Positions 1-64,000 of a stretch of DNA of 64,000 nt are shown in pieces. Each line of letters opens with the position of its first letter. Within the stretch, counting starts at the first letter, position 1. Position numbers and translations under genes: made by a program. The notes under the pieces were generated by a model, which had not been told where the DNA came from, did not search any database, and saw only the letters and a program-made list of their open reading frames with translations. The DNA is from Oscillospiraceae bacterium (GTDB lineage: Bacteria > Bacillota > Clostridia > Oscillospirales > Ruminococcaceae): assembly GCA_045121595.1 (NCBI GenBank), contig JBGVGI010000003.1, forward strand, positions 63,610-127,609, read 5' to 3'.

Positions 1-649
1 AATCTTCGGCAGTAACATCCTCAAGCCCTGAGCACTTATTCAAAGGGATGATATTTTTCGGAGTTCCTTTAATTCTGTAAATCAAATCAACAAGATGGCA
101 GCCCAAAAAGAACATCATACCACCTGGAAACGCTTCAAGCCATTGGCGTATTTCCTTTGGATGGGTGCAGTTCATCTGTGCCTCAATGCTGATAATTTCT
201 CCTAATTCACCTTTTTCAATCTCTTCCATCAATTCCATAATACAAGGATTGTAACGGTACATATACCCGGTATGGAAAACTTTGCCTGTATTTTTCATAA
301 TACCGATAAGCTCTTCAAAGTCAGCAAGGCTGACACCACCCGGTTTTTCCATATGTATGTGTTTGCCTGCCTTTGCAGCCATTAACGCATATTTTGTGAG
401 ATTAACTTCATCGGTTTCGATAGTTACAGCCTCGATTTCAGGATTTTCAAGAACCTCCTCAAGGGTGAGTTCGGGATAGCCATCAGCATCAAACCAACTG
501 AGTTTCTGCTGCAGACGTTCTCTTTCGTTTTCAGGGAAAACATATCCCACCACTTCAAAGATATCCGACTGCTTACAGATACTTCTGAAAATTTCGTTTG
601 AATGGCTGTTTCTGTTTATACCGATCTGCGCAATTTTAATTTTCTTCAT
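1..649 (-). CDS. Gfo/Idh/MocA family oxidoreductase (3' end runs off the left edge)
   Basis: Not in the ORF track. Manual translation from ATG at 649 gives MKKIKIAQIGINRNSHS...AGKHIHMEKPGG, with a Rossmann start and the EKP motif. It overlaps the stop of the upstream gene. Confidence 0.85.
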   Translation of the reverse strand, partial: MKKIKIAQIGINRNSHSNEIFRSICKQSDIFEVVGYVFPENERERLQQKLSWFDADGYPELTLEEVLENPEIEAVTIETDEVNLTKYALMAAKAGKHIHMEKPGGVSLADFEELIGIMKNTGKVFHTGYMYRYNPCIMELMEEIEKGELGEIISIEAQMNCTHPKEIRQWLEAFPGGMMFFLGCHLVDLIYRIKGTPKNIIPLNKCSGLEDVTAED

Positions 650-1661
650 CAAATTCTCTCCAATCAAACTGTACTATTGGAAACGTTTTATCATTAACAA
701 GTCGGTTATATACGTCGGATGCTTCATACGGAGAATGGGTTTCATCAATAATAGCGGAAAGCTTGATACGTCCGTTTTCGGTAAGCTTTTTAAGAGCCGC
801 CATATCATCTTCCAGAGTCCACCATCCGTTTGAAGATTCGTAATCAGGTCTTGCCATAGTGTGAGCACCAACAAGGGTTACACCGGGGCCGTGAACTTTT
901 CTGTAATAGTCTATTGTAAAGTCGCTGTTTCTTGTGCAGCCGAGCAAAGCTACTCTTCCTTTCAGCGCCATACAATCAAGTATTCCGTCAAGCCCTGCAC
1001 CGATTCCCGTAACCTCGATACCTACGTTAGCACCACCGTTTGTAAGTTTTTTTGCAGTTTCTGCAAAATCGGGCGCGTACGGGTCAAGAGCATAATCAGC
1101 ACCACATTCAAGTGCCTTTTCCCTTTTTGCAGGGTCAGGATCAACCGCAATAACGGGTACCGCACCTGCAGCTTTTAAGAGCATTGTTGCGAATATACCT
1201 AAAATGCCCATTCCCATAACAATTGCACTTTCACCAATTTCAAGACGGCATTTTCTTATCGCTGCAAGCGGAAACGTTGCAATATGGAAAAGTGCAGCGT
1301 CTTCAAAGGAAACGTCGTCGATATGACAAGCGTTATTCTCACTTATGGTCAGGTACTGACTGTGAGTACTCCACCAGAGAGCTACCCTGTCACCTTCCTT
1401 GAACTTTGTTACACCTTCACCAACTTTTTCTATAACACCTGCAGAGCTGTATCCGCTACTGCGGGGAAAAACTGCTTCCTTCACCTCGGGTACCATCCAC
1501 GAGGTAGTTTTGCTTCCCATAAGGATAGCGCGTTCCGTTCCGCTACTGATAGAAGAAACGTAAAGTTTTACAAGTATTTCACCTTTGTCAGGCATACGTA
1601 CTTCTTCAGTAAGAAGTTCTGCATGGTTTGCTTTAACGAAAACTATGTTTTTTGATTTCAT
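636..1661 (-). CDS. MDR-family (zinc-binding alcohol dehydrogenase-like) oxidoreductase
   Basis: GroES-like N-terminus (ISSGTE, GYSSAGVI..VGEGV..FKEGDRV) and Rossmann GMGILG. Confidence 0.85.
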   Translation of the reverse strand: MKSKNIVFVKANHAELLTEEVRMPDKGEILVKLYVSSISSGTERAILMGSKTTSWMVPEVKEAVFPRSSGYSSAGVIEKVGEGVTKFKEGDRVALWWSTHSQYLTISENNACHIDDVSFEDAALFHIATFPLAAIRKCRLEIGESAIVMGMGILGIFATMLLKAAGAVPVIAVDPDPAKREKALECGADYALDPYAPDFAETAKKLTNGGANVGIEVTGIGAGLDGILDCMALKGRVALLGCTRNSDFTIDYYRKVHGPGVTLVGAHTMARPDYESSNGWWTLEDDMAALKKLTENGRIKLSAIIDETHSPYEASDVYNRLVNDKTFPIVQFDWREFDEEN

Positions 1662-1764
1662 ATTAAATCACCTCATTTTCAGTATATATCATTGCAAAAA
1701 ATAAAAAAATATGTTATTCTATAAAAATGAGGTAAATTTATCTAATGTTAAGGGGTTATACATA

Positions 1765-2520
1765 ATGAATAATATAGATTTCTTTAATGAGTTCTCTTTC
1801 AACGTATACAAATTCGATAAATATCATTTTACCGACAATTCAAAAACACCGCTTCCGTACCATTATTTCGTTTCCCTTATACAGGGAAGCGGAAAAATCA
1901 GATACAAAAATAAAGAAATACTGTTATCCCCGGGGGAGATTCTCTATTTCCCGAAAGGTTTAAAATACCAGTCCCATTGGTTTGGTGATGAAAACGATGA
2001 AGTGGCATTTTATTCTTTCGGATTTAAAAAAATACCCGTTTTAGAGTCTTTTGTTCTGCAGAAAATAAACTGCACCCAAAAAGCAAAAGACGTTTTCAAT
2101 GAACTGTGCGAAGAAGTCCCGATAACTCCAAAAGCTGTCGGAAAACTCTATTACTTTTTCGGGGAAGTTTCCGACAATATGATAAAGTCGGAAAGAAGCT
2201 TTACAAACCAAACCGTTGAAAAAGCGGTGGAAGTAATAACAGAAAATCCCGATATCAAGATATCGGAACTTGCAAAACTTTGCTCGGTATCGGAGTCGGG
2301 GATATATATTCTTTTTAAGAAATTCCTCAAAAAAACGCCGAATGAAGTAAGGCTTGAAATCATCTGTGACAAGGCTGTATCCCTACTCACCACCACCAAC
2401 GAGACGGTGCAGACTATCAGTGATATCTTAGGATTCAGCTCCACTTCCTATTTCAGGAAAATTTTAAAAAAATACACGAATAAAACACCGCTTGAAATCA
2501 GAAAAGATGCAATATTTTAG
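1765..2520 (+). CDS. AraC-family transcriptional regulator
   Basis: Cupin-like N-terminus and C-terminal double HTH (LGFSSTSYFRKILKKYTNKTP). ATG 1765 has an SD; the ORF track starts at 1711. Confidence 0.9.
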   Translation: MNNIDFFNEFSFNVYKFDKYHFTDNSKTPLPYHYFVSLIQGSGKIRYKNKEILLSPGEILYFPKGLKYQSHWFGDENDEVAFYSFGFKKIPVLESFVLQKINCTQKAKDVFNELCEEVPITPKAVGKLYYFFGEVSDNMIKSERSFTNQTVEKAVEVITENPDIKISELAKLCSVSESGIYILFKKFLKKTPNEVRLEIICDKAVSLLTTTNETVQTISDILGFSSTSYFRKILKKYTNKTPLEIRKDAIF

Positions 2521-2522
2521 TT

Positions 2523-3260
2523 TTACATCTTCTTTCGACAGCCGTCTATCTGTATATTCTGTCCTGAAATGTAGCCTGCTTCCTCACTCGCAAGGAAGCA
2601 TATCAAATCAGCATTTTCCTTGGTTGACCCTGTTCTGCCTGCAAAGGAAAGCGTACTTTCCTGGGTATAGGTTATATCGTCATTTTCAGCGGGGCTGACA
2701 CTTCCCGGAGAAACCGCGTTAACAGTTATTCCTTTACCGGTGACTTCTTTTGCAAGTGCTTTAGTCATCGAAATCACGGCGCCCTTTGTAGCGGAATAAG
2801 GCACCATCATGGCATTTCCGTAAACGCCTGCAACCGATGCCACGTTTATAATACGGCCGTATTTGTTTTCAATCATTTTATCAATGACGGATTTTGTAAA
2901 ATAAACAGTTCCCATAACGTTGATACTGATAAATTTTTCCCAGACGTCAAAGTCTGTTTCATCAAACGTCGAAAACTGACGCCATAATGCCGCGTTGTTT
3001 ACTAAAATATCAATTTTACCAAAATGGACAACGGCTTTTTGGGTTACGTCCGAAACCGCAATATTATCCGAAACATCACAGACAAAGCTTAAAACCTTGT
3101 CTGTGATTTCTTTTATCTCTGTTTCAGTTTCTTTAAGGGTATCGGCATTGTAATCTACAAGCACAACGTTTGCTCCTTTTTCAGCAAACTGCAAAGCACA
3201 CGCTCTGCCAATACCGACTGCCGCACCCGTTATCAAAACGGTTTTCCCTGAAAAATCCAT
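2523..3260 (-). CDS. SDR family oxidoreductase
   Basis: TGAAVGIG, NNAA, YSATK (YxxxK), VNAVSPG. ATG 3260 follows AGGAGG. Confidence 0.9.
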   Translation of the reverse strand: MDFSGKTVLITGAAVGIGRACALQFAEKGANVVLVDYNADTLKETETEIKEITDKVLSFVCDVSDNIAVSDVTQKAVVHFGKIDILVNNAALWRQFSTFDETDFDVWEKFISINVMGTVYFTKSVIDKMIENKYGRIINVASVAGVYGNAMMVPYSATKGAVISMTKALAKEVTGKGITVNAVSPGSVSPAENDDITYTQESTLSFAGRTGSTKENADLICFLASEEAGYISGQNIQIDGCRKKM

Positions 3261-3270
3261 AATGATCCTC

Positions 3271-4026
3271 CTAAAACCCAAGGTTGTCCCTTACATCTTT
3301 CATAACGCTGAGCAGTGGCTGCATCAGGGCTGAACGATGGTTATGCTCATAAACACAAAGCGTCATACAGTTGCCAAGCTTTCCGCCTAAACGTCTGTGG
3401 ATACTGCATTCCCCACCTGACAAAAACAGAAAAGGAGCACCGAGTTCTCTTTTAAGCAAATCGGTAATGCGCAAGTTTTCAATCTGTTCTTCCATTGTTT
3501 CGGCACCCGTCACAATTTTTATAATATCAGCGCCACGGCGTTTTTGTTCAAACGCCACTTCAAGCACTCTTTCGGCAGGAGTGAATTTACAGATGTGAGA
3601 CGACATTATAACTTCAGCACCAAGTAAGTGAAGTTTGTCGATAAGCTCCATCTGTTTTTTTATTGCATCTTCATCGTCAGTAAGTTCTTCGGGGTGTCTG
3701 CAAAAATAGTCACCCATCACGTCACAAAGGGTAGCACCTGATTTTGCAAGAGTTATAAGACCTTCTGCCAGTTCATCGTCGGTAAGACCATCGTTACTGT
3801 AATAACGATAATTAGTGACGTAGCAAGGTCTTCCCTGCATTTCATCGAAAAGTCTTTTATAAACTTCGGGGGTATGGTATTCCTTTTTAAGACTTTCCAC
3901 CTGAAGTCCATAAGCATCTGCACCCAGACAGTTCGCATTCCTTATTATGCTTATAGCCGTTTCAGGAGTTTCGCACTGAATCATCACTGTAAGGAGAGGA
4001 TTATCACTTAAAAATGTTTTCTTCAT
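3271..4026 (-). CDS. Type I 3-dehydroquinate dehydratase (AroD)-like TIM-barrel protein
   Basis: VIMSSH..F and GADIIKIVT (Schiff-base Lys position) motifs; size 251 aa matches AroD. Confidence 0.65.
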   Translation of the reverse strand: MKKTFLSDNPLLTVMIQCETPETAISIIRNANCLGADAYGLQVESLKKEYHTPEVYKRLFDEMQGRPCYVTNYRYYSNDGLTDDELAEGLITLAKSGATLCDVMGDYFCRHPEELTDDEDAIKKQMELIDKLHLLGAEVIMSSHICKFTPAERVLEVAFEQKRRGADIIKIVTGAETMEEQIENLRITDLLKRELGAPFLFLSGGECSIHRRLGGKLGNCMTLCVYEHNHRSALMQPLLSVMKDVRDNLGF

Positions 4027-4790
4027 TATATGTTCCTCCCCATCGCGTTTCTTCCGCCGTCTATCATAATATTTTCACCGTTTATGAACTGTCCTTTTTC
4101 GGAAGCGATAAACAAAACAAGGTCGATTATTTCCTGAGGTTCGGCGGCTCTGCCCAAAGGTGTTCCCATAAAAGCCATCTGCGGTCTTGTCAGTACGGGT
4201 CCGGGTGAAACACAAACGCATCTTATTCCGTATTTTGCGCCAAACTGCGCAATAGATTTTGTAAGTCCGTGCATAAGCCCTGCTTTGGAAGTCGAATAAT
4301 CCATTCCGTAAGAAGAACCTTCTGCGCCCGTTATCGAACCGATATTTATAATAAGTCCGCTTTTCTGCTCACGCATCTGTTTCAAAACCGCATGGGCAAA
4401 ATAAAAAGGTCCTTTTAAATTCACGTCAATTCCCCAGTCGTAAACGTCAATGGGGACGTCGGGAAACTCAGGATATTTTTCGGAGTCAACTTTGCACATC
4501 CTGACAGCAGTACCACCTGCAAAGTTTGCCATTAAATCAATACTGCCAAAAACCTCAACTGCTTTGTCACGGGCAGCACAAACCTGCTTATAATCTCTGA
4601 CGTCACAAAGCAGTGCAAATGCCTTACCTTTTCCTTTTGAATTTATCTGTTCTGCTTTTTCAAAAAGTGTTTTTTCGTCAACGTCGCACATCAAAACGTT
4701 GCCTCCAAGACTTGCCCAGTTTTCGGAAAACAGAAGTCCCATACCTGAAGCCGCACCCGTTGAAATTGCCGTTTTATTTGTAAAATTCAT
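4026..4790 (-). CDS. SDR family oxidoreductase
   Basis: TGAASGMG, YSTSK, VSPG. TAATG overlap with the next gene. Confidence 0.9.
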   Translation of the reverse strand: MNFTNKTAISTGAASGMGLLFSENWASLGGNVLMCDVDEKTLFEKAEQINSKGKGKAFALLCDVRDYKQVCAARDKAVEVFGSIDLMANFAGGTAVRMCKVDSEKYPEFPDVPIDVYDWGIDVNLKGPFYFAHAVLKQMREQKSGLIINIGSITGAEGSSYGMDYSTSKAGLMHGLTKSIAQFGAKYGIRCVCVSPGPVLTRPQMAFMGTPLGRAAEPQEIIDLVLFIASEKGQFINGENIMIDGGRNAMGRNI

Positions 4791-4969
4791 ACTATCACCT
4801 CCCTTTCATACTACCATAACGGCAAAAATCCGCAATATTTAAAGTGATACTCTTTTGATATTTTCGATACTTTTTTCAATATTTTGCTTGATTTTTTTGA
4901 TAAAAACAGTATAATAGATGTATATAGGCATATTTTCAAGGAAATTCACACCGAAGGGAGGGTGATACT

Positions 4970-5731
4970 GTGGACTTGCTAAAGAACATCGTCATAAATG
5001 ATGTAATTGATGCTGTTACTGTGCATTCCATAAAGGGAAAAACCGATATGACAATCAACAGAAAGCATTACGGACTTTCACTTTGTTATGATGGACAGAT
5101 CACCTACTCGCATAAAAATAAAAAAGTTTTATCGACTCCCGATTACGTTGTTTTTCTTCCAAAAGCTGAAAACTACGTAGTGGTCCGTGAGAAGACGGGA
5201 GACTTCCCCTTAATAAATTTTGAGAGTAATAACTTTGTCTGCAACACGGTAATCGCCATTCCGATTTTTGACAACGAAAGTCTTATAAAAGATTTTGAGC
5301 AGATAAAAGCATTACTTCCTTTTGAAAATAACCGTGCAAAAATTATGAGCATTTTTTACGATATGCTTCATAAAATCTCGGTTGCTGACGCTTCTGAGTA
5401 TAACGTTTTGCTCCCTGCTATGAAATACATTGAAAAAAACATCTCAGATTCCTCGCTTAACAACAATATTCTTGCTGAACAATGCAATATTAGTGAAGTA
5501 TACTTCAGGAAGCTTTTTATAAAGAAGTATAAAACCTCTCCGAGGCAGTATCTCATAAATACGAGGATAAACAAGGCAAGACAGCTTCTTACCGATGGTA
5601 TTTTAAAGATTAATTCTGTTTCCGAGCAATGCGGATTTTCAAATCCGTATCACTTCTGCCGCCTTTTCAAAGAAAAGACGGGGCTTACACCTACGGATTT
5701 CATAAAGAAGAACAAAACGAAAATTATGTAG
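4970..5731 (+). CDS. AraC-family transcriptional regulator
   Basis: C-terminal AraC HTH (CGFSNPYHFCRLFKEKTGLTP); divergent from the SDR. Confidence 0.9.
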   Translation: MDLLKNIVINDVIDAVTVHSIKGKTDMTINRKHYGLSLCYDGQITYSHKNKKVLSTPDYVVFLPKAENYVVVREKTGDFPLINFESNNFVCNTVIAIPIFDNESLIKDFEQIKALLPFENNRAKIMSIFYDMLHKISVADASEYNVLLPAMKYIEKNISDSSLNNNILAEQCNISEVYFRKLFIKKYKTSPRQYLINTRINKARQLLTDGILKINSVSEQCGFSNPYHFCRLFKEKTGLTPTDFIKKNKTKIM

Positions 5732-5767
5732 GCATAACCGACAAAGAAATAACAAAAAACAGTAAAT

Positions 5768-5803
5768 AAAAAAACCGAGACGATTTTCGTCTCGGTTTTA
5801 TTG
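5768..5803. terminator. Bidirectional intrinsic terminator between araC and tuf
   Basis: AAAACCGAGACG-ATTTT-CGTCTCGGTTTT with A/T tracts on both sides. Confidence 0.85.
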
Positions 5804-5818
5804 TTTATTTAAGTTAAA

Positions 5819-7018
5819 TTAGTCGTTAACGTTGGAAACAACGCCGGAACCTACTGTTCTACCACCTTCACGGATAGCGAAACGGAGGCCTTCTTCGATA
5901 GCGATGGGAGTGATGAGCTCTACATCGAATTCGAGGTTATCACCGGGCATAGCCATTTCTGTTCCGTCAGGAAGAGTGATGATACCTGTAACGTCTGTTG
6001 TTCTGAAGTAGAACTGAGGACGGTAGTTGTTGAAGAAAGGTTTATGACGTCCGCCTTCTTCTTTCTTCAATACGTATACGGAGCAGTGGAATTTTGTATG
6101 GGGGTGAATGGAACCGGGTTTACACAAAACCTGACCTCTTTCGATTTCAGTTCTCTGAACACCACGGAGCAAAGCACCGATGTTGTCACCAGCTTCAGCG
6201 TAGTCCAAAATCTTTCTGAACATTTCAACACCTGTAACAACAGATTTCATGCTTTCGTCTTTCAAACCAACGATTTCAACTTCGTCACCAGTGTTGAGCT
6301 GACCTCTTTCAACTCTACCTGTAGCAACTGTACCACGACCTGTGATTGTGAATACGTCTTCTACGGGCATCAAGAAGGGAAGGTCTGCTTTACGTTCGGG
6401 TGTGGGGATCCAGGAGTCAACGTTGTCCATGAGTTCCAAGATGGGAGCGTATGCAGCGTTTGTAACGTCATCGGGAGCTTCCAAAGCCATAAGTGCAGAA
6501 CCACGAACGATAGGTGTATCGTCGCCGGGGAATTCGTACTCGTTTAAGAGTTCACGAATTTCCATTTCTACGAGGTCGAGAAGTTCTTCGTCGTCAACCT
6601 GGTCAGCTTTGTTCATGAATACTACGATGTAAGGTACGCCTACCTGACGGGACAAGAGGATGTGTTCACGAGTCTGAGGCATGGGGCCGTCAGCAGCGGA
6701 AACAACCAAGATAGCGCCGTCCATCTGAGCAGCACCAGTGATCATGTTTTTAACGTAGTCAGCATGGCCGGGGCAGTCAACGTGAGCGTAGTGACGGTTG
6801 TCAGTTTCGTACTCAACGTGAGCTGTGTTGATTGTGATACCACGTTCTCTTTCTTCAGGAGCCTTATCGATCATATCGTAAGCTTCGTACTGAGCTTTAC
6901 CCTGCAATGCCAATGTTTTTGTGATTGCAGCTGTAAGAGTTGTTTTACCGTGGTCAACGTGACCGATTGTACCAATGTTAACATGGGGTTTTGTTCGTTC
7001 GAAATGAGCTTTTGCCAT
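5819..7018 (-). CDS. tuf: Elongation factor Tu
   Basis: [23 protein letters not shown], full-length 399 aa. Confidence 0.99.
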
Positions 7019-7123
7019 TTTTAATTTCCTCCTTTAATCATAGGGACTATTATATTTAGTTTATCAAATCTAAACTAAAATTTCAATAGTTTTTTAAAAA
7101 TTTTTACAAAATTTGCTTAAAAA

Positions 7124-9199
7124 TTAAGCTTTTGCTTTCTGAGAAATGATTTTCTCAGCGATAGATTTGGGAACTTCTACGTAATGACTGGGTTCCATAG
7201 TGTACTGACCACGGCCCTGAGTCTTAGAACGAAGGTCTGTAGCGTAACCGAACATTTCGGAAAGCGGAACGAAGGATCTGATTTCCTGAGCGCCGGCTCT
7301 TGCTTCCATACCCTGAATCTGACCACGGCGGGAGTTAAGGTCACCGATAACGTCACCCATGTAATCTTCGGGAACGATAACAGTAACTTTCATGATGGGC
7401 TCCATAATAACGGAGTTTGCTTTTCTCAAAGCTTCTTTCAAAGCCATAGAACCTGCAATCTTGAACGCCATTTCAGAGGAGTCAACTTCATGGTAAGAAC
7501 CGTCGTAGAGTTCTACTTTGATATCAACTACGGGGTAGCCTGCGAGTACACCAGCCTGCATAGCGCCCTGGATACCCTGGTCAACAGCAGGAATGTATTC
7601 TTTAGGAATGCTACCACCAACGATTTTGTTAACAAACTCGTAACCTTTACCGGATTCGTTGGGTTCAACACGGATCTTAACGTGACCGTACTGACCTTTA
7701 CCACCAGACTGACGAGCGTATTTGTGGTCAACGTCAGCGTTACCGAGAATTGTTTCTCTGTAAGCAACCTGAGGTTTACCAACGTTAGCTTCTACTTTGA
7801 ATTCACGGAGCAAACGGTCAACGATGATTTCAAGGTGAAGCTCACCCATACCAGCGATGATTGTCTGACCTGTTTCTTCATCTGTATAAGTCTTGAAAGT
7901 GGGGTCTTCTTCAGCGAGTTTGGAAAGAGCGATACCCATCTTTTCCTGACCTGCTTTAGTTTTGGGCTCGATAGCAACACGGATAACGGGTTCCGGGAAT
8001 TCCATAGACTCGAGGATAACTTCGTGTTTAGGATCACAGAGTGTGTCACCTGTTGTTGTTAGTTTGAGACCAACTGCTGCAGCGATATCACCTGCGTAGC
8101 AAGTTTCGATATCCTGACGGTGGTTAGCGTGCATCATAAGGATACGGCCCATTCTTTCGGATTTACCTTTTACAGAGTTGTAAACGGTAGCACCTGCGTC
8201 AACAGTACCGGAATATACACGGAAGAAGCAGAGTTTACCAACGAAGGGGTCAGTAGCGATCTTGAATGCGAGAGCTGCAAAAGGCTCTTCATCGGAAGAA
8301 CGTCTTTCTGTTTCTTCACCATCGGGTGTAACACCCTTGATAGCAGCAATATCTGTAGGTGCGGGCATATAGTCAACAACAGCATCGAGAAGTTTCTGAA
8401 CACCTTTGTTTCTATAAGCAGTACCGCAGCATACGGGAACGATAGTATTTGCAATAGTTTCTTTACGGATAGCAGCTTTGAGCTCGTCTATTGTAATTTC
8501 TTCTTCTTCCAAATACTTCATCATGAGATCTTCGTCGTTTGTAGCAACAGCTTCAACGAGTTCAGATCTGTACTGTTCAGCTTTTTCAAGCATATCAGCG
8601 GGAACATCTGTTACGGAAATGTCGTTACCCAAGTCATCGTTGTAGATGTAGGCTTTCATTTCAAGCAAGTCGATAAGGCCCTTGAAATCGTCTTCAGCGC
8701 CGATGGGGAGCTGAATCGGAACAGCGTTACATTTAAGACGGTCTTTCATCATGTTAACTACGTTGTAGAAGTCAGCACCCATGATGTCCATCTTGTTAAC
8801 GAATGCCATTCTGGGAACCTTATAGTTGTTTGCCTGATGCCATACTGTTTCAGACTGAGGTTCTACACCACCCTTAGCGCAGAAAACAGTTACAGAACCG
8901 TCAAGTACGCGGAGTGAACGTTCAACTTCTACTGTGAAGTCAACGTGGCCGGGGGTGTCGATGATGTTAACTCTATGGCCTTTCCAAAATGCTGTTGTAG
9001 CAGCAGAAGTAATTGTAATACCTCTTTCCTGCTCCTGAACCATCCAGTCCATTGTAGCAGTACCTTCGTGAGTATCACCGATTTTATGTGTTTTACCGGT
9101 GTAGTAAAGGATACGCTCAGTGGTAGTGGTTTTACCAGCATCGATATGAGCCATAATACCAATATTACGAGTCATTTCCAGAGATACGTCTCTTGGCAT
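7124..9199 (-). CDS. fusA: Elongation factor G
   Basis: [21 protein letters not shown], 691 aa. Confidence 0.99.
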
Positions 9200-9294
9200 A
9201 ATTTCCTCCTAATTTTTAAAAACATTGCTTTCTTAAAGAAAGCGAATTGAACATATATCCGTTTAACAGGATATAAAACTTCTGTAAAGTAAAA

Positions 9295-9765
9295 TTACCA
9301 TCTGAAATGTGCGAAAGCTTTGTTAGCTTCAGCCATTTTGTGAGTATCTTCACGTTTTTTGCATGCTCCACCTGTGTTGTTAAGAGCATCCATGATTTCG
9401 CCTGCAAGACGTTCCTTCATGGTTTTCTCAGAACGGTTTCTGGAGTAAGTTGTAATCCATCTGAGTCCCAAAGTCTGTCTTCTTTCAGGACGAACTTCCA
9501 TGGGAACCTGGTAGGTAGCACCACCTACACGACGGGATTTAACTTCCAATACGGGCATGATGTTTTCCAAAGCTTCGTTGAAAGCCTCCAAAGCATCTTT
9601 ACCTGTTTTCTCGTTTACGATTTCAAAAGCACCGTAAACAATTTTCTGAGCAACACCTTTCTTACCATCAAGCATAATGTTGTTGATAAGACGAGTTACC
9701 AATTTGGAATTGTACATAGGATCAGGCAAAACGTCACGTTTTGCAATACGACCTCTTCTTGGCAC
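9295..9765 (-). CDS. rpsG: 30S ribosomal protein S7
   Basis: PRRG...[11 protein letters not shown]...[13 protein letters not shown] start at 9765 after GGAGG. Confidence 0.99.
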
Positions 9766-9893
9766 TTTACTTCCCTCCTTCATAAAATGATATCATAGGT
9801 ACTCGAAAGTAAAATTTCCCCCGTTAAGACCATTTCAAGGTCGCAACATATATTGTTGGGACCATTGTCAGCCTTTACGAAATTACGGAATGA

Positions 9894-10319
9894 TTACTTT
9901 TTCGCACCAGCTTTCGGACGTTTTGCACCGTATTTGGAACGGGACTGCATTCTGTTGTTAACACCCTGTGTATCCAAAGTACCGCGAATAATGTGGTAAC
10001 GAACACCAGGTAAGTCTTTAACACGTCCGCCACGAATGAGAACTACTGAGTGTTCCTGCAAGTTATGTCCTACTCCGGGAATATAAGCTGATACTTCCAT
10101 TCCGTTTGTGAGCTTAACTCTCGCTACTTTACGCAAAGCAGAGTTAGGCTTCTTGGGAGTCATAGTTCTAACTGCTGTACAAACGCCTCTCTTCTGGGGA
10201 GAAGACTGATCTGTAGGCTGCTTTTTCATGGAGTTGAATCCACGGTTCAAAGCAGGAGCAGTAGACTTGTTAACCTGAGTTTCTCTTCCTTTTCTAACAA
10301 GCTGGTTAAAGGTTGGCAT
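9894..10319 (-). CDS. rpsL: 30S ribosomal protein S12
   Basis: [30 protein letters not shown]. Confidence 0.99.
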
Positions 10320-10388
10320 ATGGCACCTCCTTACTTCAATTTCTATGCTTTCACAGGGTATGGACCCTATTACCCAACATACTCAATT

Positions 10389-10417
10389 ATTGTACCACCA
10401 ATCTTTAAAAAAGTCAA
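10389..10417 (-). promoter_or_regulatory. SigA promoter of the str operon
   Basis: TTGACT-17 nt-TACAAT with extended TGn. Confidence 0.8.
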
Positions 10418-10498
10418 TCTTTTTGTGTAAAATCGGCATTTTGACAACATTGACAGAAAAAAACTGCCCTTAGATGTATATTTTACCCCAAAACGCAG

Positions 10499-10527
10499 AA
10501 AAAGTCGGGAGTTTCTCCCGACTTTTC
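10499..10527 (-). terminator. Intrinsic terminator after rpoC
   Basis: AAAAGTCGGGAG-TTT-CTCCCGACTTTT hairpin. Confidence 0.85.
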
Positions 10528-10533
10528 TTTATA

Positions 10534-13500
10534 TTACTGTTCGATAGGTTCTATAGTTTCAACCTTTGTGGGAACAACAGAAACGTCATTGTAGCAGGAC
10601 ATACCTGTACCTGCGGGAACGAGTTTACCGATAATAACGTTTTCTTTAAGACCCATAAGGTGGTCAACCTTACCTTTGATAGCAGCTTCTGTGAGTACCT
10701 TTGTTGTTTCCTGGAAGGAAGCAGCAGAAAGGAAGCTTTCAGTAGCAAGAGACGCTTTTGTGATACCGAGAAGTACGGGTTCGAAGGTGATAAGGGAAAG
10801 ACCCATTTCACCTGCGTCAATTCTTTCCTGAATTCTCTGGTTTTCACGATATACGTCGCCACGTTCCATAACGGAGCCTGAAAGGAGTTCAGTGCTGCCG
10901 GGGCTTACGATTCTTACCTTCTTCATCATCTGGCGTACGATAACTTCGATATGCTTATCGTTGATATCAACACCCTGCAAACGGTAAGTTTTCTGTACTT
11001 CAGCAATAAGGTAGTTCTGAACTTCCTGTTCGCCTTTGACAGCGAGGATATCGTGAGGGTTAACGCTACCTTCAGTGAGGGAGTCACCAAGAGCAACCTC
11101 AGCACCTTCAAGCACTTTAATCTTAAAGCCGTAAGGAATTGTATAGCGGCGGGATTCTTCCTCGTTTGTAACCACAACAACACGCTGACGTTTTTCTTCG
11201 TCGAAGCTGATCTTACCACCGATTTCAGTGATAATAGCACTGTTTTTGGGTTTTCTTCCTTCGAAGAGTTCAACGATTCTGGGAAGACCCTGTGTAATAT
11301 CTTCTGCGTTCGCGATACCACCGGTATGGAACGTTCTCATTGTAAGCTGTGTACCGGGCTCACCGATAGACTGAGCGGCGATAACACCAACAGCCTCACC
11401 GACTGCGATGGGTTTACCGTTAGCAAGGTTGGAGCCGTAACATTTAGCACAGATACCCTGAGGTGAACGACAAGAAAGGATGGAACGGATTTCAACGGAG
11501 GTAGCACCTGCTTTGATAATCTTTTCAGCATCGCTTTCGTCCATAATCTTGTCTTTGGAAACGAGCACTTCGCCCGTTTTGGGGTCAACGAAGTCGTTAA
11601 CAAGGTATCTGCCCTGCAAACGTTCTGTCAAAGGCTCGATCATTTCATTGCCTTCTCTGATATCGTGTACCCAGATACCTTCGTGGCATCCGCAGTCTTC
11701 CTGACGGATGATTACGTCCTGAGATACGTCAACAAGACGTCTTGTGAGGTAACCTGAGTCAGCGGTACGGAGCGCTGTATCGGCAAGACCTTTACGCGCA
11801 CCACGGGAAGAAATGAAGTATTCGAGGATATTAAGACCTTCACGGTAGTTAGACTTAATGGGAACTTCGATTGTAGTACCTGCAGTATTTGCAATAAGAC
11901 CACGCATACCTGCAAGCTGTCTGATCTGGTTGATGCTACCACGAGCACCTGAGTCAGCCATCATATAGATGGGGTTAAAGTTATCAAGGTTTTCAGTAAG
12001 AGCATCGGAAACTTTATTTGTAGTTTCGTTCCAGATTTTGATAACGTGGCCTTTCTTTTCTTCTTCTGTGATAAGACCGCGTTCATACTGACGTGTGACT
12101 TTAAGAACTGCTTCTTCAGCCTCAGCGAGGAGTTCTTTCTTCTGGGGAGGAATTACAGCGTCGCAAACGGCAACGGTAATAGCACCCTTTGTAGAATACT
12201 TAAAGCCCTGAGCTTTTACTCTGTCGAGCACTTCGGAAGTCTTGGCAGTACCGTGAATACGGATACAACGGTCGATAATTTTACCGAGCTGTTTCTTGCC
12301 AACGAGGAAGTCGATTTCGAGTTTAAGCTGATTTTCTCTGACAGTTCTGTCAACAAAGCCTAAGTTCTGAGGAATCGGGTCGTTGAAGATAAGTCTTCCG
12401 ACAGTAGTATCGATAAATCCTGTAAGATTTCCTTTTGTAACGCGTACTTTGATTTTAGCGTGGAGGGTTACAACGCCTTCCTGATAAGCCATCAAAGCTT
12501 CGTTTACGTCACGGAATACCTTGCCTTCACCCTTATCACCTTCTTTAACCAAAGTAAGGTAGTAAGAACCGAGTACCATATCCTGTGTAGGAACGGCAAC
12601 GGGACGTCCGTCGGAGGGTTTGAGCAAGTTATTTGCAGCGAGCATAAGGAAACGTGCTTCTGCCTGAGCTTCAGCGGAAAGAGGTACGTGAACAGCCATC
12701 TGGTCACCGTCGAAGTCAGCGTTGTAAGCGGTACATACCAAAGGATGAAGCTTCAAAGCACGGCCTTCTACGAGTACGGGTTCAAATGCCTGAATACCAA
12801 GACGGTGAAGTGTAGGCGCACGGTTCAAGAGTACGGGGTGGTCCTTGATAACGATTTCGAGAGCATCCCATACTTCGGGACGTGCTCTGTCAACCATCTT
12901 ACGTGCACTCTTGATGTTATTTGCAGCGTTAGTTTCAACGAGTCTCTTCATAACGAAGGGTTTGAAGAGTTCGAGTGCCATTTCTTTAGGCAAACCACAC
13001 TGATACATTTTAAGTTCGGGACCAACTACGATAACAGAACGGCCTGAGTAGTCAACACGTTTACCGAGGAGGTTCTGTCTGAAACGTCCCTGCTTACCTT
13101 TAAGCATATCGGAAAGGGATTTCAAAGGACGGTTGTTGGGACCTGTAACGGGACGTCCGCGACGGCCGTTATCGATAAGAGCGTCAACTGCTTCCTGAAG
13201 CATACGTTTTTCGTTACGAACGATGATTTCGGGAGCGTTGAGTTCCAAAAGTCTCTGGAGACGGTTGTTACGGTTGATAACACGGCGGTAAAGATCGTTT
13301 AAATCAGATGACGCAAAACGGCCACCGTCGAGCTGAACCATAGGACGGATATCCGGAGGGATGACGGGGATTACGTCCAAAATCATCCATTCGGGTTTGT
13401 TGCCTGAAAGGCGGAATGCTTCTACACATTCAAGTCTTTTGAGGATACGGATTTTCTTCTGTCCTGTTGCGTCTTTAAGCTGACTTTTAAGCTCAACGGA

Positions 13501-14058
13501 CAAAGATTCAAGGTCGAGTTCAGCGAGGAGCTCTTTTACAGACTCAGCGCCCATACCTGCTCTGAAATCGTCCTCGTATTTTTCACGCATATCCATATAT
13601 TCTTTTTCAGAAAGAAGCTGTCCTTTTTCAAGAACTGTATTTCCCGGATCAATTACGATATACTTGCTGAAATACAAAACTTCTTCAAGTCTTCTGGGAG
13701 AGATATCAAGGATAAGACCCATACGGGAGGGGATACCCTTGAAGTACCAGATGTGTGATACGGGTGCTGCGAGCTGGATATGACCCATTCTTTCACGTCT
13801 TACCTTAGCTCTTGTTACTTCAACACCACATTTGTCACAGATTTTACCTTTATAACGTAAACGTTTATATTTTCCACAATGACATTCCCAGTCCTTGGTC
13901 GGACCAAAAATGCGCTCACAGAAAAGGCCGTCACGTTCGGGTTTGAGTGTGCGGTAGTTGATAGTTTCGGGTTTCTTTACTTCGCCGTGGGACCAGCTTA
14001 AAATCTGGTCGGGAGAAGCAAGACCTATTTTAATAGACTCAAAAACGTTAAATTCCAC
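10534..14058 (-). CDS. rpoC: RNA polymerase beta' subunit
   Basis: NADFDGDQM catalytic motif and N-terminal Zn-finger CxCGKY. Confidence 0.99.
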
Positions 14059-14076
14059 TTACGACCCCTTCTTTCC

Positions 14077-17000
14077 TTAAAATTCTTCTTCATCTTCGCC
14101 GTCAAATTCGAAAACGTACTCTTCTTCTTCAAAATCATCGGAATCGTCAAGAACATCTTCTGCATCAGCGGTGATATAGCCTTCCATTTCGCCGTCTTCA
14201 ACGTACTTGAATTCTTCTTCGAAATGGCGGTCATCTATTTCTGCACTGTTAAAGGTAATATCGTCATCCTCGTCAAAGTTCTGCTTGAGGTCGATTTCAT
14301 TGGACTCTTTGTCAAGTACTTTGACGTCAAGACCCAAGGACTGGAGCTCTTTGATAAGAACTTTGAAGGATTCGGGGATACCTGACTGAGGTATGTTATG
14401 ACCTTTAACGATAGCTTCGTAGGTTTTAACACGTCCTACAACGTCGTCAGACTTAACGGTAAGGATTTCCTGCAAGGTGTAAGCCGCACCGTAAGCTTCG
14501 AGTGCCCAAACTTCCATTTCACCGAATCTCTGACCGCCAAACTGTGCTTTACCACCGAGAGGCTGCTGAGTTACGAGTGAGTAAGGACCTGTGGAACGTG
14601 CGTGAATCTTATCGTCAACAAGGTGATGGAGCTTGAGGTAATACATAATACCAACGGTTACGCGGTTATCGAACTGTTCACCTGTACGTCCGTCGTAAAG
14701 AACTGTCTTACCGTCTTCATCAAGACCTGCTTCTCTGAAACAAGCTCTGATATCTTCTTCGTGTGCGCCGTCGAATACGGGAGTCATAATCTTCCAGCCG
14801 AGTGCTTTGGCAGCGTATCCGAGATGCACTTCAAGTACCTGTCCGATGTTCATACGTGAAGGTACGCCCAAGGGGTTAAGAACGATATCCAAAGGAGTAC
14901 CGTCGGGGAGGAAGGGCATATCTTCCTGAGGTAAAATTCTGGAAACGACACCCTTGTTACCGTGACGACCAGCCATCTTATCTCCGACGCTTATCTTACG
15001 TTTCTGTGCAACGTAACAACGAACAACCATATTTACACCGGCATTAAGCTCGTTACTGTTTTCTCTTGTGAATACCTTAACGTCAACGATGATACCGTAT
15101 TCACCGTGAGGTACTCTGAGTGAAGTATCACGTACTTCTCTTGCTTTTTCACCGAAGATTGCACGGAGAAGTCTTTCTTCAGCGGTAAGCTCGGTTTCAC
15201 CCTTGGGAGTAACCTTACCAACCAAGATATCACCTGCGCGAACTTCAGCACCGATACGGATAATACCACGTTCGTCCAAATCTTTAAGAGCATCTTCACC
15301 AACGTTGGGGATATCTCTTGTGATTTCTTCCGGACCGAGTTTGGTATCACGTGCTTCGATTTCGTATTCTTCGATATGGATAGAGGTATAAACGTCGTCT
15401 CTTACAATCTTTTCATTGATAAGAACAGCATCCTCGTAGTTATAACCTTCCCAGGTCATAAAGCCGATGAGGGCATTCTTACCGAGGGAGATTTCGCCGT
15501 CTGCAGTAGCAGGACCATCAGCGATAACCTGACCTTTTTTAACCTTTTCGCCCTTGTCAACGATAGGACGCTGGTTGATACATGTACCCTGGTTGGAACG
15601 CATAAACTTGATAACGGGATACTCGTGGAGTAAACCTGCATCGTCTTTGATAACGATCTGGTCAGCGGAAACGCTTTCGATGACACCGTCCTGTTTTGCG
15701 AGTACGCAGACACCTGAGTCAACTGCAGCTTTGTATTCCATACCAGTACCAACGATGGGAGATTCAGTTTTCAAAAGCGGAACTGCCTGACGCTGCATGT
15801 TCGCACCCATCAACGCACGGTTTGCGTCGTCGTTTTCAAGGAAGGGAATCATTGCAGTAGCAACAGATACGAGCATTCTGGGAGATACGTCCATATAGTC
15901 AACACGGCTACTGTCAATCTGCATAATTTCGTCGCGGTAACGAACGTTAACACGGGGACGTGCGAGGCGTCCTTCCTCTGTGAGAGGTTCGTTAGCCTGT
16001 ACAACGATTACTTCGTCTTCAACGTCAGCAGTCATATATACAACTTCATCAGTTACAACGCCTGTTTCCTTGTCAACCTTGCGGTAAGGCGCTTCGATAA
16101 AGCCGTATTCGTTAATTCTTGCAAATGTAGCAAGGTAGGAGATAAGACCGATGTTAGGACCTTCAGGAGTTTCGATAGGACACATTCTTCCGTAGTGAGA
16201 ATAGTGAACGTCACGAACCTCGAAACTTGCACGGTCTCTGGACAAACCACCCGGACCAAGGGCAGAAAGACGTCTCTTATGAGTAAGCTCTGCGAGGGGG
16301 TTGTTCTGGTCCATGAACTGGCTCAAGGGAGAAGATCCGAAGAATTCCTTGATAGCTGCCATAACGGGACGGATATTGATAAGAGTAGCGGGTGTTACTT
16401 CTTCCATATCCTGAGCCTGCAAGGTCATTCTTTCACGGATAACTCTCTCTGTACGGGAGAAACCGATTCTGAACTGGTTCTGCAAAAGTTCACCAACGGG
16501 ACGGATACGACGGTTACCGAGGTGGTCGATATCGTCAACTGTGCCGAGGCCGTATGCAAGACAGTTCATATAGTTAATAGAAGCGATAATATCGTCTTTG
16601 ATGATATGTTTGGGGATAAGGCGGTTAACGTTTTTCTTGATAAGTTCAACTCTTTCAGCATCATCTTCTGTGCTTTCGAGAATTTCTTTCAAAACGCTGA
16701 AACGAACCTTTTCGTTGATACCGCATTCAGCTTTGTCAATATCAATAAAGTCAGTGATTTCAACCATACCGTTGGAGATAACTTTGATATCCTTATCTTC
16801 AACGCGAACGTATACTGTGGAAACACCAGCCTTTTCGATTTCCAAAGCTTTTTCACGTGTTACAACTTCATTTTCCTCAGCAATAATTTCACCTGTAAGC
16901 TCGTTTACAACGGGCTGAGCAAGTGTCTGACCTGTAAGTCTTAAAGCAATGCCGAGTTTTTTGTTGTATTTATAACGTCCTACACGGGAAAGGTCATAGC

Positions 17001-17862
17001 GATGCTCATCAAACAACAAGGGAACTAAGTGTTTGATGGCAGATTCGGGTGTAGGGGGTTCACCGGGACGGAGTTTGCGGTAGATTTCAAGCAAAGCTTC
17101 GTCACCGTTTTTAGTTGTATCTTTGCCCTGAAGAGTAGTAACAACGGTAGCACTGTCACCGAAGATTTCCAAAATATCGGCATCAGTACCCATATTGTCA
17201 CTGAGAGCAAGTTTGTAATCCTCGAGTACCTGTTCTACCGGCACGTCGTCACGGATTCTTAAAAGTGCACGGATAAATACGGTAATCGGAATCTTACGGT
17301 TTTTATCGATACGCACGTAGAATATATCACTGGAGTCAGTTTCATACTCGAGCCAAGCACCACGGTTGGGAATAACTGTGGATCTGAACAGTTTCTTACC
17401 GGTTTTATCAAATGCATCAGCATAATAAACACCGGGAGAACGTACGAGCTGAGAAACGATAACACGTTCAGCACCGTTGATTACAAAAGTACCGCTTTCG
17501 GTCATAAGCGGGAAATCACCCATATTGATTTCCTGTTCTTTCACCTCACCGGTTTCTTTGTTCAGAAGGCGTGCTCTTACGTGCAAAGCGGCAGCATAAG
17601 TTGCATCTCTCACTTTACATTCCGTTACAGAATATTTGGGCTCGCTGTCCAAACGGTAGTCGATAAAATCAAGCACCAGATTACCGGTATAGTCAGTGAT
17701 TGCAGACATATCCGCAAACACTTCCTTAAGGCCTTGCTCCAAAAACCATTTGTAGGAATCAATCTGTACCTCGATAAGATTGGGCATATCGAGAACTTCA
17801 TCAATTCTGGCAAAGCTCATACGGGTATTTTTTCCGACTTTTACAGGCTTGACATTCACCAT
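14077..17862 (-). CDS. rpoB: RNA polymerase beta subunit
   Basis: [49 protein letters not shown] 17862 is the likely start (ORF track GTG 17874). Confidence 0.99.
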
Positions 17863-18069
17863 TGGCTTAATCACTCCATTTCATCTATTTACGGCAGATT
17901 TTTAGTTAAATTTTCAAACAAAAACTGCCCGTCCAAACCTTTGTGCAAAAACGCAACAATTTTTAAAAATGTTATTGATTTTTTGCACAAAATAACCACT
18001 TAAAATCTGTATCATTTGAATATTTTTATTACTTTAAAGGCACAAATATCCATTTTGATACAGTATATC

Positions 18070-18098
18070 ATTATAGTACAAATTTCAAGGTTTGTCAA
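18070..18098 (-). promoter_or_regulatory. Consensus SigA promoter of rpoBC
   Basis: TTGACA-17 nt-TATAAT about 200 nt upstream of rpoB. Confidence 0.85.
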
Positions 18099-18160
18099 CT
18101 AAAATTTTCTAATTTTTAAAAAAAAATTTTACTGCCCCGTTTTCACGAGGCAGTAAGATG

Positions 18161-18790
18161 TTAAATATGCTTTTTAAGAAAATGTCCGACCAGAAATCCA
18201 CCGACAGCGGTAATGATGATTTCAGGTATCATATAAAGTCCGTTATAGATGACAGAGTAAACAAACATCAGCGTATTGCCCGAGAGCTTTGTGAGAATCC
18301 CCATTCCCCATTCGCTTTGCGAGAAAAACCATTCGGCGTACACGCCAAAAAGGATATAGCCTGATATGATATGTACGATATACCTTGCCATAAGTCCCAT
18401 CACCGCACCGACTGCAAGTGACACGGCAGGTGTTTTGGTGAAACGTTTTGCACACCCTGCGATACCGATTGCCATAAATGCAAGGATATAGTCAAGTAAA
18501 ACAACGAAGATAAACTTTTTAAGTCCGTCGTTTTCGCTTATCATAACTGCGAGTCCCCCCGCCCTGAAGCCTGAGATAAGCATCGTGATAAGCCCGTGGG
18601 CAAGTCCTGAAAAAGCACCCCACAAAACACCGTGGCGGTAGGCAATAATGACAAGCGGTAACATTGAAAATAAGGTTACCGAGCCGCCGTATGCCCAGAT
18701 GCCGTCAATTTTGAAGAATGTGTCGAGGATTATTCCCAGAGCGAGAAGTAATCCTGTTTCCGATAGTCTTAACGTTTTTGTTTTTTGCAT
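18161..18790 (-). CDS. thiT: ECF-type thiamine transporter S component
   Basis: Multi-TM protein with GGSVT...MLPLVIIAYR.G, LDYILAF, HIISG and YNG.YMIPE motifs; lies downstream of a TPP riboswitch. Confidence 0.9.
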   Translation of the reverse strand: MQKTKTLRLSETGLLLALGIILDTFFKIDGIWAYGGSVTLFSMLPLVIIAYRHGVLWGAFSGLAHGLITMLISGFRAGGLAVMISENDGLKKFIFVVLLDYILAFMAIGIAGCAKRFTKTPAVSLAVGAVMGLMARYIVHIISGYILFGVYAEWFFSQSEWGMGILTKLSGNTLMFVYSVIYNGLYMIPEIIITAVGGFLVGHFLKKHI

Positions 18791-18855
18791 TTTGAAACCT
18801 CTTTTTAAATAGATTTCAGGAGCCTTTAACCTAAGGAGAAAAGCCTTAATTATAC

Positions 18856-18888
18856 AAAAAAACCGCAGGGTGGGGATTCCCTGCGGTC
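18856..18888 (-). terminator. Riboswitch expression-platform terminator
   Basis: ACCGCAGGG...CCCTGCGGT followed by a T7 tract on the minus strand. Confidence 0.85.
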
Positions 18889-18913
18889 ACAGATTTGCAA
18901 ATTATTGCTTTTT

Positions 18914-19005
18914 CAAATCTTCCTACGCTGGTATTACCCAAACAGGTTAAAAGGGTTAAAGCATTCGCTTCTCTCAGCCGACTTTAAGTCAGCACCCCTG
19001 ATTTA
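18914..19005 (-). ncRNA. TPP riboswitch
   Basis: Minus strand AGGGGTGC...GGCTGAGAG...AACCCTTTTAACCTG...GGGTAATACCAGCGTAGGAAG matches the THI-box consensus. Confidence 0.95.
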
Positions 19006-19123
19006 AGTACATTTTACAACAAAATTTTCATTTTGTCAATAGGAAATAACAAGGCTCCCTTGTGTAAAGGGAGGCTTTATATACGGATAGTGCCGTGAAC
19101 AAAAGCTCACGGCACTATATGTA

Positions 19124-19585
19124 TTAACCGATTTTATTAACCTTCAAGGACTGGCGTTTGGAACGGATTTCGTTAAGATTTTTGGAAAGCTGTTCCTCAC
19201 TTGCACGAAGCATAGCGTCAACGTAGTCACCCGTTGCTTTTTTGAGTTCTCTTGCCTGAAGCTGAGAGTTGCTCATAATTTCATTTGCACGAGTCTGAGC
19301 CTGTTTTACAATTTCGTTCTGGTCAACAAGTTTTTTGGAACGTTCTTCCGCAACACGGATTACCATTTCAGCTTCTTTTTTAGCGTCGTCCAAAATAATC
19401 TTGCGGTCGTTTACGATTTCCTGAGCCTTCTGGATTTCTGTAGGAAGATGCAAACGGATATCTTCAACAAGTTCCCTGAACTTTTCTACGTCAACCAGCG
19501 ATTTTCCGTGGGACATGGGAACACTCCATGCGCTGTCCAGCATTTCTTCCATCAACATCAGAATACTGTCAATATTGTTGTTCAT
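19124..19585 (-). CDS. Conserved coiled-coil hypothetical protein (DivIVA/ATP synthase b-like) following coaD
   Basis: Helical repeats (EIVNDRKIILDDAKKEAEMVIRVAEERS) in the usual Clostridia position after coaD. Confidence 0.7.
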   Translation of the reverse strand: MNNNIDSILMLMEEMLDSAWSVPMSHGKSLVDVEKFRELVEDIRLHLPTEIQKAQEIVNDRKIILDDAKKEAEMVIRVAEERSKKLVDQNEIVKQAQTRANEIMSNSQLQARELKKATGDYVDAMLRASEEQLSKNLNEIRSKRQSLKVNKIG

Positions 19586-19648
19586 GAGTTTACTCCATTT
19601 CTCCGTGCGAAAAATCTTTTTTGCCCTGCCCGCACGATGGCATTTGTT

Positions 19649-20131
19649 TTAAATTTTGTTAAACCTTTTTTTAATATCTTCGGCAATACATTCAGGAACA
19701 AATCCGCTTATATCGCCGCCAAAGCTCGCCATCTGTTTTACAAGACTTGAGCTTAAATACATATTTTCCCCTGCCGCCGTAAAGAAGATAGTTTCGGCAT
19801 CGGGATTAAGTTTTTTATTGGCGAGTGACATCTGAAATTCATATTCAAAGTCCGACACCGCCCTCAGTCCTTTGACGATTGCACAGGCACCCTTCATTTT
19901 AAGGTAATCTGCAAGTAAACCGTCATAAGAGTCAACGGTTACGTTTTTAAGATGTGCGGTTGCTTTTTTTGCAAACAAAACTCTGTCTTCCATAGAAAAG
20001 AGAGAGGTTTTTGCCGCATTCACAGAAATTAAAACGATAACCTTATCAAAAAGCTTTGCAGCTCTTGTAACAACGTCCATATGTCCTATCGTAATCGGGT
20101 CAAAACTACCGGGACAAACTGCAATTTTCAT
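19649..20131 (-). CDS. coaD: Phosphopantetheine adenylyltransferase
   Basis: PGSFDPITIGH, KGLRAVSDFEYE, LSSSLVK. Confidence 0.97.
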   Translation of the reverse strand: MKIAVCPGSFDPITIGHMDVVTRAAKLFDKVIVLISVNAAKTSLFSMEDRVLFAKKATAHLKNVTVDSYDGLLADYLKMKGACAIVKGLRAVSDFEYEFQMSLANKKLNPDAETIFFTAAGENMYLSSSLVKQMASFGGDISGFVPECIAEDIKKRFNKI

Positions 20132-20139
20132 TATGTCGC

Positions 20140-20676
20140 CTACTTTCGGATATACGCACTTATCATAATTCTGCCGTAGCGGTAACGTTTTTTAAGGATA
20201 AGCTCATCGGTTTCATCGGGGAGCGTTTCCATTTTATCGTGTTCGTAAAGAATAATACCGCCGTCGGAAAGAGGTTTATGAATAAGCGGAAAAAGCTTTT
20301 CGGGAAAGCCTTTGTTATAAGGTGGGTCTAAAAATATTATATCATATTTTTCCAAAGCATTCAAAAGAAAACTTTCTGCATCACCCAAAAGCACTTTTCC
20401 CTGTTTTGTAAAGCCAGTGGTATTAAGGTTTTCTTTAATGGCGTCCTGGCATTTTTTAGAACTGTCCAAAAACACCGCCTTGTTTGCACCACGGCTTAAC
20501 GCCTCAATTCCCATCTGTCCTGAACCTGCAAAAAGGTCCAAAACGTTTGAGTAAGGCACTATAAACTGAATTGTACTGAAAACCGCTTCCTTTACCATAT
20601 CGGTAGTGGGGCGGGTATCCATACCCTCGGGAGTGATAAGTTTTCTTCCTCTCGCCGAGCCTGTAATAACTCTCAT
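20140..20676 (-). CDS. rsmD: 16S rRNA m2G966 methyltransferase
   Basis: MRVITG.ARG, RPT, LDLFAGSG, FLDPPY. Confidence 0.95.
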   Translation of the reverse strand: MRVITGSARGRKLITPEGMDTRPTTDMVKEAVFSTIQFIVPYSNVLDLFAGSGQMGIEALSRGANKAVFLDSSKKCQDAIKENLNTTGFTKQGKVLLGDAESFLLNALEKYDIIFLDPPYNKGFPEKLFPLIHKPLSDGGIILYEHDKMETLPDETDELILKKRYRYGRIMISAYIRK

Positions 20677-20689
20677 AAAATATACCTTT

Positions 20690-21823
20690 CTAACGAAAAC
20701 GGTTGTGATAGCTTACACTCATCACAAGCCCCATAGCGGCAAGTGACGTGATAACTGACGTTCCTCCCGCACTGACAAGCGGAAGTGTAATTCCTATAAC
20801 GGGTAAAACGCCAAGCACCATACCGATATTTATAACCATCTGGAACATATACATCGAGAACACCCCGACGCATATATAACAACCTAATGGGTCCATCGAA
20901 ATTCGTGCCGTCAGTAATATTCTAACACAAATTGCCGTCAATATCAAGACGATAAATGCACAACCTACAAATCCCATCGTCTGACCGATGTGTGAAAGGA
21001 TAAAATCGTTCTCCAGAGCGAACACCCAGTTTAAGTCATCGGAAAAAAGTCCTTTTCCGAAAACCATTCCCGAGCCTAAAATTCTTCTGCCCGTGAGCTG
21101 TTGGTGACCAAACCCCAGAGCATCGCCCGAAAGGTCTGTGAGCACTAAAAATCTTTCCTTGAGGTAGTCGGGGATGATACCGCTGAACCAGACTATCGGA
21201 ATCGTCACACCGACGATACCGAGTCCGCCTAAGATACACTTATAGGAAATCCCCGCAGTGAAAATCATACAAAGGAAGATAAAGAAGAACACGAGTGCCG
21301 AGCCCATATCCCCCTGTAAAAAGACGGTAAGACACGGAAGCGCTGCATGCAGACAAAGGAAAAAGATGTTTCTCGGATGATTTATCTCCTCACGCACCCT
21401 CGATAAATGGAGTGCAAAGGTCAAAATAAAGGAAATCTTTAAAAGCTCAGACGGTTGAAGCGAAAACCCCGCAATTCTGAGCCATGCGGCGTCGTCGGAG
21501 CCCGGAGGCTGATATACAACCGGCAGATTTGTAAAAGTCAAAAGCACGAGTGAAGCCGTAACGGGCAGATGGATAAACCATACTTTCGCCATAAAGTTAT
21601 AGCTGACAGTAGCCATAAAAAGCATCACGGAAAGTCCGATAACTGCAGTAATCACCTGCATAATAAACGGATTAAAACGTCTTGACCCCGTCGAGATAAA
21701 CCCTGCTTTAAGCTCAGAGTACAAGGTGAGGCAACTGAAAAACACCGTCACCGCACACAGAAAAAGCAAGGTTTTGTCCACTCTTTTAAAATAACCTTTT
21801 ATTATTTGCCAGAAAGCGTCCAT
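20690..21823 (-). CDS. rodA: SEDS family glycosyltransferase (RodA/FtsW/SpoVE)
   Basis: About 10 TMs, LQPSELLK, Q.D.G, GITLPLVSAGGTS. The exact SEDS paralog is uncertain. Confidence 0.8.
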   Translation of the reverse strand: MDAFWQIIKGYFKRVDKTLLFLCAVTVFFSCLTLYSELKAGFISTGSRRFNPFIMQVITAVIGLSVMLFMATVSYNFMAKVWFIHLPVTASLVLLTFTNLPVVYQPPGSDDAAWLRIAGFSLQPSELLKISFILTFALHLSRVREEINHPRNIFFLCLHAALPCLTVFLQGDMGSALVFFFIFLCMIFTAGISYKCILGGLGIVGVTIPIVWFSGIIPDYLKERFLVLTDLSGDALGFGHQQLTGRRILGSGMVFGKGLFSDDLNWVFALENDFILSHIGQTMGFVGCAFIVLILTAICVRILLTARISMDPLGCYICVGVFSMYMFQMVINIGMVLGVLPVIGITLPLVSAGGTSVITSLAAMGLVMSVSYHNRFR

Positions 21824-21836
21824 ATTCTACCTTCTT

Positions 21837-23507
21837 TTAGAAGAGTCCCGAAATACTTCCCTTTTCGTCAACGTCAATAAGTTCAGCACTCGGACGTTTG
21901 GGAAGTCCGGGCATAGTCATAATACTGCCTGTCAAAACTACAACGAAACCTGCACCTGCGGAAAGTTTCACTTCGGAAACGTTAATGGTAAAGCCTGTAG
22001 GTCTGCCGAGTTTCGTGGGGTCATCGGAAAGTGAATACTGAGTTTTAGCCATACATACAGGGATATTGCCAAAACCGAGAGCAGTGATTTCTGCAATAGC
22101 CTTTTTAGCAGAAGGTGAGTATTCAACTCCGTCAGCACCGTAGATTTCCTTACAAACTGTTTCGATTTTTTCTTCGATAGTCTTGTCAAGGTCGTAAATC
22201 GGTTTGAAATCGGATTTTTCGGTTTCAAGTACCTTGAGCACTGTGTTTGCAAGGTCGATACCGCCGTCTCCGCCTTTTGCGAACACTTCGGAAAGTGCGT
22301 AGGGAACCTGAAGCTCCTTACAGCAGTCGTCAACTACCTTGATTTCTGCATCGGTATCGGTGTGGAAGCGGTTGATAGCAACTGCAACGGGTACACCGAA
22401 CTTCTTCATATTCTCAACGTGAGCTTTCATATTAACGATACCTTTTTTGAGCGCTTCAACGTTTTCTGCGGCAAGGTCAGGTTTCGCAACACCGCCGTTG
22501 TATTTAAGTGCTCTTACAGTAGCTACTACCACTACGCAGTCGGGTTTAAGACCTGCGTAACGGCACTTGATGTCAAAGAATTTCTCAGCGCCGAGGTCGG
22601 AGCCGAAACCTGCTTCGGTGATAACGTAGTCACCGAGCTTTAATGCAAGTTTTGTAGCTCTTACGGAGTTACATCCGTGAGCAATATTTGCAAAAGGACC
22701 GCCATGCATCAGAACGGGAGTGTTCTCGAGTGTCTGCACAAGGTTAGGTTTGAGCGCATCTTTTAAAAGTGCAGTCATAGCACCTTCGGCGTTTAAGTCT
22801 TTTGCGTAAACGGGTTTGTTATCATAAGTATAACCCACCAAAATTGTGGAGATACGTTTTTTGAGGTCGTCTAAATCGGAAGCAAGGCACAAAATAGCCA
22901 TAATTTCACTTGCAACAGTGATAATAAAGCCGTCTTCACGGGGAACGCCGTTTAACTTACCGCCAAGACCTACTACAACGTTACGGAGTGCTCTGTCGTT
23001 CATATCAAGGCAACGTTTAAAAAGAATTCTTCTGGGGTCAATACCAAGCACGTTACCCTGCTGAAGATGGTTATCAACCAAAGCACAGAGAAGGTTATTT
23101 GCAGCGGTAATTGCGTGCATATCACCTGTAAAATGCAAGTTGATGTCTTCCATCGGTACAGCCTGAGCGTATCCGCCACCTGCGGCACCACCCTTGATAC
23201 CGAAAACGGGGCCCAAAGAGGGTTCACGCAAAGCGATAACGGTTTTCTTACCGAGTTTGCACATAGCCTGACCGAGACCAACAGAGGTGGTAGTTTTACC
23301 TTCACCTGCAGGGGTGGGGTTAATAGCTGTTACAAGGATAAGTTTGCCGTCCTTATTGTTTTTGCATTTTTCGATAAGTTCATCGGAAAGTTTTGCTTTA
23401 TATTTTCCGTAAAACTCAAGGTCGTCTGCATCAATGTCAAGAGCCTTTGCAACGTCTGCAATCGGAAGCATTTTCGCAGCCTGTGCAATTTCAATATCTG
23501 TAAGCAT
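21837..23507 (-). CDS. fhs: Formate-tetrahydrofolate ligase
   Basis: [34 protein letters not shown] 23507 follows GGGAGG. Confidence 0.98.
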
Positions 23508-23509
23508 TG

Positions 23510-26500
23510 TTAGTCCTCCCTTTTCACAGCAAGTGTTGTCTTTTCGCCGTTGATATCCCATTCCATAACAAAGCCGTCAGTTTCGCCGATAACGATGTTA
23601 TTTGCTAAAACGTCACCTTTGATTTCGTCAGCGTAAGCGTTAAGGATTTCTGCTACCTTGTCACTGCCATTTGCATAGACGGTGATGCGGTCCATAACGT
23701 CAAATCCTGCTTCTTTACGCATCGACTGGATTTTACTGATAATTTCTCTTACGAAGCCTTCTTTGATAAGCTCGTCGGTAAGACGGGTATCGAGTACCAC
23801 TGTGATACCGCGGTCAGTAAGAGTTGTGTATCCTTCAATCTGTGAAGTTTCGATAAGCAAATCTTCTTCGGCAAGTTTAATTTCGCCGTCGGAAAGTGTT
23901 ACTGTAATTTCGCCGTTTGCATCAAGCTCTTTTTTAGCCTTAGAGCCGTCGAGATTTGCCAATACTTCCCTGATTTCGTTGATTTTAGGACCAAACTTAC
24001 GTCCCAAAGTCTTAAGCTGAGGTTTAAAGGAGTAGGAAACGAAGTCACCTGTATTCTCAACAAAGGAAAGCTCCTTAATATTAAGCTCGTCTAAAACGAT
24101 ATCGCGGTAGATTTCGTCAAGAGGAGTTTCAGCCTTAACAGCCATATGAGAAAGAGGCTGACGGTTTTTGCGGTTGGAAGTATTTCTTGCGGCACGACCC
24201 AAAGTTACAATCTGCAAAACTTCTTCCATATCGCTTTCAAGCTTCTTGTCAATCAAAGCTTCATCTGCTACGGGGTAATCGCAAAGGTGGATACTTTCGG
24301 GAGCAGATTTATCAAGACTGCAAACCAAGTTTCTGTAGATTTCCTCTGTCATAAAGGGAATCATCGGAGCTGCAACCTTACAGAGAGTAACGAGTGCAGT
24401 GTAGAGAGTGAGGTAAGCGTTAATCTTATCCTCAGTAAGCTCCTGAACCCAGAAACGTTCGCGGTTTCTTCTTACGTACCAGTTACTCATTTCGTCTGCA
24501 AATTCCTGCAAAGCACGTGCGGCATCAGGAATGCGGTAGTTTTCGAGGTGGTCGTCAACTTCCTTAACAAGGCTGTTGAGTTTTGAAAGCAACCACTTAT
24601 CCATTACGTTTAAAGTATCCTTGTTGAGAGTATACTTCGTAGCGTCGAATTTATCAATATTTGCGTACAAAACAAAGAATGCGTAGGTATTCCACAATGT
24701 AGAAAGGAACTTTCTCTGTCCTTCCTGAACTGCCTTGCCGTAGAAACGGTTGGGAAGCCAGGGAGCGGAGTTTGAGTAGAAATACCAACGGATAGAGTCT
24801 GCACCGTAGGTTTCGAGTGCGTCAAACGGGTCAACTGCGTTGCCTTTTGACTTACTCATCTTCTGTCCGTTTTCGTCCTGAACGTGGCCTAAAACGATAA
24901 CGTTTTCGTAAGGTGCTTTATTGAAAATCAAAGTGGAAATTGCAAGGAGTGAGTAGAACCATCCTCTTGTCTGGTCAACTGCTTCCGAGATAAACTGTGC
25001 GGGGAACTGAGCCTCAAAGAGGTCCTTGTTCTCGAAAGGATAATGGTGCTGAGCAAAAGGCATAGCACCCGAGTCAAACCAACAGTCGATAACTTCGGGA
25101 ACACGTTTCATCTGCTTACCACATTCGGGACAGGTGATGGTAACGGCATCCACGAAGGGACGGTGAAGCTCAATATCATCGGGACAGTTCGGGGACATTG
25201 ACTTGAGTTCCTCGATACTGCCGATAGAATGGCGGTGACCGCATTCACATTCCCACACGTTTAAGGGAGTACCCCAGTAACGGTTACGGCTAATGCCCCA
25301 GTCCTGAACGTTTTCAAGCCAGTCGCCGAAACGTCCTTTACCGATACTTTCGGGAATCCAGTTGATTGTATTGTTATTTTTGATAAGGTCGTCCTTAACG
25401 TCGGTCATCTTGATAAACCAGGATTCACGAGCGTAGTAGATAAGGGGAGTATCACATCTCCAGCAGAAAGGATAGCTATGCTCAAACTTGGGAGCATCAA
25501 ACAAAAGTCCACGTTTGTCAAGGTCTTTAAGCACTTCGGGGTCTGCATCCTTTACAAACATTCCTGCAAAGGGTGTGTCCTCTGTCATATGACCGCTTCC
25601 GTCAACAAGCTGAACGAAAGGCATATCGTATTTTCTGCCGACTCTTGCGTCGTCTTCACCGAATGCAGGAGCCTGATGAACGACACCTGTACCGTCTGTC
25701 AGAGTTACGTAGTTATCGCAAAGCACGTAGAACGCTTTTTTGTGCTGACGTTCTGCATGAGGAACTGCACAGTCAAAAAGCGGCTCGTACTCTTTGTATT
25801 CCATATCTTTACCAAGGAAGGTTTCGATAACTTCGTAAGCAGGAGTACCTGCTTCCTTGTCAGCGAGTTTTGAGAGCACTGTATCAAGCAAAGCTTCAGC
25901 CATATAGTAAGTATAGCCGTCAGCAGCTTTAACTTTTGCGTAAGTTTCGTCGGGGTTTACACAGAGTGCAACGTTTGAAGGCAAAGTCCAGGGAGTTGTA
26001 GTCCATGCAAGGATATAAGCGTCCTCGTCTTTAACCTTAAATCTTGCGATAGCGGAACGTTCTTTTACGTCTTTATAGCCCTGAGCTACCTCGTGGCTTG
26101 AAAGCGGTGTACCACAACGGGGGCAGTAAGGCACGATTTTAAAGCCTTTGTATAAAAGACCTTTGTCCCAGATCTGTTTTAATGCCCACCATTCGGACTC
26201 GATAAAGTTGTTATCGTAAGTTACGTAAGGATCGTCCATATCTGCCCAGAAACCAACAGTCTGTGAGAAATCCTCCCACATACCTTTATATTTCCAGACA
26301 CTTTCTTTACATTTTGCGATAAAAGGTTCAAGACCGTAAGCTTCAATCTGTTCCTTGCCGTTGATACCAAGGAGTTTTTCAACCTCAAGCTCAACGGGGA
26401 GACCGTGGGTATCCCAACCTGCTTTTCTTGGAACTTTGTAACCTTTCATAGTGCGGTAACGGGGAATCATATCCTTGATAACCCTTGTTAAAACGTGACC

Positions 26501-26668
26501 GATATGAGGCTTTCCGTTAGCGGTGGGAGGGCCGTCATAAAACATATAGGTCGGGCAGTCTTTTCTGTCCTCGATACTCTTTTCAAAAATGTGGTTTTCA
26601 CGCCAGAACTCTTCAATTTTCTTTTCACGTTCTGTGAAATTCAAATTTGTCGAAACCTTCTCGTACAT
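23510..26668 (-). CDS. ileS: Isoleucyl-tRNA synthetase (long, type 2-like)
   Basis: [28 protein letters not shown]; 1052 aa from ATG 26668. Confidence 0.98.
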
Positions 26669-26699
26669 ACTAATCCTCCTAAAATTATGGGTACAGGTA

Positions 26700-26930
26700 A
26701 AAATAAATTCCCTCATCCGTACAGGACGAAGGAAACTTCTTAAACCACCTATACAACATACAATAAATATGTCTCCCCGCTAACGGTGGGATTCCGTCAA
26801 CACTTACTTATTTTCAGTGCGAAACTCGGGAGTGATTTTCACAAAATCCGCTACTCGTACCGGGCTTCCACCATCCCCGATTCGCTTTGACTTTCGCTGG
26901 AAAGCTACTGTCTCCGTCAACGTCTTTACA
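26700..26930 (-). promoter_or_regulatory. T-box riboswitch (Ile), transcription attenuation type
   Basis: Stem I AGCGA/GGTGGAA motifs, AUC specifier (26834-26836), antiterminator UAUAGG-UGGU.../CCUGUA, and an 11-bp terminator at 26708-26734 with U-tail. Confidence 0.85.
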
Positions 26931-26941
26931 TTCTTACTCTA

Positions 26942-26970
26942 AGAGTACCACTTTTTAAAGAAAATGTCAA
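26942..26970 (-). promoter_or_regulatory. SigA promoter of the ileS leader
   Basis: TTGACA-17 nt-TACTCT. Confidence 0.75.
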
Positions 26971-27004
26971 GAGTTTCCTCACCACAAGGCAAGGAAACCC
27001 TCAA

Positions 27005-27769
27005 TTAATCAAGTGTATTAAGATAATCTATACTCTGTTTTGAGTAATCAAGACTCACACGACCTGAGTTTTCGCATTCGACTACCATCATAACGCCGTT
27101 TTTTATTGCCCAGTCGTGGATAGCCTTTATATCGGTTTCGCCATACCCGACGGGACGGTCTTCAACGCCAACGCGGTGATTTCCGAAATAAAAATCTTTT
27201 TCCTTGCAAGCAATACCGTCTTTAAGATGGAGAAATCTCACTCTGTCTTTGTATTTGTTTAAAAACTCAATGGTGTCAATTCTTGCGTTATAAAGCCAGA
27301 AAGTATCGACTTCAAGTTCCATCTCGGTTTTGGTAAGAACGTCTTCTGCAAAGGTAGTACCGTCATCCACCTTCAAAAACTCACCATCGTGGTTATGAAA
27401 AGCAAAATGCATACCGATTGCCTTAAGCCTTTTATCTATATCGTTGAATTTTGCGATAAGGTCTTTCTTTTTCTCAGGTGTTGACCAGTCACAACAAGGA
27501 ATGATAAATGTATCACAACCGAGTATTTTGTGAAAAGCAACCGTTTCGTCAAATTTATCGGGCAAAAGGACATCTTCGTGAAGGTGGGCTGCTGAACATT
27601 TCACCCCGTACTTATCCATAAAGCCTTTTATTTCTTCGGCGGTATGGCCGTGATATTCACAAAACTCAACGTATTTGTAACCCATTTGAGCAACGGCTCT
27701 GATACCCTCTTCAAGTGAAGTTTCGCTTACATAATCTTCTACCGAATAAAGCTGTATACTGTAATCCAT
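27005..27769 (-). CDS. Sugar phosphate isomerase/epimerase (xylose-isomerase-like TIM barrel)
   Basis: FHNHDGEF, LEVDTFW, LHLKD, VVECE metal motifs. Confidence 0.85.
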   Translation of the reverse strand: MDYSIQLYSVEDYVSETSLEEGIRAVAQMGYKYVEFCEYHGHTAEEIKGFMDKYGVKCSAAHLHEDVLLPDKFDETVAFHKILGCDTFIIPCCDWSTPEKKKDLIAKFNDIDKRLKAIGMHFAFHNHDGEFLKVDDGTTFAEDVLTKTEMELEVDTFWLYNARIDTIEFLNKYKDRVRFLHLKDGIACKEKDFYFGNHRVGVEDRPVGYGETDIKAIHDWAIKNGVMMVVECENSGRVSLDYSKQSIDYLNTLD

Positions 27770-27773
27770 TTTA

Positions 27774-28550
27774 TTACTCCTCGAGTGTTTTAAGATAGTC
27801 TATGCACTGTTTACTGCAATAAAGTCCCGACGGCTCACGGTTTTCACATTCAATTATCATAGGAACATTGTTTTTTATTGCCCACTCACGGATAGCCTTG
27901 ATATCATTTTCGCCATATCCCACGGGACGATGTTCAACACCAATACGATGTTTACCGAAAATCATTTCCTCTTCCTTACAGGAAATGCCGTCTTTGATAT
28001 GCAAAACTCTTATTCTGTCTTTGTATTTGTTAAGGAAATCTATGGTGTCAATCCTTGCGTTGAAAGTCCAGAAGGTATCAACTTCAAGTTCGATTGATGA
28101 ACGGTTCAAAACGTCATCGGCAAATACGATATTGTATCCCGTTTTCATAAACTCCGAGTCATGGTTGTGGTACGCTAAATGCATACCTTCACTTTCGAGT
28201 CTTTTCTGCCATTTTGCAAAATTTTCTATGAGTTCGTCGCGTTTTTCGGGAGTTGACCAGTCACATCCAGGGATGATCAAGGTATCACAACCGATTGCCT
28301 TGTGAAATCTTATGGTTTCGTCGATTTTTTCTTCCTCAAACCAGGGGGTACCTGTATGAGCGCCCGATACTTTAAGGTCGTATTCTTCGAGAAAGCTTTT
28401 TATCTCCTCAGCAGTATGTCCGTAATATCCGCAAAACTCAACGTATTTGTAACCGAGTTTTGCCACCTCGCAAAGCACCTCCTTATAGGGTCTTTGCTTT
28501 GCCACATCTTCTACAGAGCACATCTGCAGACCGTATTCTGTCTTAGTCAT
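27774..28550 (-). CDS. Sugar phosphate isomerase/epimerase, tandem paralog
   Basis: YHNHDSEF, LEVDTFW, LHIKD, IIECE. ATG 28550 follows GGAGG. Confidence 0.85.
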   Translation of the reverse strand: MTKTEYGLQMCSVEDVAKQRPYKEVLCEVAKLGYKYVEFCGYYGHTAEEIKSFLEEYDLKVSGAHTGTPWFEEEKIDETIRFHKAIGCDTLIIPGCDWSTPEKRDELIENFAKWQKRLESEGMHLAYHNHDSEFMKTGYNIVFADDVLNRSSIELEVDTFWTFNARIDTIDFLNKYKDRIRVLHIKDGISCKEEEMIFGKHRIGVEHRPVGYGENDIKAIREWAIKNNVPMIIECENREPSGLYCSKQCIDYLKTLEE

Positions 28551-28635
28551 TATATCGCCTCCAATATATTTTAAGTATACCAAACTGAATGTAAATGTCA
28601 ATAAAAAATCCGCAGAAAAACCTGCGGATTTAATA

Positions 28636-31173
28636 CTATACCAGTATGTCAAAAAGAGAGCTCATATTGTTAAGATAACGGTTTATCTGGATAATATCTT
28701 CGTTGCCGACAGTGGGTCCGGGGGTGTTAATGCCCGAAATATTGCCGACTTGCTCAAGATAGTAAAACTCATCTGTGTCGAAGACGCTGCGAAGGTTTGC
28801 AAGCTTTCGGTTCATCTGCATTACGTCAAGGTTGTTGATGATGCCGTCACCCGTCACGTCGCCGTAAAGCAGAATCTCAACGTTTTTCGTAACGTTATCA
28901 TCTTCGACGTATACGTTGTACCGTCTGCTGCAATGCTTTGCATCAAAGTACTTTGTCTTGTAAACTATCACGCTGTAGCTGCCGCTGTCAAGACCATCGA
29001 ACGAGTAGGTATTAACGTTGCCTTTAAACTTCTGATTTGTTATGAGTGCACCGTCTTTAAGGAGTTCGACTGTAACGGTTTCATTCTTGTCGCCGTGGCA
29101 TTTTACAGTACCTGAAATTGAAAAACCTTCTTTTTCGGTTGCAAAACAAACAGTTACACCGTTTAAATCTTCGTTTAATAAAACCTCATTCCACTCGTCC
29201 TCAGTGCCCTGATAGTATATATGTGATAACAAACCGCAGTTTTCAAAAGCACCCTTATCAATGCGTAAAACAGTTGCGGGAATGGTAATTTCCGTCATAA
29301 GATAACATCCGTCAAATGCACCTTCATTGATAGCCGTGATACCTTCTTTAATATCGCATTTTTCTATATACTCAGGATATGACTTAAAACCGCAGTCGGA
29401 ACAAATTTCGCCCTCGCCACTTATAATAAGTGTTCCGTCAACACCTGTTTCCCAGCTTACACCGTTACAGGCTTCTTCGGAGGCAGGGCGTGTTTCAAAA
29501 TGGAACACGGCTTCATCGAGAGCATCGTTTGACCTGCCGACAATAACCCTTTCCCATTCGCTTTCCGTACCCTTGTAATAAACGTTTTTAAGTGACACAT
29601 TACTGAAAGCACTTTCATCAAGCATTTCAAGGCTGTTGGGCAAGGTGATTTCAGCAAGGCCTGTCGAGGTAAAGGCACAACTGCCTATTGTCCTGACACC
29701 ATCGGGAATAACAATCTCATAATTTCCCCAAAGGTAATAGAAAGCATAATCGCCGATGTGCTCTACCTTTCTGCCCGTGGGGATTTCAAAGCCGTTACAT
29801 GCAGTAACGAGGGTTTTCGTTGCCTTTTCAACGATGCAGTTGCCATCGGAAAAATAGTATTCGTTGTCAGCATCCACCGTCAGGCTTTCAAGCGAGGTAC
29901 AGTCGTCGAATACGCGCTCCCCGATCCATTTGACATTTTTGGGGATTTCGACGTTTGTAAGAGATCTGCAACGGTGAAAAACAAAATCCTCGATGATTTC
30001 AACGCTCTCGGGAATCTCAATAAAAGCAAGGTCAAGGCAGTCATAGAACAAATCGGTCTCCAGCACCTTAAGATTTTTGGGTAATCTGACGCTCTTAAGG
30101 TTGTAGCAGTTTTTAAAAGCGCCGTAACCGATTTTTGTAACGTTGTCGGGGATATCTATTGTAGTGATATAGGTATCATAGAATGCGCGGTCACCGATTT
30201 CCTTAAGGGTATCGGGCAAGGTTACCTTGCCAAGCCACCCGATACCGTCAAAGGTATAATCACCGACAGAAGTAATGCCTTCATTGATTATACATTCTTT
30301 TATTTCTTGTCCGTATTCCACAAAGCCACATTCTTCGCAAAGCTCGCCCTCACCACTTATTTCGAGGATACCTTTGCCGTAAATTTCCCAGCTTATATCG
30401 GGGTTATACTCACAACCACCCGACGCAATGTAGCAAATGGGGTTGCTCATTACTCTTTCATACTCGTACATTAAATATAAAAGCTCAGAGTTCGGAACAT
30501 CCATAAATTCAACATCGGAAAAAGCATAAACCGAGCTCAGAAGTGCTTTGGCGTTATATTTTTCTGCCAGTTCTTCATCGAAAACATCGTCCTTAAAACT
30601 TCCGTCTTCATTGAAAAACGCAGCGACATCATCATAACAAAGCTCCATATCCCAAAGCAGATTATATCGGTAATCGCCAAAGTATCCATCAGTTGTCACA
30701 TCGGCAGAAGTGTTGTAGACTTCTTCCCATATACACGCGAGATCTTCAATGTCGTAATGACTAAGTTCGTCTTCATCTGAAGCGATAATTTCCCTGACAA
30801 AATCCTCAAACTCCTCAAGCCAGCGGTCATCAAAATCCTCTATGACGTAGTCGCACATATAGATTTTGCCGTAGTCTGCCCCTGAGGTATAATCATAGCT
30901 TTCAGGTGCAGTCTCAAGTTCGCCGAAAACAATATTTTCGCAAAATGTCTTAAGCTCTTTTGCGGTAGTGATCTGAACAGTATGACTCTCGGTTATTCCG
31001 TTACGAAGGTAAGGCTGGGTAACGAAAATTGAGTCGTCTTTGTCTTTTATCTCAACTCTTGCAGCAAGGTAATCACCTTTGAAAGCAACATCCTCCGAAG
31101 CTATAGCTGTCATTCCGTTAAAAGCAGTAAGAACAATGATAAGTGATAAAACTAAACTTAAAATCTTTTTCAT
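28636..31173 (-). CDS. Secreted BspA-type (LRR_5) leucine-rich-repeat protein with Cna-B-like domain and C-terminal dockerin-like module
   Basis: Signal peptide MKKILSLVLSLIIVLTAFNG, repeats like LPDTLKEIGDRAF..., and LLYGDVTGDGIINNLDV. Confidence 0.85.
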   Translation of the reverse strand: MKKILSLVLSLIIVLTAFNGMTAIASEDVAFKGDYLAARVEIKDKDDSIFVTQPYLRNGITESHTVQITTAKELKTFCENIVFGELETAPESYDYTSGADYGKIYMCDYVIEDFDDRWLEEFEDFVREIIASDEDELSHYDIEDLACIWEEVYNTSADVTTDGYFGDYRYNLLWDMELCYDDVAAFFNEDGSFKDDVFDEELAEKYNAKALLSSVYAFSDVEFMDVPNSELLYLMYEYERVMSNPICYIASGGCEYNPDISWEIYGKGILEISGEGELCEECGFVEYGQEIKECIINEGITSVGDYTFDGIGWLGKVTLPDTLKEIGDRAFYDTYITTIDIPDNVTKIGYGAFKNCYNLKSVRLPKNLKVLETDLFYDCLDLAFIEIPESVEIIEDFVFHRCRSLTNVEIPKNVKWIGERVFDDCTSLESLTVDADNEYYFSDGNCIVEKATKTLVTACNGFEIPTGRKVEHIGDYAFYYLWGNYEIVIPDGVRTIGSCAFTSTGLAEITLPNSLEMLDESAFSNVSLKNVYYKGTESEWERVIVGRSNDALDEAVFHFETRPASEEACNGVSWETGVDGTLIISGEGEICSDCGFKSYPEYIEKCDIKEGITAINEGAFDGCYLMTEITIPATVLRIDKGAFENCGLLSHIYYQGTEDEWNEVLLNEDLNGVTVCFATEKEGFSISGTVKCHGDKNETVTVELLKDGALITNQKFKGNVNTYSFDGLDSGSYSVIVYKTKYFDAKHCSRRYNVYVEDDNVTKNVEILLYGDVTGDGIINNLDVMQMNRKLANLRSVFDTDEFYYLEQVGNISGINTPGPTVGNEDIIQINRYLNNMSSLFDILV

Positions 31174-31188
31174 AATTTCCTCCACTTC

Positions 31189-33960
31189 TTATACCAGTCT
31201 GTCAAAAACAGAGCTCATATTGTTAAGATAACGGTTTATCTGGATAACGTCGGCATTGTTAACAACAGTATCCGTACCGGCAATTGACGTAACGTTTGCC
31301 GCTTTTAATCTGTACGCCTTACGCTTGTCAGTATCGTTGTCAAACACCGAGCTCATATTGTTGACGTAGCGGTTTAAATGCATTATATCGGCATTACCGA
31401 GGGTACCCTCGCCCGTCACGTCGCCATAAAGCAGAATTTCAACGTCGCATCTTACGTCAGCGCCTGAAACAGTAACCTCATATTCGTTTGTGGCACACTT
31501 TGATTTTAAAACGCGCAGGGTGTAATTCCCATCATCTGTGTCTATAAAGGAATACTCACCTTTTGTTCCCGAAATGACAGTCGACTTAATCACGTTACCG
31601 TCACGCAGAAGTTCTATTTTAACGTCGTTTTCGCCCTGCCCGAAAGCCTTCACGTTGCCGTAAAGCATAGCGCCTTCACCGTCATAATAAATTCTTATAT
31701 CCTCAAGCATTTCATTATAGCGCTTGATGGTAATTTTACTCCAGTCTTCCCTCGTTCCTTTGTAATAAACAGCAGTAAGTGAGGGCAGTTCATAGAACAC
31801 CATATTATCTATATAGGTGATACTTGAGGGCAGAGTTACCTTCTTAAGGTTTTCACAATAGCAGAAAACTCCGTCTGCAAGAATTTCAACCCCTTCAGGG
31901 ATAACCAGTTCCTCAATACCCGATTCATAAAAAGCATTCATTCCTATCGACTTTACAGTGTCGGGAATTACAAGCTCCGTAAGGTCTTTGCAATATGAAA
32001 ACGCGCAGTCGCCGATTGCAGTAACCGTTCCGTCATCGGGAACAACTGTATCCGCACACCCTACAATGAGCGTTTTGGTAGTTGTTTCGATAAGTGCATT
32101 ATTCACTGCACGATACACTTCGTTTCCGCTTTCTACTTCGATTTTCTCAAGATTACATCCATAAAACGGATTCACACCGACAGAGGTAACCTGACTTGGA
32201 ATTGTAAACTCGTTAAGGCTTTCGCATTGGCAGAAAGCCATTCTGCCAATACTCACAACGGTATCAGGTATCTCAATATCAGTAAGATTGCAAGAACCAT
32301 CAAATGCATAATCACCGATACCGGTAATGCCATCACCTATAACACAGGATTTGATAAGTTCGCTGTAGGTTCGTTGCCAGCCACAGTCTTCACAGATTTC
32401 ACCGCTGCCTGTAACAGTCAGCACATTGTCAACATCCAACACCCAGTGTATATCGCCACAGTCACCGACCGCAATCGGCATCTGTGAGAAAATAAGCTGA
32501 GCATTATCAAGTCCCTCATTACCGCTACCGATAACGATATTGTCCCATTCTTCCTGTGTTCCGTTATAGTAGATATATTCAAGTTCTACCCCAATGAAGG
32601 CGTCATTACCGATTTTCTCAAGGCTGTTAGGCAGACTTATTTCGGTAAGTGCCGCCTGCTGAAAAGCATTATCCCTGATTTCGGTAACAGATTCAGGAAT
32701 ATGCATATAGTCACACAGAGCACCGCAGAAAGCACCCTTTCCGATAATTCTTACACTTCCGTCCTTTGGGATACGGGTGTAACGGCATCCTGCAACCAGA
32801 ACTTTTGTGGCTTTGTCAACTATACCTTCCGAGCACATCTCGTAATAATCGTTATCAAAATGTACGACTATCGATCCGAGTGACTCACATTTACCGAATA
32901 CAAATTCTTCGTCAATATATGAAACGTTACGGGGAATTCCTATGGATACAAGTGAACTGCAACTAAAAAATGCATTTGCATATATCGAGGTTACACTCTC
33001 AGGAATAGACACTTTAACAAGCGAAGTACACCTCTCAAACAATCCTTGTGAAATCGATTCAAGATTTTCTGACAAGGTAATCTCCTCAAGTGAACTGCAC
33101 AGGTAAAATGCGTGATTTTTAATCTCGGTAACAGAATCAGGAATGGTTATATTCCGAAGTGCAAAGCAACGGGCAAATGCCATCTCCCCGATACTTTCAA
33201 GGGTGGAGGGCAGAGAAACCTTTTTCACAAACTCAAATCTATGAAAAACGCCGTCACCGATTGCGGTAATTCCTTCACCGATTCTGAGCTCGGTTATAAT
33301 GTCCTTGTATTCATCAAAACCGCAGTTTTCACAAACTTCACCTTCACCGTTTATCTCAAGGATTCCGCCCTGATAAATACCCCATGTGATACCGGAGCAA
33401 CTGCCTGAATAGTCGGGCAAAATATCACTGCTGTACACCATAATCTCGGATAAAAATGCCCATGATTTTGCATTGAATGAAATTTTTATATAACGTGCCT
33501 TTTTAGTGCCTTTTTGCATACTGAGTGTATATACGCTGTTCTTTGGAGCATCTGCAGGAATGGATGCGAAATTGTAGGTGTAAAAAAGCTTACCGCTTTC
33601 GGAATAAGAAACTGTGATATTTCCCGTCGGGTAACCAACACCCGCATTTGCGTCGTTAAGCATTGCAACCTCAACTGCGGAAAATTCCTTAACCGCACCG
33701 AGATCCACAATCACACTAACGGTCGTACCTTCGGGTACGCCGTTAAACGCAGTCCAGTTTTCATCGGAATACTTAGCCTCACCGACGATGCCGTCTGTCA
33801 GTTCTTTTCCTGAATCGCCGTAGCTTGAATGCGGACTATGTGAAAAACTGTAATCACAGCCCAGAGCGATATTGTAAAGTGAAACTGCCGAAACTGTAAT
33901 GCCGTTTAAGGTTGTAACTGTAATGATAAGTGCTAAAATTAAACTGAGAATCTTTTTCAT
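31189..33960 (-). CDS. Secreted protein: F5/8-type C (CBM32-like) domain + BspA LRRs + Cna-B-like + dockerin-like module
   Basis: Signal peptide; ELTDG/VIVDLG/ARYIKI/LSEI discoidin motifs; many LRR_5 repeats; LLYGDVTGEGTLGNADI. Confidence 0.85.
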   Translation of the reverse strand: MKKILSLILALIITVTTLNGITVSAVSLYNIALGCDYSFSHSPHSSYGDSGKELTDGIVGEAKYSDENWTAFNGVPEGTTVSVIVDLGAVKEFSAVEVAMLNDANAGVGYPTGNITVSYSESGKLFYTYNFASIPADAPKNSVYTLSMQKGTKKARYIKISFNAKSWAFLSEIMVYSSDILPDYSGSCSGITWGIYQGGILEINGEGEVCENCGFDEYKDIITELRIGEGITAIGDGVFHRFEFVKKVSLPSTLESIGEMAFARCFALRNITIPDSVTEIKNHAFYLCSSLEEITLSENLESISQGLFERCTSLVKVSIPESVTSIYANAFFSCSSLVSIGIPRNVSYIDEEFVFGKCESLGSIVVHFDNDYYEMCSEGIVDKATKVLVAGCRYTRIPKDGSVRIIGKGAFCGALCDYMHIPESVTEIRDNAFQQAALTEISLPNSLEKIGNDAFIGVELEYIYYNGTQEEWDNIVIGSGNEGLDNAQLIFSQMPIAVGDCGDIHWVLDVDNVLTVTGSGEICEDCGWQRTYSELIKSCVIGDGITGIGDYAFDGSCNLTDIEIPDTVVSIGRMAFCQCESLNEFTIPSQVTSVGVNPFYGCNLEKIEVESGNEVYRAVNNALIETTTKTLIVGCADTVVPDDGTVTAIGDCAFSYCKDLTELVIPDTVKSIGMNAFYESGIEELVIPEGVEILADGVFCYCENLKKVTLPSSITYIDNMVFYELPSLTAVYYKGTREDWSKITIKRYNEMLEDIRIYYDGEGAMLYGNVKAFGQGENDVKIELLRDGNVIKSTVISGTKGEYSFIDTDDGNYTLRVLKSKCATNEYEVTVSGADVRCDVEILLYGDVTGEGTLGNADIMHLNRYVNNMSSVFDNDTDKRKAYRLKAANVTSIAGTDTVVNNADVIQINRYLNNMSSVFDRLV

Positions 33961-34154
33961 AATTTCCTCCTTTTTAAAGAACGGATTTGTCGGTTGTACC
34001 TACACTGCCAATATACCACTAAACTCTGAAAAAGTCAAACTGACTCTTTGCCTCATATTACCATAAAAAAACCTTTATGTCAACTCAAATGAGGTAATCT
34101 TTAATTTTCAAAATGGGTAAAATAATTTTATAAAATAATATGGGAGAAATAAGA

Positions 34155-34397
34155 ATGAACATTGGAGACGCAACGAGAAGCCGTATCAAAGAGCTTTGCA
34201 AGGAGAAAAGCATCACGGTAAACAAGCTTTCCACACTTTGTGGAATCACCCAGTCCACCTTAAACAACATCGTCGGTGGCAGAAACAACAGCACCACCAT
34301 TTCCACTATCAAAAAGATATGCGACGGACTGGACATCACTATTCAGGAATTTTTTGAATCGGACTGTTTTGACGATTTAAGTCAGGAAATAAGTTAA
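34155..34397 (+). CDS. XRE/Cro-C1 helix-turn-helix regulator
   Basis: RIKELCKEKSITVNKLSTLCGITQSTLNNI...TIKKICDGL. Confidence 0.85.
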   Translation: MNIGDATRSRIKELCKEKSITVNKLSTLCGITQSTLNNIVGGRNNSTTISTIKKICDGLDITIQEFFESDCFDDLSQEIS

Positions 34398-34421
34398 GCA
34401 GAGGAAAACCCTCTGCTTTTT

Positions 34422-35270
34422 TTATTCTTTTAAATAATTGTCAATAAGTGTCTGTATTCCCCTCATATCATCAGGGGAGTCGAAAACCTCGGGGAAATTG
34501 GTTTTGGCATTATCGTAGGTGTAATATATATCGCAGAATTTCTTAAAATCAAATTCTTCGTTTACGCTGTTATCGTTGCAGAAAGAATAATCCTTGCCCA
34601 CAGCGGACTCACCCGTAATGGCACAGTAGGTCATAAGAGTAGTGATATACCCCGTGAGCATATTGGGGTGGAAACCGTCTCGCTCATTTTTACGGATAAT
34701 GAAGGTGTTTTTGTTATATTCTTCTTTTGCAAAGGGAACTTTCACGTCACCCGCTATAATATCGCTTACAATCTTACCCCAGTCAACGATAATAACGCCT
34801 TTTTTCTCAAGCTCTTTGACTTTCGGAACCCATACGTATTTATTCATATGAGCGTGGGCATGGAGCAGAAAAACAAACTTAACGTCGGGATTTTCTTTTT
34901 TGAAGATATCCATAACCACATCGCATTTTTCGAGAAAATCGGGGATATTTGCAGAGGCACTGCCCTGCTGCATAACAACGTAGTCAAACTTTCTGTCCAC
35001 AAGATAACTTAAGTGGTCGGTACCTTTACAAGGGCGTTCAACCGAGCAGGGACCCTCAAACAGATTTGTAAAATCGTGTCTGCCGAAGGTCCAGTTTGTG
35101 ACACTTACCTTTGCACCGTTTCTTTTACAAAGCTCGTAAAAATACCCTTTATCGTCGTTTCGTTCTTTCTGGGTTACAATTCCCCACCCCTTATCAAGCA
35201 CCGTTTTTCCGTAATATGTAAAAGAATTTCCTATAAATATAATTTTCTTGCCGTCAAGAATATTTCCCAT
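34422..35270 (-). CDS. SGNH/GDSL-like hydrolase (DUF4886-like)
   Basis: FIGNSFT block I and DGFHP block V. Confidence 0.7.
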   Translation of the reverse strand: MGNILDGKKIIFIGNSFTYYGKTVLDKGWGIVTQKERNDDKGYFYELCKRNGAKVSVTNWTFGRHDFTNLFEGPCSVERPCKGTDHLSYLVDRKFDYVVMQQGSASANIPDFLEKCDVVMDIFKKENPDVKFVFLLHAHAHMNKYVWVPKVKELEKKGVIIVDWGKIVSDIIAGDVKVPFAKEEYNKNTFIIRKNERDGFHPNMLTGYITTLMTYCAITGESAVGKDYSFCNDNSVNEEFDFKKFCDIYYTYDNAKTNFPEVFDSPDDMRGIQTLIDNYLKE

Positions 35271-35388
35271 CGCTATCACCTCGTAGTTACGATTATATCA
35301 TAAATTTACATATTTGTAAAACATACGACAAATTATTCTTGCACTACTTTGAAAGATATGGTAAAATGGTTGCAAAGGAGTGAAATTT

Positions 35389-36240
35389 ATGGAATTTTTA
35401 CAGCTTAAATACTTTTTTGAAAGCTCCAAAAACGAAAACTTCGCAAAAACGGCAGAAAAGTTTATGGTGCCTCCGTCATCTGTTTCCACCGCGATAAAAC
35501 GCCTTGAAAATGAGCTTGGTTGTGAGCTTTTCGACCGCAAGTCCAACAGTATTCTTTTGAATGAAAACGGAAAAAGGCTTCAAAAATCAATCCATATTAT
35601 CTTCAACGAACTGGATCAGGTTATCTTCGACCTTGCTACAGAAGAAAAAGACGATACCGAAATAAAGTTTCTCGTCCGCTCGGCAAGAGCTGTAATCATA
35701 GATAAAATTATAGATTTTAACAAAAAGCTCCCCACGGTACAGCTTTACGTTTCATCCGACCTTAACGACACGAATTACAACGATTACGATATAATCGTGG
35801 ATGAAGAAAATGAAATTTATTCTGATTTTGAAAAGTTTGAATTGTGTACTTTCCGTATCGGCATCCGTGCGACTTTGGATAATCCCCTTTGCAACAAGCC
35901 GTTAAAACTCAGCCAACTTGCAAATCAGCATTTTATTTCCCGAGGCGATGATGCAAGACTTTTTAAAATACTTACAAAAGCATGTAAAAAAGCGGGATTT
36001 ACACCAAAAGTTATCCTCAAAACAAACGACACTCTGTGTTACCGTCAGTGTATAGACGAAGGCGTCGGACTTGTACCGGCATTCAGGTACCCCAACGCAA
36101 ACACCAAAACTGCTAAAACTACCTTTTTGCAGATTTCGGATTTCGATGAACGCCAGACGGTTTACGTTTACTATAAAAAACACGAAAAAAGTAAAAACAT
36201 CGAAAACTTCATAAAATTCTTAAAAGACAGCATAACGTAA
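35389..36240 (+). CDS. LysR-family transcriptional regulator
   Basis: QLKYF...FAKTAEKF.VPPSSVSTAIKRLENELGCELFDR. Confidence 0.9.
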   Translation: MEFLQLKYFFESSKNENFAKTAEKFMVPPSSVSTAIKRLENELGCELFDRKSNSILLNENGKRLQKSIHIIFNELDQVIFDLATEEKDDTEIKFLVRSARAVIIDKIIDFNKKLPTVQLYVSSDLNDTNYNDYDIIVDEENEIYSDFEKFELCTFRIGIRATLDNPLCNKPLKLSQLANQHFISRGDDARLFKILTKACKKAGFTPKVILKTNDTLCYRQCIDEGVGLVPAFRYPNANTKTAKTTFLQISDFDERQTVYVYYKKHEKSKNIENFIKFLKDSIT

Positions 36241-36452
36241 AGAGCAGAGGACAACCCTCTGCTCTTTTAGTTATTTCATCGGATTATTTTCGATATACCG
36301 CCACGTTTCGAGATAATCATTTTCATCACGGATAATATGGTCGTAATACGATTTCTGCCACAATTTTTTATTAAATGGTTTCAATACATTTTCTTTCACA
36401 CATTTTATATATTCATTTGTGGTCATGGTTTTAAACCATTGCACCATATCCG

Positions 36453-36479
36453 GTAGGGAACGACCTGTGTGTCGTTCCG
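36453..36479 (+). repeat. GTAG-type REP inside the RAYT ORF
   Basis: GTAG-GGAACGAC-CTGTGT-GTCGTTCC-G. Confidence 0.9.
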
Positions 36480-36603
36480 CATCAATGAACAATATAAAAT
36501 GAATATGGTCAGGCATAATAACGTATTTTTCTATCGTTATACCGAATTTGTTTTCCAGTTTGGATAACCATTTTTCTATTATTATGTTTTGCGTAATATC
36601 TGA

Positions 36604-36630
36604 CGGAACGACACACAGGTCGTTCCCTAC
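36604..36630 (-). repeat. GTAG-type REP inside the RAYT ORF (inverted copy)
   Basis: Exact reverse complement of 36453-36479. Confidence 0.9.
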
Positions 36631-36756
36631 AATTGATTTTTCAAACAAGCATTGTCTTTCATAGGTGCACACCGTCACAAAATACAATCCATTTTGGGAA
36701 TAATCATAATCTTTTAACCTGTTGGCTTTACGCTTTGGGTATTCCATAAAACCCAA

Positions 36757-38667
36757 CTATATATGCAAATTAAAATACTTAACGTCCTCAAGGTCGCGGT
36801 TTGCAGCGGAAGCGTAGTCACACATAATAAGGTCACGGGTTTCACCGTCTGCTGTAAGCTTCACCCTCACCATACAAAGGGTGTTGTCAAGCCTTATTGG
36901 GTTAGCCTCAACACGTCTTCCCTCTTTGCCGAAGATAGTTTCATTTGAAAACATATCCTCTTCCTTGCATCCCACACGTTTTGACCTTGCAAGCATCACG
37001 GGGCCACGGCGAAGCACCGACATAGCACATTTAGTCATCATTTCCTTATCGCATCTGCCGTCAAACTCGTCAACCCAGCGCCATACGTGGTAGTCGGTAT
37101 CGGGGAGTGCTTTATATTCATAAGCAAAATCGATAATCTCAACCGTCATATCGAAGTTCATTCTTATAACGAAATTTTCCTCTTTGATATCAATAACGCA
37201 GTATTCACCCGCTACTGCCGTGTAAACGTCGTCTTCTGCGATAACCGAAGTATTTTTACTCCACGAAGGGATACGAAGGTAAAGTTTTTCGCCGACCTTT
37301 GCACCACGCACAGTAATCATCAAAGCCCCCTTATCGGCGTAACCTGCACCGATTCTGAAGCTTGTTTTACCGAAATCAACCGTCGACTGGATATACATAT
37401 TAACGCTGTATCCGTCAGGGCGTCTTGTGATAATGGTTTCGGCAACGTTTGTGAATCCTCTGCCTAAGTTATCAACGCAACAATGCTGATATTTCGTTTC
37501 GCAATGTCCGTCACCCGTCCACTGACGACCTGCACTTCTTACAAAGAACGCACCGCCCTTGCCGTTTTCATACGCACCTGCAAGAAAAGCATTCATAAAG
37601 GCTTTTTCCATATATTCCGTGTATTTTATCTCACCCGTGAGAAGATAAAGCTCGTGGCAAAGGCGCATCCAGTGGATAACGTCGCAGATTTCGGTTGCAG
37701 CGTCGGGATAGTATTTTGCGTTTGCAAAACGTTCGCAGTAACCGACACTGCCCAAAATATTTTCCTCGTCACGGTAAACGTTGTCGCAGAAATTAACGGT
37801 TGCATCAAAAATTCTCTTTTCCCCCGTAATTCTGTAAAGCTCAATAAGTCCGTCAAAGCAGGACATCATCTCGTAAGCCTTTGCGATATAATCGGGGTCA
37901 CCCTCGCACCAGTTCGCAGGGGATTTATCGGACAAAGCATTTTTAATAAGATTGGGAGCTTTATTATCCTCTCTGTCCCAGTCTTTTGCGATTTGGAGAC
38001 AAAAATCAAGGTACTTTTTATCCCCCGTCAGGCGGTACAGAATAAGCATCGGTTTCATAATTGAGCAGGAAGGAAGTCCCACGATACAACCCGTATCCCT
38101 TGCAGTTGCCTTTAACTCTTCAAGCTGACTTATGGTACAGTCGGCAAGGCGTACACATCCTTTTAAAATCTTTTTATCGTCTAAAAGCTGAGCCACTTCC
38201 AAAAGTGCCCACAGAGTATACTTTCTGCCCCAGATGTTCCAGTTGAAATCACACGGCCAACCGTATTTGTTAAGTGAGCGGTCGTTTGCCGTCGGCAAAA
38301 AGTTACGGCTTTCAAAATAGGTACCCGTGTAGCCTTCTGCATCCTGGAAAGAAAGTATTCTGTAAGCGGATTTTTTTATATCCTCTTTAAGCTTTTCGTC
38401 GTTTTTCATTCTGCAGACACGACAAGCCGACAGAATAAGCTTTCCCCAGAACTCACCTCTCCACATACCGTGAGTGTACTCGTCGTCGTATTTTTGGAGG
38501 AAGCAGTCCTCTGCCTCACGCAAAATTTCCTCAATGGCAAACTTTCCGTTTACACGTTCAAAAACGAATCTGTCAAACCTTATACCGTACTCTCCGTCAA
38601 AGGAAACCCCCGAAAGATTTGGCTTTTCAATTAAATTTTCAACCTTGTAATTTACTTTGTAATCCAT
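36757..38667 (-). CDS. GH127/GH146-like beta-L-arabinofuranosidase-family glycosidase
   Basis: (alpha/alpha)6 motifs, TEICD (ExC) and HCC cysteine/Zn motifs, YLLTGEIKY.EYMEKAFMN; no signal peptide. Confidence 0.75.
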   Translation of the reverse strand: MDYKVNYKVENLIEKPNLSGVSFDGEYGIRFDRFVFERVNGKFAIEEILREAEDCFLQKYDDEYTHGMWRGEFWGKLILSACRVCRMKNDEKLKEDIKKSAYRILSFQDAEGYTGTYFESRNFLPTANDRSLNKYGWPCDFNWNIWGRKYTLWALLEVAQLLDDKKILKGCVRLADCTISQLEELKATARDTGCIVGLPSCSIMKPMLILYRLTGDKKYLDFCLQIAKDWDREDNKAPNLIKNALSDKSPANWCEGDPDYIAKAYEMMSCFDGLIELYRITGEKRIFDATVNFCDNVYRDEENILGSVGYCERFANAKYYPDAATEICDVIHWMRLCHELYLLTGEIKYTEYMEKAFMNAFLAGAYENGKGGAFFVRSAGRQWTGDGHCETKYQHCCVDNLGRGFTNVAETIITRRPDGYSVNMYIQSTVDFGKTSFRIGAGYADKGALMITVRGAKVGEKLYLRIPSWSKNTSVIAEDDVYTAVAGEYCVIDIKEENFVIRMNFDMTVEIIDFAYEYKALPDTDYHVWRWVDEFDGRCDKEMMTKCAMSVLRRGPVMLARSKRVGCKEEDMFSNETIFGKEGRRVEANPIRLDNTLCMVRVKLTADGETRDLIMCDYASAANRDLEDVKYFNLHI

Positions 38668-38739
38668 AATATCTCTCCTTTTCTTTCCAACAGAATACCA
38701 TACTTGAAATTAAAAAGCAATAGACAAAATCTATTTTTC

Positions 38740-38768
38740 TTGCAATTTATTTTTATATGTGCTATAAT
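38740..38768 (+). promoter_or_regulatory. Strong SigA promoter
   Basis: TTGCAA-17 nt-TATAAT with extended TGn. Confidence 0.8.
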
Positions 38769-38774
38769 TTTCTT

Positions 38775-38940
38775 GCGACGAAAATTTAATTATACCTTTT
38801 AATTGCGTAGGTGTGTATTTTACCTTTCGGTAAAAATGCATACTCTTTTCTACATGCCTATGCAATAAGGAAAACTTTTCGTCGCAACAAAAGTCGAAGT
38901 ATGCGTTTTTCGTGCGTAGCTTCGGCTACGCATTTTTTAT
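38775..38940 (+). ncRNA. Candidate structured RNA or attenuator leader of unknown family
   Basis: Rod with 10-bp and 16-bp helices (G-U wobbles on the + strand), potential loop-tail pseudoknot, and a UUCG terminator with U-tract. Confidence 0.6.
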
Positions 38941-38957
38941 TTGAAAGGAGATTCCCT

Positions 38958-39095
38958 ATGCCCGACTACAAAGCGATGTATTATAAACTGTTTAACACAT
39001 ACACCGACGTAATTGAAATGCTACAAAAAGCGCAACTTGAAACCGAAGAGATTTATATGAATTCTTCCGAGGACGAAGAAGAAACAGAAGCTTAA
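38958..39095 (+). CDS. Small acidic hypothetical protein (45 aa, MPDYKAMYYKLFN...)
   Basis: GAAAGGAG SD 7 nt upstream of ATG; resembles a recurrent small Clostridia helical protein that I cannot name. Confidence 0.7.
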   Translation: MPDYKAMYYKLFNTYTDVIEMLQKAQLETEEIYMNSSEDEEETEA

Positions 39096-39161
39096 TCCCT
39101 TACTACGATACTATTTTACCACATATATTAGTAACAAAAGTAACAACTTTTAAAAAAATAA

Positions 39162-39190
39162 AAAAAGCTCCGAAATTTTCGGAGCTTTTT
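39162..39190. terminator. Bidirectional terminator
   Basis: AAAAAGCTCCGAA-AT-TTTCGGAGCTTTTT. Confidence 0.8.
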
Positions 39191-39198
39191 CATTACAA

Positions 39199-40197
39199 TT
39201 ATTTGTTTGCTTCTTCAACTGCAACAGCACAAGCAACTGTCATACCAACCATGGGGTTGTTACCTGCACCGATAAGACCCATCATTTCAACGTGAGCGGG
39301 AACGGAAGAAGAACCTGCAAACTGAGCGTCACCGTGCATACGACCCATTGTGTCTGTAAGACCATAGGAAGCAGGACCTGCAGCAACGTTATCGGGATGC
39401 AAGGTACGGCCTGTACCACCACCGGAAGCAACGGAGAAGTATTTCTTGCCGTTTTCCAAAGCCCATTTCTTGTAAGTTCCTGCAACGGGGTGCTGGAAAC
39501 GAGTGGGGTTAGTGGAGTTACCTGTGATAGATACGTCAGCTTTTTCGTGAATCATGATAGCAACGCCTTCGGAAACGTCGTTAGCACCGTAGCAACGAAC
39601 TTTAGCTTTGTCGCCGTCGGAGTAAGCTTTTTCACGAACGATTTTGAGATTGCCTGTAGCAAAGTCATATTCAGTTTCAACGTAAGTAAAGCCGTTGATT
39701 CTGGAGATAATCATAGCAGCGTCTTTACCAAGACCGTTGAGAATAACTCTAAGGGGTTTCTTTCTTGCTTTGTTAGCTGTTCTTGCGATACCGATAGCAC
39801 CTTCAGCAGCAGCGAAGGATTCGTGACCTGCAAGGAAGCAGAAGCAGTCTGTTTCTTCTCTCAAAAGCATAGCGCCGAGGTTACCGTGGCCAAGACCAAC
39901 AGCACGCTGTTCAGCAACAGAACCGGGGATGCAGAAAGCCTGCAAGCCGATACCGATAGCTTCAGCAGCATCAGCAGCTTTTTTGATACCTTTTTTGAGT
40001 GCAACGCCAACGCCAAGAGTATATGCCCAGGAAGCATTTTCAAATGCGATAGGCTGTACACCTTTAACGATAGCTTCAACGTCGATACCTTTTTCAAGGC
40101 AGTAATCTCTTACTTCATCGAGAGATTTAAAGCCGTATTCAGCAAGACATGCCTCGATTTTAGGCATTCTTCTTTCCTGACCTTCAAATTTAGCCAT
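39199..40197 (-). CDS. GGGtGRT family protein
   Basis: Contains VASGGGTGRTLHPDN. Confidence 0.9.
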   Translation of the reverse strand: MAKFEGQERRMPKIEACLAEYGFKSLDEVRDYCLEKGIDVEAIVKGVQPIAFENASWAYTLGVGVALKKGIKKAADAAEAIGIGLQAFCIPGSVAEQRAVGLGHGNLGAMLLREETDCFCFLAGHESFAAAEGAIGIARTANKARKKPLRVILNGLGKDAAMIISRINGFTYVETEYDFATGNLKIVREKAYSDGDKAKVRCYGANDVSEGVAIMIHEKADVSITGNSTNPTRFQHPVAGTYKKWALENGKKYFSVASGGGTGRTLHPDNVAAGPASYGLTDTMGRMHGDAQFAGSSSVPAHVEMMGLIGAGNNPMVGMTVACAVAVEEANK

Positions 40198-40212
40198 AAC
40201 AGTAAACCTCCC

Positions 40213-40902
40213 TTATTCTTCTCTGGGGTCGATATGTTTGTAACCTTCATAACGACCGTAAGTGCCGATGTTGTTTTCGTAAGCTTCTTTGGGGTCTTTG
40301 CCGTGACGGATGTCTTCGAGCATTTTGCCAAGTCTTACGAATTTATAACCGCAAACTTCGTTGTCTTCATCAACAGCGATTTTGAGGATATAACCTTCTG
40401 CCATTTCGAGGTAACGTACACCTTTAGCTCCTGTGGAGAAGATTGTACCAACCTGAGAACGGAGTCCTTTACCGAGGTCTTCAAGACCTGCGCCAACGGG
40501 CAAACCGTCTTCGGAGAAAGCAGTCTGAGTTCTGCCGTATACAATCTGCAAGAAGAGTTCTCTCATAGCAACGTTGATAGCGTCACAAACGAGGTCAGTG
40601 TTAAGAGCTTCTAAAAGTGTTTTACCAGGCAAGATTTCACCAGCCATAGCAGCAGAGTGAGTCATACCGGAACAACCGAGAGTTTCAACGAGTGCTTCTT
40701 CGATGATACCGTTTTTAACGTTAAGTGTAAGTTTGCAGCAACCCTGCTGAGGAGCACACCAGCCCACACCGTGAGTCAAACCGGAAATATCCTTTACGTC
40801 ATACGCTTTTACCCATCTGCCTTCTTCGGGAATGGGAGCAGGACCGTGTTTAGGGCCTTTAGCGATAGGACACATTCTCTCAACTTCATGAGAATACATC
40901 AT
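40213..40902 (-). CDS. IscU/NifU-like Fe-S scaffold-domain protein
   Basis: WCAPQQGCCKL, GCSGMTHS and LVCDA cysteines; the usual partner of GGGtGRT. Confidence 0.8.
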   Translation of the reverse strand: MMYSHEVERMCPIAKGPKHGPAPIPEEGRWVKAYDVKDISGLTHGVGWCAPQQGCCKLTLNVKNGIIEEALVETLGCSGMTHSAAMAGEILPGKTLLEALNTDLVCDAINVAMRELFLQIVYGRTQTAFSEDGLPVGAGLEDLGKGLRSQVGTIFSTGAKGVRYLEMAEGYILKIAVDEDNEVCGYKFVRLGKMLEDIRHGKDPKEAYENNIGTYGRYEGYKHIDPREE

Positions 40903-40942
40903 ATTTATCATTCCTTTCAAAATTATATGCCTTTTTCAGGAT

Positions 40943-41101
40943 CGGAACGACACACAGGTCGTTCCCTACAAGCCTTCTCCAGTGGGAGAAGGGGGACCGC
41001 TTGCGGTGGATGAGGTGTAACACTCAACCACACAGGTCGTTCATAATCGGAACGACACACAGGTCGTTCATAGTCGGAACGACACACAGGTCGTTCCCTA
41101 C
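40943..41101 (-). repeat. REP cluster (BIME-like): 2 complete + 2 partial copies of the RAYT REP plus a different palindrome
   Basis: CGGAACGACACACAGGTCGTTCCCTAC at 40943 and 41075, partial copies at 41030 and 41048, and CCTTCTCC-AGTG-GGAGAAGG at about 40973. Confidence 0.9.
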
Positions 41102-41154
41102 TTTAAAAAAATGTGCTGCCGCTTTCGTGACAGCACATCTTAGAATTCTTACAA

Positions 41155-42171
41155 TTAAGCGAGTTCAGCAAAATATTTGATTGTTCTTACCATCTGGCTT
41201 GTGTAAGAGTTTTCGTTATCGTACCAGGAAACAACCTGTACTTCATATGTGTCATCGTCGATTTTAGCAACCATTGTCTGAGTAGCATCGAACAAAGAAC
41301 CATATGTGATACCGATGATGTCGGAAGAAACGAGTTCTTCTTCAGTGTAACCAAAGGAAGCAGAAGAAGCAGCTTTCATAGCAGCGTTGATGCCTTCTTT
41401 AGTAACGTCTTTACCTTTAACTACAGCAACGAGGATTGTTGTAGAACCGGTGGGAACGGGAACACGCTGAGCAGAACCGATGAGTTTGCCGTTGAGTTCG
41501 GTAATTACAAGACCGATAGCTTTTGCAGCACCTGTGGAGTTAGGAACGATGTTAACTGCAGCAGCACGAGCACGACGAAGGTCGCCTTTTCTGTGAGGAC
41601 CATCGAGAACCATCTGGTCGCCTGTGAAAGCGTGGATAGTAGACATGATACCAGCCTGGATGGGAGCGTAATCGTTAAGAGCTTTAGCCATAGGAGCCAA
41701 GCAGTTTGTTGTACAGGAAGCAGCGGAGATGATTTTGTCATCAGCTGTAAGTGTATTTTCGTTTACGCTGAATACAACTGTGGGAAGGTCGTTACCTGCG
41801 GGAGCAGAGATAACAACTTTCTTAGCACCTGCATCGATGTGAGCCTGAGATTTTTCTTTGGAGCAATAGAAACCTGTGCACTCCAAAACTACGTCAACGT
41901 CAAGTTCGCCCCAGGGCAAATCTTTAGCGTCTTTTTCTGCATAGATTTTGATTGTTTTACCATCAACTGTGATGGAATCTTCACCAGCTACTACTGTATC
42001 TGCCAAAGCGTATCTGCCCTGTGCAGAGTCGTATTTGAGCAAGTGAGCGAGCATTTTGGGGCTTGTGAGGTCGTTGATAGCAACGATTTCATAACCCTCT
42101 GCGCCAAACATCTGGCGGAATGCCAAACGGCCAATGCGGCCAAAGCCATTGATTGCAACTTTTACTGCCAT
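41155..42171 (-). CDS. gap: Type I glyceraldehyde-3-phosphate dehydrogenase
   Basis: [20 protein letters not shown]. Confidence 0.99.
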
Positions 42172-42375
42172 AATAATAAACCTCCAAAAATTTATTCTGT
42201 TACTATTTTATACCATTTTGAAAAAAAATACAAGCCTTTGTTACAAATTTAACATTATAAAAGTATTAAATTTTTCACAAGAAAATCATCGGTTTTTTGT
42301 GAATTTCTTCCCATTTTTCAAAAAAACGTCCTTTTTTGCTCAAAATATGCTATAATTATAGCGGAGGAATAAATT

Positions 42376-43233
42376 ATGCGTTTTAAAAGAGTATACGTTG
42401 AAATCGGAAATATATGCAATTTAAACTGCAGTTTTTGCAGTGAAGTTAAAAGAGAAAAGCGACAGATGACAGTTTCGGAGTTTTCTCATATCGCAAAGGA
42501 GGTAAAACCCTTTTGCGACTATCTCTATTTTCATATAAAGGGCGAACCGCTTTTGCATCCGCACCTGTCCGAGTTTTTTGATATCGCAGAAGAATATAAT
42601 TTCCTCATAAACATAACCACAAACGGCACTCTTTTAGATAAAACGGGCGATATGATACTTTCAAAAAAAGCTTTAAGGCAGATAAACATCTCGCTTCATT
42701 CCTTCCCCGCCCATAAAATGGACGGATATTTAAGTACCGTTTTAAACTTTTCCAAAAAAGCAAGTCTTGAGCATAAAAAATACGTGGTTTTAAGGTTCTG
42801 GAACCTTGACAACACACGTAAAACGGATAAAGCTTCCCTTGATATGCTTAACAAAATCAAGGAGTATTTTAACTTTGAGGGCGACCTTTTTGAAGCTATG
42901 AAAGGCAGAAGCGTTATGCTTGAAAAAGGAATTTTCATAAGCTTTGAAGAGGAGTTTGAGTGGCCGAGCCTTGAAAACCCGTTTATCTCCGATACGGGTA
43001 TCTGCTACGGCACACGAAATATGCTCGGCATCTTAGCAGACGGGACAGTTACGCCCTGTTGCCTTGATGCAAACGGCGAAGCGCCTTTGGGTAACGTCTT
43101 CAAAACCCCACTTGCCGATATGATGGAGAATATTGATAAAATAGCCTTTAACCTCACAAACCGTCATATCGACTTAGAATTATGTAAACGTTGCTCCTAT
43201 CGGACAAGATTTGACAAAATAAAAATTGTTTAA
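42376..43233 (+). CDS. Radical SAM protein with SPASM/twitch domain
   Basis: CNLNCSFC; C-terminal CYG...TPCC...C..C. Confidence 0.9.
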   Translation: MRFKRVYVEIGNICNLNCSFCSEVKREKRQMTVSEFSHIAKEVKPFCDYLYFHIKGEPLLHPHLSEFFDIAEEYNFLINITTNGTLLDKTGDMILSKKALRQINISLHSFPAHKMDGYLSTVLNFSKKASLEHKKYVVLRFWNLDNTRKTDKASLDMLNKIKEYFNFEGDLFEAMKGRSVMLEKGIFISFEEEFEWPSLENPFISDTGICYGTRNMLGILADGTVTPCCLDANGEAPLGNVFKTPLADMMENIDKIAFNLTNRHIDLELCKRCSYRTRFDKIKIV

Positions 43234-43286
43234 ACCCGACCACAGCCAAAGCACTTTTAAAAAGCTTTTGGTTTGGTTTTATATAA

Positions 43287-43380
43287 TTTACTTTATTTTA
43301 CTTTATTTTACTTTGTGCATTGTTTACACAGGAATACACATTGTTTACACAAAAATCCCCATTCTTTACACAGAAATCCC
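43287..43380 (+). repeat. 3 x 10-bp AT-rich repeat followed by 3 x 21-bp direct repeat
   Basis: TTTACTTTAT x3 (last TTTACTTTGT), then CATTGTTTACACAGGAATACA / CATTGTTTACACAAAAATCCC / CATTCTTTACACAGAAATCCC. Confidence 0.85.
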
Positions 43381-53498: not shown

Positions 53499-54827
53499 TT
53501 ATTTACGGAAAGTTGTGATACTTCTTCCGTCACTCTTGAGCTGTTTTTCTTTTTCGTTCTTTTCAGCATCGTATTTGAGGAGGAGGTCAAGGTTGTCGAT
53601 TACTTTCTTGTGTGCATGGATATATTCATCAATAACAGTCTTGTCTTCATACTCAAATCTGGGAGCAGCATAGATAACACATTTGTTAAGATACTCGGAA
53701 ACTTCGAGGTACTCAGCGGGAGCATATTTTGCACCGTAGTGAGGACAACCGAAGTGACATTTTTCAGCGTAAGGGCCGTCAGCAGCAAAGAAAGGAGCTT
53801 TATGGAGTACACCGTATCCGCAAGGGCCTGTGAAAAGACCTTCAGCTGTCAAAGCTTCGAGCAATGTATGCATGGAAAGACCTTTGAGTTTTTCAGGGAG
53901 GTATTCAATATGGTGGTAAGCGTATACTCTGTTACCTCCGTCAACTTCTTTAAGAGGAATCATATGGCCCATTTCAGCAAGATGTTTGTCGAAGTATTCG
54001 CCGTTTTCTTTTCTGATTGCGTTGAGTTCGTCAAGTCTGTCAAGACCTGCTTCAGCAATAGCAGCAGCAAAGGGGTTGATTCTGTGTTTGAAACCAAAAC
54101 CTGTGAGGCTGTATTTTTTGTATTCAGAATCATCAGGAAGATTACCGAGTCTTTCGTAGTGACCGAGTGCACAAGCGCGTTCAAAGTATTCACGGTTATT
54201 CGTTACCATGATACCGCCTTCACCACCGGGGAGAACTTTAGAGCCCTGGAGTGAGAAGCATCCAATGTCACCGATAGAACCAACTTTTTTGCCTTTATAC
54301 TCAGCACCGTGAGCGTGAGAACAGTCTTCAATTACTTTGAGGTTATGTTTCTTAGCGAGTTCCATAATAGGATCCATATCGCAGGGGTTACCCCAAACGT
54401 GAACGAGAAGGATAGCCTTTGTTTTAGGAGTAATGCATTTTTCGATTGTTTCAGCTGTGAGAGTGTGAGAAGCACGGTCAACGTCAGCAAATACGGGGAT
54501 AGCGTTTGCTGCAGCAACGGGGCCTACTGTTGCCCAGAATGTAAAGGAAGGAACGATAACTTCATCACCTGCACCAACACCTACTGCAAAGAGAGCAGCC
54601 TGGATGGATGTTGTACCGTTAACGTAGCACAAGGAGTATTCTGTGCCGATATATTCTCTGAATTTCTTTTCAAATCTTGCTACTACGGGCGAAGCAGAAA
54701 TATCGCCTTTGATAAGCATATCGTTGATTACTTTGTAAGCTGAGTCTGCAACTACGGGGCGCTGACATCTTTCAAGTCCGCCTGATACCGCTTTTTCTCC
54801 ACCAAATAATGCTAATTTTTCTGTCAT
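53499..54827 (-). CDS. DegT/DnrJ/EryC1/StrS PLP-dependent sugar aminotransferase
   Basis: VIEDCSHAHG and FSLQGSKVLPGGEGG (PLP Lys). Confidence 0.92.
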   Translation of the reverse strand: MTEKLALFGGEKAVSGGLERCQRPVVADSAYKVINDMLIKGDISASPVVARFEKKFREYIGTEYSLCYVNGTTSIQAALFAVGVGAGDEVIVPSFTFWATVGPVAAANAIPVFADVDRASHTLTAETIEKCITPKTKAILLVHVWGNPCDMDPIMELAKKHNLKVIEDCSHAHGAEYKGKKVGSIGDIGCFSLQGSKVLPGGEGGIMVTNNREYFERACALGHYERLGNLPDDSEYKKYSLTGFGFKHRINPFAAAIAEAGLDRLDELNAIRKENGEYFDKHLAEMGHMIPLKEVDGGNRVYAYHHIEYLPEKLKGLSMHTLLEALTAEGLFTGPCGYGVLHKAPFFAADGPYAEKCHFGCPHYGAKYAPAEYLEVSEYLNKCVIYAAPRFEYEDKTVIDEYIHAHKKVIDNLDLLLKYDAEKNEKEKQLKSDGRSITTFRK

Positions 54828-54840
54828 AATAATTCTCTCC

Positions 54841-55851
54841 TTAAAAATTTATTTTTTTGCCTGATTTTGATGATTCATATATAGCACAAATAAGTTCAAC
54901 ACTTCGTCTGCCCTCATTTGCATCTATTAAAAGTTTCTCTCCGTTTTCGAGATGGTTTATAAGGTTTAAAATCTGTGCCTTATGTCCCGAGAACGAAATC
55001 TGTTTGGGGTCAGCAAAAGAAGCCACCAAAGCTTCTTTTTTCTCTTCCTTTTCGTCCCCTATATCCCAGTGAACGATAGCGTCTTCCTCTAAAACGATAC
55101 TGCCTTCGGTTCCGCAAATTTCAAACTGTCTGGGATAACCGGGAGTAACAGAAGTAGTACCCTCGATAGTACCGATAGCGCCGTTTTCAAATTCAACTAC
55201 CGCAACGGCAGTATCCTCTACCTCGATATCGTGCTTTAAGGTTCTGCAGAAAGCAAAAACGCTTTTCACGTCCCCCATATAGTAAAGCATAAGGTCAACG
55301 CCGTGGATACCCTGATTCATCAAAGCACCACCGCCGTCCATAGCCCAGGTGCCTCTCCAGTTTGAGGAAGCATAGTATTCTTCCGAACGGAAGTATTTCA
55401 TATGCACACCGCATTCAACAAGCTTACCGAGTTTATTTTCAGCAATTGCCTTTTTAACCTTTTTGCTTGTTTCGGAAAAACGAAGCTGAGAGATAACAAC
55501 ACAGCTTTTACCCGTTTCAACTTGAGTGTCAACAAGTTTCTGACAGTCTTCAGGGGTAATTGCCATTGGTTTTTCAACCACAACGTTTTTGCCACTCTTC
55601 ATTGCAGCAATCGCAGTTTTTGCGTGCATACCGCTTGGGGTACAGATACAAACGATATCAATATTTTCATCACTTAAAAGCTCTTCTTCGCTTTTAAACT
55701 TCTTACTACCCCACTTTTCGCAAAATGCGTCAGCCGCTTTTTCGTAAGGGTCGTAAGCGCCGTAGATTTCAGCATTTTCGATACTATCTATCGCGAGAGC
55801 GTGAATTCCTGCAATAAATCCGCAACCGATAATTCCAAACTTATAGCTCAT
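54841..55851 (-). CDS. Gfo/Idh/MocA oxidoreductase
   Basis: GIIGCGFIA, VVEKP, DGGGALMNQGIHGVD. Confidence 0.92.
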   Translation of the reverse strand: MSYKFGIIGCGFIAGIHALAIDSIENAEIYGAYDPYEKAADAFCEKWGSKKFKSEEELLSDENIDIVCICTPSGMHAKTAIAAMKSGKNVVVEKPMAITPEDCQKLVDTQVETGKSCVVISQLRFSETSKKVKKAIAENKLGKLVECGVHMKYFRSEEYYASSNWRGTWAMDGGGALMNQGIHGVDLMLYYMGDVKSVFAFCRTLKHDIEVEDTAVAVVEFENGAIGTIEGTTSVTPGYPRQFEICGTEGSIVLEEDAIVHWDIGDEKEEKKEALVASFADPKQISFSGHKAQILNLINHLENGEKLLIDANEGRRSVELICAIYESSKSGKKINF

Positions 55852-55852
55852 T

Positions 55853-56752
55853 TTATTCCCCCTCTAAAAGTCTTAATGCGTTATCTCTACATACTTTTCT
55901 GTATGCATCGTAGCTTATCTTACCCTGCTCCATAGCTTCGTCTAAAAATTCAGGAAGCTTCATCAAAGGACGATCGTAAGGGTCGGGAGTGCAGATATCA
56001 GCACCGTAATAAATTCTGTCCTGAAATTCTTCAATAAACTTGTATGTAAACTCAGGGTCACGTGTCAGAGCAAAGTATCCGCTGCCTGCAGACACGTCGC
56101 AGTGGAGGTTTTTGTATTTTCTCATAAGCTCCACAACTCTGCCGCCTTCGGTTACGGGGCCTTCGTGATACTGTCCACGAGATTTAAGATAACAGTCACC
56201 GCTTATCTCGTTCCAGAATTTTGTGGAATGTCCTATAAAAATGAGATTCGGGAACATCTTAAGTACCTTTTCAAGTCTGGGAAGTCCCATTTCGTCGGCA
56301 ACGCCGTAATCCCTTCCCATCTGTCCGATATGGAAAAGTACCGGCATATTACAAGCTTCACAATGCTTAAAGAGGTTAATCATCATAGGGTCGTCAAAAT
56401 ACATATTCTTTGTAAGCTCACCGACGCCCTTAGCACCAAGCGCTTTATACTGCTCAAGGTAGAATGAAAGGTTTACGTCAGGGTCGTTACATTCAAAACC
56501 TGGGTCAAAGTTACAAAACCACCAGCCAATGGTATCGGGGCGTTCTTTTGCAATTTTTATAACCTCGGGAATCGACTGGGACTGCGGACAACCTGCATTG
56601 TCAACCAAGGGAAGAAGTACTGCCTTCTCAACGCCCATCACGTCGTATGCACGGCGCATATCGTCGACGGTCGGGAAGCATCCGTACGGACCTTTGATAA
56701 CGTTTTCTGCAAGAGCATGGCAGTGAATATCAATTTTTTTAAGTCTTTGCAT
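55853..56752 (-). CDS. Amidohydrolase_2 family metallohydrolase
   Basis: IDIHCH, GVGE, VLFH, IGHS, YYGAD. Confidence 0.85.
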   Translation of the reverse strand: MQRLKKIDIHCHALAENVIKGPYGCFPTVDDMRRAYDVMGVEKAVLLPLVDNAGCPQSQSIPEVIKIAKERPDTIGWWFCNFDPGFECNDPDVNLSFYLEQYKALGAKGVGELTKNMYFDDPMMINLFKHCEACNMPVLFHIGQMGRDYGVADEMGLPRLEKVLKMFPNLIFIGHSTKFWNEISGDCYLKSRGQYHEGPVTEGGRVVELMRKYKNLHCDVSAGSGYFALTRDPEFTYKFIEEFQDRIYYGADICTPDPYDRPLMKLPEFLDEAMEQGKISYDAYRKVCRDNALRLLEGE

Positions 56753-56999
56753 AATAAGTCCCCCTTATTATTTAAATGAATACCCGCAAATTTCTTTTAA
56801 AATCTCCGGTTTCAAGCAGGAATAGTAAACCTCGTTTACTATTCCCACTTGCTACATCCCTTATATATATCTTTAGTTTAATTATACATTTTTTACAAAA
56901 ATTTTCAAGCGATTTTTAAAAAATGAAAGATTTTGCAACAACTTTGAATTTTAAGCAAAAAAAATGTCAAAATCCTTGGCAGAACTTTGACAATTTTAA

Positions 57000-58328
57000 T
57001 TAATAATGAAATTGTTTGCGTTTTAAAAGCATCATAACAACCGACAAAAATGCCGCCATAAACTCCGCCACCACAACCGATATCCAGATTCCGTCAACCT
57101 TAAAAATCAAAGGCAGAAGCATAACCGCCAGTATCTGGAATACGAGGGTTCTTAAAAACGAAATAAATGCCGAAGTCACCCCGTCACTGAGTGCCGTGAA
57201 AAAGCCTGAGCCGAAAATCGCCATACCCATAAACAAAAAGCAAAGTGAGTAAATTTTAAGTCCCTTGCAGGTAAGTGATAAAAGCTCAGGGTCGTAGCCC
57301 ACGAAAAATTTCGACAAAGGTGCCGCAAAAACAATTCCCGTCACCACCATAAAAATCGCAGAAATACAGATGACTTTAACACTCTTATTAAGCACGTTTT
57401 TAAGCTCAGTATGATTTTGCGCTCCGAAATTAAACCCGAAAACGGGTGCCGTGCCGATAGAATAGCCGATAAAAGCCGCCGCAAAGATAAAGCTTACGTA
57501 CATAATAACGCCGTACGCCGCAACTCCGTCTTCCCCCGCGTATTTTAAAAGCTGAACGTTATAAAGCATACCGACAACCGACATCGAAATATTGCTCATA
57601 AGCTCGGACGAGCCGTTTACACAGGCTTTCACTATAGCCTTGCCGTAATATCTCGTTTTGCCGAGAGAAAGTAAGCTGTCGTTTTTCTTTGCAAAATAGA
57701 TAAGCGGAATAACACCGCCCACCACCTGACTTAAAGCAGTAGCAAACGCCGCCCCCACTATTCCAAAACTGAAAACTCCGACAAGCAAAGCGTCAAGCAC
57801 CATATTGGTAACGCCTGAAGCTACCGTTGTATAAAGCCCGAGCTTCGGCTTTTCCGCCGTTACAAAAAAGGTTTGAAACTCCATCTGCAGAATATAAAAA
57901 GGGAGTGCTAAAAGGTTTATTCTTCCGTACAAAACGGCGTTTTTATGCATCTCCCCCTCACCGCCGATTAGGGTAGTAACCTGAGGGAGAAAAACAATTC
58001 CAAAAAACGCAATTATAACGCCTAAAATAAAAGAAACGTAGATATAAAGCGAGAAATATTCGTTTGCTTTTTTATGGTCACCCTCGCCTAAGGTTTTTGC
58101 AACGATAGCGCTTCCGCCCGTACCGAACATAAACCCGACAGTACCCATAATCATCAGAAACGGCCAGATAAGATTCACCGCCGCAAAGGGAGTTTTGCCG
58201 ACGAAATTCGAAACGAAAAACCCGTCAACCACCCCGTAAATCGAGGTGAAAATCATCATCGCAATAGACGGCAGGGTGAATTTAAAAAGTTTTTTGTATG
58301 TAAAGTGATCTGAAAGCTTAATTTCCAT
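57000..58328 (-). CDS. MATE family efflux transporter
   Basis: LPSIAMMIFTSIYGVVDGFFVSNFVG, about 12 TMs. Confidence 0.92.
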   Translation of the reverse strand: MEIKLSDHFTYKKLFKFTLPSIAMMIFTSIYGVVDGFFVSNFVGKTPFAAVNLIWPFLMIMGTVGFMFGTGGSAIVAKTLGEGDHKKANEYFSLYIYVSFILGVIIAFFGIVFLPQVTTLIGGEGEMHKNAVLYGRINLLALPFYILQMEFQTFFVTAEKPKLGLYTTVASGVTNMVLDALLVGVFSFGIVGAAFATALSQVVGGVIPLIYFAKKNDSLLSLGKTRYYGKAIVKACVNGSSELMSNISMSVVGMLYNVQLLKYAGEDGVAAYGVIMYVSFIFAAAFIGYSIGTAPVFGFNFGAQNHTELKNVLNKSVKVICISAIFMVVTGIVFAAPLSKFFVGYDPELLSLTCKGLKIYSLCFLFMGMAIFGSGFFTALSDGVTSAFISFLRTLVFQILAVMLLPLIFKVDGIWISVVVAEFMAAFLSVVMMLLKRKQFHY

Positions 58329-59607
58329 TATTTAAGTTTTTAAGTGATGCTTTGTAACCTTTCTGAATTTTTTCGTCAATGCCTTTTTTGAACGGACCAA
58401 TAAGGCGGTATTCAAAGTAGCAAAGTGCCTCGTATCCGCCCTCGTCAAGCTCGAAGTCATTAACGACGTATGCACAACAGTCGGTGTAACCGATAAAGAA
58501 CATCTTCTTGTCCTTAAAGCATTCCTTCACGCATTTTTTAACGTGATTTGTAGGCTCACCGCCCATAGTTGCAATATATACGTCGTCGCAGAGTTTTACC
58601 GTCTGGCAGTGCAAAAGCAAAACTCGGGGGAGTACTTCGTGACCGCCCTCGTTTGCAATATAGTTTGCGTTTATGTAGTTAATGTTCTTTTCACCATAAG
58701 GAATAAACTCATCGCAAAGCTCTTTAAAGCGTTCCTTACTCTGTTCTTCCATAGGAAGCTCTGCCGCAAATTCATCGGAAGCTATCTGAAGCTCAAACTT
58801 GTAGTTTTTGCCGTCAACTGCTTTTATTACGTCGTTTGCAATAGATTTTGCAAATCTGTCAACGTGTGAAAAAGGCAAAGGCTGAGCAAATTTTCCGTCA
58901 ACCACCGTTGCCATCGGACGCACGTCGCCACCTGCCGACTGGAAGTAAAGGGATACGCATCCGTAATAATTTGCATCAATAAGCTGACAAACACGGGCAG
59001 GGAACTCACCGCTTAAGGAAGAATCCGCAGGGTAGAAAACAGGGTGACAACCGTAGCTCATCACAACGCTTTTAACGTCACCGAACAAATCCCTTACAAC
59101 GAGTACGCCAAACTCGGTATCACGTTCGTGCTTAGGATCTGCAAAGTTCATAAACACGCCGTCCTTGTAACCTCTGCGGCTGATACTGAAAAATGCTTCA
59201 AAGGTGGTATGTTCAATCGTGCCTTCAAACATCGTGTTCATCGCACGGTCCAAAGTTTTCTTAGCACGGTCGAGTAAAAACGCTTCGTATTCTTCGTTTG
59301 CAAAGCACTGACTGTAACCTCTTGCCGCAGGTGCAATATGGTCGTGAGTACAACCTAAAATAAAGGCAGACTCCTCAACCCCGTACTTTTCCTTAGCATA
59401 TTTTGCAAGGCAGTTATTAAGGCTTCTTTCGTGGAAAAGCAAATCCATCGACATAAGCACCGTCTTGTTTTCGCCGTCACTCATCGCAAGGCATCTTACA
59501 AACACGTCATCGTGAACGTAATCGTAATTCCCCGTGTTCCCCCTCGCACACGCAAGTACCATATTAAAGGGTGGTGTGATAATATCTTTAGAAATACCAA
59601 AATACAT
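58318..59607 (-). CDS. Neutral/alkaline ceramidase-like N-terminal-domain hydrolase
   Basis: G.S..IITP, HDDVFVRCL, THDH, YGCHPV, QSAGGD. ATG 59607 follows AGGAG. Confidence 0.7.
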   Translation of the reverse strand: MYFGISKDIITPPFNMVLACARGNTGNYDYVHDDVFVRCLAMSDGENKTVLMSMDLLFHERSLNNCLAKYAKEKYGVEESAFILGCTHDHIAPAARGYSQCFANEEYEAFLLDRAKKTLDRAMNTMFEGTIEHTTFEAFFSISRRGYKDGVFMNFADPKHERDTEFGVLVVRDLFGDVKSVVMSYGCHPVFYPADSSLSGEFPARVCQLIDANYYGCVSLYFQSAGGDVRPMATVVDGKFAQPLPFSHVDRFAKSIANDVIKAVDGKNYKFELQIASDEFAAELPMEEQSKERFKELCDEFIPYGEKNINYINANYIANEGGHEVLPRVLLLHCQTVKLCDDVYIATMGGEPTNHVKKCVKECFKDKKMFFIGYTDCCAYVVNDFELDEGGYEALCYFEYRLIGPFKKGIDEKIQKGYKASLKNLNNGN

Positions 59608-59697
59608 AAAAATCTCTCCTTTTCTCTTAGGCATAACCGACAAATCCGATATGCCTATATAAATCCATTTTAACATAAACAAAAATAAAGTCAAGAA

Positions 59698-59721
59698 AAA
59701 AGAGGGGAATCCCCCTCTTAA
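59698..59721 (-). terminator. Terminator after the WYL operon
   Basis: AAGAGGGG-AATC-CCCCTCTT; on the minus strand it is followed by a T tract. Confidence 0.7.
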
Positions 59722-60077
59722 ATCACGTAGTATTCGTTACACATATGACACTGATAATGCTCATCGTAACAGAGTATAGTGCTTTTGTCCGTGTATTTTT
59801 CCGTCACAGCCGTGATAAACTCTTCCATACATTTATCAAAATAGATAAGATAACTGTCATCGCTTTTACGGTAAACCACCCTGCCACGGGGATAATAATC
59901 AAAGTCGACTTTATACCTTTGCTTATAGTTTTCCTCCCAGATCTTGTAGTGACTATGAGGATAGTTTAGAAAATCGCCGTACTCCTCCCCTTCGGCAAGA
60001 GAACAACCGTGAAAAAGCAGTTCTCCGTTCACGCAGAAAAATAAAGAGGGTCCGATTACTTTGTTTTCAGTTTCCAT
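59718..60077 (-). CDS. Conserved hypothetical protein with YPRGRV and HYxCxxC motifs
   Basis: YGDFLNYP.SH...DYYPRGRVVY...DEHYQCHMC; overlaps the upstream gene by 22 nt. Confidence 0.7.
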   Translation of the reverse strand: METENKVIGPSLFFCVNGELLFHGCSLAEGEEYGDFLNYPHSHYKIWEENYKQRYKVDFDYYPRGRVVYRKSDDSYLIYFDKCMEEFITAVTEKYTDKSTILCYDEHYQCHMCNEYYVI

Positions 60078-60784
60078 TTGCAGTCATCCTCATTTCCTTT
60101 TAACAACTTACAAACATCAGAAAATACAGTTTTTGCATATGCAAAAAGAATATTTCTGTCAACCATAAACCACATTGGGTGCACAAACTCAAGATAGAAA
60201 ATATTATCCTTTTCGAAATATTTAGCACCTGACGGAAGGGTTTTAATTTCTTCGTTCTCAACTTTAAACATAATTTTTGCAAAATCAAAAGTTCCTCCAC
60301 AGATAACAAGTTCCGGGCAAATACACTTTTCTATTTCTTCGACAATAATATGGCCATACTTATTTGCAGCATACAGAATTTCTTCATACTTACTGCTACC
60401 GCCGCCAGCAGTCTTTTTGATATTCACAACCGCTGTCTCAAGCAGATTTTTCTGCAATTTTTTTGTATCAAAATTTCCATATTCATCAGTGCAATCAACA
60501 AAATCCACATCCGTTTTATGTAATGCTTCTAACCACAAACAAATATTAGGCCATGTTTTATACATGGTATCCGCATATGCCTGTTGCCTGGTGTTTTCCA
60601 TAAAATCGGTCCAATCTTTTTCCATATCAGGATAGTTTACTTCTTTAAGCAAAAACAAAGTTTTGATATCAGATTTCATAAATCTTTCTTCATCCACCAC
60701 ACCATCAAAAGCAATATACTTTCCCTCAAACAGTTCCCTGTTTTCCTCCAATAAATTTGCTACTCTTTCATTAATTTTACTCAT
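60056..60784 (-). CDS. Uracil-DNA-glycosylase-superfamily-like protein
   Basis: LFLLKEVN, VVNIKK, ICPELVICGGT and FVHP align with the UDG-fold motif order. Confidence 0.6.
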   Translation of the reverse strand: MSKINERVANLLEENRELFEGKYIAFDGVVDEERFMKSDIKTLFLLKEVNYPDMEKDWTDFMENTRQQAYADTMYKTWPNICLWLEALHKTDVDFVDCTDEYGNFDTKKLQKNLLETAVVNIKKTAGGGSSKYEEILYAANKYGHIIVEEIEKCICPELVICGGTFDFAKIMFKVENEEIKTLPSGAKYFEKDNIFYLEFVHPMWFMVDRNILFAYAKTVFSDVCKLLKGNEDDCKWKLKTK

Positions 60785-60785
60785 C

Positions 60786-61832
60786 CTACTTTTCCCCCTC
60801 ATATTTTCCAACAGCGTTTTTTAAATCCTCTTTTACTGTATCTACTAAGCTTTCGGGTTCGAGTATCTGCACGTATGGCGCATATTGCAAAGCCCAAAAG
60901 CGCATAGCCTTGACGTTTGCCGTAACAGTTGCGGTCACCGAGTCCTCACACTCGTCATAAAAGCTTATTCCGTTTCCAAACCAGTTTATAAGCTCACCCG
61001 CCATATCGGGGTTGGTTTTCATAACAATTCTTTCGCTTTCACCCGAAAACATATAAACATGCTCCGCCATATGTTTGGGTAAATCAAGTCCTTTTTCCAA
61101 ACCTTTTACTTTATTTTTAGGCTTTGCCGGAACATCTAAAATGTCAATGTTTGCAATATGATCTACACGGTAGTGAGAAACGTTATCGTATTTATCAAAG
61201 TTTCCTATCAGGTAGTAACTACCATTAGTTGTAACCATCTGGTAAGGGTTTACTACATACTTTTTATTTTCTCCATCCGATTTTTTGCGAAGGTGAAGTT
61301 TTTTATCGGTACCGTAATCCCCATAATTGAATGTTACCTGACGATTTCTTTCAATAGCTTCATCAAGAATTTCAATTGTATAAAAGAGTTCTGCATTTTG
61401 TGGTTTATCCTCCGGTAGATTATGCACATGGCGAACCTTGGTTTTAAAATATTTGTTTGAAAGACCGGATATTTTATTTATCAATTCCTTACATTGACTG
61501 CATGGGATATGCTTTGAGAAAAGTAAGCTGTCAATCAAAAGACGAAGTTCAGCATCGGAAAAATCTCTTTCCAGATACCAGTCAGTGTAGATGACTTCTT
61601 CCTCGCCATCTTTGTTATGGCGGACAGTTTCGGAAAATTCGAGATTGTAACCAAAATCGATAAGATTCATAAGATTACGCTTGATTGCCTTGCGATCTAC
61701 AACCATATCATATTCCGACCTTAAAATATCAATTATTTCCTTCTGACTGAGGCGGTGGTTTTCGTCAGTATACCGCTTTAAAATATCAAGAATATTTATA
61801 ATAAGCATCTTTTTGGGTTGTTTTGTATACAA
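60786..61832 (-). CDS. wHTH-WYL-WCX transcriptional regulator
   Basis: N-terminal wHTH; VNPYQMVTTNGSYYLIG...YRVDHI WYL core; WALQYAPYVQILEP. TTG start after GGAGG. Confidence 0.92.
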   Translation of the reverse strand: MYTKQPKKMLIINILDILKRYTDENHRLSQKEIIDILRSEYDMVVDRKAIKRNLMNLIDFGYNLEFSETVRHNKDGEEEVIYTDWYLERDFSDAELRLLIDSLLFSKHIPCSQCKELINKISGLSNKYFKTKVRHVHNLPEDKPQNAELFYTIEILDEAIERNRQVTFNYGDYGTDKKLHLRKKSDGENKKYVVNPYQMVTTNGSYYLIGNFDKYDNVSHYRVDHIANIDILDVPAKPKNKVKGLEKGLDLPKHMAEHVYMFSGESERIVMKTNPDMAGELINWFGNGISFYDECEDSVTATVTANVKAMRFWALQYAPYVQILEPESLVDTVKEDLKNAVGKYEGEK

Positions 61833-61873
61833 ACTAAAGCGCCTCCATCTGTACTAAATTATCGTGTGACTTA

Positions 61874-61902
61874 ATTATATCATACACTATATGATTTTAC
61901 AA
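61874..61902 (-). promoter_or_regulatory. WYL gene promoter with inverted repeat in the spacer
   Basis: TTGTAA-17 nt-TATAAT (TGn); ATCATA-N5-TATGAT at 61879-61895. Confidence 0.7.
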
Positions 61903-61907
61903 GGAAA

Positions 61908-63185
61908 TCATATCTCCACGTTTACTATATTCATCTTGCTTTTAAGCTTTTGTATATCGGAATAAAGAAGTACTTCCTTCTCCATGAGGCTTTTGGCAAC
62001 TTCCTCAAGAAATTCTCTGTTTTTAAGCAGGATATCCTTTGCCTTTAACATATATCGTTCGAGTTCTGCATGAACCAAAGCTTCGTTTCTTGCGTTCATA
62101 TTTTCCGACATCTTGATATGCCACATCGCAACGTCAACTCCACCAAGTCCACAGGTAGCATTTTCCATAATGCCTTCACGTATTCTGCCGAACGCCCTTG
62201 ATATATCCGACTGGCACCCACTCGCGCAGGCTTCGGAATAATACAGTTCAACAGCTGCTTTTCCACCTAAGGACACCAGGATTTCCTGAGACCTTCTTGT
62301 CAGGTCTTTGCATCTGCGCATAAATCCGCCCGAATGTGTTCCGCCCCTCTTTCTGAGCGACACAATACCCACACTTCCGGGACACAATACTTCGCTGATA
62401 ACAGCGTGTCCAGCCTCATGTAATGCCATTTTCTCGGCGTCTTCCTTTGGAATTTCAGCGAAACTGTCAGGGGCTTCATACTCACTTCTGATAACAGCGT
62501 TTACTATATCTTCGATGGCAATTTTTTCCTTTCTTTCGTATGCTGCGGAAATCGCCGCCTCATTAAGAATGGTTTCGAGTTCAGCACAGGAGCTGTAGCT
62601 TATCATCTTTGCAACATCATCAATATTGAGGTCATCGGCAATTTCTTTATCTTTAAGATAATACTTTACAATCTCAGAAGCATCGGACCGCGATGGAGCA
62701 CTGACCTCGATTTTTCTGTCAAAACGTCCCAGACGGATGAGCGAATCGGGGAGTTTGTCTATATCGTTTGCGGTGCCTATAACAAAAACCTCGCTGTCCT
62801 TTACTTCGTCAATTCCCGCCTGAACAGCAACGTATTCTTCAGCATCCCTGCAGTTAAAGTCCTCGTTTGCAAACTTATCCATATCGTCAAGAAATACGAT
62901 ACATGGCGCATTTGCTTTCGCTCTGTGAAAAGTGCTGGTGATATCACCGATAAAATAATTTGTTGCTTTTTTGCGCCTTATCGTATAGGTTGTAAGCCCG
63001 CTTTCTTCGATAAAGCACTTCGCGAGCAAAGTTTTGCCAAGTCCGGGTGCCCCGTGAAGCAAAATGCCTCGTGGGAACTTCGCCCCCAGTTTTTCGTAAA
63101 CTTCTTTGTTGTGAACCATATCACAAATCTGCATAAATTCTTTCTTTATTGCGTCATAACCGATTACCTTGTCAAATGCATTCAT
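61908..63185 (-). CDS. FtsH-like AAA+ ATPase / M41 metalloprotease lacking TM segments
   Basis: GAPGLGKT, FLDDMD, RLGRFDR, HEAGH, GCQSD; the protein begins directly at the AAA domain. Confidence 0.88.
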   Translation of the reverse strand: MNAFDKVIGYDAIKKEFMQICDMVHNKEVYEKLGAKFPRGILLHGAPGLGKTLLAKCFIEESGLTTYTIRRKKATNYFIGDITSTFHRAKANAPCIVFLDDMDKFANEDFNCRDAEEYVAVQAGIDEVKDSEVFVIGTANDIDKLPDSLIRLGRFDRKIEVSAPSRSDASEIVKYYLKDKEIADDLNIDDVAKMISYSSCAELETILNEAAISAAYERKEKIAIEDIVNAVIRSEYEAPDSFAEIPKEDAEKMALHEAGHAVISEVLCPGSVGIVSLRKRGGTHSGGFMRRCKDLTRRSQEILVSLGGKAAVELYYSEACASGCQSDISRAFGRIREGIMENATCGLGGVDVAMWHIKMSENMNARNEALVHAELERYMLKAKDILLKNREFLEEVAKSLMEKEVLLYSDIQKLKSKMNIVNVEI

Positions 63186-63197
63186 AATTTTTCCTCC

Positions 63198-63419
63198 TTA
63201 AATTATTAAAAGTATAAAAACTACCAACCCCAGAATTCCCAATCCTATGAGCCCGTCTTCAACACTGTCACTTTCATTTGTTTTACTGAGTGGAAACAGC
63301 GGTGTTTCGTTTAACTTCCTTTGCTGTTCGATCCTGTCGAGATTATTTGCAATAATCATCACGTCGAGCGGATCGAGACTCTTTGTAAGATCCACCTTCA
63401 AATCTTTTTCGTCAAACAT
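63198..63419 (-). CDS. Small protein with C-terminal TM helix (73 aa)
   Basis: GGAGG SD before ATG 63419; ends GLIGLGILGLVVFILLII. Confidence 0.6.
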   Translation of the reverse strand: MFDEKDLKVDLTKSLDPLDVMIIANNLDRIEQQRKLNETPLFPLSKTNESDSVEDGLIGLGILGLVVFILLII

Positions 63420-63575
63420 AAAATTTCCTCCATTCATTTTGTCCTGTATATATAAAATACCATTATCAATGGGACAAAAACGCCCCATCACTTATATCAA
63501 CCCCTTTTTTCGCCTTACAAAATTCCTCTTTTAAACTGTAAAAAAGCACAAACCGTTATGGTTTGTGCTTTTTTA

Positions 63576-64000
63576 TTACAGATATTCTCTTATATCAATG
63601 GCAAGTTTTTCTTCCAAGTTTGTAAGGCGTTTTGCGATGTCCTTTGAAACCTCGTCTGCCGCCTTATACTTATTCATATACTTGTTTAACGACTTGACCC
63701 CCATATTGCATCCGTCGGTCATAAGATCGGAAATCGTTTCGTCCGATTCGTTGAGAGCAAGTTTCACGTTTGTTTTCATCCACGACATTCCCTTAGCCAT
63801 GGGGTCAGGCTTTTTGCCGTCATCGTGGTATTTATTCAAAAGGCTTTCAATTTCACTTTCAAGTTTTTGATGCTCGTCTTTACATTTTATAAGCTTTCCC
63901 TTTAAATCCTGATTACTAACGTAATCAAGCACGTCGTCAATGGAAGAAACCCCCACCTTAACCCCCGCATCACATTCTCTCAAAAGCTTTACAGTATCTT
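63576..64000 (-). CDS. Conserved ferritin-like/helical hypothetical protein (5' end beyond the window)
   Basis: Frame stays open to the right edge (DTVKLLRECDAG...); MTDGCNMGVKSLNKYMNKY motif. Confidence 0.7.
   Translation of the reverse strand, partial: DTVKLLRECDAGVKVGVSSIDDVLDYVSNQDLKGKLIKCKDEHQKLESEIESLLNKYHDDGKKPDPMAKGMSWMKTNVKLALNESDETISDLMTDGCNMGVKSLNKYMNKYKAADEVSKDIAKRLTNLEEKLAIDIREYL

What the first reader, a model, noticed from the sequence alone, without database searches (positions are those of the whole stretch)
36271..36747. RAYT transposase carries a REPIN-like doublet of its own REP inside the ORF, bracketing the HUH motif
Seen: two perfect 27-bp inverted copies of GTAG-GGAACGAC-CTGTGT-GTCGTTCC-G (36453-36479 and 36604-36630) are translated in frame as VGNDLCVVP and AERHTGRSL. 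The 124 nt between them encodes MPDHIH. No REPs flank the gene in the usual way, and the protein stops at NNPMK, possibly a few residues short. Established: RAYTs are HUH Y1 enzymes that nick GTAG-REP hairpins. Inference: the gene is a substrate of its own enzyme (self-cleavage, inversion or excision of the catalytic segment, or autoregulation), and REP DNA has been exapted as protein sequence.
Basis: partly seen in the sequence, partly recalled or inferred. Interest (0 to 1): 0.65.

Follow-up and report, generated by a model that had tools for sequence, protein, structure and literature searches.

The report
RAYT gene carrying its own REPs
A small REP-associated tyrosine transposase gene of a gut Clostridia bacterium carries two in-frame copies of the DNA hairpin repeat such enzymes act on; the trait is real and kept at the DNA level, but was already reported in 2018 for this enzyme subclass, and I found no sign that it flips or cuts out the catalytic segment.

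Summary
Window 36453-36479 and 36604-36630 are perfect 27-nt inverted copies of a GTAG-headed hairpin (REP). They lie in frame inside a 158-161 aa RAYT/TnpA-REP gene (36271-36747, minus strand), on either side of the HUH codons. The same REP has 11 extragenic copies in this genome.

It is not a one-off insertion. Three paralogs in the same genome and most homologs in gut Oscillospirales carry their own, different REP at the same two loops. Relatives in many phyla carry REPs in the loop after HUH. Stems vary only by compensatory changes, and synonymous sites inside them are frozen while other synonymous sites are saturated. The post-HUH REP ends exactly 11 nt before the QWFK codons in 76 of 85 genes.

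The basic phenomenon is published. Quentin et al. 2018 describe in-frame REPs inside tnpA-REP genes as the hallmark of subclass 2.4 (RAYT group 4). This locus adds a clade variant, with one REP before HUH, and evidence for nucleotide-level constraint.

Self-inversion or excision is not supported. None of 191 homologous loci is inverted or deleted, and either event would destroy the frame. This copy also lacks the conserved C-terminal Trp/Asp tail.

The parts
36271..36747 (-). RAYT / TnpA-REP gene (158 aa from the ATG; 161 aa from an upstream TTG at 36756). It fits subclass 2.4 and has an unusually short C-terminus.
   Evidence: Pfam Y1_Tnp 1.8e-11. NCBIfam REP_Tyr_transpos 81.2 bits against a cutoff of 80. 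AF2 model pLDDT 86.6 and pTM 0.82. Foldseek best hit 4ER8, TM 0.66. dN/dS 0.12-0.20 against 7 orthologs. The tail is 2 aa against a median of 11.
36604..36630 (-). REP 1: GTAG-hairpin on the coding strand, before HUH ('U>'). It encodes VGNDLCVVP in the beta1-alphaB loop.
   Evidence: Model residues 40-48 fall in loop 29-51, where mean pLDDT for the block is 69. Homologs in gut Oscillospirales carry a REP at the same place, 110-177 nt (mostly 120-165) upstream of the first His codon.
36453..36479 (+). REP 2: GTAG-hairpin on the template (+) strand, after HUH ('D<'). On the coding strand it reads ...CCCTAC and encodes AERHTGRSLP in the beta3-alphaC loop.
   Evidence: Model residues 90-99 fall in loop 89-97. 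The CTAC end lies 11 nt before the Gln codon of QWFK, as in 76 of 85 family ORFs.
36499..36507 (-). HUH motif codons (CAT ATT CAT = H-I-H) within MPDHIH, on strand beta3
   Evidence: H81 and H83 are invariant in alignment A1.
36295..36297 (-). Catalytic tyrosine codon (TAT) of the YIENNP motif, helix alphaD
   Evidence: Y151, N155 and P156 are invariant in A1. The motif aligns with Y115-N119 of E. coli TnpA-REP.
36239..36267 (+). Terminator-like hairpin shared with the convergent LysR gene. It begins a few bases after the RAYT stop codon (36271-36273).
   Evidence: (repeat I2).
40943..41102 (+). Extragenic array of the same REP (two full copies and two partial ones) plus an unrelated palindrome, in an intergenic region

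Best explanation
This is a TnpA-REP/RAYT gene of subclass 2.4 (RAYT group 4). In this subclass the enzyme's own REP hairpins sit inside the coding sequence, in frame, in surface loops. In this gene one REP lies in the beta1-alphaB loop, with GTAG on the coding strand. The other lies in the beta3(HUH)-alphaC loop, with GTAG on the template strand, so the pair brackets the HUH codons. This bracketing layout is the form I found in gut Oscillospirales. Relatives in other phyla carry the pair, or a single REP, in the post-HUH loop only.

Shown: the hairpins are cognate, because each RAYT lineage in this genome carries the REP family that is also dispersed in the genome. They are old, because the post-HUH REP has a fixed position and frame across phyla. 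They are kept at the nucleotide level, because synonymous sites in the stems are frozen or change in compensating pairs. The conserved unit is each individual hairpin, not the 27-bp pairing between the two arms.

Inferred: they persist because they are working DNA sites for the encoded enzyme. When the gene is single-stranded during replication or transcription, each strand exposes one GTAG-hairpin that the RAYT can bind. This would give the gene a permanent, co-inherited pair of REP copies that can reseed the dispersed population. It could also allow feedback on the gene's own expression. The pair is not an inversion or excision switch.

This particular copy lacks the conserved C-terminal Trp/Asp tail and may be a weakened, 3'-truncated copy.
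For: Identity. Cognate and dispersed: REP-A has 13 copies (2 intragenic), REP-B has 7 (4 inside the two C27 paralogs), and REP-C has 3 (2 inside the C98 paralog, 1 at window 47671). Family trait: 11 of 22 scorable ORFs in same-family genomes show the U>|D< layout. So do 18 of 31 scorable ORFs from Clostridia-labelled reference-genome loci. D>D<, D> or D< layouts occur in Chloroflexota, Bacteroidota, Proteobacteria, Melainabacteria and others. Nucleotide-level constraint: third-base entropy at 4-fold sites is 1.36-1.99 bits outside the arms (n=17) and 0-1.0 bits inside them (n=10), Mann-Whitney p=1e-5. The two variable stem sites split 10:9 in compensating pairs (CGA/GGT against CGG/GGC), and GAC/GTC changes to GGC/GCC. 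This holds although dS is 0.9-2.1. Anchoring: CTAC ends 11 nt before the Gln codon of QWFK in 76 of 85 ORFs. Loops. The frame of GTAG varies (VG.. against CRG..), so the peptide is not what is conserved. Prior description of in-frame REPs in subclass 2.4 genes: PMC6006769. E. coli TnpA-REP binds the GTAG-hairpin on ssDNA through alphaB and alphaC: PMC3479197.
Against: No experiment or read data here shows that the enzyme binds or cuts the internal copies, and no data bear on expression. Some homologs have lost REP 1 or let it decay (P0059, P0061, P0025, P0036, P0038, P0080), and about 15-20% of relatives show no internal REP, so the hairpins are dispensable for at least some lineages. Frozen synonymous sites could also arise without any function in the gene, through repeated homogenisation from extragenic copies. 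Quentin et al. modelled the insertion as peripheral, away from the DNA-binding and catalytic sites, and expected little impact. The window copy lacks the conserved W/D tail, so it may not be active itself.
Confidence: 0.6

Rival explanations
1. Neutral passengers. REPs were inserted into two permissive surface loops and are simply tolerated. Their apparent conservation comes from repeated homogenisation or replacement by the genome's REP population, through gene conversion or RAYT-mediated exchange, not from any function within the gene. This is close to the view of Quentin et al. 2018.
For: Both peptides fall in lower-confidence loops. Extra REPs stack in loop 1 in some homologs (P0053, P0084, P0089; Faecousia U>U<). 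REP 1 has been lost or has decayed in several. The authors of PMC6006769 place the insertion away from the active and DNA-binding sites. In the window gene the internal arms equal the most abundant extragenic variant.
Against: The post-HUH REP has one fixed position and frame in 76 of 85 genes from many phyla, which random insertion does not predict. In families B and C of this genome the intragenic copies are half or more of all copies, so there is little extragenic population to convert from. In L124 the internal stems (GGC) differ from the adjacent extragenic copies (GAC and ATGGC).
Confidence: 0.25
2. One reading: the inverted pair makes the gene a substrate for its own product, producing inversion, excision or self-cleavage of the HUH segment as an on/off switch or self-limiting device.
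For: The arms are a perfect 27-nt inverted repeat. The long stem is thermodynamically strong: -51.7 kcal/mol as RNA and -32.1 as DNA, against -25.7 and -15.4 for two local hairpins. RAYTs cleave ssDNA next to GTAG-REPs (PMC3479197).
Against: None of 191 homologous loci has the middle segment on the opposite strand or precisely removed. Inversion gives 5 in-frame stops and excision of 178 nt shifts the frame, so there is no alternative product. In L118, L122, L020, L141 and L011 the two arms differ by compensated stem changes, so arm-to-arm complementarity is not conserved. Arm concordance within genes is only marginal (p about 0.05-0.07). In most phyla both REPs lie after HUH and bracket no catalytic residue.
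Confidence: 0.05
3. RNA-level element: the hairpins act in the mRNA, independent of RAYT binding, to stall ribosomes, block exonucleases or recruit RNases, and so keep transposase expression low.
For: The predicted RNA structure of the region is very stable, with MFE -74.1 kcal/mol. REPs are reported to affect mRNA stability, termination and translation (background of PMC6006769). The gene has no promoter of its own and follows the GH127 gene by 9 nt.
Against: No Rfam family reaches threshold. A generic RNA hairpin would not need the GTAG head, yet its synonymous sites are frozen too (GTA 16/16, GGG 16/17). The family-wide anchored REP has its GTAG on the template strand, which is not in the mRNA.
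Confidence: 0.08
4. Peptide-level function: the REP-encoded residues are what selection keeps, for example as DNA-contacting loops next to helices alphaB and alphaC.
For: The second peptide sits immediately before alphaC, the helix that enters the REP minor groove in 4ER8. It is near-invariant (ERHxGRSL) in the 120 closest homologs.
Against: The same DNA element is read in different frames in paralogs and relatives (VGNDLCVVP, CRGELCSP, VGQGLCSCR; ERHTGRSL, GRTQFAPT, GEHxGSPL), with no shared chemistry. Synonymous sites are frozen, which peptide selection does not require.
Confidence: 0.02

Closest known systems
TnpA-REP subclass 2.4 of Quentin, Siguier, Chandler and Fichant 2018 (BMC Genomics 19:475, PMC6006769), which equals RAYT group 4 of Bertels et al. 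2017
   Same: Motifs xH[IFV]H / WQ / YIxNNP. No conserved C-terminal extension. GTAG REPs with G-C pairs at the foot of the stem. REPs inserted in frame within the tnpA-REP gene in the variable region between beta3 and alphaC. About 1.5 copies per genome, scattered across phyla.
   Different: [quoted passage not shown] Here one REP lies before HUH, in the beta1-alphaB loop, a layout found only in gut Clostridia (mostly Oscillospirales). The stems show nucleotide-level constraint and a fixed anchor point. The window gene has DHIH rather than NHIH, four RAYT genes share the genome, and no REP flanks this copy.
E. coli TnpA-REP (RayT/YafM) and its REPtron; structure 4ER8 (Messing et al. 2012, PMC3479197; Ton-Hoang et al. 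2012, PMC3333891)
   Same: Same fold (TM 0.66, RMSD 2.5 A), with HUH and Tyr motifs and GTAG-headed hairpin substrates. The E. coli enzyme is a monomer that binds one REP through alphaB and alphaC.
   Different: In E. coli the REPs/BIMEs flank the gene and none lies inside it. E. coli also has a 45-aa autoinhibitory C-terminal tail and a His (H123) where this family has Trp, and where the window protein has its stop codon. Sequence identity is about 21%.
REPINs (Bertels and Rainey 2011, PMC3116915)
   Same: Two REPs in inverted orientation, heads outward, able to fold into one long hairpin.
   Different: A REPIN is a short non-coding unit that is dispersed as a doublet. Here the 178-nt unit is unique in the genome, its spacer encodes alphaB-beta2-beta3(HUH), and the extragenic copies are singlets or direct arrays.
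Intragenic REPs in housekeeping genes (Di Nocera et al. 2013, PMC3733652)
   Same: GTAG REPs and REP dimers translated in frame as 20-30 extra residues in tolerant regions.
   Different: Those insertions sit at different sites in unrelated genes and are not conserved in position. Here the host gene is the REP's own enzyme and the site is fixed family-wide.

Membership tests
RAYT / TnpA-REP (HUH Y1 enzymes associated with REPs) | HUH motif on a beta-strand | tested here: met
   H-I-H at 36499-36507. H81 and H83 are invariant in A1. The motif lies on strand E81-88 of the model.
RAYT / TnpA-REP (HUH Y1 enzymes associated with REPs) | Single catalytic Tyr in the C-terminal helix (Y..NP motif) | tested here: met
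   YIENNP, with the Tyr codon at 36295-36297. Y151, N155 and P156 are invariant.
RAYT / TnpA-REP (HUH Y1 enzymes associated with REPs) | Profile match above the curated cutoff, and the TnpA-REP fold | tested here: met
   NF047646 scores 81.2 bits against a cutoff of 80, only just above it. The PDB profile hit to 4ER8 has E=1.9e-9. Foldseek gives 4ER8 at TM 0.66.
RAYT / TnpA-REP (HUH Y1 enzymes associated with REPs) | A cognate family of GTAG-headed palindromes dispersed in the same genome | tested here: met
   13 copies of GTAGGGAACGACCTGYGTGTCGTTCC, of which 11 are extragenic and intergenic.
RAYT / TnpA-REP (HUH Y1 enzymes associated with REPs) | REPs flanking the gene (REPtron layout) | tested here: not met
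   No REP lies within about 4 kb on either side of the window gene other than the two internal ones. Many orthologs do have REPs 1-70 nt after the stop codon.
RAYT / TnpA-REP (HUH Y1 enzymes associated with REPs) | Binding and cleavage of single-stranded REP DNA | not testable with these tools
   This needs a biochemical assay. The window copy also lacks the conserved Trp at NP+3 and Asp at NP+6.
TnpA-REP subclass 2.4 (Quentin et al. 2018) | Motif signature NH[IFV]H, WQ, YIxNNP | tested here: met
   The window has DHIH, LWQ and YIENNP. Close homologs alternate between DHIH and NHIH. The first residue, D instead of N, is the only departure.
TnpA-REP subclass 2.4 (Quentin et al. 2018) | No conserved C-terminal extension after the core | tested here: met
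   Homolog tails are 5-26 aa and the window tail is 2 aa. The paper lists 2.4 among the subclasses without an extension.
TnpA-REP subclass 2.4 (Quentin et al. 2018) | In-frame REP sequences within the gene, in the variable region between beta3 and alphaC | tested here: met
   REP 2 at 36453-36479 lies in loop 89-97 between E81-88 and H98-118.
TnpA-REP subclass 2.4 (Quentin et al. 2018) | Assignment by the authors' own subclass HMM or MCL clustering | not testable with these tools
REPIN (mobile REP doublet) | Two REPs in inverted orientation forming one hairpin | tested here: met
   27/27 complementary arms. The long stem is -51.7 kcal/mol as RNA.
REPIN (mobile REP doublet) | The doublet, including its spacer, is the dispersed unit, with many copies | tested here: not met
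   The spacer, which is the HUH segment, occurs only in the RAYT genes. Extragenic REP-A copies are singlets or same-orientation arrays.
Invertible or excisable DNA switch | Both orientations, or the empty site, observed among copies or reads | tested here: not met
   0 of 191 assembled homologous loci are inverted or deleted.
Invertible or excisable DNA switch | The alternative state gives a defined product or a regulated OFF state conserved across relatives | tested here: not met
   Inversion gives 5 stops and excision gives a frameshift. Spacer length varies from 103 to 254 nt, with no frame conservation.

The most novel reading that the evidence does not exclude
The embedded REPs may be functional cis-sites rather than tolerated insertions. 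The RAYT gene would carry, protected by its own reading frame, a permanent pair of substrate hairpins that its product binds on single-stranded DNA. That would make the gene a self-contained seed able to found or replenish a REP population after vertical decay or horizontal transfer. It could also provide built-in feedback that limits the enzyme. The Oscillospirales layout, with the catalytic HUH segment between the two sites, would then tie loss of the sites to loss of the enzyme.
Probability: 0.3. Interest if true: 0.6.

Novelty: new member of a known kind. Interest (0 to 1): 0.3.

Why it matters
How REP populations and their single-copy RAYT genes stay matched and persist for millions of years is still an open question in this field. 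A subclass in which the substrate hairpins are written into the enzyme's own gene is a natural system in which to test this. The 2018 description treated the insertions as peripheral and probably harmless. The results here argue that the hairpins are under constraint as DNA: frozen and covarying synonymous sites, a fixed anchor 11 nt before the alphaC codons across phyla, and one REP family per RAYT lineage within a single genome. That makes a functional role directly testable by synonymous recoding and ssDNA binding assays. For annotation, it explains the recurrent peptides VGNDLCVVP / ERHTGRSL / VGADLRVCP / GEHxGSPL in 'transposase' proteins. It also warns that repeat-masking or REP-finding tools will hit inside these genes.

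Tried and rejected
1. One-off REP insertion into this gene. Rejected: three paralogs and dozens of homologs carry different REPs at the same loops.

2. Chance palindrome. Rejected by shuffles.

3. Pseudogene. dN/dS of 0.12-0.20 shows long-term purifying selection, but the missing W/D tail leaves recent 3' truncation open.

4. Inversion or excision variants among assemblies. None in 191 loci. The 11 flagged loci were contig ends or divergent middles of normal length.

5. Concerted evolution of the two arms within a gene. Only marginal (p=0.054 and 0.074, n=12), so I do not claim it.

6. Known RNA family. Only far sub-threshold miRNA-precursor hits, caused by the long hairpin.

7. Conserved synteny as a sign of domestication. 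No other locus shares the GH127, LysR or SGNH neighbours, which is uninformative at this divergence.

8. Novelty. My first literature searches and term look-ups missed the prior description. It was found only after earlier scan notes pointed to it, and I then verified it in the paper text.

10. Metagenome and genome collection scans were each used once, so junction-specific pattern searches for inverted forms in public contigs could not be run.

Full report
**Observation**

The repeat finder gives arms 36453-36479 and 36604-36630, 27 nt long, 100% complementary and 124 nt apart. Each arm is itself a GTAG head, an 8-bp stem (GGAACGAC/GTCGTTCC), a 6-nt loop and a trailing G.

Both arms lie in the minus-strand ORF 36271-36756, whose likely ATG is at 36747. 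They are read in frame as VGNDLCVVP and AERHTGRSLP. The HUH codons (CAT ATT CAT) are at 36499-36507, between the arms, and the tyrosine codon of YIENNP is at 36295-36297.

The hairpin core occurs five times in the window against 0.17 expected from shuffles. It has about 14 sites in the 2.23-Mb, 104-contig genome. No REP flanks the gene; the nearest are in an intergenic array at 40943-41102.

**Identity of the gene**

- Pfam Y1_Tnp matches at 1.8e-11.
- NCBIfam REP_Tyr_transpos scores 81.2 bits against a cutoff of 80.
- A profile of 69 homologs hits PDB 4ER8, E. coli TnpA-REP bound to a REP.
- An AlphaFold2 model (pLDDT 86.6, pTM 0.82) has the elements beta1 20-28, alphaB 52-68, beta2 71-77, beta3/HUH 81-88, alphaC 98-118, beta4 135-139 and alphaD 142-157.
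- The model's best structural match is 4ER8, with TM 0.66 and RMSD 2.5 A.
- dN/dS against seven orthologs is 0.12-0.20, with dS of 0.9-2.1, so the lineage has been under purifying selection.

**Not a one-off**

The genome holds three more RAYT paralogs at about 48% identity.

- The two on contig C27 each carry a perfect 25-27-nt inverted pair of a different REP (TGTAGGGGCGAACTGTGTTCGCCCG) at the homologous two positions. It is read as CRGELCSP and GRTQFAPT, in a different frame from the window gene.
- The paralog on C98 carries a third, less perfect pair.

Genome-wide counts are:

| REP family | Total copies | Intragenic | Where the intragenic copies lie |
|---|---|---|---|
| REP-A | 13 | 2 | the window gene |
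| REP-B | 7 | 4 | the two C27 paralogs |
| REP-C | 3 | 2 | the C98 paralog (the third copy is at window 47671-47696) |

So each RAYT lineage carries inside itself the REP family that is dispersed in the genome.

**Distribution**

I mapped all GTAG-headed hairpins relative to the first His codon of HUH. U means upstream of HUH and D means downstream. The symbol > means GTAG is on the coding strand, and < means GTAG is on the template strand.

- In 151 genomes of the same family, 20 have a homolog.
- Of the 22 scorable ORFs from those genomes, 11 have the U>|D< layout that brackets HUH. The stems differ between genes (GGAACGAC, GGGCGAAC, GCAAGGGC, GGAGGGGC and others).
- Among 80 loci from named reference genomes, U>|D< layouts occur only in gut Clostridia: Fumia, Acutalibacteraceae, Faecousia, Oscillospiraceae and Ruminococcus.
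- Chloroflexota, Bacteroidota, Proteobacteria, Melainabacteria, Thermodesulfobacteriota and others carry a forward and an inverted REP, or a single REP, in the loop after HUH.
- 80 environmental metagenome loci show the same pattern.
- Matching extragenic REPs often flank these genes. An example is an array of eight alternating REPs upstream of the Comamonas denitrificans gene, L158.

**DNA-level constraint**

I built a codon alignment of 19 genes of the VGNDLCVVP subfamily and measured third-base entropy at 4-fold sites of conserved residues.

- Outside the arms it is 1.36-1.99 bits (n=17), which is saturated.
- Inside the arms it is 0-1.0 bits (n=10), Mann-Whitney p=1e-5.
- Head and stem sites are frozen: GTA 16/16, GGG 16/17, GTT 18/18, CGT 18/18, TCC 19/19.
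- The two variable stem sites change as a compensating pair (CGA/GGT in 10 genes, CGG/GGC in 9).
- Non-synonymous stem changes are also compensated (GAC/GTC to GGC/GCC, giving VGNGLCAVP).
- Free variation sits in the hairpin loop (CTGTGT, CTGCGT, CTATGT).

Because the frame of GTAG differs between genes, the peptide cannot be the conserved object.

The post-HUH REP is anchored. Its CTAC end lies exactly 11 nt before the Gln codon of the alphaC motif QWFK in 76 of 85 ORFs, the window gene included.

**What is conserved is each hairpin, not the arm-to-arm pairing**

In L118, L122, L020, L141 and L011 the two arms differ by compensated stem pairs. Each arm is a perfect hairpin, but the long inverted repeat is imperfect. 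A shuffle test for extra similarity between the arms of one gene is marginal (p=0.054 and 0.074, n=12). The perfect 27/27 match in the window is therefore one end of a range, not the rule.

**Position in the protein**

REP 1 (model residues 40-48) lies in the beta1-alphaB loop. There it replaces a short beta-hairpin (xDGEMxL) found in distant relatives. REP 2 (residues 90-99) is the beta3-alphaC loop. These are the only internal regions of reduced confidence in the model.

In 4ER8 the REP stem is held mainly by alphaB and alphaC, with alphaC in the minor groove (PMC3479197). The two loops therefore lead into the two DNA-binding helices. The peptides share no chemistry across the family, however.

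- Inverting the 124-nt spacer gives five in-frame stops. Excising the 178-nt unit shifts the frame.
- Among 191 homologous loci, none has the HUH segment on the opposite strand or precisely deleted.
- The 178-nt unit is not dispersed. The spacer exists only in RAYT genes, and extragenic copies are intergenic singlets or same-orientation arrays.

**State of this particular copy**

In 114 close homologs the tail after Y..NP is 5-26 residues, with a median of 11. Here it is 2. Across the family, NP+3 is Trp in 141 of 154 loci and NP+6 is Asp in 114 of 149. NP+3 aligns with H123 of E. coli TnpA-REP, which is a metal ligand in 4ER8.

The window protein stops at NP+2, a few bases before a terminator-like hairpin (36239-36267) shared with the convergent LysR gene. 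The copy is probably 3'-truncated and may be impaired.

It has no promoter-like site of its own. It starts 9 nt after the stop of a GH127-family gene.

**Prior knowledge**

My first searches of the RAYT literature missed it. Earlier scan notes then pointed to Quentin et al. 2018. The paper states that:

[quoted passage not shown] - the variable insertion lies between beta3 and alphaC;
- the subclass has the motifs NH[IFV]H / WQ / YIxNNP, lacks a C-terminal extension, and equals RAYT group 4;
- the region is modelled as peripheral, with probably little impact.

The window protein (DHIH, WQ, YIENNP, no extension) fits that subclass. The general phenomenon is therefore known.

This analysis adds four things:

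- the Oscillospirales layout, with one REP before HUH;
- the synonymous-site and covariation evidence;
- the fixed anchor point of the post-HUH REP;
- the one-REP-family-per-RAYT-lineage pattern within a single genome.

**Verdict**

The thing is a member of a published kind, with a clade-specific layout.

The most likely reading is that the embedded REPs are cognate hairpins kept as DNA sites for the encoded enzyme, either as resident seed copies or as feedback sites. That functional step is inferred, not shown. A neutral-passenger model with recurrent homogenisation is the main rival.

Noticed in passing
window 40943-41102: Intergenic array between an IscU-like gene and gap. It holds a full REP-A, then an unrelated GC-rich palindrome (CCTTCTCCAGTGGGAGAAGG...GACCGCTTGCGGTGGATGAGG), then three 27-nt-period REP-A units (partial, one lacking CTAC, full), all in one orientation. 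Similar mixed repeat clusters occur on contigs C50 and C92.
   Followed up: partly
window 47671-47696: A single extragenic copy of GTAGGGGCAGGGCTCTGCTCTGCCCG. It is identical to the post-HUH internal REP of the RAYT paralog on contig C98 and is the only extragenic copy of that family in the assembly.
   Followed up: yes
genome contig C27:3083-3535 (+) and 7189-7644 (-): Two RAYT-B paralogs lie 3.6 kb apart in inverted orientation, about 85% identical over 408 nt, each with the same perfect internal REP pair. I did not examine what lies between them; it could be a composite-like unit or a local duplication.
   Followed up: no
window 34397-34417 and 36243-36263: Similar terminator-like hairpins (AAGCAGAGG..CCTCTGCTT and AAAGAGCAGAGG..CCTCTGCTCTTT) bracket the SGNH/DUF4886-LysR gene pair. 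The second abuts the RAYT stop codon, so insertion of this 1.8-kb cassette may be what removed the RAYT's C-terminal tail and any downstream REP.
   Followed up: partly
P0053, P0084, P0089, P0102, P0115, P0120; L122, L126, L128, L129, L146: Some homologs carry extra REPs stacked in loop 1. These are a tandem second VGND-type copy, or an inverted REP of a second type (GGCACGRC, read as GTAHRPCP). The loop therefore acts as a REP landing site next to an existing REP.
   Followed up: partly
L013, L019, L030, L043, L151, L169, L185: Several homologs contain a single in-frame stop codon (TGA, TAG or TAA) in otherwise conserved sequence, so pseudogenisation of these RAYTs is common.
   Followed up: no
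L038-L115 and L147-L195 (many phyla): Nearly the same REP sequences (GTAGGGGCAGACCTGCGTGTCTGCCC forward and GTAGGGGCGAACCTGTGTGTTCGCCC inverted, a Y/Z-like pair) recur inside and around subclass 2.4 genes. The hosts include Chloroflexota, Bacteroidota, Proteobacteria, Melainabacteria and Planctomycetota, which is an unusually wide conservation for a REP sequence.
   Followed up: partly
L158 (Comamonas denitrificans), 57-516 nt upstream of the RAYT ORF: A BIME-like array of eight strictly alternating inverted and forward REPs (GCGAAC type and GCAGAC type), spaced about 60-75 nt apart, directly upstream of a RAYT that also has the pair inside.
   Followed up: no

What the first reader, a model, noticed from the sequence alone, without database searches (positions are those of the whole stretch)
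38740..39095. Unassigned ~165-nt structured RNA with switch-like architecture controlling a 45-aa ORF
Seen: near-consensus promoter; GCGACGAAAA (38775-84) pairs with TTTTCGTCGC (38876-85); a 16-bp helix 38802-17/38851-66 with G-U pairs; inner hairpin TTTTACC-TTTC-GGTAAAA. The apical ATGCATACT-CTTTT can pair with the 3' tail AAAAG...AGTATGCGT (pseudoknot). A terminator TGCGTAGC-TTCG-GCTACGCA-T6 follows, then SD and ATG. The terminator 5' arm TGCGTAG can alternatively pair with CTATGCA (38858-64), giving mutually exclusive terminator and antiterminator states. It matches no riboswitch, 6S, SRP or T-box consensus I recognise. Inference: a novel sRNA or riboswitch/attenuator regulating a small acidic protein.
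Basis: partly seen in the sequence, partly recalled or inferred. Interest (0 to 1): 0.7.

Follow-up and report, generated by a model that had tools for sequence, protein, structure and literature searches.

The report
Widespread promoter-leader-terminator RNA switch cassette
The structured RNA is real and matches no Rfam family, but it is not special to the 45-residue gene: it is one copy of a conserved promoter, folded leader and terminator unit that gut Clostridia place in front of many unrelated genes, apparently to switch their transcription on or off.

Summary
The fold is far more stable than shuffles (z = -6.85). Related copies keep P1, P2, P3 and the terminator through compensatory changes (93.7% of cells paired, 46 of 48 pairs changed on both sides). 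The apical-loop to 3'-tail pseudoknot also covaries.

Two points of the interpretation need correcting. First, the antiterminator is the 3' tail pairing with the terminator's 5' arm and loop. Second, the RNA is not dedicated to the 45-aa ORF. A scan for the RNA itself gave 125 model-confirmed copies in metagenomes. Of the 118 with enough downstream sequence, 109 sit in front of a co-directional gene, and only about 3-4 of those genes are of the MPDYK type. The rest include surface proteins with LRR, dockerin, SLH or lectin domains, lipoproteins, zinc-ribbon proteins and XRE regulators.

Promoter, leader and terminator travel as one unit, sometimes in tandem. Rfam 15 has no matching family.

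Best reading: a cis-acting conditional terminator in which pseudoknot formation frees the terminator. The trigger is unknown and no transcript evidence was obtained.

The parts
38740..38768 (+). Sigma-70-type promoter: -35 TTGCAA (38740-45), 17-nt spacer, extended -10 TGcTATAAT (38760-68). The predicted transcription start is about 38775, at the first bases of P1.
   Evidence: 10 of 12 consensus matches, with TG before the -10. In related copies the -10 starts 7 nt before the model start in 68 of 85 and TG is present in 70 of 85. The transcription start is inferred, not measured.
38773..38784 (+). P1, 5' strand (TTGCGACGAAAA). It pairs with 38876-38887.
   Evidence: MFE fold. All 12 pairs show changes on both sides in relatives, 94.4% of cells paired.
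38785..38801 (+). Asymmetric internal loop J1/2 (38785-94), short helix P2a 5' strand (38795-98, pairs with 38867-70), and a 3-nt bulge.
   Evidence: The loop varies in sequence but is A/U-rich in relatives.
38802..38817 (+). P2b, 5' strand. Its upper part (about 38808-17) is segment S5, which can pair either with S3 (38851-60) or with the loop segment L.
   Evidence: All 16 pairs have compensatory changes. S5:S3 and S5:L are both specific to cognate pairs.
38818..38835 (+). P3 hairpin TTTTACC-TTTC-GGTAAAA.
   Evidence: 6 of 7 pairs change on both sides in the ORF-found set.
38832..38850 (+). Segment L, the pseudoknot 5' strand: AAAAATGCATACTCTTTTC. The first four A are shared with P3. It pairs with the tail at 38889-38910.
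   Evidence: Duplex energy -15.3 kcal/mol in the window. Cognate versus non-cognate loop-tail pairs: -16.5 versus -10.9 kcal/mol, 0 of 20000 permutations as good. Column count 92.4% paired.
38851..38870 (+). P2b 3' strand (S3 plus the lower part, 38851-66) and P2a 3' strand (38867-70).
38876..38887 (+). P1, 3' strand (TTTTCGTCGCAA), followed by a short linker (CAAA).
38889..38911 (+). Segment T, the 3' tail: AAAAG-TCGA-AGTATGCG-TTTTT-C. It pairs either with L (pseudoknot) or, through 38892-38906, with the terminator's 5' arm and loop at 38914-27 (antiterminator).
   Evidence: The MFE fold of 38770-38940 chooses the T:A hairpin. T:A cognate -13.0 versus non-cognate -9.7 kcal/mol, 0 of 20000 permutations. 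The two pairings share 9-15 tail nucleotides in all 20 relatives examined.
38912..38939 (+). Intrinsic terminator GTGCGTAGC-TTCG-GCTACGCAT (38912-33) plus T6 (38934-39).
   Evidence: 100% of cells paired, 8 of 9 pairs changed on both sides.
38945..38950 (+). Shine-Dalgarno sequence AAGGAG, 7 nt before the start codon.
   Evidence: Sequence. The same spacing recurs in relatives: the start codon lies within 25 nt of the model end in 74 of 118 copies.
38958..39095 (+). 45-aa ORF MPDYKAMYYKLFNTYTDVIEMLQKAQLETEEIYMNSSEDEEETEA. It belongs to a large, unnamed family of small proteins. The predicted structure is a single helix with an acidic C-terminal part.
   Evidence: 2521 representative clusters at E <= 0.001. 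173 loci in genomes of class Clostridia. No Pfam, NCBIfam or significant PHROG match. AlphaFold model is a helix over residues 4-44, mean pLDDT 86.9.
39161..39191 (.). Two-way terminator hairpin that closes the small ORF (+ strand) and the converging GGGtGRT gene (- strand).
   Evidence: 14-bp stem, T-runs on both sides.

Best explanation
The region is one copy of a self-contained expression cassette: a sigma-70-type promoter, a leader RNA of about 165 nt that starts at the transcription start, an intrinsic terminator, and directly after it the ribosome-binding site of whatever gene follows.

The leader works as a conditional terminator built from a chain of segments that each have two possible partners.
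- S5, the upper 5' strand of the long stem, pairs with S3 (its 3' strand) or with L (the apical single strand).
- L pairs with S5 or with T (the 3' tail).
- T pairs with L or with A (the terminator's 5' arm).
- A pairs with T or with B (the terminator's 3' arm).

In the OFF state, S5:S3, L:T (a pseudoknot) and A:B (the terminator) form, and transcription stops before the gene. In the ON state, S5:L and T:A (the antiterminator) form, and RNA polymerase reads through.

Shown here: all these pairings are conserved and specific to cognate sequences, and the cassette sits immediately upstream of co-directional genes.

Inferred: that the choice between the two states is regulated. The trigger could be an unknown ligand or protein, or purely kinetic. 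With the pseudoknot allowed, the OFF state is the more stable one, so read-through probably needs something that keeps L away from T.
For: Structure:
- Fold z = -6.85.
- In 25 copies found through the ORF, 93.7% of cells are paired and 46 of 48 pairs change on both sides; slid controls give 33-50%.
- In 77 distinct copies found through the RNA, 93.8% are paired and 43 of 48 pairs are compensatory.

Alternative pairings:
- L:T -16.5 versus -10.9 kcal/mol and T:A -13.0 versus -9.7, each with 0 of 20000 permutations as good.
- S5:S3, S5:L, L:T and T:A are all cognate-specific in two independently gathered sets, while the control pairs S3xT, LxA, S3xA and S5xT show nothing.
- The pseudoknot column count is 92.4% paired against 16-60% when slid.

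Energetics in the window:
- Without the pseudoknot, the antiterminator state (-58.5 kcal/mol) narrowly beats the terminator state (-56.2).
- The pseudoknot adds -11 to -15 to the terminator state, so whether it forms decides the outcome.

Cis position:
- 109 of 118 copies have a co-directional ORF with a Shine-Dalgarno sequence within 250 nt, and 74 have it within 25 nt.
- The promoter sits at a fixed distance from the RNA.
- All 125 pattern-found copies match the full model including the terminator, although the search pattern did not ask for a terminator.
Against: - No transcript data. The only RNA-labelled runs are wastewater libraries whose contigs include promoter DNA, so they are uninformative.
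- No effector is identified.
- Conserved nucleotides lie mostly inside helices rather than in junctions, and the downstream genes have no common function. Both are unlike typical metabolite riboswitches.
- The loop-tail helix is long (about 15-18 bp). It has to coexist with a rod of about 35 bp, which requires a sharp bend at the internal loop. That geometry was not modelled.
- Tandem units each carry their own promoter, which also fits a family of stand-alone small RNAs.
- The model-based alignments are fitted to the structure, which inflates the percentage of paired cells.
Confidence: 0.68

Rival explanations
1. It is a riboswitch in the strict sense. A small molecule, most plausibly a global signal such as a nucleotide second messenger, binds the folded P1/P2/P3 and pseudoknot core, stabilises L:T and turns off a large set of genes that includes many surface proteins. 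This is a sub-case of the best explanation.
For: - The pseudoknot-gated terminator layout is typical of transcriptional riboswitches.
- Many copies exist.
- The downstream genes include many surface and secreted proteins: LRR_5 8, dockerin 6, SLH 5, lectin 4 of 62. By my own recollection this resembles the regulon of c-di-GMP riboswitches in Clostridioides difficile.
- Tandem copies exist.
Against: - No match to any Rfam riboswitch model.
- The junctions vary in sequence and conservation is concentrated in helices.
- A 15-18-bp pseudoknot worth -11 to -16 kcal/mol should not need a ligand to form.
- The downstream genes also include housekeeping-type and unrelated genes, such as an AMP-binding enzyme and what reads, by eye only, like a tRNA synthetase.
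Confidence: 0.25
2. It is a family of trans-acting small RNAs of about 165 nt. Each has its own promoter and terminator, and the family is multi-copy and sometimes tandem. The C/U-rich loop would pair with ribosome-binding sites of target mRNAs, and downstream genes would be expressed only by incidental read-through.
For: - Complete promoter-to-terminator units exist.
- Three tandem units, each with its own promoter, occur in L198 and two in L169.
- The loop contains CUCU or CCUC, which is complementary to GGAG-type ribosome-binding sites.
Against: - 92% of copies (109 of 118) are followed by a co-directional ORF, and in 63% (74 of 118) the ORF starts within 25 nt of the model end. Free-standing small RNA genes would not show this.
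- The antiterminator T:A covaries, which has no purpose in a stand-alone small RNA.
- In the terminated RNA the loop is occupied by its own tail.
Confidence: 0.12
3. It is a mobile DNA repeat, either a MITE-like element with inverted ends or an invertible phase-variation switch. The palindromic shape would then be a DNA feature rather than an RNA structure.
For: - P1 is a conserved 10-12-bp inverted repeat flanking about 90 bp.
- The unit is multi-copy, lies next to unrelated accessory genes and occurs in tandem.
- A Y1 transposase and REP-like repeats lie nearby in the window.
Against: - The stems keep pairing through compensatory changes and many G-U pairs, which are mismatches in DNA.
- Pairings with sequences outside the inverted repeat (L:T, T:A) covary.
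- The inner part is nearly symmetric, because the reverse complement of S5 resembles L. Inversion would therefore hardly change the RNA.
- In metagenome run X1 a 7.7-kb contig runs through both repeat arms without a break.
- No transposase or recombinase was seen linked to the copies in the limited flanks I read, and I made no systematic check for one.
Confidence: 0.04

Closest known systems
Classical four-segment transcription attenuators (trp-type 1:2 / 2:3 / 3:4 pairing)
   Same: Both have a chain of overlapping segments in which an upstream pairing (here L:T) prevents the antiterminator (T:A) and so allows the terminator (A:B). Both sit immediately upstream of the regulated gene.
   Different: There is no leader peptide. 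The AUG inside T is not conserved, and it lies only 2-3 nt from the GGAG. Segment 1 is the apical loop of a long stem, so 1:2 is a pseudoknot. A further upstream competitor (S5) exists.
Pseudoknot-gated transcriptional riboswitches (for example preQ1-I, fluoride, ZTP) and the kissing-loop platform of cobalamin riboswitches
   Same: Formation of a long-range pairing between an aptamer loop and downstream sequence decides whether the terminator forms.
   Different: There is no Rfam match and no known ligand. The pseudoknot is much longer (about 15-18 bp). The junctions are poorly conserved, and the downstream genes are functionally unrelated.
T-box leaders and c-di-GMP riboswitches, as examples of leader RNAs present in many copies per genome
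   Same: One conserved leader with a terminator and antiterminator is reused in front of many genes, and tandem arrangements occur. The c-di-GMP classes also control surface proteins (from my own knowledge).
   Different: No T-box or GEMM model match. The genes are not amino-acid related. Here the promoter is part of the conserved unit, and each tandem unit carries its own promoter.
Multi-copy small RNA families of Firmicutes with C/U-rich loops (for example LhrC of Listeria)
   Same: Multi-copy, partly tandem units with their own promoter and terminator, and a C/U-rich loop complementary to ribosome-binding sites.
   Different: Here the units are tightly coupled to a co-directional downstream start codon, and they carry a conserved antiterminator.

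Membership tests
Any family in Rfam 15 | Covariance-model score at or above the family's gathering threshold | tested here: not met
   The whole-window scan found only a TPP riboswitch at 18903-19009. A permissive scan of 38600-39250 gave only chance-level hits on the RNA, the best being 26.8 bits against a gathering score of 140. Twenty related loci gave no hit on the RNA.
Metabolite riboswitch (general class) | Expression platform with mutually exclusive terminator and antiterminator coupled to the sensor fold | tested here: met
   L:T, T:A and A:B share nucleotides and all covary.
Metabolite riboswitch (general class) | Highly conserved unpaired nucleotides in junctions that form a ligand pocket | tested here: inconclusive
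   J1/2 and J2/1 vary in sequence, and conservation is concentrated in P1, P3, L, T and the terminator. The metagenome set is biased by the search pattern.
Metabolite riboswitch (general class) | Association with genes of one pathway or function | tested here: not met
   The downstream genes include LRR, dockerin, SLH and lectin surface proteins, lipoproteins, zinc-ribbon proteins, HTH regulators, small hypothetical proteins and an AMP-binding enzyme.
Metabolite riboswitch (general class) | Direct, selective ligand binding | not testable with these tools
   This needs in-line probing, ITC or termination assays.
Ribosome-mediated (leader-peptide) attenuator | Conserved short leader ORF with a usable ribosome-binding site overlapping segment 1 | tested here: not met
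   The AUG in T is absent in L004, L017, L023 and L056, among others, and lies 2-3 nt from the GGAG. Segment 1 (L) lies inside a stem-loop.
T-box leader | Specifier loop, T-box sequence, and amino-acid related genes | tested here: not met
   No T-box model hit. The gene set is unrelated to amino acids.
Trans-acting small RNA gene family | Own promoter and terminator; position independent of the neighbouring gene | tested here: inconclusive
   Each unit has its own promoter and terminator, so that part is met. Independence is not met: 109 of 118 copies have a co-directional ORF, 74 of them within 25 nt.
MITE or invertible DNA switch | DNA-level inverted repeats without RNA-type compensatory change; both orientations present in populations | tested here: not met
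   Compensatory and G-U substitutions are present. The contig of run X1 is not broken at the repeats. The inner region is pseudo-symmetric. Read-level inversion was not testable here.
MPDYK small-protein family (the downstream ORF) | N-terminal MPDYK(A/K)MY motif, about 45-65 residues, helical | tested here: met
   Alignment A2 has 16 invariant columns. The profile search gave 2521 clusters. The model is a single helix.

The most novel reading that the evidence does not exclude
This is a previously undescribed, abundant class of leader RNA in gut and rumen Clostridia (seen here in Oscillospiraceae, Acutalibacteraceae and Monoglobaceae, among others). It would sense a global cellular signal, either a small molecule such as a second messenger or a dedicated RNA-binding factor, through a pseudoknot-gated, multi-partner strand-exchange switch. 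In this way it would co-regulate a large, fast-evolving set of surface, secreted and small accessory proteins, and it would spread as a portable promoter-plus-switch cassette.
Probability: 0.3. Interest if true: 0.85.

Novelty: new variant of a known kind. Interest (0 to 1): 0.74.

Why it matters
If the switch is regulated, it defines a large and so far invisible regulon in abundant but poorly studied gut and rumen Clostridia. That regulon includes many cell-surface proteins (BspA-type LRR, dockerin, SLH, lectin) that shape interactions with host and fibre.

It also gives a clean natural example of a chain of strand exchanges (S3-S5-L-T-A-B) that links a distant apical loop to a terminator. 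More than a hundred natural variants are already available for study.

Finding the trigger would add either a new orphan riboswitch ligand or a new RNA-binding regulator.

In practical terms, genome annotation could mark these leaders with a covariance model. The compact promoter-plus-switch unit might also be useful as a genetic part for Clostridia.

Tried and rejected
- **Rfam.** Gathering and permissive scans of the window, plus 20 related loci, gave no family for this RNA.
Pairing of the terminator's 5' arm with 38858-64 shows no cognate signal.
- **Leader-peptide attenuation.** The AUG in the tail is in frame with the ORF in this window (the 94-aa GTG ORF). It is not conserved in relatives, so I rejected this.
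- **Invertible or MITE element.** Rejected because of compensatory and G-U changes, the pseudo-symmetry of the inner part, and the unbroken contig. My first two patterns for inverted copies could not tell the orientations apart.
- **RNA-seq.** No run close enough to the window was found. Wastewater "RNA-Seq" contigs on L145 include promoter DNA or span the terminator, so they are uninformative.
- **Annotated collections.** BLAST of a copy (L030) found nothing in plasmids and only two unannotated faecal phage contigs.
- **Literature.** Keyword searches and two Breaker-laboratory motif catalogues turned up no description. This does not prove that none exists.
- **Seed alignments.** MAFFT alignments (A3, A4) were out of register with the structure. 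I replaced them with a single-sequence covariance model and iterated from there.
- **The small protein.** Pfam, NCBIfam and PHROGs gave no significant match.

Full report
**1. What is at 38740-39095**

- A promoter, TTGCAA-17-TGcTATAAT, at 38740-68.
- Helix P1, 38773-84 with 38876-87.
- A short helix P2a, 38795-98 with 38867-70.
- The 16-bp helix P2b, 38802-17 with 38851-66.
- The hairpin P3, 38818-35.
- A single-stranded apical stretch L, 38836-50.
- A 3' tail T, 38889-38911.
- A terminator at 38912-33 followed by T6.
- AAGGAG at 38945-50, and an ATG ORF at 38958-39095.

The RNA folds at -58.7 kcal/mol against -31.8 +/- 3.9 for shuffles, z = -6.85. Rfam 15 finds only a TPP riboswitch elsewhere in the window and nothing meaningful here even at E <= 10.

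**2. The ORF is real, and copies found through it carry the same RNA**

The 45-aa product has 8 close cluster relatives. A profile search reaches 2521 representative clusters, and 173 loci in genomes of class Clostridia encode a relative. It matches no Pfam, NCBIfam or significant PHROG family. The predicted structure is one long helix, mean pLDDT 86.9.

Relatives sit in quite different neighbourhoods, but many keep the promoter, the RNA and the terminator upstream. Other family members instead lie beside a divergent XRE-type regulator gene or directly after tRNA genes.

I built a covariance model from the window alone (R1) and iterated it to R2. It found 25 true copies among the loci fetched through the ORF. 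In most of them the MPDYK-type ORF starts 14-50 nt after the model end. Exceptions are L024, which has an insertion of about 195 nt, and L020:368-531, for which no ORF was called.

On that alignment 93.7% of cells are paired and 46 of 48 pairs change on both sides. Slid controls give 33-50%. The alignment is fitted to the model, so the percentage is somewhat flattering. The number and variety of compensatory pairs are not explained by that.

**3. The pseudoknot and the true antiterminator**

The pseudoknot cannot be put into the covariance model. I therefore compared duplex energies of each copy's own segments with those of mismatched copies.
- Loop against tail: -16.5 versus -10.9 kcal/mol, 0 of 20000 permutations as good.
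- Tail against the terminator's 5' arm and loop: -13.0 versus -9.7, 0 of 20000.
- The two pairings share 9-15 tail nucleotides in every copy examined.

A further pairing appeared. The upper 5' strand of P2 (S5) can pair with L instead of with S3, which extends P3 into a longer hairpin. This pairing is also cognate-specific, though more weakly. The control combinations S3xT, LxA, S3xA and S5xT are flat. All of this was reproduced in 69 non-redundant copies from an independent source. A column-wise count of the pseudoknot gives 92.4% paired against 16-60% when slid.

The segments therefore form a chain, S3-S5-L-T-A-B, in which each inner segment has two possible partners. One state uses S5:S3, L:T and A:B, the terminator. 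The other uses S5:L and T:A, the antiterminator.

In the window, nested folding alone slightly prefers the antiterminator (-58.5 versus -56.2 kcal/mol). The pseudoknot adds -11 to -15 to the terminator state. Whether L reaches T therefore decides the outcome.

**4. The RNA is not specific to this ORF**

I scanned metagenome contigs with a pattern taken only from the sensor part: GGTAAAAAYRC, then CTC, then GTGTYGCARCA. The pattern contained no terminator and no ORF.
- R2 confirmed 125 copies. Of these, 121 match the whole model including the terminator, and the other four are cut by a contig end.
- A looser pattern found 3 true copies among 11 hits in viral contigs.
- Of the 118 copies with at least 150 nt downstream, 109 have a co-directional ORF of 40 or more residues with a Shine-Dalgarno sequence within 250 nt. 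In 74 of them it starts within 25 nt of the model end.
- Only about 3-4 of these ORFs are MPDYK-like.

Pfam on 62 distinct downstream proteins gives BspA-type LRR 8, dockerin 6, SLH 5, ricin-type lectin 4, zinc ribbons 3, CHAP 2, HTH 2, and single cases such as an AMP-binding enzyme and ParB_N. Many of these proteins appear to match nothing, though I did not count them. By eye, many have signal peptides or lipoprotein boxes.

The promoter is part of the conserved unit. The -10 hexamer starts 7 nt before the model start in 68 of 85 copies, and the TG extension is present in 70 of 85. This puts the transcription start at the first bases of P1.

Units occur twice within a few kb in L127, L161 and L222. 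They also occur as direct tandems with a promoter each: three in L198 and two in L169. The 64-kb window itself holds one copy.

**5. How it most likely works**

Shown: the conserved architecture, the mutually exclusive pairings, and the position directly upstream of co-directional genes.

Inferred, as a sequence of events during transcription:
- The local hairpin S5:L forms first.
- S3 then competes for S5 and releases L.
- When T emerges, it either docks on the free L, so that A pairs with B and transcription terminates, or it pairs with A as A emerges, so that RNA polymerase reads through.

If the pseudoknot is sterically possible, the terminated state is the more stable one. Read-through would then need something that holds L, or simply fast local folding.

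I could not identify the trigger. A pathway-specific metabolite is unlikely, given the gene set and the variable junctions. The remaining options are a global small-molecule signal, a protein, or a purely kinetic attenuator.

One geometric caveat applies. L lies at the tip of a rod of about 35 bp, while T starts a few nucleotides after its base. The pseudoknot therefore needs a sharp bend at the asymmetric internal loop between P1 and P2. This was not modelled.

**6. Rivals**

A stand-alone small RNA family fits the tandem units with their own promoters and the C/U-rich loop. It does not explain the tight coupling to downstream start codons or the conserved antiterminator.

A mobile or invertible DNA element fits the inverted repeat and the copy number. 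It is contradicted by several results:
- compensatory and G-U changes in the stems;
- covariation with segments outside the repeat;
- the near-symmetry of the inner part, which would make inversion pointless;
- an unbroken 7.7-kb contig in run X1.

**7. Comparison with what is known, and novelty**

In mechanism it works like a four-segment attenuator whose first segment is a hairpin loop. Equivalently, it works like a pseudoknot-gated transcriptional riboswitch.

It is not a member of any Rfam family. It fails the tests for a T-box, for a leader-peptide attenuator and for an inverton or MITE. I found no description in keyword searches or in two motif catalogues, which does not prove there is none.

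I rate it a new variant of a known kind. It is a new leader-RNA class with unusual traits: the promoter is part of the unit, the downstream genes are very mixed, the pseudoknot is very long, and the exchange chain has five helices.

**8. Limits**

- There is no transcript evidence.
- All copies come from metagenomes or metagenome-assembled genomes.
- The metagenome set is restricted to copies that match my pattern.
- The energies ignore pseudoknot geometry.
- Copy number per genome was not measured.

Noticed in passing
window 18903-19009 (- strand): TPP riboswitch (RF00059), 73.8 bits. It is the only Rfam family hit in the window.
   Followed up: no
window 36271-36756 (- strand); repeats at 36453-79, 36604-30, 40943-69, 41040-74, 41075-41101: An IS200-like Y1 transposase (PF01797), probably of the REP-associated (RAYT) type. 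One copy of a 27-nt palindromic repeat (GTAGGGAACGACCTGTGTGTCGTTCCG) lies inside the gene, and several perfect or near-perfect copies lie about 4.3 kb further on. Together they bracket the GH127, small-ORF and GGGtGRT region.
   Followed up: partly
loci L034-L036, L039, L040, L045, L048, L064, L067-L069, L074, L080, L085, L092 and others; checked in detail at L068:2700-3159: Many members of the MPDYK small-protein family have no RNA leader. Instead they sit head-to-head with a short XRE-type HTH gene, with palindromic operator-like repeats in between. This suggests a two-gene regulator and small-partner module.
   Followed up: partly
loci L063, L065, L066, L071, L075, L076, L078, L082, L083, L086, L087, L090, L093: A longer variant of the small protein (MPDYKAMYYHLAGRMATAIDALEATTNAL...). 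In most of these loci it lies directly downstream of tRNA genes and a terminator-like hairpin. This is a third kind of upstream context for the family.
   Followed up: no
L198:14063-14696 (- strand): Three complete promoter-RNA-terminator units in direct tandem, about 40 nt apart. They are followed by one gene (MPICSFTGHSNCNPNKDEM...).
   Followed up: partly
window 38789-38817 (- strand): A promoter-like site (TACACA-17-TATAAT) on the opposite strand, inside the P2 region and facing the GH127 gene (start codon at 38667). The leader DNA may therefore overlap the divergent gene's promoter.
   Followed up: no
window 38901-39095 (+ strand): The ATG inside the tail (38901) is in frame with the 45-aa ORF and has no intervening stop. 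It forms part of the 94-aa GTG ORF at 38811-39095. This ATG is not conserved in relatives, so the longer ORF is probably spurious.
   Followed up: yes
window 27068-28466: Two adjacent stretches 772 nt apart, 73-78% identical. They look like tandem paralogous genes.
   Followed up: no
window 39199-40920 (- strand): A GGGtGRT-family protein (PF14057, E = 6e-193) sits next to a weakly NifU-like protein and is followed by GAPDH. The same trio recurs next to the small ORF in L002 and L003.
   Followed up: no
L024:2609-3001: One RNA copy is separated from its MPDYK-type ORF by an insertion of about 195 nt containing hairpin-forming repeats.
   Followed up: no
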